From: a virus | Lineage: Duplodnaviria; Caudoviricetes | DNA length: 28,680 nucleotides | Strand: one strand, 5' to 3' | Virus record (IMG/VR): IMGVR_UViG_3300031655_000032 | Span: 1-28,680 of that record | Shown here: in pieces, positions 1-28,680 of the stretch | Layout: every line of letters starts with the position of its first letter | How positions within the stretch are numbered: the first letter of the stretch is position 1 | Translations under genes and position numbers: made by a program | Notes under the pieces: model-generated | Seen by the model: only the letters and a program-made list of their open reading frames with translations | What the model was told of the DNA's origin: nothing | Databases searched by the model: none

Positions 1-472
1 CACCACCTGAAGTTTCACTGTCGTAAGAATTTCTATAACCCCCCGCACCACCTCCACCGGAAATAGAACCGTGGGCGCAGCCACCGCCTGAAGCACCGCC
101 AGCAATTACTAAATATTCAAGATTACCCGGAGAAGAAGCTGCAAAAGTACCACTTGATGTGAATACATGAATCTTGTAATCCCCTGATGTTGTGACTGTT
201 CCTCCTGTAGCTGCTACAAGTGGCACTACATTCCCTGTCCCTTCACCTACATTAGTCCAAACATTGGAACCAGAAGTTGCAGTAGTACACGAGAACATCT
301 CACCAGAAGTTGTATTTAAATACACAGTGCCGACACCACCTGATGGGTTAGTTGATACTGTAGGATCAGAAGATGACTTAGTTATTTCGTCAGGTACGGC
401 GCCAGAAGCTAACTTCCCTGCCGTGATTTCTCCATCAAGAATGGATTCGGTTGTTATCTTAGAAAGAGCCAT
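1..472 (-). CDS. Glycine-rich tail fibre/virion protein (runs off left edge)
   Basis: Read by hand, not in the ORF track: MALSKITTESILDGEITAGKLASG...ATGGTVTTSGDYKIHVFTSSGTF...EYLVIAGGASGGG...GGGGAGGY, typical of phage Gly-rich fibre domains. ATG lies 3 nt after the preceding stop with AAGGA upstream. Confidence 0.75.
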   Translation of the reverse strand, partial: MALSKITTESILDGEITAGKLASGAVPDEITKSSSDPTVSTNPSGGVGTVYLNTTSGEMFSCTTATSGSNVWTNVGEGTGNVVPLVAATGGTVTTSGDYKIHVFTSSGTFAASSPGNLEYLVIAGGASGGGCAHGSISGGGGAGGYRNSYDSETSGG

Positions 473-475
473 TTG

Positions 476-769
476 TTATCCTTTAGGGTTGTCTGATTTA
501 ACTTTAGCTATATGGTCTACCCATAAAGTAGTGCTATTCACTGAATCCCAGTATCTCATATCTAGTTGTTCTTCTAAAGACTTATAGTCAGCTTTACGAG
601 CAGCTATGTATGCAGTGGATGCCAAATGTGCTGCATATTCTGTAGTCCAAGTAGCTTGATCTGCTGCTGAAGGAATACCACCGGGAAACTCTGTGATTAC
701 TCCGTCTGATGTACACATTCCTGCTTGATGGTTGTGTTTCCAACCGATTACTGCGCCTATATCACTCAT
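476..769 (-). CDS. Small tail fibre-associated/chaperone-like protein
   Basis: C-terminal RKADYKSLEEQLDMRYWD...WVDHIAKVKSDNPK motif typical of small proteins following fibre genes. ATGA overlap with the upstream gene. Confidence 0.65.
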   Translation of the reverse strand: MSDIGAVIGWKHNHQAGMCTSDGVITEFPGGIPSAADQATWTTEYAAHLASTAYIAARKADYKSLEEQLDMRYWDSVNSTTLWVDHIAKVKSDNPKG

Positions 770-1350
770 GCTGTTATCTCCGTAATTGTTATTGATGAGG
801 CCATTACTCCACCAAAATGTCTACTTCCTGCGTGTCCATTAAAAGTTTGTGTTCCTGCTCCTGCTCCTCCTGCACGCAACTTGAAAGTAGTTTCAGAAGT
901 TGTACCAGCCGTCATATAATGAGAAAAATTGATTACAGACCTAAATGTGGATGAGGCAGAAACGGCCTGTGCTGCTAGTGCATTTGCTGTACTATCTTGA
1001 AACAAAGCCCCACCTCTCCATCGTGCAGAACCATCGGTATTGTTTATATGTGCTACACATTCAATAAATAATTTATTGGAAGCATTTGTTGGAGTTATTG
1101 CAAGGGTCATTAACTCAACCCCCTCTGTCTTTTGAGGGATGGTGTCATCTACTGGCATGACAGTTGTTCCTGTAGCAACCGCACCATTCATTACATTAAC
1201 TACCTGTACAACTTTACCCCCAGTCCCAGATGCTAGTTTCCCTGAAGTAACTGCTGCCGTAGCTAAAGAATCCGCATCTACAGACCCATCCGGTAAACCA
1301 CCTACACTCAATCCGGCAATAGTACCCGTTCCATTTATTGTTACTGTCAT
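766..1350 (-). CDS. Short fibre/receptor-binding-like protein (paralog of 1347..1931)
   Basis: GGKVVQVVNV...DDTIPQ...LAITPT.ASNKL...FGGVM.SS.TITEI domain shared with its neighbour. Coupled start/stop. Confidence 0.7.
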   Translation of the reverse strand: MTVTINGTGTIAGLSVGGLPDGSVDADSLATAAVTSGKLASGTGGKVVQVVNVMNGAVATGTTVMPVDDTIPQKTEGVELMTLAITPTNASNKLFIECVAHINNTDGSARWRGGALFQDSTANALAAQAVSASSTFRSVINFSHYMTAGTTSETTFKLRAGGAGAGTQTFNGHAGSRHFGGVMASSITITEITA

Positions 1351-1931
1351 GCTGATATCTCCGTTATTGTCATTGAGGAAATCATTACTCCACCAAATTT
1401 ATCCGTTACCGAGGAGCCATTGAAGTGTAATGTTCCTGCTGTGTCTGGTGCAGCGTATGCTTTAAAAGTGGTAGATGATGTGGTTCCTGCTGCCATGTAG
1501 TGCTTTAATAAGACTGGAGTGGCAGTATTAGCATCAGCGTGCCAATCAACCGCAACATTTAATGCTCCTGCCGTAGAATCTTGGAATAAACCTAAAAGCA
1601 CTCTATCTTGGGCCGTGTTGCATAAGATCGCAAAAATATCTATTATTAATTTATTAGAGGCACTTGTAGGGGTAATTGCTAAAGACATAATTTGTGTCAT
1701 TTCTGTATTCTGTGGGATTGTATCGTCATGCGAAAATTGCTGTGTCATAGTTGTTCGTGCATCTACCAGTACATTAACTACCTGTACAACTTTACCACCA
1801 CCAAACCCTGTAGCAGTTCCGCTATTAGTTATATTTGCGCCACTAGGGATAGTAAATGTATCTCCGCTATCTCCAAGGGTTACTGTAGTACCCGTAACCG
1901 GAGATATTTTATTGGTTGCTAATTCGCTCAT
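1347..1931 (-). CDS. Short fibre/receptor-binding-like protein (paralog of 766..1350)
   Basis: Same C-terminal domain as 766..1350 with a different N-terminus (MSELATNKISPVTGTTVTLGDSGD). Confidence 0.7.
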   Translation of the reverse strand: MSELATNKISPVTGTTVTLGDSGDTFTIPSGANITNSGTATGFGGGKVVQVVNVLVDARTTMTQQFSHDDTIPQNTEMTQIMSLAITPTSASNKLIIDIFAILCNTAQDRVLLGLFQDSTAGALNVAVDWHADANTATPVLLKHYMAAGTTSSTTFKAYAAPDTAGTLHFNGSSVTDKFGGVMISSMTITEISA

Positions 1932-2164
1932 AATTTACTCCGTTCTATGACTATTAGAGCTTCCTGTGCATCCATCCATGTGGAATCAGAATATGCCTCA
2001 CGAATCCGTCTAATTGTGATCTGGCTTTCTAATCTCGCAATTTCTTGTCTGGCATTGCGAACTACAGCCCCATCTTGCCACGCCTGTTCTTGCGTATCCC
2101 TGTCAGCTTCTTCCTGTGCTGTAAATGGTATTGGCCCATCAGATGTCATATTATGTCGAGGCAT
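1928..2164 (-). CDS. Small fibre chaperone-like protein (paralog of 3372..3614)
   Basis: PFTAxEEAxxDxxEQAWxDGxVxRNAxxEIxRLESxITxRRIR shared with 3372..3614. Coupled to neighbours. Confidence 0.65.
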   Translation of the reverse strand: MPRHNMTSDGPIPFTAQEEADRDTQEQAWQDGAVVRNARQEIARLESQITIRRIREAYSDSTWMDAQEALIVIERSKL

Positions 2165-2796
2165 TATGATAAACTCCTTCTATATTGGTACACTGTCCCA
2201 GAAGTTATATTCCCGCTTGAACAAAGAAATCGACAGGCCACATTTGCCTCTGCCGTCGCTTGATAAAAACCTGTTACCCATTGAGGATTGGGCTGTGGTG
2301 ACGCACCAAACAACGCAACAAAACCATATGCTCCTGTTTTCGTTGATGAAGTTGCAGGGTCGGACAAGGTAAAAGACCCTGCCCTTAAACCTTCATCTGT
2401 TCCCGTACCCATACCTTCACCGGGGCCAACAATTACAAACGAATCTGTTTCTTCAGTTGAATAGGATGTCCCGGAAGTGTTCACCCCAACGCATTGCATC
2501 GCGTATCCACTGGTACGATATGTAGGGCCAGACACCCCAAGTTGGCAATTGAGTTCTACCGTGTTACTCGCAGACACTAAGCTATTGAACACATATTCAT
2601 AATCGTACCCTGCGATCATGTTTGTAAAAGCCAGTGATGCGGAACCTGAAGCGGTTGCGGAACTCACAAAATTCCATCCACTCCCAGCAGGAAGATTTGT
2701 AAGAGCCGCCCCATCAGCTACTATAGGTCTGCTAAACGTTATATTCCCAGTACCATCTGGAGTTGTTAATGTATCTATCTTTAAAGTAGAAGCCAT
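2164..2796 (-). CDS. Short fibre/receptor-binding-like protein
   Basis: MASTLKIDTL N-terminus. C-terminal domain (GWNFVSS...YDYEYVF...SGNITSG) resembles that of 3616..4662. GAGGA RBS. Confidence 0.65.
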   Translation of the reverse strand: MASTLKIDTLTTPDGTGNITFSRPIVADGAALTNLPAGSGWNFVSSATASGSASLAFTNMIAGYDYEYVFNSLVSASNTVELNCQLGVSGPTYRTSGYAMQCVGVNTSGTSYSTEETDSFVIVGPGEGMGTGTDEGLRAGSFTLSDPATSSTKTGAYGFVALFGASPQPNPQWVTGFYQATAEANVACRFLCSSGNITSGTVYQYRRSLS

Positions 2797-2805
2797 ATTA
2801 TCCTC

Positions 2806-3321
2806 TTAAACTATAGTCCAAGTTGAACCGCTTGTAACGGTCACGGTAATTCCGCTATTAATTGTTACTGGGCCAGCAGTCATTCCGTTCTCAGATCCTA
2901 AGAAAGTGATGTTAGCAGCAATGACCTTCGCATTTGTCCGTATGATTGCATCTGCACCAAGGCTTGGGCCACCAGCAGTTCCCCAAGTGTTATCACCTTT
3001 AAGAGCTAATGATGAAGTAGGTGTTCCAGTTGCACTAAGCTGAGCAATGCCAACAGTGCCAGTACCCGGAGTCCCAATTGAAAGGGTAAGTCCAGTGTAA
3101 ATAATTTGTATCGCAATAGGTGAGGATACGGCAGTAGTAAAAGTTAGCTGTGTTCCAAGAATTGTGAAGTCTGTCGCGTTCCTTTGAACAACACCATCAA
3201 GGGTCAAAACTACCCCGTGAGTAGTGGTGTCATGCGTGAGCGTATATACCGTTGCCCCGCTACCAGTAAGGTGATCCGAGACCGCATCACCTGAATTTAT
3301 TCCTCTTCCTATGTAGGCCAT
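2806..3321 (-). CDS. Fibre adaptor/branching-like protein
   Basis: MAYIG start and C-terminal AGPVTINSGITVTVTSGSTWTIV, both recurrent in phage fibre clusters. GAGGA RBS. Confidence 0.6.
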   Translation of the reverse strand: MAYIGRGINSGDAVSDHLTGSGATVYTLTHDTTTHGVVLTLDGVVQRNATDFTILGTQLTFTTAVSSPIAIQIIYTGLTLSIGTPGTGTVGIAQLSATGTPTSSLALKGDNTWGTAGGPSLGADAIIRTNAKVIAANITFLGSENGMTAGPVTINSGITVTVTSGSTWTIV

Positions 3322-3371
3322 TTGTTATCCTCTATTCCGGTTTTTGGAGACTGGTATGCGTATTTCTTGGG

Positions 3372-3614
3372 TCATAACTTAGCCCTCTCTATGGCTATGA
3401 GTTTCTCTACATCATCAACCCACTTAGCCCCTGCTACTGTTGTCATCGCCCTGATGCGTCTTTGGGTTATTGTGGATTCTAATCTTTGTATTTCATGGGA
3501 AGCGTTCCGTGAAACAGTGCCATCTGCCCACGCCTGCTCTCTTGCATCTGCTTCAGCTTCTTCTTCTGCTGTGAAGGGTACTAGCCCCTCTGGTGATCTA
3601 CCGAATCTAGCCAT
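3372..3614 (-). CDS. Small fibre chaperone-like protein (paralog of 1928..2164)
   Basis: Clear similarity to 1928..2164. Directly follows a fibre gene. Confidence 0.65.
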   Translation of the reverse strand: MARFGRSPEGLVPFTAEEEAEADAREQAWADGTVSRNASHEIQRLESTITQRRIRAMTTVAGAKWVDDVEKLIAIERAKL

Positions 3615-3615
3615 A

Positions 3616-4662
3616 TTATGAGTTCTTTATTCCAAAAAGTTTAAAGTTACCAGATATTAAATTTCCACCATTAGTCAGAAACTGGCAGCCAGACCACGCA
3701 GTAGTCGCCCCTTGATACCCACAGCCTCCGTAAGACCCCACATAAGTTGTGTTTGAGTCTATAAATGATGTAAAAGAGTTGAGGTGTTTCTGTACTGCTG
3801 CATTCACACCATGAAAAGTTACCCACCCAGCACCAACTTCAGTTGCTTGATTGCCCCATGAGCCAGCCGACAGTCGATATAAAGCAGACGCAGTATTCGC
3901 CCCATAAACCTCACTTCCTCCCTCATTTAATCCAGATTGACCGTAAGCATAGGTAGAATCGGTTTTCGCTGCTCCACCTATTGCAATTCTAACTGAACCT
4001 ATAGCCGTGTCAGTTGCAACCTGCATATTGTCAAAATATACAATATAGTCATCATAGGTAGCACTAAAACTGGTCAAGAAACTGGCAGCAGCATCACCGC
4101 TTGTTACATTAACCTCTGCAATAAAAACCAGACCACCACCGGGAGCAGCCTCGAAAGCAGGAGGACTACCAGCACCAGTAGAAGTTAAAACTTGCCCGTC
4201 ACTCCCCGTTGCAATAGCCACTGGATTTCCAGAAGCGTCATAACTAATAATGTTACCGTCTGTACCGGGAGCCATCTTAGCTAGGGTTACAACATCATCT
4301 GATGGAGTAATGGTTCCAGTCAATTTACTTGCCGCCATAGCCGCAATATGACTATCATCAACAGAACCAGCTACTAGGTGACTCGAATCAACACTTCCCG
4401 CGGAAGGTGAAACTGTCTCTACTGTTTTCCCAATGTACAGGCAGTACATAGTACTTGGACTGCTAATTGTGCTAGTCGTTAATGCTGTGCCAACAGCCGT
4501 ATACGAACTTGGGTCTTGCCTCACATTGTCAATAAAAAGTGCGATATCAATGCTGTTTGTAACAGACGTAGACAAAACAAAATTTGTGCCTGTCGGACTA
4601 CTGAAGGTCTGTTGAGTCAACGCACTGTACTTTTCTGCTGGTTCGTTCCCTATGTATCCCAT
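3616..4662 (-). CDS. Secondary tail fibre protein
   Basis: MGYIGNEP start, GSVDxSH repeats, GSDGQVLTS linker and a C-terminal beta-rich domain. AGGAG RBS. Confidence 0.7.
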   Translation of the reverse strand: MGYIGNEPAEKYSALTQQTFSSPTGTNFVLSTSVTNSIDIALFIDNVRQDPSSYTAVGTALTTSTISSPSTMYCLYIGKTVETVSPSAGSVDSSHLVAGSVDDSHIAAMAASKLTGTITPSDDVVTLAKMAPGTDGNIISYDASGNPVAIATGSDGQVLTSTGAGSPPAFEAAPGGGLVFIAEVNVTSGDAAASFLTSFSATYDDYIVYFDNMQVATDTAIGSVRIAIGGAAKTDSTYAYGQSGLNEGGSEVYGANTASALYRLSAGSWGNQATEVGAGWVTFHGVNAAVQKHLNSFTSFIDSNTTYVGSYGGCGYQGATTAWSGCQFLTNGGNLISGNFKLFGIKNS

Positions 4663-4670
4663 GTTATCTC

Positions 4671-4997
4671 CTAAGTACTGATTGCATCAATGCGTGAAAC
4701 TACAGTATCTAAACTACTAGCTGTATTTGAGATCACAGTTAAAGCGTCACCACTTTGTAGTATGATCTTAGAGCCTCCGTCAATTAATTCTAGGGCCGAT
4801 CCGACTGGGATGGGCGCACCTTTTATAAGATAGAAATTGTTACCACCGTTTACTATATAGACATCTACATTAATGCTACTAGCTGCTACATTGGCGCAAC
4901 GTATACCAACTACAGTATCGTCACTGTTGCTAGTAAATATGGTAACTGCACCTGTACCTGTATTACGGTTAATGTGTCTTTCAAAATCCTGTGCCAT
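4671..4997 (-). CDS. Small beta-rich virion protein following the main fibre (possible fibre hub)
   Basis: VVGIRCAN...YLIKGAPIPVGSALELIDGGSKIILQSGD pattern typical of proteins encoded after fibres ending in a FxIAMAxAL-type motif. AAGGAG RBS. Confidence 0.6.
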   Translation of the reverse strand: MAQDFERHINRNTGTGAVTIFTSNSDDTVVGIRCANVAASSINVDVYIVNGGNNFYLIKGAPIPVGSALELIDGGSKIILQSGDALTVISNTASSLDTVVSRIDAIST

Positions 4998-5007
4998 TTG
5001 TTACTCC

Positions 5008-6528
5008 TTAAACTAAATTGAATACCATTAGGGCAACCGCCATTGCAATTACGAAACCATTACTTGCCTCACCGGGATCACCCTGTGGGCCTTGTGAGCC
5101 AGTAGAACCTGTAGAGCCTGTAGAACCAGTTGGGCCAGTTGAACCAGTTGCACCTACATTACCGCTTCTAGCAAATGAAATATACAGTGTATCAGCGTTA
5201 GTTAAACTACCGCCACTAGCTGCGTGACTTACTGGAATCTGAAGCCAGCCAGTATTATCTACTACGGCACCCGTTACATTATAGGCCATAAAAGTAGCAG
5301 GGGCACCAGACTTGCGAAGGAAGACATACCCCTCATGTGTACTATTTGTACCATCGTCTATAGATGCAATCAAGTCTGATACATCTGGATTACCTGTATC
5401 TGCTGATGTTGCATCAATAGCTATATTAGTAACTGAAGCTAGAGTAGCGTTATCTAATCTAAAATCACCTGTGCCGGGATCAGCCATACTAGTAGAGTTA
5501 TCAAAAGTATACTTCCAAGCTAACGCTCCTGCTGATGCTTCTGCGTTAGTCTCACTAGCTGCTGATGCTGTTGCGCTACTAGCACTTGCTGTGGCACTTG
5601 TGGCTGAAGCCGTAGCAGAATTAGCAGAATTGGTAGCTTGTGTACTGGCTGTCGAAGCAGAAGTAGAAGCATTAGATGCTTGTGTACTGGCTGTCGAAGC
5701 AGAAGTAGAAGCGTTAGATGCCTGTGTACTAGCCGTACTAGCACTACTTGCTGAAGCAGTTGCGCTTGTAGCAGAGGCCGTTGCGCTTGTAGCAGAAGCA
5801 GTAGCACTGGTAGCAGCGGCAGCGGCGGATGCGGCGGCTGCGGCTGCATCGACAATTAGTGCCCATTTAGCAACGTCGGTGTTGCTCGATACTGGTTGTG
5901 CCCCGCTAGAGGTATGTCCTGTAAGACAGAGGTATATATTGCTATTGGAAGTGTCTTTGATGATGTCTCGAACTACATAAGCTGTAGATGCCGCCCAATT
6001 ACCCCTATAAATACCCAGAGCTAGATCGGACAACGAGACATTTTCTATGCCCGTACCGGCTGAATCGACCCGGAGGACATTTAAAGCCACCAGATCCGTA
6101 ATAGAGACCCCAGAAGTTGCTGAACTTTCAGGGAACTTAATCGTCCTGTCTATTTCCTCTTGAACCTGCTGTACCAGACGGACGTTCTTATCAAATCTGT
6201 CTTCTACCGTGGTGGATGGAAATGCTCCACCCAGAGGTAAGGAAGAGGTCTGCGTATCTGGGTGATTACTCTTAACTGTTAGTGTTTCACCGGAGGCAGG
6301 TGTATAATCTGTAGGACTGGTATCAACTGTTAGCGTACCAACAGCGCCATCACCGCCTGAGAGAGTGTATTGGGTGCCATCTACCCACGTCGTTTCAACG
6401 CCAGTAGCGTTATTAGACAGGATAACCTTTACTGTAGTGTCTTCCCAATAGATGAAAGTCACTGCAAAACTGGTTGTGGAACCGTTTCCGGCGTAGGCTA
6501 CTTTATTTGTTGTTGCGGTAAGGGTCAT
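5008..6528 (-). CDS. Main tail fibre protein
   Basis: T7 gp17-like attachment N-terminus (YAGNGSTTSFAVTF), a YRGNWAASTAY...IYLC module, an Ala/Ser/Thr heptad stalk, Gly-X-Y collagen-like repeats and a C-terminal FVIAMAVAL. Confidence 0.85.
   Translation of the reverse strand: MTLTATTNKVAYAGNGSTTSFAVTFIYWEDTTVKVILSNNATGVETTWVDGTQYTLSGGDGAVGTLTVDTSPTDYTPASGETLTVKSNHPDTQTSSLPLGGAFPSTTVEDRFDKNVRLVQQVQEEIDRTIKFPESSATSGVSITDLVALNVLRVDSAGTGIENVSLSDLALGIYRGNWAASTAYVVRDIIKDTSNSNIYLCLTGHTSSGAQPVSSNTDVAKWALIVDAAAAAASAAAAATSATASATSATASATSATASASSASTASTQASNASTSASTASTQASNASTSASTASTQATNSANSATASATSATASASSATASAASETNAEASAGALAWKYTFDNSTSMADPGTGDFRLDNATLASVTNIAIDATSADTGNPDVSDLIASIDDGTNSTHEGYVFLRKSGAPATFMAYNVTGAVVDNTGWLQIPVSHAASGGSLTNADTLYISFARSGNVGATGSTGPTGSTGSTGSTGSQGPQGDPGEASNGFVIAMAVALMVFNLV
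5560..5845 (-). repeat. 21/42-bp coding tandem repeats (ASATSAT; TASTQASNASTSAS) in the fibre stalk
   Basis: Near-identical 42-bp units starting at 5639 and 5681, flanked by 21-bp units. Confidence 0.85.
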
Positions 6529-6559
6529 ATTCTATCCTTATTGTGCCTTTTCAGGCTCT

Positions 6560-6588
6560 ATGATACCATTATTGCGGTTTAAACTCAA
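6560..6588 (-). promoter_or_regulatory. sigma70-type promoter for the tail fibre module
   Basis: Minus strand TTGAGT-17 bp-TATCAT with TGn extended -10, in the 62-bp gap upstream of 6528. Confidence 0.65.
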
Positions 6589-6590
6589 CC

Positions 6591-8960
6591 TTATTGATCT
6601 ATCTGGGCGTCCAGAGAGCCTATTATCACTTCTACGGCACCTTGCATTTGCGTCTTAACTTTTGTGCTGTCAGGTAAGAGCCTGAAAGCGGCGTCTGTCA
6701 CAGGGTCAGGATCTCCAAAAGTTAGCTCCGTAGATAATCTCATGAATTTCACCCATGCTTCCCGTCGAACGAGATCACTGACCTCTTCGGACATGACGTC
6801 CCTTAATAGCTGGGATGTCAATGGGTTGGACACGGCAGAGATAAATCCGCGACCCCCAAAAAGAAACATTCCAGCCGCCATTAAGTTGTGCAATGTAAAA
6901 ATCTTCCTATTTCCCGCAACTCCGCCAGCTACGGCGCCCGGTACGATACTGCCTAAAAAGGAATGTACTCCGCCCAATAGCGTTCGTCTTAGAACAAAAC
7001 TCGCGGCACTGGGGATGTCCAGACCTTCAATAACCTTCCCCGCTTCTGCTAATTTCTCCAAATCGGTTATCTTCAACCCACCCTTGTTCCTCTCGAGCAT
7101 TTTTTTGACGGTTTGGTATTTGCCCCCGAGAGGGTCGCCTAAGCCAAAGTGGGCGGAGAATTTTCTCACATCAAACCTTGATCCCACTGTGAACCCCAAA
7201 TCTGTCATGGCTGATTCCACACCCTGCCGAATAACCTTGGCAGATATTTCTGCGTAAGTTTTTGCACCTACGAGTTTGTATATATCGTTTATGTTTTGCG
7301 GGCTTCGTAGATGAAGTATTTTATCTGCCAGCGTATCAATAGGAGTTCTCGTAACAGGGTCTCCTACGGAAGCTCTCAACCCTTTTCGCGTAAATGTAGC
7401 GAAGTTTTTTGCGGTCGACGTCTCTAAAATATCTGTCATAGTTACGGAGTAGTCATTATCAATAGCCTTCAGCCGTTGGGTGATAGCCCCTGCGTTCTTG
7501 CCCCTCATATTCTTCATCATGTCTTTAATGCCATTCTGACGCAAACTGAGCATGAGCTTGCTGGCAAACTTTTGCTGTGCAGGTTCTAAACCGCTTATAA
7601 AGGCACTCATGTCTTTTAAAGCGGCGTCCATCTGTACTAAGCTCTGCGGTACGTTTTTCATCGGCAATATGTGTGCCTTTATGTAATCTATGACACCCTG
7701 TTTTTCAGCAGATATTTTTCCTGCTACCAGCTTCCCGGTTTTTTTGTCGAGGACTCGTGGGGTCTCCGCTATCAGCCTATGAATTATTCGTGACCCCTGA
7801 CTTGTAAGTTGTTTGGGGAGTACTATTACCTTGGCTGCTTTAGCCATTGCGAATACTTCGTCGTATCTACGATTAAAATCATTTGCAAGAGATTTCGCTA
7901 GACTTTTAGCCTCTCGGAACATCTTAACGCCAAGTTCGTCAGCGGTACGCTGAACCGGAGCTAGTATAATCGGAAGCCCTTGCAGTGCGGAAGCAAACTG
8001 TGAATCAGTCTTTGCACCTTGTTTTGCCAACGGTGCCGAAAGCAGAGGAAATTTTCCAAATACAACTATAAAACCTCTAGGAATTTTTCGCGTACTAAGC
8101 TGGATCGGGAATAGATCAACACCCCTTTCTTTTGCTCTCTTGGCTATAGCGGTCTCTTCTTCCCCTACTCCCAATATTCCACGAGTCAAACCTCTGGTCG
8201 TAAATCGGGCTACCGCTAAAGCCCCCCCGGTGGCGGCTTCTAAAATAGCCTCTCCCGTAAGAACAATCTCCAGATCATCGGGGGCGAGTAGGGGGAAATT
8301 CTCCGAATTAAAGTCTTTAAATATAGAAAGTCCCGAGTAGTCCACAAAGTCTTGTATGCGCTCTGGGGCTACCGTACCCACCACAGCACCAGCAATAGAA
8401 CCTAATCCAAATCCGGTTGCCACTCCCACAGGGCCGAAAGGTGCAGCAATTTCGGCCCCTGCTATACCGCCGACAAATCCCCCGCCCACCGTAAGCATTG
8501 CCCGACTAAAAGGGATCGGGTCATTAGGGACATCTGTCCCAAACATCCGTTCGAGTCCCCTGTCTATTATGTCTTTCTCTTCGGGTTCAGCTTTATTTAT
8601 ACTGTCTATCTGGTTAAGAGCTTCAATTTCCGCAACCATTGCATCTCTGCTAGGGTCAGAAATAGGGTTTTGATTTAGTCTCTCGATCTCCTCGATCATA
8701 GACTGAGTTTCCTCATCCGGTTCATCCGCTGAGTCACGTCCGACGAGCACATCGACCGCACTGGAAGTAACGTCCTTTGCGGTGTTGAACAAACTTATAG
8801 CGCCATCAGCGAGATGTCCGGGGATTGACTCGATGCCCTCCAGTACTTGAGTCTGTGACTCGGTTCTTTTTGGCGTCCCCTCAACAACTTCTACCAAGCG
8901 TTCGGGGGCCGCTGGCTCTTTTTTTGGGTCAATTGTAGGATTTATGGGTACTTGTGTCAC
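6591..8960 (-). CDS. Putative internal virion (ejection) protein 3
   Basis: Position between tail tube and fibre genes. Gly-zipper hydrophobic stretches (GGGFVGGIAGAEIAAPFGPVG). ATGA coupling. Confidence 0.6.
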   Translation of the reverse strand: MTQVPINPTIDPKKEPAAPERLVEVVEGTPKRTESQTQVLEGIESIPGHLADGAISLFNTAKDVTSSAVDVLVGRDSADEPDEETQSMIEEIERLNQNPISDPSRDAMVAEIEALNQIDSINKAEPEEKDIIDRGLERMFGTDVPNDPIPFSRAMLTVGGGFVGGIAGAEIAAPFGPVGVATGFGLGSIAGAVVGTVAPERIQDFVDYSGLSIFKDFNSENFPLLAPDDLEIVLTGEAILEAATGGALAVARFTTRGLTRGILGVGEEETAIAKRAKERGVDLFPIQLSTRKIPRGFIVVFGKFPLLSAPLAKQGAKTDSQFASALQGLPIILAPVQRTADELGVKMFREAKSLAKSLANDFNRRYDEVFAMAKAAKVIVLPKQLTSQGSRIIHRLIAETPRVLDKKTGKLVAGKISAEKQGVIDYIKAHILPMKNVPQSLVQMDAALKDMSAFISGLEPAQQKFASKLMLSLRQNGIKDMMKNMRGKNAGAITQRLKAIDNDYSVTMTDILETSTAKNFATFTRKGLRASVGDPVTRTPIDTLADKILHLRSPQNINDIYKLVGAKTYAEISAKVIRQGVESAMTDLGFTVGSRFDVRKFSAHFGLGDPLGGKYQTVKKMLERNKGGLKITDLEKLAEAGKVIEGLDIPSAASFVLRRTLLGGVHSFLGSIVPGAVAGGVAGNRKIFTLHNLMAAGMFLFGGRGFISAVSNPLTSQLLRDVMSEEVSDLVRREAWVKFMRLSTELTFGDPDPVTDAAFRLLPDSTKVKTQMQGAVEVIIGSLDAQIDQ

Positions 8961-11170
8961 TTTTTATCCTTTTTTAAAAATGATCTTACTGCGTCTCTAA
9001 ATTCGTCTCCGAACTTATTGGCTGGAAAAAAATCTTCGCCCATTTCGGCGATGTTTTTCAGTGTCATGTTCGGGTTAGCTTTCACAAAATCTTCTACTAG
9101 AACACTCGCATCTTCGACAGTAACACTCCCAACTGCCTCGGCTATGTCATCGGCTTCTTGATCCACTGGGTCTTCAACGAGACCTCTTTGGATGGGCTTT
9201 TGGGCGTCCTCGGGAGAAATCTCCTTGCCACGGGACAAATCCAGTATATTTTGTATTTGCTCCGGTGGGAGCTTGCGCCAGTTGGGATTAGTTTCCATGT
9301 AATTCTTAACCTCTGCCGGAGTTGTTGGAAACGCCGCCGGAGGTACTTGTTCTGCGGACGATTCTTCCTTTTTACGATAGTCTGCGATGACCTCAGAAAA
9401 CGATTTTGGGGATCGGGCCACTACAGTTTTCATCTCCTCGAGGAATTCAGCGTCTAAAATTGGTTCAGTTTTCGCCAGTTGAGTAATTTTGGAGTCAAAC
9501 GAAGGCCTGTTAAAAGGTGACAGGCGACGCTCGTTCAGAGGGTCTGCTAGAAACTCATCGCGCATTTCTGCAATCATAATGTCCCGATCAGCAATTTTAT
9601 TGAGAATCCTAGCGACGAATATATTTCCTTCAGGCGTTAGAGCCAGTCCCGGTACAACCTGCTGTGCCACTCGTATCAACTGCTGAGAGGATCTTCCAGC
9701 TTTAAGCCCGTCAAGAATGTTCAAGGTCAAAGCAGCTTCGCCACGGTCAAGTATCTCAGCTGCAGCCGGGTTGCCGATAAGATCTATTCCACTGAGGTCA
9801 ACTCCGAACAGCGCAAACATCTTACCAATTCCAACACGAAAATCGGCGGCGGTACCAGTGGTGACACTCCCTGCCTCCAGAACGTTTAGTATCTGAGCGG
9901 TCGATACTTGTGTCTCTGTAGCTATTCGTGCTCTGTTAGTAATTGTCTCTTCGAATGTAATGTCTTTTTTGGATCGAGCTTTTTCTGTTTCAACTGCTCC
10001 TACGTTTCTAGGGTCTGTCCCCATCTGGTTGTTAACTGTTACCCCGCTACCACTGAAAATGCGTGTTAGCTGGTCTATACGAGCTTGCCGTTCTGCCCCA
10101 ACAATGTTTTTTGGGATGTCGGCTATTCTCTGAATGAGTGCATCCGCAAGTTGCCCCTTCTTCTCAGCGTCCGTGTCCTTTTTAGCTTCGGGGTAGCCAA
10201 ACGACAAACTTTTAGGCATATATACGTTGGCACCCTTAGTTCCATCTTTATTTTTAAACTCTGCATCGTACACCAGTTGTGGCGGCTCTTTTCGAAGTCT
10301 TTCTATTCGCGCTTCAAATGCGTCAATAGTAGATGGGCTTTTAAACATCCCAGATAGGTGGGGATTATTGAGAAATTCTTCGGCCTTAACCATGTCCCCG
10401 CTGTCTAAATATGAATCTACGGCGTCAACGGCAATGCCGTCCCGTGTGCTCTCTTCCACCGCCCGGAATTTTTCCGTATCTAGCTGATCTTCGAATACAC
10501 GCAAGACTTTATCGAGAGAAGATATCTCAGCCAGAAACGAGGAGGGGTCTTTTTTAACCCTCTCACGAATTTCATTGACCTTCAAACTGATCTGGCCCTG
10601 AACTTTGTTGTCCAGTTCAACCACTGCCTGTTTGTTAAGAGTAGCTGCAAAGCTGCGATTTACGTTCAAGTTTTCTTGAAAAAATTTTGCTGACTGTTCT
10701 GGATCTCCGTACTGTTTGAGAAACTCGCTTTCCGCCTGCTGCGCTTCTGCGTTCAGCCCATCCACGAATTCCTGAATTTTCTCGGGATTTGTTGCTTCAG
10801 GGTCTACGCGAAAGGCATTGAATTTCTCATTTGCGGTTTTCTCGTAGTTGGTTTGCCCTATGGATCTAGCTACAGAAACCCGGCGTTTTCGTATGCTCTC
10901 ATCCTGTGCGTTAAGACTTTTTTGAATCTCCGCATCATTTGCGGCTCTATCTTTTGCATCCTGTGCAAATACACGATCAGCCTCTGCGGAAATCTTAGCC
11001 CCGATACCTGCGATTGCTTCTCCCGGCCCCTTTAAATTGGATGTCAGGTTGACCCTTCCGCCGGATCTAACGGAGGTATTAGTCCTCTGCTGTGATACTT
11101 CTGGTGTATTTATATTCCGATTACGTTGGTTTCTGTTAGCTCTTTCACCAGCGAAGGTAAATTCAGTCAT
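8957..11170 (-). CDS. Putative internal virion (ejection) protein 2
   Basis: 737 aa, helical and charged. Occupies the T7 gp15-equivalent position. Confidence 0.6.
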   Translation of the reverse strand: MTEFTFAGERANRNQRNRNINTPEVSQQRTNTSVRSGGRVNLTSNLKGPGEAIAGIGAKISAEADRVFAQDAKDRAANDAEIQKSLNAQDESIRKRRVSVARSIGQTNYEKTANEKFNAFRVDPEATNPEKIQEFVDGLNAEAQQAESEFLKQYGDPEQSAKFFQENLNVNRSFAATLNKQAVVELDNKVQGQISLKVNEIRERVKKDPSSFLAEISSLDKVLRVFEDQLDTEKFRAVEESTRDGIAVDAVDSYLDSGDMVKAEEFLNNPHLSGMFKSPSTIDAFEARIERLRKEPPQLVYDAEFKNKDGTKGANVYMPKSLSFGYPEAKKDTDAEKKGQLADALIQRIADIPKNIVGAERQARIDQLTRIFSGSGVTVNNQMGTDPRNVGAVETEKARSKKDITFEETITNRARIATETQVSTAQILNVLEAGSVTTGTAADFRVGIGKMFALFGVDLSGIDLIGNPAAAEILDRGEAALTLNILDGLKAGRSSQQLIRVAQQVVPGLALTPEGNIFVARILNKIADRDIMIAEMRDEFLADPLNERRLSPFNRPSFDSKITQLAKTEPILDAEFLEEMKTVVARSPKSFSEVIADYRKKEESSAEQVPPAAFPTTPAEVKNYMETNPNWRKLPPEQIQNILDLSRGKEISPEDAQKPIQRGLVEDPVDQEADDIAEAVGSVTVEDASVLVEDFVKANPNMTLKNIAEMGEDFFPANKFGDEFRDAVRSFLKKDKK

Positions 11171-11204
11171 TAGTTATTCTCTATTAGTTTGGTGGATGTA
11201 AAGT

Positions 11205-11870
11205 TTATTTGCCAAAGGAGAACGTCTTCCTAGCCCCGCCCGCTGGTTTAGGAGCTTTGGCGAACTGGTTAGTGCCTTTAAATCCTCCTGCGATGCTACT
11301 TGCACCACTAAAAAGTTGTGACCCCGCACTAAACGCAGCACTCTGTCCAGCTTGTTTAGCCTGTGCTCCAAACAATCCCGCCTGTGCGGTTTGGTTCTGA
11401 GCTTCTAATCCGAAGCCGGAAGTTCTTACTGCAAACTGGTTTCTCAAACGCAGAGCATTTAATTCATCTTCTCCAGCTATTTGATTTTGAATAGAGCTAA
11501 ACGACCCCTCATTAAGAAGCACTCCAGTAGCTCCTCCACTAGCAAAACGGGCTGCTAGTTCTCTACTGGCTTGGCGTCTGAAATCATCCTCGTCGATCTT
11601 AGCTTGCTGTTCTGATCTTACTTGGTCGCGTCGTGCCAGTTCGGCGTTCTGTCCAGCCACTTGGCCTTTAAATCTCGCATTACCCGCAGCACTCTGTCCC
11701 GCTGAAATAACACCTATGGTGCTGACAACAGTTCCTACCACAGCTATATTTGCAGCTATAGCTGCCGTCGTAAATCCCGCAGTAGCAAATGCACCGAAGC
11801 AGTAACAGTTACTGAATATAGTTTCGACCTCTGGACAAGGCCAGAAATCATTTAGATGTTTAGATTGCAT
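11205..11870 (-). CDS. Putative internal virion (ejection) protein 1, gp14-like
   Basis: Ala/Gly hydrophobic segment followed by an A/Q-rich coiled coil and ASGGATGVLLNEGS...ELNALRLR, typical of this slot in podoviruses. Confidence 0.7.
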   Translation of the reverse strand: MQSKHLNDFWPCPEVETIFSNCYCFGAFATAGFTTAAIAANIAVVGTVVSTIGVISAGQSAAGNARFKGQVAGQNAELARRDQVRSEQQAKIDEDDFRRQASRELAARFASGGATGVLLNEGSFSSIQNQIAGEDELNALRLRNQFAVRTSGFGLEAQNQTAQAGLFGAQAKQAGQSAAFSAGSQLFSGASSIAGGFKGTNQFAKAPKPAGGARKTFSFGK

Positions 11871-12507
11871 ATTGCTCCTGCCCCTCTTTAACGTATGTCA
11901 GTGCGGTGTCACCGAAGGACACTTCCTGTTCTAAGCACTGACGCTGAATATCTTTTTTCCATGCGGGATCGGCGGGTCTTTTATAACCCCACGTTTCTTC
12001 TTTTACACCTACCGCATCTATGCCACTTAAATCTAAGTCACTACTAAATGGCCCAAGAATAGGCACTATAGAAATGACTTTTGTTTTAGCTGGCATACGT
12101 CTCAACAAATCAATTCTCCACTCATACTTACCAGACTCGATAGGTACGGTGCATACGATGTTGTCTGACCATTTGAGGGATGAACTGTAGATCAGTGCTC
12201 GACCGATTCTTTTTGTCCCAACTGAAAAGGTGTGCCAGTCGGCTTTGTTCATCACTTCAAAAACTAATTTCTGAAAATTAAGCGTTACGTCCGCATGAAA
12301 TAAGTCCGAGCCAAAAGCCACTTCGTAGTGGGTTGGTTCGGAATTTAACAGCGGGATATCCAGTACTGTCGGGTGTTCTACGGGTTCGTAGCTTTTTCCT
12401 TCAGCTTCGTACTCCCAGTAGGACGGACAGCTATTACAACCTTCTGATACCCTGTGACATCCTGTGACGACAGGCCAGTTTGAAATTTGTGCGTTATCGT
12501 TATTCAT
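11860..12507 (-). CDS. Phage Gp37/Gp68 (DUF5131)-like protein, divergent
   Basis: TGCHRVSEGCNSC (CX6CX2C), SDLFH, TKR, RIDLLR, DLSGID, RP...W...C motifs. Start placed at ATG 12507 (ATGA overlap). Confidence 0.8.
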   Translation of the reverse strand: MNNDNAQISNWPVVTGCHRVSEGCNSCPSYWEYEAEGKSYEPVEHPTVLDIPLLNSEPTHYEVAFGSDLFHADVTLNFQKLVFEVMNKADWHTFSVGTKRIGRALIYSSSLKWSDNIVCTVPIESGKYEWRIDLLRRMPAKTKVISIVPILGPFSSDLDLSGIDAVGVKEETWGYKRPADPAWKKDIQRQCLEQEVSFGDTALTYVKEGQEQYAI

Positions 12508-12944
12508 ATTGCCCACACCGCCTTAATGTTAGGCTTATCGACGTAGACCAGCCCATTTGTGCCTTGGGCTATAGCCATCGTTTTATCGTACACAATCCCA
12601 GCGGTCAATCCATGTGCTTCCGGGTGCACATTTTCGACATCCATGAGCACCACGTCGCCCGAATTCGCGTCCCGCATAGAAACACGCTTACATCCCATAT
12701 CCACAAAAATCTGTTCCACAGTTTCTTCAACGCCACCACCTGAGAAGTTCTTTATGAGTTTAAACGCTTCTTTCATCGTACTGTACTTGCCCCTAAAAAA
12801 ATGGGCTGGATCTGATCCGTTTATGACTTGAACGGCATCAAATGCGAACAAACAACAGTCTGATTTTCCCCATGTAAAGGGGGTGTTGTGTCTTTTCTTT
12901 AGGAAGCCACTTAACCTATCAGGCCAGTCAATATATCTTAACAT
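12504..12944 (-). CDS. NlpC/P60-like (DUF6950-type) protein
   Basis: WPDRL...PFTWGKSDCCLFAFDAV...FRGKYST...GDVV...AGIV pattern. Confidence 0.75.
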   Translation of the reverse strand: MLRYIDWPDRLSGFLKKRHNTPFTWGKSDCCLFAFDAVQVINGSDPAHFFRGKYSTMKEAFKLIKNFSGGGVEETVEQIFVDMGCKRVSMRDANSGDVVLMDVENVHPEAHGLTAGIVYDKTMAIAQGTNGLVYVDKPNIKAVWAI

Positions 12945-12962
12945 AATGTCGCCTATTTTGTC

Positions 12963-15452
12963 TTATATAGATGCGTTGATTTTAACCTCGGGAGCGATAG
13001 CCAAAAGTGTGAACGGACTTGGATCGTCGCTCTGTACCCATAGCCGTGGGTCTGACTCCCAATTTCCCTCTAGTTCTACAAAATGTTCGCCTGTGAATAT
13101 GGGGGTTCCCGAATCCATCGGATCAGACACGTCTCTAAAGTCTGATTTAATAAAAGCGGAGTTCTCGTCAACCTTGTATTCAATGGTGTGACTGAACAAG
13201 ACTACGAATGTAATCCCGTTGATTCTCTTTATTCTACCTACGGCAGTTCCTGATGGGTTTCCACCCTCAATTTTAAGAGTTTTGAGCTTGTGAGTGTATC
13301 CTAGCCCAACCTGTACAACCGAAGCGGGGATATCTAGGGCTATGCTTCCACTGGCGACAGTTTTATCGGCCTGTAGTGCGCCATCTGCCCACACTTTGAC
13401 CTGCTGACCCTCTAAATGGGCTAGTCCTGTGAGGGTAGACGTGGAGGATGAGTCGTAGGTAAGGCCAGAATCAACGTAAAAAGCATCTTCTTCGTCCTGA
13501 TCGTCATCGTATTGCCGCTCTAAAAATTCTATGTATCGGACTGTGGCACCATTTACGGTTCTCTTAACCTGTACCCAAACCTCATCTCGTGAAGTTGAGT
13601 CGTGTGTTTGTCCAACAGCACTAGCACCGGGGATTATAGCTACTGTCTCTACTACTGCGTCTCCGGTAGAAAATGCTCCCCCGAGTATATGTCTTGCCCA
13701 TCCTACGACGTCTTCTTGCCTTCGAAACGTCATGGAAGGAAGCTGACCGTCGCCTCGTACCACCCAAACCTGTGAGTCAGGCTCTTCTGCGTGATCCATT
13801 TCTACGATGCCACTCTGAGTAATATGCTGAGCCAAGCGAGTCATATCGAACGCTTGGTACCCATCAGTCTCAAAGGTAAAGCCAAATTCTCTAATCTTGC
13901 GTTTTGCCCTCTGAGCGAATAACACGATATTATCCACTCGGACAGGTGCAATCTGTGCAGATCCATGTGTGGTCTGTCGTCTTACTGTAATATCGGATGG
14001 GGTTATGACAGATCCCGTAGAAGAGGGTATCCATTCACCGCCGGTTGTGCCGATGGACAGAGTGTCCTCCCCCGCAGACATCCATCTGATAGCATTAACA
14101 TTATCAGCACTGATAGAGAAATCAAGAGAGTCGTCATCTTCCACAGTCTCATCCCAAGTTCCTGATGTTGGGTCGCTATCAGGTGCGTAGTTTTCGAAGT
14201 CCCCCGTCTGCGACGCCCAGAATGTTTGCGGCTGATTCGTGTTCCCTGCTGCGTATAGTCTCTGCTCAAAAAATGCTCCTGTTGATGGGTATCCTGTGTT
14301 CGCTGACCATGAGCCAAGCCTCCATTTAGTTTCTGCGGTAGTTGTTCCGAATGTTCTTTCGACATCTACCGTAACAGATGTCGTACTTCCCACTGCGGTG
14401 ATCACCCCCCATCCCCAATTAACTGGGCTTGAGTCGCTTATCCTGATCGACCGGCCCACGTCAGTTGATTGAAAACCTACCCCGCCGTTAACTGCTGCTA
14501 TGGTAGACGCCGTAACAGTTATACCAAACCCTGTTGCCGCCGACGGATTCATAGTTGTTGCCGTAGAATTTTCTTGAAGCCACGGGCCATCTTGCCACGG
14601 GACTTCAATAAGAGACCACGTTGTGTTACCTCGTCGTTCTAATCTGTATGTTGGGTAAGACCCGTGAAACATATACAAAATATCAGCAGATTGTGGCCCT
14701 TCTATTTCGTAAAGATCCGCCTCGGCATATGGAGTTTTAATCTCCATAGGTTCGTCATCCAAGAGTGCGATGTTGTCCATCTGGACAGTCTTTCCAAGTT
14801 CTTGTTCAAATCTTACGAAGAAATTTGCTGCCGTAGTTGTAAAAGAGTACCCGTGATAACCTACTTCAGCAGTAAAAGTATCGACAATCTGTGTCCCCCC
14901 AGTGGCTGTCCCCACACTGAAAAGAACGTAGTCGCCCGGAGCACCAATAACCTGAAATTGTAGTATGTGTTCTGCGGCTAAAGAGTTTGTGATCTGCTGT
15001 TCGGCTTCCGCATTGTTTGTTCCGTTGGAAACTAAGTTAAGTCTCTTATTGCCTGAGTCGTAGGTAATAGAACAGCCCGCACCGGAATTATCTGTCCAAG
15101 AAGCAATACCTGATGTGAACGTGCCATTAGCTATTCCCGCTGTTATGCTAGGAACTACTATCTGACCCTGATTCCGGTAGAAGCGCATGTTACCAGCGCC
15201 CATCTCCAAGACGTAATTTTGTGTAGTTGAAAATTCAAACTTCTTTAGGCGTGATTTGACTGTAGCCCCGGTCTTAGTAGCCGCAACAAATCGCGTTCCA
15301 GACCTGCGCTGAATTCCACCTTCCGGTAGAGCAATAAAGTTTTCTAGCGTCTCCACGCCACTGGGGTATTTATTAAAGTCTACCCGAGAAGACAATCTAG
15401 GGGATAGTTCCCCCGTATTCATGGATGGAGTTAGCGGATGTACTTTTGGCAT
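12963..15452 (-). CDS. Tail tubular protein B (nozzle)
   Basis: GELSPRL..RVD..KY..G...LENF...PEGG..RRSGTRFV N-terminus, GYPS...FFEQRL, EDVVGWARH. 829 aa, directly after tail A. Confidence 0.9.
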   Translation of the reverse strand: MPKVHPLTPSMNTGELSPRLSSRVDFNKYPSGVETLENFIALPEGGIQRRSGTRFVAATKTGATVKSRLKKFEFSTTQNYVLEMGAGNMRFYRNQGQIVVPSITAGIANGTFTSGIASWTDNSGAGCSITYDSGNKRLNLVSNGTNNAEAEQQITNSLAAEHILQFQVIGAPGDYVLFSVGTATGGTQIVDTFTAEVGYHGYSFTTTAANFFVRFEQELGKTVQMDNIALLDDEPMEIKTPYAEADLYEIEGPQSADILYMFHGSYPTYRLERRGNTTWSLIEVPWQDGPWLQENSTATTMNPSAATGFGITVTASTIAAVNGGVGFQSTDVGRSIRISDSSPVNWGWGVITAVGSTTSVTVDVERTFGTTTAETKWRLGSWSANTGYPSTGAFFEQRLYAAGNTNQPQTFWASQTGDFENYAPDSDPTSGTWDETVEDDDSLDFSISADNVNAIRWMSAGEDTLSIGTTGGEWIPSSTGSVITPSDITVRRQTTHGSAQIAPVRVDNIVLFAQRAKRKIREFGFTFETDGYQAFDMTRLAQHITQSGIVEMDHAEEPDSQVWVVRGDGQLPSMTFRRQEDVVGWARHILGGAFSTGDAVVETVAIIPGASAVGQTHDSTSRDEVWVQVKRTVNGATVRYIEFLERQYDDDQDEEDAFYVDSGLTYDSSSTSTLTGLAHLEGQQVKVWADGALQADKTVASGSIALDIPASVVQVGLGYTHKLKTLKIEGGNPSGTAVGRIKRINGITFVVLFSHTIEYKVDENSAFIKSDFRDVSDPMDSGTPIFTGEHFVELEGNWESDPRLWVQSDDPSPFTLLAIAPEVKINASI

Positions 15453-16057
15453 TAGTTAGAGTACCCAGAACCAGAGCGGTTACGGGAATTTGCCCACGAG
15501 CCTCTTGGGCGGGGTTCAGGGAATGAACCCATAGCATCCAGTGATTTAGCTCTGGCTAAATCTTTGATTGCACGTTTTCCAAGCTGATCTTCTAGTACAT
15601 TGGAATTGGCTACAGTAATAGCCAAGTCACGAGCCAATGCAGAGGCTAACGCTCTTCTGAAGGCCGGTGTCATAATATTCGGATCTTGTTCTTGGTATGT
15701 GTAAACCAAATATGCAGATTCCACGTCTGTTACGATTACGTTTTGCGACCCAACCTGTTCGTGACGATAGTCCATAGTGCCAGAACTAGCGTCATTATCG
15801 TGAACAGATATAGTGAAAATCCAGTCCGCTGGGAGCGAAAAGGCGTTGTCGTAGCCGAAACTAGGGGCTGTAGTGGATTTAGCTAACTGTACACGCTTCG
15901 TGGCAAAGTTCCAAGGGAACTCCATCAACTCGTCGCGTATAATGCTATATAGATCCTGAACAGCGTTTGCGTTCGGTGTGCCTTGGGTAAGGGATGTTAT
16001 TCGAGTTCCACCAACTAGGCGTAGTGCCACGTTAGCGATATCGGTCTCACTTGCCAT
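15452..16057 (-). CDS. Tail tubular protein A (adaptor)
   Basis: SETDIANVALRLVG...ITSL...PWNFATKRVQL...LPAD motifs. Confidence 0.9.
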   Translation of the reverse strand: MASETDIANVALRLVGGTRITSLTQGTPNANAVQDLYSIIRDELMEFPWNFATKRVQLAKSTTAPSFGYDNAFSLPADWIFTISVHDNDASSGTMDYRHEQVGSQNVIVTDVESAYLVYTYQEQDPNIMTPAFRRALASALARDLAITVANSNVLEDQLGKRAIKDLARAKSLDAMGSFPEPRPRGSWANSRNRSGSGYSN

Positions 16058-16066
16058 GCTTACTCC

Positions 16067-16549
16067 TTATGCAGCGACCGGAACAGGCTGATCACCACGA
16101 GCTATTTGTTGTGCCAATTGTTTTTCGGTTGTCTCGTAAACTACTTCCCCCTTAACTACAACTTGATAGACCTTCCTGCCGAGGTTCCACTTGACAGTGC
16201 CATCTTCCTTGATATATTTAGGGGCATCGGGAGTATTTTCTTCCGGCTCTTCGAGGCTCAGGCTTTCAGAAAAATCTACCACTTCGCTTGTAGCTCTAAA
16301 ATCTACGGTTCTAACGTTGCCGTTCACCCGCGTTTCGAGAACAATCCCGTCGCACATAGCTAAAACCCGTTCTTTTTCAATCTTCAGGCATCGTATAGTG
16401 TCGCCAGCCATGAAGTTACCCGTTAGAGTATCAAAAAATCCGGGCTTAAAACACGTCTTTACGTCGTGGTCTTTGCAGATATAGTTGAAGTTTTTCCCGT
16501 AGTTACCATCTTCTGGCTTATTGAGGTTGTTAGTTCTCGCCTTAATCAT
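16067..16549 (-). CDS. Hypothetical protein, N-terminal half similar to 16615..16908
   Basis: GFF...F.AGD.I motif parallels GYF...L.AGD.I in the upstream protein. AGGAG RBS. Confidence 0.55.
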   Translation of the reverse strand: MIKARTNNLNKPEDGNYGKNFNYICKDHDVKTCFKPGFFDTLTGNFMAGDTIRCLKIEKERVLAMCDGIVLETRVNGNVRTVDFRATSEVVDFSESLSLEEPEENTPDAPKYIKEDGTVKWNLGRKVYQVVVKGEVVYETTEKQLAQQIARGDQPVPVAA

Positions 16550-16574
16550 GCAGTTCTCCTGTTTTGGTAGATAT

Positions 16575-16608
16575 AAAATCTGGTAACGAAGCGAACTTCG
16601 TTACCAGA
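16575..16608 (-). terminator. Intrinsic terminator after the capsid/decoration genes
   Basis: Perfect 13-bp stem TCTGGTAACGAAG/CTTCGTTACCAGA with a TTCG loop, followed by TTTTATAT on the minus strand. Confidence 0.85.
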
Positions 16609-16614
16609 AATCAG

Positions 16615-16908
16615 TTAGTCAGTGTTGGTTACTACGCCAGCCAATGCTTCAGCTAGATCAACAACACCAGCGGCACTAACCGCCATAACCATGAGCCAAC
16701 CCCATGTAGAGATGGTTCCCGTGCGAACGGCGGTTGCCCAGTCCACTACGAGAATAATATCCCCTGCTTTAAGATTCAGGTCATCGTCGGCGTTGTTAAA
16801 ATAACCGTCGATGTCCACGAGAGTATGGGCTTCCAGACTGTCATAACGGTAAGTGGCGTAGCCATTCCCGTCATTAAGCTGGACTAAATTTCCCGGTACA
16901 TATGCCAT
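16615..16908 (-). CDS. Small post-capsid protein (possible decoration/cement)
   Basis: Start re-called at MAYVPG (16908) with a GAGGA RBS. 97 aa, lies between the MCP gene and the strong terminator. Confidence 0.6.
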   Translation of the reverse strand: MAYVPGNLVQLNDGNGYATYRYDSLEAHTLVDIDGYFNNADDDLNLKAGDIILVVDWATAVRTGTISTWGWLMVMAVSAAGVVDLAEALAGVVTNTD

Positions 16909-16923
16909 GATAAAGTCCTCTGT

Positions 16924-16961
16924 AAAAAGTAAAAAGATCCGGGGGCTAATAAAAGCCCCCG
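16924..16961 (-). terminator. Hairpin after MCP stop (partial terminator or mRNA stabiliser)
   Basis: 8-bp stem CGGGGGCT/AGCCCCCG (16940-16961), then GATCTTTTTACTTTTT on the minus strand. Confidence 0.55.
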
Positions 16962-16966
16962 AAAAA

Positions 16967-17863
16967 TTAAGTGACTGGGATTGCCGTTGTATCGTTGAGG
17001 GTTCCCTCAATAACACCAGCATCATCAATTAATACGGCAGAGCCGGACATCGCGTGGTTCACAAAGTGAGCCGCACGGTCGCCATGCCAAGTGATGTCTG
17101 CGCCGACAGATGATTCTTTACCGGCACCAGCCAGATTTGCAGGAGTTTTACCAGCCGCGTATCCAACAGCATCTTTATTCCAGATGAAGACTTTGGAAGT
17201 AGAAGTGCCGACGTTCGGGACTCCTGAATGTACCGTCCAAAGAACTTGACCCCAACGTTTGAACATCCCTACGGGTGCTCCAGTGTTGAAAGGGAGTCCG
17301 TCACCGCCGATATAGTCGGAACTGGCGAACTCTGTAATGGTAGAAGCAGCCGCCCATAAATGGGGGGACATAACACCATACATGTTACCCGGCTCATAAG
17401 CGTCATTAACGATCATGGCTTCGATCATGTCGAGAAGTCCGTTACGAACTTGAGCAGAAGTAGTAACTGTTATGGTTACTGTTGTTTGAGAGGTTGAATC
17501 GAGAATAGTCATCAATTGACTATCTACTTTACGACCGAGAGCTTTAGCACCACCACGAGCAATAGCCATACGCTCGTCAATGTTGATCTTGGCTTCGTCG
17601 AGTTTATCTACCCAGTCACCAGCATAGAAATCAGCCAGCGTGGTAGAAACTGCGGTGTGAGTTTGGTTCATCGGAGTGATAGTACCGTGTCGAGCTTTTG
17701 TGGTAGCGGTACCTTTTCCGATTTTTTGAAAGGTTGCAACAGATCCAACTACATCAGATTTGAAACGGACTGTGGGTTTAAGCACTGAACCATCTCGCTG
17801 AAATACATCATGTACGTCTCGCTCGTATTGAGTGATAAACGCATTGTTAATTGAGGTAGACAT
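16967..17863 (-). CDS. Major capsid protein
   Basis: MSTSINNAFITQYERDVH..FQR.GS.L..TVR...D..DKLDE.K.NID pattern of BPP-1-like podovirus MCPs. Follows the scaffold region. GGAGG RBS. Confidence 0.9.
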   Translation of the reverse strand: MSTSINNAFITQYERDVHDVFQRDGSVLKPTVRFKSDVVGSVATFQKIGKGTATTKARHGTITPMNQTHTAVSTTLADFYAGDWVDKLDEAKINIDERMAIARGGAKALGRKVDSQLMTILDSTSQTTVTITVTTSAQVRNGLLDMIEAMIVNDAYEPGNMYGVMSPHLWAAASTITEFASSDYIGGDGLPFNTGAPVGMFKRWGQVLWTVHSGVPNVGTSTSKVFIWNKDAVGYAAGKTPANLAGAGKESSVGADITWHGDRAAHFVNHAMSGSAVLIDDAGVIEGTLNDTTAIPVT

Positions 17864-18037
17864 TTAAGCCTCCATGTGAGAGTAGTAAAAAAATTAAACT
17901 TACATCCCGCTGGAAGCCATAAGAGGTCTTTAAACCGGGAAGTCTGCGAAGAGGCCGGTCTCTATAACCATAATGGGGCATTGGTAATGTATCCTGCTAT
18001 GTGATGGGGCCGATTAAGGGAGTCCATCTAAACTATA

Positions 18038-18067
18038 ATGATACCAAACATAAGCCTATTCTGTCAA
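18038..18067 (-). promoter_or_regulatory. sigma70-type promoter for the major capsid gene
   Basis: Minus strand TTGACA-18 bp-TATCAT with TGn extended -10. Confidence 0.75.
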
Positions 18068-18441
18068 CTTTTTTTATCTTCCTTCTTTTCTTTTTCCGCT
18101 CTTTCCTTCTGGCGCTTCCGATACTTTTTTCGGGCTTCTTTTTCGTCCCCTTTGGAAAGATGCTTATTATGGTGAGGGACACGGCTAAAGTTAGCCGCTC
18201 CCTTCCTGCCCTCAGAATTTTTCTGCCTTACATCATCAGTCTCAGAAGAGCGTCGTCGAGATTCGTTTTCCGCCGCAATAAAGCCATCCTCTGTATTAGG
18301 GAAGCTCTTAGGCTTTGGGTTTTTACGATTCTTCTTTGATCGGGTGGCGCTAAGTGCGCCTCTTCCCGAACTATACCCAGCAGTGTTGACTACAAAGACT
18401 CTCCCGTCTTCCGTGAAAGTACCGCTCTTCTGATGACTCAT
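18064..18441 (-). CDS. Lys/Arg-rich hypothetical protein
   Basis: Starts immediately after the scaffold stop (TAAATG). Highly basic. Confidence 0.6.
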   Translation of the reverse strand: MSHQKSGTFTEDGRVFVVNTAGYSSGRGALSATRSKKNRKNPKPKSFPNTEDGFIAAENESRRRSSETDDVRQKNSEGRKGAANFSRVPHHNKHLSKGDEKEARKKYRKRQKERAEKEKKEDKKS

Positions 18442-19347
18442 TTAAAATTGTCTCCCGTCTGTCCCGACAACTGGATCACTACCATTTAACACGGTAAGAA
18501 CTTCCAGTTCCTTCGCAGCAAACTTGTTAGCTTCTGACGTGTTACCTTTAGCGAGAGAGTCCTTCGACTTTTGCCTAAAGTCATTAGCTTTCTGCATCAA
18601 GGTGTCACGTTCTCCATCCGTTACGACGCTTCCTAAATTTCCTTCGCCCATCTGTCTGCCCAAAGTGGCGAACATTTTAGCCATGATAGGATTGTCGAGT
18701 AAGTACCGGCCTGATTTATCTTCCATGAAACGAGCGTCCTCGTAGTCGTCACCAAGGAGCTTTTCACTGGCTCGAGCGGCAAAGATGAGGTTCTTATCGT
18801 AATCGTCCTTCCACTCGGATTTAAGGGCTGCTGTTGCATCTGCGGCATACTTGTCATCCGCTTCTGCTGACATTCCCTGTATCTTCATAATCTCGTCTCT
18901 AAAAGCTGATACCAAAACGTCAGCCGTCTCTTTAGGAACGTTATTATCTAAGAACAGATTAGACCAAGTGTCCTCAGAGTCCATCATGGAATCTGTGCGT
19001 TCTTGACCTTCCTGTAGGGGGAACTCATACCCGTCCACGTCTTTAGGGACACCAAGAGCTTCCCGGTAAGCGTCTACATCTTTATCAGAAGAGTCTTCAG
19101 ACAGTCGTGTTACTGACTTACCTTCCTTCTTCCGGTAGTCCAGATTAGCTTTGACCAGTGCTTCGGGAGTCGTAAAACGTTCGGCATGTTTTCTAAGATC
19201 AGCATCCTGAATGGATGATCTCCAGTCAACATCTGCTAAGTCTTCGTTAGATTCACTATCAGTATCCTCGGATACTTCTTCAGTGGCTTCTGTTTCTTCG
19301 GTTGCTTCAGTAGTGTCTTCAGTTGCTTCTTCAGTTGCTTCAACCAT
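18442..19347 (-). CDS. Capsid scaffolding protein
   Basis: Acidic N-terminus, DWRSSI...L, ALGVP....GY, LKSEWKDDYDKN...A and DNP...K.F..LG motifs. Lies between portal and MCP. Confidence 0.85.
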   Translation of the reverse strand: MVEATEEATEDTTEATEETEATEEVSEDTDSESNEDLADVDWRSSIQDADLRKHAERFTTPEALVKANLDYRKKEGKSVTRLSEDSSDKDVDAYREALGVPKDVDGYEFPLQEGQERTDSMMDSEDTWSNLFLDNNVPKETADVLVSAFRDEIMKIQGMSAEADDKYAADATAALKSEWKDDYDKNLIFAARASEKLLGDDYEDARFMEDKSGRYLLDNPIMAKMFATLGRQMGEGNLGSVVTDGERDTLMQKANDFRQKSKDSLAKGNTSEANKFAAKELEVLTVLNGSDPVVGTDGRQF

Positions 19348-19350
19348 AAT

Positions 19351-19680
19351 TTATTTGCGCCTCGTATTTTGTTTTATTGGTGGTGGAGGAGGGGGTTCTA
19401 CAGTTGCTATCTTGTGGATAGCGAGAGCTAATTTCCTCTCCCCCGTTGAAATAAGCGTAGCACTTTCATCCACGCCATACTTATTAAACTTAGTAGTATC
19501 ATTCAGGACGTAGCCCATACCGAGAATCTCTCGGAGAACTCTTTCTCCTTGTGGCGTAGATAGAAATACTTCCCTAAAATCTTGGTACCGTTCTATTTGG
19601 GATGTATACTTCGACACCCTTTCGAATAGCATTAGATCATCAGTTATCTCAATCGCCTTAGTTTTCCCTTTTGTTGCCAT
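19351..19680 (-). CDS. Bbp19-like protein
   Basis: FREVFLSTPQGERVL.EI...TGERKLAL.I, in the typical slot upstream of the scaffold. Confidence 0.7.
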   Translation of the reverse strand: MATKGKTKAIEITDDLMLFERVSKYTSQIERYQDFREVFLSTPQGERVLREILGMGYVLNDTTKFNKYGVDESATLISTGERKLALAIHKIATVEPPPPPPIKQNTRRK

Positions 19681-19884
19681 CTATTTTGGATACCTTTTTC
19701 TAGTTTTAACTTTATTCTTCTTCTTCTTTCTCTTTTTAGCTTCCTCTGAGTTCTTCTTGTCTCTTTTTTCTACTTCTTTTCTGGAGGGGGCTTTTGATTT
19801 AAAAGTCCGTGAACCTCCACCAAGTCCGACTTGGTTAAAGAAGTCACCATCTCGCATGGGGGGCTGGTTATAGACTTTGCTCAT
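19681..19884 (-). CDS. Small Lys-rich protein
   Basis: Coupled on both sides (ATGA overlap, TAGATG). Confidence 0.6.
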   Translation of the reverse strand: MSKVYNQPPMRDGDFFNQVGLGGGSRTFKSKAPSRKEVEKRDKKNSEEAKKRKKKKNKVKTRKRYPK

Positions 19885-20312
19885 TTTTCGCTCCCTGCTT
19901 TTTTCTTATCTGCATCACTTTCCTTTTTATCTTTATCCCGCGTCCGTTTCATAAATTTAATCCAGCTTCGTGCGTTTTTTAGGGTCTTAGAGCGTTTTAC
20001 TGCTTCGTCTAATCTACCTTTGCGAGATTTCTTTTCTCCAACTTTAACTCCCATGAAAAACCCACCCTTATTTCCGTCCGCAGCCGAATTACCCGCATTT
20101 TTTGCTTGGGTGTCGTCGTTGATAGCATTTATGATAGGGTTATCTTTTTTGTTCTTATTGAACGTCCGGGTTCTTATAGCATCATCTTTATCTTTTTTCT
20201 TACTCAGACTTCTGATCTCAGACTTCGGTGGAGGGTTCTTCTTATCTGGACGCTTCCTCTTTGTATCCTTTTTCTTCTTCTTATTAGATCCGTAACCTAC
20301 TCCTTCTGGCAT
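19881..20312 (-). CDS. Lys-rich basic protein
   Basis: MPEGVGYGSNKKKKK start with an AAGGAG RBS. Confidence 0.65.
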   Translation of the reverse strand: MPEGVGYGSNKKKKKDTKRKRPDKKNPPPKSEIRSLSKKKDKDDAIRTRTFNKNKKDNPIINAINDDTQAKNAGNSAADGNKGGFFMGVKVGEKKSRKGRLDEAVKRSKTLKNARSWIKFMKRTRDKDKKESDADKKKAGSEK

Positions 20313-20329
20313 CTGAGTGTCTCCTTTAG

Positions 20330-20524
20330 TTAAAGTTCTTCTGCATGAAGTTTATCCCAAGCATCTTTTCCCTTGTGTCTTTTGCCACTGTGAAAAACAT
20401 TCTTCATCTGCCAAGACATGGCGGTGTGATTCGGGCAAACACATTGAAACTTAAATTTTGCATCGCACTTTCTACAGTACCGTGATTTGACATTTGCTGC
20501 CTCCGTGCTACTTATCTTTCCCAT
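20330..20524 (-). CDS. 64-aa putative zinc-binding protein
   Basis: Start re-called at MGKISS with a TAGGAG RBS after the portal stop. CRKC-x7-CVC-PNH motif. Confidence 0.6.
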   Translation of the reverse strand: MGKISSTEAANVKSRYCRKCDAKFKFQCVCPNHTAMSWQMKNVFHSGKRHKGKDAWDKLHAEEL

Positions 20525-20534
20525 TAATCTCCTA

Positions 20535-22220
20535 TTAAGCTGGAACTCCTTGATCGGGTTGTTTGTTAGGATCTTGTATAAGACCCGCATCTTTCGCGGC
20601 CTTGGCACCTTTGCCAACGATACCGGCTTGCATATCAGCGGCTTGAAGTTGCTGCATCTGTTGAAGTTGTTGTTGCTCTGCCTGAAGTTTCTCTTGTACC
20701 TCTTCCTTGGTATTGAGGATCTCATGTGGTAGAGAAGCTGCATCAGCCTTAAACCGGGCTAGTGCGTCAACGTTAACCAGATGCTTAGCCTCTGGGGATA
20801 CTTGAGCCATCTGCATCACCTGCATCGCCCACTCGGAAGCGGCAGCAGATTGGACTTGTTTCTTAATCTTATCCACGGGCAGATCGAACTGGAACTTAAT
20901 GTTCTGCCCGGATAGTATCTCCGGTACTTCACCAAAAGCGTTCTCTCTGAATAGCAGTCTGAAAGCTCTGTCAACCATTGGCTCATTATAGTCAGTCTGG
21001 AAGCGCCCGAATACAGGCCCAACTTCTCGGATGAACTCATCCTTACGCTGGATGATCTCTGTAGCTGTCATCTGTGGCCCGCCTTGTGGCAAGTTCAGTA
21101 TATTTCTGAAAAACGCAGATGATACCTGATTTCTAATATCCGTCTGCATGTCTCTCGTAACAGGTAAGTTATTACCAGAGATCATAGGAAAGAATGGATT
21201 GCCACCTACCGATGCCGCAGTCTCCACGTCGTAGTAACTTATCCCTCCGGGGTAAGTCATAACTTCTTGGAAGGCGCCGTCGTTAGGTGCCATAATTGGA
21301 GGATCAGCTAGTCGCTGTCCTGCCACCAGAATGGTCTCACCCATAGCTTGCAGGGTATTACTGTCTGGTAGTGCAATCATACCCGGTGAACGACCGTACT
21401 CTTCTCCCGAAGAGGTGTCCCATCGTGGTATGACAAAAGGGAATTCGTGAAAACCACCCTCGTGGATGATGTGCTTGCTTTGGGTCTCCATCCAGATCTC
21501 TTCGATTGGGAAGTCCTTGGAAAAAATAGGGTTGTCGAGAATTTGATTCTCTCTGTTCCCCACCCAGTACAGCAAATCTATTTTGTCATCAGAATTGTTG
21601 TTAGCAATCTTTTCTTGTACTTCTTTAGAAAGTTTATTTCTCCCAAACTTGATTTCAGCTTGCCATATGAACATCTTCTTAGTTCTATAAAGACCGTGTG
21701 GATTGCCCTCATCATCAAACATGGGGAACCCGTCTTTAAGATGGACAGACTGAAAAATAAGATTCTGTTGGGACTGAGCAAGACCGGCATACAAAATACC
21801 AGTGCCCATAACCACAAGATCAAGATCAACCTCACCAGTGGCCTGTCTGAAACGTGCCAAAGGATTTCGGATATGACTATCCAGAATCTCTGTGGATCGA
21901 CCCATCCAGTCCTGCACCTCACCCTGCTGGTTTAAGCTATCATCCTCGGCGCGGATCTCTGCCAGAGTCTGCCCTTCTGGGCGGATCATAGCTCCAACCG
22001 TATTTGCCAAACTTCGAGCCGCTTGCATAGGTGTGCCATCGAAGACATCATCTACGCGAGAGTTTCCGTCTGACATGGTTTGAGTGAAACCTTGTCGAGT
22101 GGAGAGCAGCACACGGGACAGATCGTCCCAGTGCTCCTCAAACTGAGAGCGCCGATTTTTAGCGGCACCCTGCTTCTTCATGTGGTGCAAAACGATCTCT
22201 TGCGGAGTTTTTAGTTTCAT
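20535..22220 (-). CDS. Portal (head-tail connector) protein
   Basis: FDGT...A...LA, DLVVMGTG, FPFVIPRW...GEEYGRSPGM.ALPD, MTATEI.QR motifs of the podovirus head-tail connector family. Confidence 0.95.
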   Translation of the reverse strand: MKLKTPQEIVLHHMKKQGAAKNRRSQFEEHWDDLSRVLLSTRQGFTQTMSDGNSRVDDVFDGTPMQAARSLANTVGAMIRPEGQTLAEIRAEDDSLNQQGEVQDWMGRSTEILDSHIRNPLARFRQATGEVDLDLVVMGTGILYAGLAQSQQNLIFQSVHLKDGFPMFDDEGNPHGLYRTKKMFIWQAEIKFGRNKLSKEVQEKIANNNSDDKIDLLYWVGNRENQILDNPIFSKDFPIEEIWMETQSKHIIHEGGFHEFPFVIPRWDTSSGEEYGRSPGMIALPDSNTLQAMGETILVAGQRLADPPIMAPNDGAFQEVMTYPGGISYYDVETAASVGGNPFFPMISGNNLPVTRDMQTDIRNQVSSAFFRNILNLPQGGPQMTATEIIQRKDEFIREVGPVFGRFQTDYNEPMVDRAFRLLFRENAFGEVPEILSGQNIKFQFDLPVDKIKKQVQSAAASEWAMQVMQMAQVSPEAKHLVNVDALARFKADAASLPHEILNTKEEVQEKLQAEQQQLQQMQQLQAADMQAGIVGKGAKAAKDAGLIQDPNKQPDQGVPA

Positions 22221-22222
22221 AC

Positions 22223-22468
22223 TTATCCTAGTTTCGCAGAGGAAATACTACCCCCTCCAGTGTTGCCAAGTCCGTCTTCTGACGTTGAGGCTAGTTGAGA
22301 ACCCGTTCGTCCCCTTCGTCCAGCCGCAGTTATCTTACTTGCCTTCTTCACGTTCTGCTCCACGGGTGGAGGAGGCGGCGGAGGCGGCGGAGGCGGCGGA
22401 GGCGGGGGCGGTGGTGCTGCTGGTCGTGGAGGTGATCCTCCACCGGGAACTATGCACTTAAATTTCAT
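22223..22468 (-). CDS. Poly-proline pre-portal small virion protein
   Basis: Pro17 tract, RRGR motif and ..KLG end. Occupies the T7 gp6.7/7.3-like slot. Confidence 0.65.
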   Translation of the reverse strand: MKFKCIVPGGGSPPRPAAPPPPPPPPPPPPPPPPPVEQNVKKASKITAAGRRGRTGSQLASTSEDGLGNTGGGSISSAKLG

Positions 22469-22471
22469 AAC

Positions 22472-22711
22472 TTATCCTAGTGTAGTGTTGTCACTATCCC
22501 CAGACGCATCAGTATTTAATATACTTCCGCCGGATTGTGTATTTTGAGTTAGTATTGATCCTGATCGTCCTCTTCTCCTAGCCACGCTGGCCTTCAAGTC
22601 CCTTTTCGCGGTCTCAATAGCCGGGTCAGTTCGCTCCGGCGGAGGCGGCGGGGCGGGCGGTAAAGGCGGAGGCGCGGCTGGGGAACTACCAAAGCCGGGG
22701 AATATATTCAT
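22472..22711 (-). CDS. Pro-rich pre-portal small virion protein
   Basis: MNIFPG, Pro tract, RRRGRSGSILT and a TLG end. Confidence 0.7.
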   Translation of the reverse strand: MNIFPGFGSSPAAPPPLPPAPPPPPERTDPAIETAKRDLKASVARRRGRSGSILTQNTQSGGSILNTDASGDSDNTTLG

Positions 22712-23076
22712 TTATTTAGTCTCTTGTAAAGTTGATAAGGAGTTACAGAAAAATATTTTACGCCCAAAATGGCTTTTACCAAGCCTACGCAATTAGATAC
22801 TGATATTATACCGCAAAACAAATTAAAACTGAACTTGATATTTCGGGATTGCTCTGTTTCGACTGTTATATAACCTGCATCTTGGTAGTGGCTGTTCAGA
22901 TCAAAATCTTCAGGGGCCATAACACGAACCTCTGGAATTCCTATTCTATAGTCTATTTCTACCCATCCATTCTCAGACTGGAGTGCTATAATACAATGTT
23001 TAAAATTATCCTTCAGCAATCCACCCAGTGGGTGGCCCTTGCCCTCAATGTTCATAAACGCTACTATGGCTTTCAT
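22708..23076 (-). CDS. Permuted papain-like (NlpC/P60 superfamily) protein
   Basis: His before Cys order: FKHC...SNCVGLVKAILG...TPYQLY. Confidence 0.6.
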   Translation of the reverse strand: MKAIVAFMNIEGKGHPLGGLLKDNFKHCIIALQSENGWVEIDYRIGIPEVRVMAPEDFDLNSHYQDAGYITVETEQSRNIKFSFNLFCGIISVSNCVGLVKAILGVKYFSVTPYQLYKRLNK

Positions 23077-23180
23077 CCACCAGCCCCCGGTCTTTTAACT
23101 GTCCCACCTTGTGACTGGGTGTTAGGGTTTTTTACTACATCTCTCTTTCCGTCGTCTCCCTTTTTCTTTTTCTTGCTCAT
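23073..23180 (-). CDS. 35-aa basic peptide (not in ORF track)
   Basis: MSKKKKKGDDGKRDVVKNPNTQSQGGTVKRPGAGG. ATGA overlaps at both ends fill the gap exactly. Confidence 0.6.
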   Translation of the reverse strand: MSKKKKKGDDGKRDVVKNPNTQSQGGTVKRPGAGG

Positions 23181-23548
23181 CGTCTACCCCTTCCTCTTCT
23201 CATTGTTCTCGTGCTCCTACGTTTAGGAGCCGCGCCCGCAGCACTAGAAGTTGTGTTACTCCCACCTGCTCCCCCAGTGCCCGTCGCAGCTTCTGGACGT
23301 TCAATCTGCTGAAAGTTCGCGTTCTCGTTCTGAGCCGTATTCGCTAGTCCTTGTTGACGTGTCAGATCTCTCGCGTCCTGTCTTACTACACGATCTGCTA
23401 TTCTTCTGTCTTTGTTCGCTTGACCGATGACGAACTGTTCGTTTCGCAAGTTCAAAGCCTTAGTGTTGGCTACAGTCTCTGGGTTGCTTTTGAATGGTGC
23501 AGGTTGAGCTAAGTTATTGGGCCATCCTGCGCCGGGGAATATGTTCAT
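23177..23548 (-). CDS. Low-complexity protein with MNIFPG N-terminus and RRGRGRR C-terminus
   Basis: Start re-called at ATG 23548 (GGAGAGGA RBS). N-terminus matches 22472..22711. Confidence 0.65.
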   Translation of the reverse strand: MNIFPGAGWPNNLAQPAPFKSNPETVANTKALNLRNEQFVIGQANKDRRIADRVVRQDARDLTRQQGLANTAQNENANFQQIERPEAATGTGGAGGSNTTSSAAGAAPKRRSTRTMRRGRGRR

Positions 23549-23549
23549 T

Positions 23550-23723
23550 CTATCCTCTCCACTTGTGGGGATTATATTTACTCTGCTGAGTATTTGGTTT
23601 GTGTACTTTTTTCTTATGAACCATCTTCGCCTGTTCCATAACCCGTGAATCAAAATACGCCTGTAATGTATCTTTTGTCCATCCGTTTTTCTTCTCTTCG
23701 TCTGTGAGAACTAGATCAGTCAC
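23550..23723 (-). CDS. 57-aa protein with a TerL-like C-terminal tail (not in ORF track)
   Basis: GTG start overlaps the upstream stop (GTGA). MTDLVLTDEEKKNGWTKDTLQAYFDSRVMEQAKMVHKKKVHKPNTQQSKYNPHKWRG. Stop lies 1 nt before the next ATG. Confidence 0.65.
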   Translation of the reverse strand: MTDLVLTDEEKKNGWTKDTLQAYFDSRVMEQAKMVHKKKVHKPNTQQSKYNPHKWRG

Positions 23724-24007
23724 TCTTGAAAATCCTGTGGTACGGAGAAGAACCTGTCTCCACGTTGAATGACTTTAAAGCCTCTTTTCAGTTCCGCATC
23801 TACCGCTAGTGGGAACGTCGGGTGTTTTGCACCTTTCAGAATCATGTAGCTGTCCTGCGGTAGCCCGAGGTCTTGCATCTGCTTTAAGCTAGTAGGAACT
23901 ACGGAACCCATGTGGCCCGTGTCATCCCGTTCCATGCCATGTCCTAAAGCTGAATCCATATCGAATCCTTCACCGGCTGGATTGAACTTTTTCTTCTTTG
24001 TTGCCAT
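23720..24007 (-). CDS. Hypothetical phage protein
   Basis: TAATG coupling to TerL. GHMGS...ILKGAKHPT motif. Confidence 0.6.
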   Translation of the reverse strand: MATKKKKFNPAGEGFDMDSALGHGMERDDTGHMGSVVPTSLKQMQDLGLPQDSYMILKGAKHPTFPLAVDAELKRGFKVIQRGDRFFSVPQDFQE

Positions 24008-25599
24008 TACCGTCTCCAGTTTCTATGTGGGTTGTACCGAGAGTTAGTCCGTTTGGGCGAACTATTGAATCGGCCTACTTTATTCTTAGCTGGAATCAGT
24101 GCGTACACCGCAGCGTCACCTTTTCCGGGTGATCTGCCAATGCGTTTCTTTAAGTCACCAAATCCGTCTTTACATTCTGTCGATTTACCCTCGACTTGGA
24201 TACCACGACTGGTTAACTGCCACTTCGGTGCCGAAAGATCAACCTTCAACTCTCTATCAGGCCATAATGCGATTGCGTTCGGGTTGTCTGGGTTCAACGC
24301 TTCTCTCATACGCCACCACAGCATACTACGAGTGTTAAAAAACCCTAATGTGCCCGATGAGTCCCGCTCGTGGCTCTCCTTACGTCCGTCCACTGAGTAC
24401 ACGTTAGCGCCGTTTGTTCTGAGATGGTCTAGTATACTAGCACCTGCTCCACCAATGATGTCTAACATCATCTGAGCGCCGTCTCGTACATATGTAGTAC
24501 AGATAGCTGCTCCAGTAGGGCCGTCCGGTGTACTGGCACCCTTTAAGACGATCTGAGGGCCGAACCAATTCCCGTATCGTGGGCTTAAAACAAAATCATC
24601 TTTACCACCCCGTGCCGGGTCAACCCCCAGAGCGTCCATCTTAACTCCTTGAGGCTTCTCATCTGTCCAACGGGCTTGTGCCAACTCGATCCAAGCAGTT
24701 GGTATGACCTGCCACGGATCGTCTTGGACGCCAGCAGTAAAGTCACCCATCAACATCTGGCTACGAAGCGGTTCTGGTAGTGCTTGTAGAGCGGCTTTGT
24801 AGCCGGAGTTGATTAGAAAAGGGTTGTCGTCAACCGATGAGGGTATAAATGTGCGTGATCTGGGTTGCACCCAGTCTTCGTCTTGCCATATGGGTTCACA
24901 AGTTGGGACTTCCACGTCGTTACCGTCGATGTCGCTGATGAACCACCTAAGCTCACCCGGTCGTGCTGGATTAGGATGCTCCCTGTCGAGCCAAGGTGCC
25001 CAGTAGTCAACAACCCACTGTCCTTCGGCTGAAGTGGGTGGGTTGGTCGCGCACACAATCCTACATCTTTGATTCGAATCTGCTGCTCTATTCCATGTAG
25101 TAACATAGCGAAATTGGCTCTCCAAGAACTGCGTTAATTCATCGAAACATATGAGGTCACGGGGATCACCCTGATATGCGACCTCATCTCCTGAATACTG
25201 CATACCCCCAAGACGTATAGCCCTTCCCTTACCCAGATCAAAGCGATGTAATTGCCCATTAAAGCCCACCCTCGTTTTTCGTATTCTAATAATCTCTTCT
25301 TCTATTGGCCCAAGCTGTTTCACTTCTCGCCTATAGATTACAGATTTAGTGTGAGCGGTTAGGGCCAGCCCAATCATTAATGACGACTTACCACCGCCAG
25401 CCGCACCCCCGAATAGTAAAATATCGGCAGGGGAATCATACGCCTGTTTCTGCGGTGTAATTTGCTCTGGCTCTTTTGTATTAATAAGAGGACGCCACGG
25501 TACGTCAGTGGCATCTTCCAGAAGCATTTTGTCTATTTCTGCTTTTTCTGCTGGGGGCAGGTTATTATACTGCTCCAGTAGGGCATCTAAACTCGTCAT
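24007..25599 (-). CDS. terL: Terminase large subunit
   Basis: Walker A GGAAGGGKS, Walker B ICFDE, coupling motif ATNP, nuclease GVDPARGG.D and GRSP..GDA. Start placed at MTSLDAL (AAAGG upstream). Confidence 0.95.
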   Translation of the reverse strand: MTSLDALLEQYNNLPPAEKAEIDKMLLEDATDVPWRPLINTKEPEQITPQKQAYDSPADILLFGGAAGGGKSSLMIGLALTAHTKSVIYRREVKQLGPIEEEIIRIRKTRVGFNGQLHRFDLGKGRAIRLGGMQYSGDEVAYQGDPRDLICFDELTQFLESQFRYVTTWNRAADSNQRCRIVCATNPPTSAEGQWVVDYWAPWLDREHPNPARPGELRWFISDIDGNDVEVPTCEPIWQDEDWVQPRSRTFIPSSVDDNPFLINSGYKAALQALPEPLRSQMLMGDFTAGVQDDPWQVIPTAWIELAQARWTDEKPQGVKMDALGVDPARGGKDDFVLSPRYGNWFGPQIVLKGASTPDGPTGAAICTTYVRDGAQMMLDIIGGAGASILDHLRTNGANVYSVDGRKESHERDSSGTLGFFNTRSMLWWRMREALNPDNPNAIALWPDRELKVDLSAPKWQLTSRGIQVEGKSTECKDGFGDLKKRIGRSPGKGDAAVYALIPAKNKVGRFNSSPKRTNSRYNPHRNWRR

Positions 25600-25607
25600 G
25601 GTCGCCT

Positions 25608-25784
25608 TTAGTAATTTGGTTCGCTCTTCTTTACTTCCATATAGCATCCCGCGAGAGCGTTCTGCTGGTCAGTGTTAAAAGCAATAGCCTCGTTAAGACA
25701 GTCGTCAATAGTTCCGTTGTATATGTTCTTCTCGCCTTGCAATGTAAAAATATTCATTATCCACAGGATGACTATGAGTTTCAT
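25608..25784 (-). CDS. 58-aa protein with hydrophobic N-terminus (not in ORF track)
   Basis: MKLIVILWIMNIFTLQGEKNIYNGTIDDCLNEAIAFNTDQQNALAGCYMEVKKSEPNY. ATGA overlap with the TerS stop. Confidence 0.6.
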   Translation of the reverse strand: MKLIVILWIMNIFTLQGEKNIYNGTIDDCLNEAIAFNTDQQNALAGCYMEVKKSEPNY

Positions 25785-26320
25785 TCTTCTACCGGCTCCT
25801 CACCGTATACAACTGTAACAGGATCGACTTTGTTGGTAGGCTTCATGCCTTTAGCTCTCATCAACACTGACAACATACGTTGCTCCTTGTCTGTGTCGGT
25901 TAAGTTAACTAGGCTCTTGCCATTAGCCCCTGTGAGTTCGAGACGATCTGCCTCTCTCCACCCAGCTTGGGACTTCAACCAAAAGATCATGGCAGGTACG
26001 TTCCCTTCCATAGCCTTACCATACAAGGCACCGGACACTCGCGTGTTAGCCCTCATCTTCCCATAGTCGAGTTCGGATTTGAAATACTTATTTAGGATCT
26101 TCATCGAGACGCCCAGAGACTCAGCTTGGTGCATCGGCTTGATACCATTGGCAGACATCATAACGACGTCTTCCCGCTGGATGTCTGTTGGGACAAAAGC
26201 CGGTGTTCCTCCATGCGTATTATTCTTAGCCCCTTTGGGCCTACCAGCTTTTCTCTTGGAGGGAAATGCCGCATCAATTTTGGCTTGCTCTTTTTCCGAA
26301 GGTATTTTTCTGAAACTCAT
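25781..26320 (-). CDS. terS: Terminase small subunit-like protein
   Basis: GRPKG, HTH-like segment, L.KYF..ELD.G, LY.KAM.GNV.AMIFWLK...GWRE and ELTGANG. Lies upstream of TerL. Start re-called at MSFRK. Confidence 0.8.
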   Translation of the reverse strand: MSFRKIPSEKEQAKIDAAFPSKRKAGRPKGAKNNTHGGTPAFVPTDIQREDVVMMSANGIKPMHQAESLGVSMKILNKYFKSELDYGKMRANTRVSGALYGKAMEGNVPAMIFWLKSQAGWREADRLELTGANGKSLVNLTDTDKEQRMLSVLMRAKGMKPTNKVDPVTVVYGEEPVEE

Positions 26321-26321
26321 G

Positions 26322-26543
26322 TTATTTTTTATTCTTATTTTGGTTTCTAACTTGCTTCCGGCGCATAGCATTAACCAATTTGCGTTCTGCTGCTTTCGTG
26401 TTTTCGTTTCTAGGCTCATCCCTTTCAAATATCCCACCCTGCCTTACAAAACGTGGGCCAGAGCCGGGGGCTGTTCTTCTGTCGCGTTCAACACTCGTGT
26501 CGTGCAGAGATTTTATCCATTTTCCTGTTGGCGTTTTAGGCAT
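26322..26543 (-). CDS. Small basic hypothetical protein
   Basis: Start MPKTP with an AGGTGG RBS. Fills the gap between neighbours. Confidence 0.55.
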   Translation of the reverse strand: MPKTPTGKWIKSLHDTSVERDRRTAPGSGPRFVRQGGIFERDEPRNENTKAAERKLVNAMRRKQVRNQNKNKK

Positions 26544-26545
26544 AT

Positions 26546-27184
26546 CTATATCCACCTTTCAAATTTTTGTTCATCCGGCCCTAGTATACCATACCTTTCA
26601 TGGTACTTTATAAAAATAGCGCCAAAACGGACGGGTTGTGATTGGAACTTCCGTAGTGCGGAACCTTCGGGAATAGTAATTTTGATACCACGGCCCTCCG
26701 CCAGTCCCAGTAAATACTCAGTGCAAGCCCGTTGATAGTCCCACTCCTCATCTGGCATTAAGTCCACGCCGTAAAGAGCTATCTCATCTGGTTCCATGCT
26801 AATGGCGTGGGAGAGCATGTACGTTATAGATGATATGAAATAATCACGGGTCTTTTGGATGACTTTTTCAAACGGATACTGTAGTACACCACCCCAGTAC
26901 GCTTCTTGCATATAAAGCGTTTTGTTTGGGTCTTCTGAAATCTTTTTCAGAGTCTTCCAGTAATTCTGAGGTCGGTGTGCTTGAGTTTTAATGTGATCAC
27001 CTGCCCACGACTCCGTTAGGATAAGCGGGGAGGATAATTCAAGAACGTTCTTTTCGTGCATCTCGTACAGTCGATCATATTTCTCCCACTTATCATCCCA
27101 CGGTAGGCCAAACTTTGTCCACTCGGGATCGTAGAGAGGAGCTTCATCATTTGTAGGGCCAAAGCCCATTACACATATCTTCAT
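26546..27184 (-). CDS. Sialyltransferase/Maf-like (CstII-type fold) protein
   Basis: MKICVMGFGPT and SSITYMLSHAISMEPDEIALYGVD resemble the GxGPS and TSG.YM...A...G.KEI.L.G.D motifs of CstII/Maf-type transferases. GGGAG RBS. Confidence 0.6.
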   Translation of the reverse strand: MKICVMGFGPTNDEAPLYDPEWTKFGLPWDDKWEKYDRLYEMHEKNVLELSSPLILTESWAGDHIKTQAHRPQNYWKTLKKISEDPNKTLYMQEAYWGGVLQYPFEKVIQKTRDYFISSITYMLSHAISMEPDEIALYGVDLMPDEEWDYQRACTEYLLGLAEGRGIKITIPEGSALRKFQSQPVRFGAIFIKYHERYGILGPDEQKFERWI

Positions 27185-27213
27185 GCCTTTTCTCCCTTTG
27201 TATTATTAAAAAG

Positions 27214-27242
27214 ATCCTATATAAACAAGCCCGTTTTGTCAA
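27214..27242 (-). promoter_or_regulatory. sigma70-type promoter heading the packaging/structural operon
   Basis: Minus strand TTGACA-17 bp-TAGGAT, ~30 bp upstream of ATG 27184. Confidence 0.7.
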
Positions 27243-27480
27243 CTCAGTATTTTCAATCCGCAATAGTATTAAAGACGTTGAGTTTTTCAAATTTTGAAAA
27301 ATTTCGTGTATAACCGATTGTGATCCCGGTGGGGGCGGTGGGCTTGGGGGGTGGGGTCGCGTTTGGCATGAATCTTGCATCAGTTTGAAGGCATGAATCT
27401 TGCACTTGCAAGAATGGTGCCAAACTAATTCAGTTCATCGCGCTCAAATGGCACGGAACTTGCTTACAAATGAAGTGAAT

Positions 27481-27642
27481 TAAATGGTACAGCTTTGCTT
27501 GCAAGAATCGTGCCAAAGTCAGGCTCATTTGTAAATTAGTTTGGCACGGTTCTTGCATAACTAAATGGCACGGCTTCGCTTGCAAGAATCGTGCCAAACG
27601 CGAGCATATTTGTAAATTAGTTTGGCACGGTTATTGCATAAC
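27481..27642. repeat. Two imperfect 81-bp tandem repeats
   Basis: 27481-27561 versus 27562-27642. Each carries an N9-spaced box, a minus-strand box and a plus-strand box. Confidence 0.9.
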
Positions 27643-27646
27643 TAAA

Positions 27647-27694
27647 ATGCCTCATTATGAGGCGTTTTCATTATGCCTCATTATGAGGCGTTTT
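27647..27694. repeat. Duplicated 22-bp unit containing a perfect 7-1-7 dyad
   Basis: ATGCCTCATTATGAGGCGTTTT at 27647-27668 and 27673-27694. Confidence 0.9.
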
Positions 27695-28065
27695 GTGTTT
27701 GTGAGTTTAAACCAGAACTTTTTCAGTTATGCAACTATCATACCAAAATGTATGAAAATATTTCGGCATGATAGTTGCATACTGTGGCAGATATGCAGGA
27801 TTCGTGCCAAACCCTTTTGATATAATGGCTTGCAAGATCAGTGCCAAAGTGATTTTGAGGATTTTAGGTCATTAGGATGGCTGTGTCTTTCTGTAGTACC
27901 GTTTGATTTACCCTTTCCACTGGTATCAATAAAGATAAACAAGCGATTCTAAAGGGGTTCTAGCACGTCAACTTTGTGTCACTTTTCTATACAGTCCAAA
28001 CGGTAGTGTATACTTTTATGCTCTTTTATCTGCTTTGCGTATCTAAAATAAATTGTCGATTTTCC

Positions 28066-28093
28066 TTGATTTTGTCAAGTTCTTCTATATAAT
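28066..28093 (+). promoter_or_regulatory. sigma70-type promoter for the rightward block
   Basis: TTGATT-16 bp-TATAAT, followed by an AAGGA RBS and ATG 28129. Confidence 0.6.
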
Positions 28094-28128
28094 AAAGGTA
28101 GTTAATAACTATATAAGGAACTAACCCA

Positions 28129-28680
28129 ATGAAAACCGCACAAAAGCTAAACGACTACTTTAAACTCAAACCCACAGGTTCTAAGTTTGTATACCTCACT
28201 AAGAACAAACCGGCTTTTCAGGCTTGTGACTTGTCAAAAGCAACTGAAGCCACAGAACAGGCTTTTCACTTCTTAAATGAAGCTCTTTTTGATGGTAAGA
28301 TTGAACCTGTTGTAATTACTCTACAATCTTCCAAGGGGTCATACGGGCATTGTACAGTTAACAAAATTTGGGATGATGGCACCCAAAACCACTCGAAACG
28401 TGAAATCAACCTTTCAGTCGATTATCTAAGTATTGACCCTTTCCACTTTTTGGGGACTCTTATTCATGAAATGGTACATTCCAGAAATTTAGATCTGGGA
28501 GTTCGGGACTGTGATTCGAGCACCCAATATCACAATAAGAATTTCAAAACACTTGCGGAATCGGTTGGGTTGATTGTCACTAAGATGGGTAATTATGGGT
28601 TTGCTCATACGCAAGTTGCGATGAATAATTTAGACGGGATTGATCCAGTGGCGGAACAAGCCATTGCCGAATTGATTCTA
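28129..28680 (+). CDS. SprT-like zinc metalloprotease domain protein (runs off right edge)
   Basis: Translated by hand: AFHFLNEALFDG...EINLS...TLIHEMVH...YHNKNFK..AE.VGL. HExxH plus a downstream His. Confidence 0.8.
   Translation, partial: MKTAQKLNDYFKLKPTGSKFVYLTKNKPAFQACDLSKATEATEQAFHFLNEALFDGKIEPVVITLQSSKGSYGHCTVNKIWDDGTQNHSKREINLSVDYLSIDPFHFLGTLIHEMVHSRNLDLGVRDCDSSTQYHNKNFKTLAESVGLIVTKMGNYGFAHTQVAMNNLDGIDPVAEQAIAELIL

Follow-up and report, generated by a model that had tools for sequence, protein, structure and literature searches.

A conserved 57-residue protein of uncultured short-tailed phages bears a C-terminal tail like that of the large terminase

In a widespread, uncultured group of short-tailed phages, a 57-residue protein encoded beside the large terminase (TerL) and portal genes carries at its C-terminus the same linear motif as TerL itself, N-x-x-Y-x-P-H-x-(x)-W-R. 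In the 28.7-kb virus record analyzed here (the window) this open reading frame (ORF) lies at 23550..23723 on the minus strand, opens with a GTG codon, and encodes a helical N-domain followed by the TerL-like tail. The ORF ends in KPNTQQSKYNPHKWRG and TerL in SPKRTNSRYNPHRNWRR, each followed by its stop codon, so that the ends read as described in the earlier note, which had pointed to a shared S[KR]YNPH[KR]x(0-1)WR-type terminus. The reading that we favor, at roughly even chances, is that the small protein acts as a cap or placeholder, which would occupy the sites for the TerL tail on the portal of the procapsid and later be displaced from them by the DNA-loaded motor.

The window holds a short-tailed-phage morphogenesis module on the minus strand, which comprises a small terminase gene (25781..26437, minus strand, phrog_309), the 546-residue TerL (24007..25647, minus strand, matching phrog_979, phrog_2 and, weakly, PF03237), small genes, a PF12236 portal (20535..22220, minus strand, phrog_332), a Bbp19-like gene, a scaffold-like gene, a PF19821 capsid and tail genes; a tail tubular/adaptor-like gene (15452..16057, phrog_394) is distinct from the ORF. 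The closest cultured portals, those of HTVC010P-type pelagiphages, are about 31% identical, and at least half of the sampled words of the window are present in 15 marine DNA runs, ten of which are flagged as potential sources of this DNA. Promoter and terminator scans stayed at chance level (11 vs 7.4 ± 2.7 and 8 vs 6.0 ± 3.0, respectively). The tight coupling of the ORF to both neighbors, also claimed in the earlier note, is evident: its start overlaps the upstream stop (GTGA), and its own stop lies 1 nt ahead of the next ATG, that of a gene at 23177..23548 (minus strand, start MNIFPG) whose ribosome-binding site overlaps the W-R-G codons of the ORF. Between TerL and the ORF the window carries a 95-residue gene (23720..24007, minus strand) without a family match. 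This gene is a strain-level insertion; close relatives (e.g. L005) join TerL directly to the ORF, and one joining sequence skips the 288 nt in question.

Several other small genes surround the ORF. The downstream gene and those at 22472..22711 and 22223..22468 (minus strand) make up three small pre-portal genes with related starts (MNIFPG, MNIFPG and MKF..PGGG), present in differing copy number across relatives. Like HTVC010P gp03/gp04, two of them combine poly-proline runs with an RR-G-R-x-G ... LG end; a 19-nt DNA repeat links two of the starts, and the products may resemble T7 gp7.3-type virion proteins. A conserved gene of 140-155 residues (AIWL.G.E ... GPD.A..ALR), absent from the window and without a match in a PHROG search, adjoins the ORF in many relatives (e.g. 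L002:6397-6813). Small lysine/arginine-rich ORFs amid the head genes (19881..20312, 19681..19884, 18064..18441 and 26322..26555, minus strand) vary across relatives and might, as a guess, encode DNA-condensing or internal proteins. A 15-nt exact direct repeat, with both copies inside terL but in different frames (24507..24521 and 25570..25584), is probably due to chance.

Searches with the ORF returned 63 homologues, which fall into 43 clusters at 50% identity. Locus sets were then pooled from N-terminal-pattern scans, which involve no selection on the tail, and from tail-pattern, TerL and portal scans; among the 366 records, 330 frames match the N-domain profile and reduce to 159 distinct cores of 40-79 residues from N-domain to stop. 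The two concerns that the ORF might not be conserved and that its homologues might lose the YNPH-W motif were not borne out, given that 129 of the 159 cores end in [YF]-x-[PVA]-x(1-3)-W and that the family dN/dS is 0.11 (35 disjoint pairs), with 0.09 for the N-domain and 0.09 for the tail. The N-domain (residues about 5-36, 23616..23711, minus strand) follows the pattern T-x-E-E-x-K-N-G-W-T-x-x-x-L-x-x-Y-x-x-x-R, in which G14, W15 and Y23 are invariant among 86 homologues. The AlphaFold2 model (pLDDT 85, pTM 0.51) consists of a short helix (residues 8-12), a 20-residue helix (17-36) and an extended tail, and the stretch from P43 to the stop (PNTQQSKYNPHKWRG, 23550..23597, minus strand) bears the shared motif.

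No Pfam or PHROG family matched more than two of the 86 members at E 0.05, and a PDB sequence search gave no match at E 10. Fold searches with the model gave best E-values of 2.5 (BFVD) and 3.9 (PDB), the best VIA-align hit had a Z of 3.0 and an rmsd of 6.0 over 50 aligned residues, two queries of the ESM Atlas yielded no usable match, and tblastn against 50,697 GenBank phage records found none. None of the fold searches linked the model to the helical-bundle fold of head-tail adaptors or plugs such as P22 gp4 and T7 gp11. Conservation and selection together indicate that the ORF is a real gene, conserved and under purifying selection, and a member of an undescribed family that is new as a family. 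The term "uncalled" used for it earlier is better replaced by "unannotated", since its exact sequence is in the ESM Atlas and a predicted protein with 95% identity is on record. Contigs from two of four RNA runs (shares 0.06-0.10), of a kind that cannot show transcription, cover 23633/23640-23722 and derive from a relative without the 95-residue gene. Four matches lie in MAG contigs assigned to four unrelated taxa, the contigs being too short for host assignment. A search for fusions among proteins of 176-2000 residues (7,991 candidates scored; 105-175 residues fell outside the range) gave a single DnaJ fragment joined to the ORF domain on an 859-bp contig, which is probably a chimera. Production of the ORF as a TerL read-through or frameshift fusion was rejected because the frame offset varies (52, 24 and 2 among 78 adjacent pairs) and 40 of 118 TerL-ORF pairs lie at least 300 nt apart.

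The ORF accompanies the head module with great regularity. Among 80 loci fetched by their portal, 51 show the TerL 3' end, and the ORF is present in all but one of them, 50 in number; overall it is found in 55 of the 80, and most of the other 25 loci end within 1.5 kb of the portal. In the exception (L173) TerL has no Y-x-P-H and ends in STAMQTNTLKWRR; its record, which is 72% complete, yielded no ORF to a search that recovers five of five known positives. Two further records (L149 and L164, 19% and 30% complete) contain neither the ORF nor TerL in the 5.7 and 9 kb upstream of the portal. Several loci keep the ORF near the portal and have their TerL gene kilobases off; of four TerLs so placed, three retain the terminal motif. 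In a divergent clade, genes intervene between TerL and the ORF (L039:1125-5535, L069:3156-4549 and L079:898-4532) which by eye look like a nonulosonic (pseudaminic/sialic) acid pathway, with a synthase, dehydratase, aminotransferase and acetyltransferase. The loci thus sampled indicate that nearly all members of this uncultured podovirus lineage carry the ORF as a core gene beside TerL and the portal.

The copy of the motif on TerL lies in its last 24 residues, past the nuclease domain (24007..24081, minus strand, bearing RTNSRYNPHRNWRR before the stop), a stretch modeled with low confidence and as unstructured. In an AlphaFold2 model of TerL the last helix ends at residue 502 of 531 and residues 508-523 and 528-531 have pLDDT below 50, so the motif copy is best described, on this model, as a flexible extension past the nuclease domain. 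In the main clade the tail has a net charge of +3 to +7 and its Y, P, H and W are conserved. The TerLs themselves form seven seed groups with different best PHROG matches, and TerL type switches 11 times on a tree of 45 portals. Pairs of portals that are 86, 80, 64, 64 and 55% identical are accompanied by TerL cores without a significant BLAST match to each other (E 0.14-1.4) and nevertheless by the same tail; in the swapped pairs L002/L175, L132/L137, L061/L176 and L163/L169 the last 15-20 residues are kept. The TerL of L002 (747 residues) seems to carry an insert, and that of L042 has homing-endonuclease matches. Six TerLs that are 42-46% identical to that of the window belong to other head modules; three lack such a tail, the other three end in related [YH]-[DHR]-P-[YFL] forms, and no ORF homologue was seen beside any of the six. 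Counted by the exact form of the tail, five TerLs from other head modules, about 45% identical to that of the window, do not have it. Tail distance correlates with portal distance (rho 0.65). These comparisons suggest that the tail belongs to the head module rather than to the TerL core, a linkage to the head module as a whole and not to the portal alone, and by analogy the tail has what would be expected of a portal-specificity peptide.

In 58 anchored pairs the TerL tail has N at -3 (55), Y (58), P at +2 (55) and H at +3 (46), and the ORF tail has N (48), Y (57), P (53), H (39), W at +5 (55) and R at +6 (51). The two tails have their own signatures, R-[AT]-N-S versus Q-N-H, and therefore represent separate lineages. 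In a set of 118 pairs, 109 TerLs and 107 ORFs possess the motif core, 104 pairs on both proteins, and the W that follows it is kept in 103 ORFs against 67 TerLs, the ORF tail being the better conserved. Only 9 of 13,231 other distinct closed frames of at least 50 residues in the fetched loci end in [YF]xP[HLF]x(1-2)W; by eye, seven are TerL or ORF homologues missed by the filters and two are unrelated. In the complete genomes G013, G014 and G015 just TerL and the ORF score (27-33 bits, against at most 7 for other proteins), and a genome-wide docking tag was therefore rejected for lack of a third protein; in G016 the ORF alone scores, weakly (10.6 bits), and a divergent TerL tail falls outside the best five. 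Tandem copies, namely two FNPHKW units in one ORF homologue (P0061) and three [YH]-x-P-F units at one TerL end (L102:5016-6674), fit a linear motif.

The resemblance of the tails is not that of two copies of one DNA segment. Shared residues use the same codon in 307 of 731 cases, against 297 ± 12.5 expected from the codon usage of each locus, and in 192 of 454 against 186 in a second set; a mild excess in an earlier thinned subset of 21 pairs (62/118 vs 52 ± 5) is gone in these larger sets. In the window none of the five shared residues (S, Y, N, P and H) uses the same codon, and the serines even come from different codon families. No DNA repeat joins the two tails among the largest 20 of 43 repeat families, and the ORF family profile matches TerL in tail positions only. 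The suspicion that the similarity reflects a decaying duplication of the terL 3' end can thus be set aside, with codon identity at chance and a low tail dN/dS, and the shared tail is, as codon usage indicates, kept at the protein level. The W-[RK] ends of the ORFs are encoded by TGGAGA in 75 of 129 cases and by TGGCGN in 38; the W-R end is shaped partly by the ribosome-binding site of the next gene, which, considering the TGGCGN ends, is not its sole cause.

We assessed whether the two tails vary together. Own-genome similarity between the TerL and ORF tails beats shuffled pairings in all four strata, including G+C class and TerL type (73 thinned pairs; 41.6 vs 38.1 ± 0.8, permutation p=0.0002). 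Contrasts between N-domain neighbors were 28 positive, 5 negative and 3 zero, a result that may be inflated by the N-domain tree being a poor guide to kinship. Across the 73 pairs the motif is lost jointly in 6, on one side in 3 + 3 and kept by both in 61, with a Fisher p of 3.7e-5 that is inflated because three of the six joint losses sit in one portal clade; among the one-sided cases, the TerL of L167 lacks the motif and its ORF keeps part of it, and L282 displays the reverse. Deviant tails occur together, as in RANSSYRRLR with RANSHYRKLG (L267), PTQTKNAMRWLRR with PTQTICHRRWLRR (L331) and KVENQYDVHKW with KVESYYNPYEW (L256), and L185 has YRPQRWRG on both proteins, encoded differently at six of the eight codons. 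Each of three portal clades has its own tail dialect, which follows the clade across G+C contents of 37-71%, and one clade holds four TerL types. Contrasts between portal neighbors were weak, with 8 positive, 6 negative and 8 zero in the first set (p=0.40) and 15, 7 and 1 in a larger one (sign p=0.067, Wilcoxon 0.013), and the nine closest pairs gave 5 negative, 1 zero and 3 small positive values; the signal therefore comes from a handful of clade-level shifts. The proposal that the tails co-vary across relatives accordingly stands for portal clades and fails for nearest relatives.

The portal (20535..22220) is the inferred common partner of both tails, and its residues about 307-351 (21168..21302, minus strand), acidic in the main clade, are a putative clip. 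We take this segment to be the clip from its position between two stem helices. In the clade with four TerL types it carries less negative charge (0 to -2; most values elsewhere fall at -3 to -5) and the tails are less basic. Clip charge correlates with TerL-tail charge (rho -0.37) but not with ORF-tail charge (rho -0.13, p=0.39). Sliding-window partial correlations peak for both tails at portal residues 270-314 and 330-404 and for the N-domain at 405-449, peaks that flank the clip rather than center on it and that are exploratory, the windows being non-independent and without a per-window test. A complex prediction with two portal copies (residues 14-480) and the ORF scored 0.00 in both runs with controls that did not fold, and is evidence neither way.

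In T3, lambda, SPP1 and P22 the C-terminal tail of TerL is what binds the portal (PMC13595956, PMC4856287); the T3 site is TerL residues 571-586 (PMC3276506), and P22 TerL without residues 483-499 does not bind the procapsid portal (PMC5290284). As in T3 gp19 (571-586), lambda gpA, SPP1 gp2 and P22 gp2 (483-499), the TerL motif described here occupies the extreme C-terminus past the nuclease domain, and like those four it is basic, proline-rich with hydrophobic residues, unstructured alone and specific to a head lineage. Three features were tested and found, namely a C-terminal position outside the nuclease fold, charged and hydrophobic composition, and head-linked specificity; with P22 gp2 483-499 it has no sequence motif in common. 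What differs from the known tails is that a second, free-standing protein of 57 residues bears the same tail. Head modules of the BPP-1/epsilon15/phiV10/Carin1 and HTVC010P types have the same gene order, a PF12236 portal (24-32% identity) and a Bbp19-like gene. The TerLs of phiV10 and Carin1 end in DYDPYA and DFDPWG, a related aromatic-x-Pro-aromatic tail that is acidic and short, and the HTVC010P TerL tail lacks the motif. No such small gene was found between TerL and portal in HTVC010P, phiV10 or Carin1, so such a gene is not a general requirement.

A laboratory reagent offers one parallel to the small protein. Morita in 1995 is said to have found that a synthetic hexapeptide analogue of the T3 prohead-binding site inhibits packaging. 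Both are short copies of a TerL tail standing in for the docking site, but the 57-residue protein is phage-encoded, conserved and equipped with its own helical domain. It also resembles Gpi (of PLE, binding TerL) and Ppi (of SaPI, binding TerS) as a small protein regulating access to the motor (10.1101/2024.04.22.590561); those are satellite-encoded and bind terminase subunits, whereas the 57-residue protein belongs to the core set of an autonomous phage and would bind the partner of the terminase. No PHROG or Pfam family match links it to Gpi or Ppi, in libraries that may not include models of these. A satellite packaging inhibitor of this kind was rejected, the ORF being encoded by a phage with its own virion genes: the window has portal, capsid and tail genes, and the complete relative G013 has a polymerase, helicase and primase. 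In the open-access literature, supplements aside, we found no published example of a natural stand-alone mimic of the TerL tail, and the accessible text of PMC7617512 names none. The small protein thus forms a new family that would use a variation on known docking-tail logic, with a putative function.

That both tails fit one site we consider quite probable, and that this site lies on the portal, at or beside the acidic clip, is on the whole likely too, if with less assurance, by precedent and lineage tracking. According to the cap reading, the 57-residue protein and TerL would be made from the same late operon and the former would bind first, covering up to 12 portal sites. The bound cap would keep DNA-free TerL, or the tail adaptor, from docking and would then yield to the multivalent TerL ring, perhaps persisting on spare sites. 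The N-domain would probably provide a second contact, to itself as an oligomer or to the portal; a contact with the TerL core is unlikely because cores are exchanged between unalignable types. The earlier suggestion of a competitor or placeholder for the TerL docking site holds as far as the shared motif, protein-level selection and clade-level covariation go, with the portal as that site being our inference. The same applies to partner and timing, and a placeholder, a release factor and a positive tether look alike at the level of sequence.

A rather unlikely alternative is that both tails bind one partner other than the portal, such as another head-module protein or a host factor (a protease reading a degron at the C-terminus, or an antiviral sensor, the ORF then being its decoy). 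The genes for scaffold, capsid, adaptor and small proline-rich proteins share the portal's lineage, and tracking by lineage would therefore point to any of these linked head genes as well as to the portal. The closest complete relative (G013, L371:2692-12079) has nicotinamide phosphoribosyltransferase, PRPP synthetase, RtcB and RNA ligase genes beside its polymerase and helicase, a set that we presume to resemble NAD-restoring, RNA-repair counter-defense, and may therefore invest in counter-defense. Host Avs sensors do recognize TerL and portal (10.1101/2025.11.14.688446). Nonetheless, the restriction of the motif to two proteins per genome does not suit a general degron or docking tag, the motif dialect tracks the portal clade over a wide range of G+C content, the same position binds the portal in four model phages, and a decoy would be expected to be patchy rather than present in nearly every locus.

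Unlikely as well is a positive tether or adaptor, whose tail would sit on spare portal sites with the N-domain holding DNA, the small terminase or the motor, stabilizing the 5-on-12 mismatch somewhat like the phi29 pRNA and possibly easing TerL-core swaps. The five-subunit motor on a twelve-subunit portal is represented by few atomic structures, and in HK97 only one of five TerL subunits contacts the portal (PMC13595956). TerL-core exchange is unusually frequent here, and some TerL tails decay while the ORF tail persists (L025, L167); the stronger conservation of the ORF tail fits a cap or a tether alike. On the other hand, most TerLs keep their own tail, fold searches match no DNA-binding fold, and seven TerL types, unalignable or distant as they are, seem too many for a single short N-domain to bind, which is why a cap is preferred.

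Just as unlikely, if not slightly more so, is a release factor that competes TerL off the portal at full head, ahead of adaptor binding. Competition for the same site and a better-conserved tail would suit such a displacer, and motor release is poorly explained, being attributed to a conformational change of the portal (PMC7617512 and PMC5290284). However, the latter source also reports that in P22 the tail of TerL recognizes the portal in its procapsid form only, so that a tail mimic should prefer empty heads before packaging, and co-translation with TerL provides no late timing; the procapsid preference is our reason for favoring the cap over a release factor.

Very improbable is a guard against parasites, blocking foreign terminases of satellites or co-infecting phages from the procapsids of this phage. 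Satellites do compete for procapsids and terminase through Gpi and Ppi (10.1101/2024.04.22.590561), and such blocking could be a side effect of a placeholder, but strong purifying selection and near-universal presence beside TerL and portal are unlike arms-race or patchy defense genes, no satellite of this phage group was identified, and the anti-parasite role proposed earlier found no support. An artefact, be it a decaying terL duplication, a by-product of ribosome-binding-site overlap or chance, can practically be dismissed: the frequent TGGAGA ends and the small codon excess of one thinned set point that way, but the excess vanishes in larger sets, the tail is under purifying selection, and the family profile matches TerL in the tail alone.

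Independently of the small protein, terminase cores swap between distant families in these phages while a tail of about 15 residues remains tied to the head module, so that TerL loses value there as a marker of lineage. It is possible, though we hold it somewhat short of even, that the small protein founds a class of packaging factors of its own: a cap for the portal, encoded by the phage, that copies the docking peptide of the terminase and licenses procapsids for the motor. As a natural ligand of 57 residues whose motif is defined, it would open the docking site to direct tests by cryo-EM, by competition and by binding of peptides. If the cap reading is true, a third, self-encoded component would join the textbook TerS-TerL-portal scheme and offer a natural lead for packaging inhibitors, the 12 tail sites of the portal would be a regulated hub, and a lineage could adopt unrelated terminase cores provided that the tail is kept.

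Follow-up and report, generated by a model that had tools for sequence, protein, structure and literature searches.

The closest described counterparts of the element reported here are bacterial sigma54 promoters and sites, with which it shares the consensus and the GG-N10-GC spacing (PMC4591121, PMC4551910). Sigma54 is described as sitting on its sites without being transcriptionally active (PMC4591121, PMC4551910), E. coli is credited with 135 mapped and more than 250 estimated sites, many of the known ones not being canonical promoters, intragenic sites there are reported without a visible roadblock effect (PMC4591121), and overlapping sigma70 promoters can be repressed by sigma54 (PMC4551910). 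Among phages, Pseudomonas phage YuA is reported to carry a sigma54-like promoter (bioRxiv 2023.10.13.562163), and the only host-box clusters known at phage ends are those for CtrA, read as regulation, and those for DnaA, for which the model is in silico. The CtrA sites of LPEG phages (vB_BsubS-Delta, phiCbK) show binding in EMSA, and phage promoters are repressed or activated through them; they lie in terminal repeats or, at the terminase end, in the space that separates divergent modules, and are described as turning over fast and as having independent origins (PMC9437464). The injection-stop array of T5-like phages is a non-coding cluster of DnaA boxes in first-entering DNA to which a physical role in entry has been ascribed; this model is in silico only and makes no mention of sigma factors (bioRxiv 10.1101/866236). 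In the injection-stop region of T5 itself we find DnaA, LexA-like and Fur-like sites. Short-repeat arrays (SRL/SRR) stand beside the terminal repeats of T7, IHF assists at the packaging site cos of lambda, and packaging boxes bound by TerS are known from SPP1 (pac) and lambda (R sites); the T7 and lambda cos/IHF elements resemble the present one as repeats beside a packaging end and differ in not being sigma54 sites. Our literature search, which covered subscription journals thinly, found no published account of phage arrays of sigma54 boxes, nor of a terminal slot in which motifs are exchanged.

The window, by which we mean the whole stretch of DNA analysed, is an entire virus record of 28,680 bp that is about 59% complete; its minus strand carries a podovirus-type structural block, including portal (PF12236) and capsid (PF19821) genes, and an array of sigma54-type boxes occupies the non-coding gap between this block and a divergent early block (Table 1). 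Window DNA, or part of it, is contained in 20 public runs from 14 studies, those with a habitat label being all marine or seawater, and contig X10 from another study covers 25700-28153 without any difference, which shows that the array did not arise in assembly. Within two mismatches of TGGCACG-N4-TTGCW there are 12 boxes, five perfect and nine within one mismatch, and the rest of the window holds none; 1000 dinucleotide shuffles of the intergenic region gave a mean of 0.07 boxes and a maximum of 2, and shuffles of the whole window a mean of 2.2, with 0 of 100 reaching the observed 12. The first-pass annotation is thereby reproduced where it had described 12 exactly spaced boxes, six per strand, in about 480 bp, and the five boxes that it quoted, together with its N9 variants at 27485 and 27566, all lie where it had placed them; counting these two, 12 of 14 boxes keep the exact GG-N10-GC spacing. 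It had further observed that no box adjoins a start codon, and indeed the gene-facing boxes closest to one stand 223 bp (27407, minus strand) and 350 bp (27764, plus strand) away with opposing boxes intervening in both cases, so a single box productively placed before a gene is not found in the window. Both sigma70-type promoters that it had assigned to the flanking operons were found again in our scan; their standing is less secure, as the six sigma70-like sites found are not above chance (4.3 +/- 1.8 in shuffles), and neither of the two is overlapped by a box.

Table 1. Features of the window around the box array (coordinates on the 28,680-bp window).
Feature	Coordinates	Strand	Remark
Terminase large subunit (terL)	24007..25647	-	phrog_979; PF03237 under cut-off
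Terminase small subunit (terS)	25781..26437	-	phrog_309
212-aa ORF, function unassigned, opens late block	26546..27184	-	homologues in L001, L015, L017, L029
Sigma70-like promoter match before late block	27214..27242	-	promoter scan
A/T tract ahead of landmark	27283..27308		in relatives too
G-rich landmark, conserved across family, immediately ahead of array slot	27330..27357	+	comparison of relatives
Sigma54-type -24/-12 box array, order ++-+-+-+-+--	27364..27846	both	start-to-start 18-51 bp, one gap of 107 bp
Box 1, 1 mismatch	27364..27379	+	7 bp past landmark
Box 2, 2 mismatches	27389..27404	+	25-bp duplicate of box 1
Box 3, 1 mismatch	27407..27422	-	faces box 2 head-to-head, gap 2 bp
Box 4, perfect	27449..27464	+	consensus scan
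81-bp tandem duplication, 2 copies	27478..27639		86% identical
Apparent decayed box, GG-N9-GC	27485..27499	+	spacing intact in relative L262
Box 5, perfect	27500..27515	-	consensus scan
Box 6, perfect	27542..27557	+	consensus scan
Apparent decayed box, GG-N9-GC	27566..27580	+	copy of 27485 box
Box 7, perfect	27581..27596	-	consensus scan
Box 8, perfect	27623..27638	+	consensus scan
Two copies of 15-bp palindrome GCCTCA-N3-TGAGGC, 26 bp apart	27649..27689		similar pair in L029
Box 9, 2 mismatches	27730..27745	-	inverted duplicate of box 10
Box 10, 2 mismatches	27764..27779	+	consensus scan
Box 11, 1 mismatch	27794..27809	-	consensus scan
Box 12, 1 mismatch	27831..27846	-	consensus scan
Sigma70-like promoter match before early block	28066..28093	+	promoter scan
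SprT-like ORF, opens divergent early block	28129..28680	+	267 aa in L260

From bacterial sigma54 sites the array differs in that 12 boxes, on both strands, crowd into 480 bp, with neighbours often too near each other to be occupied at once, and in that a three-box cluster is nearly absent from 185,579 cellular genomes. With the CtrA clusters it shares its location in the terminase-end gap that separates divergent modules; it differs in its factor, in the promoter regulation demonstrated for CtrA, and in a factor exchange among relatives that the cited account does not describe (PMC9437464). The window gap holds 0 CtrA sites of the form TTAA-N7-TTAA and, from 27185 to 28128, 0 DnaA boxes, and its podovirus-type genome likewise sets it apart from the T5-like array. 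YuA resembles the window as a phage using host sigma54, with the difference that one productive promoter serves it and its record has no array (0 perfect boxes). The window element thus resembles the CtrA and DnaA clusters at phage ends and belongs to neither, the swappable slot described below being the new part.

The array has grown by duplication, and its cores have been kept. The two 81-bp copies differ at 11 positions, 0 of which fall in the cores of the two intact boxes (24 positions). This unit is single-copy in the relative L262, where the box corresponding to 27485 keeps intact spacing; the N9 box at 27485 is a decayed copy. The spacer is common to both members in three box pairs of the window. 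Among the strain differences listed inside boxes, eight fall in the 4-bp spacer, four change the core towards the consensus and three away from it, and GG and GC are untouched. Where the first-pass annotation had seen selection rather than duplication, the part about selection therefore stands and the exclusion of duplication does not, the 81-bp unit being present twice; the choice is a false one, as the array grows by duplication and selection maintains the cores.

The element is best understood against its relatives, which were collected by terL and by a TerS profile. Throughout this family the place of the array is fixed: it mostly begins right after the G-rich landmark, upstream of terS, and the motif that fills this slot varies by relative. 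A strict landmark pattern is present in 29 of the 29 chosen family loci; a looser one gave spurious first matches in L276, L308, L310, L324, L355 and the L015 group and no match in 16 of 65, and a scan with the landmark pattern returned L029's contig and one unrelated match inside a gene. Sigma54 boxes fill the slot in the window, L262 (7 in 220 bp), L267/L268 (14) and L029 (5), TTGAC-type repeats in L001, L018 and L019 (15-18), TTGGCA/TTAA dyads in L006, L007, L291 and L305, a mixture in L294-L296, and other short repeats in L015, L277 and L301. A CtrA label for the TTAA-rich arrays of the L006 type was dropped, N7 spacing being no commoner there than N6. ModE-like sites stand in the slot of L278 (4) and L282 (5) at exact N6 spacing, with none at N5 or N7 and fewer than 0.1 in shuffles; they are tandem copies and were scored against the E. 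coli ModE consensus as quoted in PMC545781. The tandem 32-bp repeats in the slot of L278, L282 and L344 fit that consensus and would represent an array of molybdate-regulator sites in a phage. In L311-L313, L351, L363 and L020 the slot shows no obvious array, so that some phages of the family can do without one. On a TerS tree of 36 rows, whose long branches leave the deep joins unsure, the motif label undergoes 12 or more changes, where the minimum is 9 and shuffled labels give 23.6, a clustering for which near-copies alone suffice.

A lone sigma54 box is found at the early promoter in 10 of the 29 chosen loci, about five lineages, and nine of the ten have no sigma54 array. In these loci (L015, L018, L019, L020, L029, L271, L284, L286, L287, L289) the box lies 470-720 bp past the landmark with a TATA-like element directly after it; its -24 half could serve as the sigma70 -35 hexamer for the TATA-like element lying 16-17 bp further on, which would make it a possible dual promoter. 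The hosts of these relatives probably have sigma54, as far as can be told from such boxes, and the motif swap is therefore not forced by its absence. Because the lone box occurs independently of the array, a promoter role is separable from the array. In a further relative (L392) a lone perfect box, G001:C1:35023-35038, lies about 75 bp before an amidase gene heading a lysis/replication block and may be a real promoter.

Arrays of this kind are not confined to the window's family. An alternating three-box pattern occurs in 74 viral stretches that form 31 groups with 3-15 boxes each; the same pattern in the 185,579 cellular genomes (GTDB) gave three MAG contigs only, of 503, 1351 and 8722 bp. 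Two cellular-bin contigs, L167 (1351 bp, Gemmatimonadaceae bin) with 10 boxes and L168 (Deltaproteobacteria bin) with 4, may be mis-binned phage pieces or hints to the host. A head-to-head pair pattern was found in about 220 viral stretches, 120 of them among the matches listed, and in 0 when the spacer of the pattern was made one base longer; three co-oriented boxes occur in about 200. Near the arrays 180 of 199 -24 half-sites have a -12 element at the exact spacing, a count that is partly fixed by selection since the pattern itself chose three boxes per array. Neighbouring boxes are tightly packed, 131 of 174 starting at most 30 bp apart and 68 of 81 head-to-head gaps measuring 1-5 bp, and in the records that were searched whole, perfect boxes are nearly confined to the cluster. 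Near arrays IHF-type sites show a 5.6-fold enrichment (9 of 31 groups), and LexA, NtrC, FNR, MatP, parS-like and -35 motifs show none. DnaA boxes stand among sigma54 boxes in L039 and L073, and Fur-like repeats beside a sigma54 array at L186:3790-3900. In BLASTN the matches of the L039 array came mostly from its DnaA boxes and not from sigma54 boxes, those of the window array against cultured phages (one) and of the L084 array (four, short) were chance matches, and the L267 array had none among plasmids. Two sigma54-array phages carry PurZ-like adenylosuccinate-synthetase genes (phrog_1211; L171:577-1656 and L185:10983-12059); should 2-aminoadenine be present in their DNA, the boxes may be recognized differently.

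The arrangement of the boxes indicates that they are read as duplex sites. Spacers of adjacent head-to-head boxes are alike at 0.85 of 4 positions (n=81) as against 1.33 between different arrays (p = 4e-6; 25 of 29 groups), and since adjacent inverted boxes thus avoid spacer complementarity, a hairpin is disfavoured. It is very improbable that the element works by folding into a hairpin or cruciform, or that its repeats have simply expanded neutrally. The region does fold far better than shuffles (z = -11), it contains long inverted repeats and its duplications are recent; inverted boxes alone produce such folding, however, and neither the avoided complementarity nor the conservation of cores while spacers vary agrees with this reading. 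An Rfam scan gave 13 weak matches, all far under the gathering score. The first-pass annotation's view that the boxes fit the sigma54 consensus with exact spacing and behave as protein-read sites is supported.

As the boxes appear to be duplex sites, and as no phage PF04552 domain is present in the records searched, host sigma54 is their likely reader. The sigma54 DNA-binding domain PF04552 has no match in 23 array-bearing records or the window, and those 23 records yielded no sigma54 activator gene over the cut-off (completeness reaches 90% or more in 8 of the 23). Reading by a phage protein, TerS or an RpoN-box mimic, with boxes that came to resemble sigma54 sites by convergence, has in its favour that terS is adjacent and that motif labels cluster on the TerS tree to the extent given above. 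The TerS proteins of L301 and of L006/L291/L305 are nonetheless 92-94% identical and have the same predicted recognition helix beside unrelated arrays, whereas the window and L029 both have sigma54 arrays with TerS proteins that are 62% identical and have different predicted helices; the same helix with different arrays, and the reverse, imply that box sequence is not set by TerS. Sigma54-type arrays are moreover found next to several terminase families. Binding by TerS, which the first-pass annotation had named as an outcome that would speak against sigma54, is thus unlikely on this comparison of helices, and we give a phage reader of any kind very little credence.

The arrays recur in a particular setting, a point that the first-pass annotation had proposed to check in related phages: terL lies 0.2-3.9 kb from the array in 20 of 31 groups, unrelated phages among them, and points away from it in 20 of 20. 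In the 11 groups without terL, six contigs extend less than 1.1 kb on one side and one 2.4 kb, and four have full 6-kb flanks, one of these being a provirus record. A link to a genome end, proposed earlier for the window, is the best reading. The landmark is presumably a packaging or terminal signal, and by analogy with cultured phages the landmark and array may mark a genome end, while gene layout and the same cultured analogues suggest that the array lies in first-entering terminal DNA. Contigs pass through the landmark unbroken, though contigs cannot reveal physical ends. In 13 of 45 contigs, where 4.0 would be expected, the array lies less than 1 kb from an end, an excess that we did not count because repeats break assemblies. 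A shared G-strand polarity beside arrays was rejected outside the window's family, where it stands at 10 versus 10. In G008 and G017 the array is repeated at both contig ends with 90-94% identity, which may be strain overlap.

We propose a model for the array that we regard as the best single explanation, at a probability of roughly 40%, in which the non-coding array serves as a docking pad where a bound host protein would hold the first-entering genome end or shield it. Host sigma54, whether by itself or within a polymerase complex that does not fire, would coat the end predicted to enter first, and the coated end would be kept in the cell, or shielded from exonucleases, until early proteins have been made. 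Sigma54 would suit such a function because it is bound in a transcriptionally inactive state, and occupancy rather than control of one regulon is favoured because motifs exchange and the geometry is non-productive. We infer all four premises of this model, namely sigma54 binding, the landmark as a physical end, entry of this end first, and occupancy over transcription. Several findings count against it: the landmark is not tied to contig breaks, 11 of 31 groups have no terL, some slots hold no obvious array, no sigma54 array is present in 19 cultured records, G-run polarity is even outside the family, and the only tested analogue, the CtrA clusters, acts on transcription (PMC9437464). RecBCD is reported to push RNA polymerase off DNA, which weakens the shielding step. 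A wider version, on which we would not rely and which we consider doubtful, holds that an exchangeable cassette for host proteins is found at the leading end in many tailed phages, that here a non-firing sigma54-polymerase clamp or ratchet captures and protects incoming DNA, and that having a tight binder in the host matters more than its identity.

The main rival, a reading we hold possible although we think it unlikely on the whole, is that some boxes are activator-dependent promoters, or repress sigma70 promoters, and so time early or late expression to the state of the host; it and the docking of a host protein are not mutually exclusive. The CtrA clusters in terminal repeats and gaps bind and regulate phage promoters (PMC9437464), sigma54 is able to repress overlapping sigma70 promoters (PMC4551910), and YuA provides a sigma54-like promoter in a phage (bioRxiv 2023.10.13.562163). 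To these may be added the enriched IHF-type sites, the lone box of relatives that overlaps the TATA-like element of an early promoter, the perfect box ahead of the amidase gene in G001, and the palindrome pair of the window, which has a similar counterpart in L029, stands about 100 bp away from boxes 7 and 10, and may be an activator site, such sites being sought 80-150 bp upstream of a box, or a terminator-like hairpin. That pair is, however, absent near all 31 other array groups, most boxes face each other at gaps of a few bp, no window box overlaps either of the two sigma70-like promoter matches or adjoins a start codon, and the 23 array-bearing records hold no activator gene over the cut-off.

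Two further functions are less probable. An aid to packaging, in which the terminase cut site on the concatemer is marked or bent by a host protein bound there or by a stalled polymerase, much as IHF does at lambda cos, would account for the fixed place upstream of terS and terL in one orientation (20 of 20) and for the conserved landmark and A/T tract that adjoin the array; we nevertheless judge it improbable, as one protein would need to be replaceable by another with TerS still 92-94% identical, the array sits on the side of the landmark that faces the early genes, and some relatives lack an array. The first-pass annotation had placed first a titration of host RpoN, in which the array soaks up sigma54-polymerase and damps host sigma54 programmes. 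High-consensus sites in a non-productive geometry fit such a decoy, their near absence from cellular genomes, three short MAG contigs apart, fits a cost to cells, and replication would multiply the sites. It is weakened by the exchange of the slot motif in relatives that keep a sigma54 promoter-like box and by the number of sites already present in E. coli (PMC4591121), and a decoy needs no fixed place. The sigma54 holoenzyme has a footprint of more than 30 bp, and tight packing would then let it fill only part of the 12 boxes. We therefore rate a sigma54-specific decoy as improbable too. A roadblock between the divergent blocks, also suggested earlier, loses ground with the report that intragenic sigma54 sites showed no such effect (PMC4591121).

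How phages without an entry motor of their own complete DNA transfer and keep the free end alive is a long-standing question, and one family that fills one slot with sigma54, ModE-like or other motifs amounts to a natural swap experiment: if unrelated binders are interchangeable, the function would be physical. If the boxes instead gate transcription, the sensing of host state by lytic phages would extend to sigma54 programmes. The slot motif could also help to predict the hosts of uncultured phages.

Cultured phages offer partial parallels at their ends. The most sigma54 boxes among the 19 cultured records, two perfect ones, are in the injection-stop gap of the T5-like Vibrio phage KIT04 (L244:5950-6820), where Fur-like, sigma54, LexA-like and DnaA sites lie within 400 bp, T5 having the same set minus sigma54. 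Kp7 (L242:1-225) and phiEap-1 (L243:1-180) have five DnaA boxes each in the first 225 bp beside G/C runs, and Arthrobacter phage Tiff81 (L241:1940-2031) has three in its last 100 bp, also beside G/C runs. The annotated terminal repeat of ICBM1 begins with a C run followed by short repeats, that of LUZ24 is rich in G/C runs, and a 14-bp motif occurs eight times towards the right end of CRP-6; the Roseobacter-group phages CRP-6 (L254:4510-4735) and ICBM1 (L259:50-180) carry arrays of TGCA-N4-TGTCAC-type motifs at their ends. The best cultured terL match to the window reaches 46% identity, no close cultured or prophage relative of the window phage was found, and the divergent layout with its array is absent from the cultured terL relatives AP1, BPP-1, DC33, SR18, 4316 and MD04.

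Among uncultured relatives, the 53-kb contig L260 has a TerS identical to that of the window and makes more small early genes visible, the early block being only partly contained in the window. The look-alikes of the 212-aa ORF that opens the late block are exclusively viral and without names. Directly upstream of the portal gene (22223-22711), as in L001 and L013, lie two small ORFs with long proline runs, and within the tail and internal-virion block is a DUF5131 gene (11860-12516), which we take to be of the radical-SAM-like Gp37/Gp68 family. In L029 and L276 no long ORF occupies the roughly 3 kb that separate an HNH gene from the homologue of the 212-aa ORF (3500-6500 in L029 coordinates), a stretch that by eye resembles a tRNA cluster. 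Finally, in the relative G001 (C1:40700-49200, L392) genes for PRPP synthetase-like, NAMPT, RtcB and RNA ligase proteins stand next to that of a family A polymerase.
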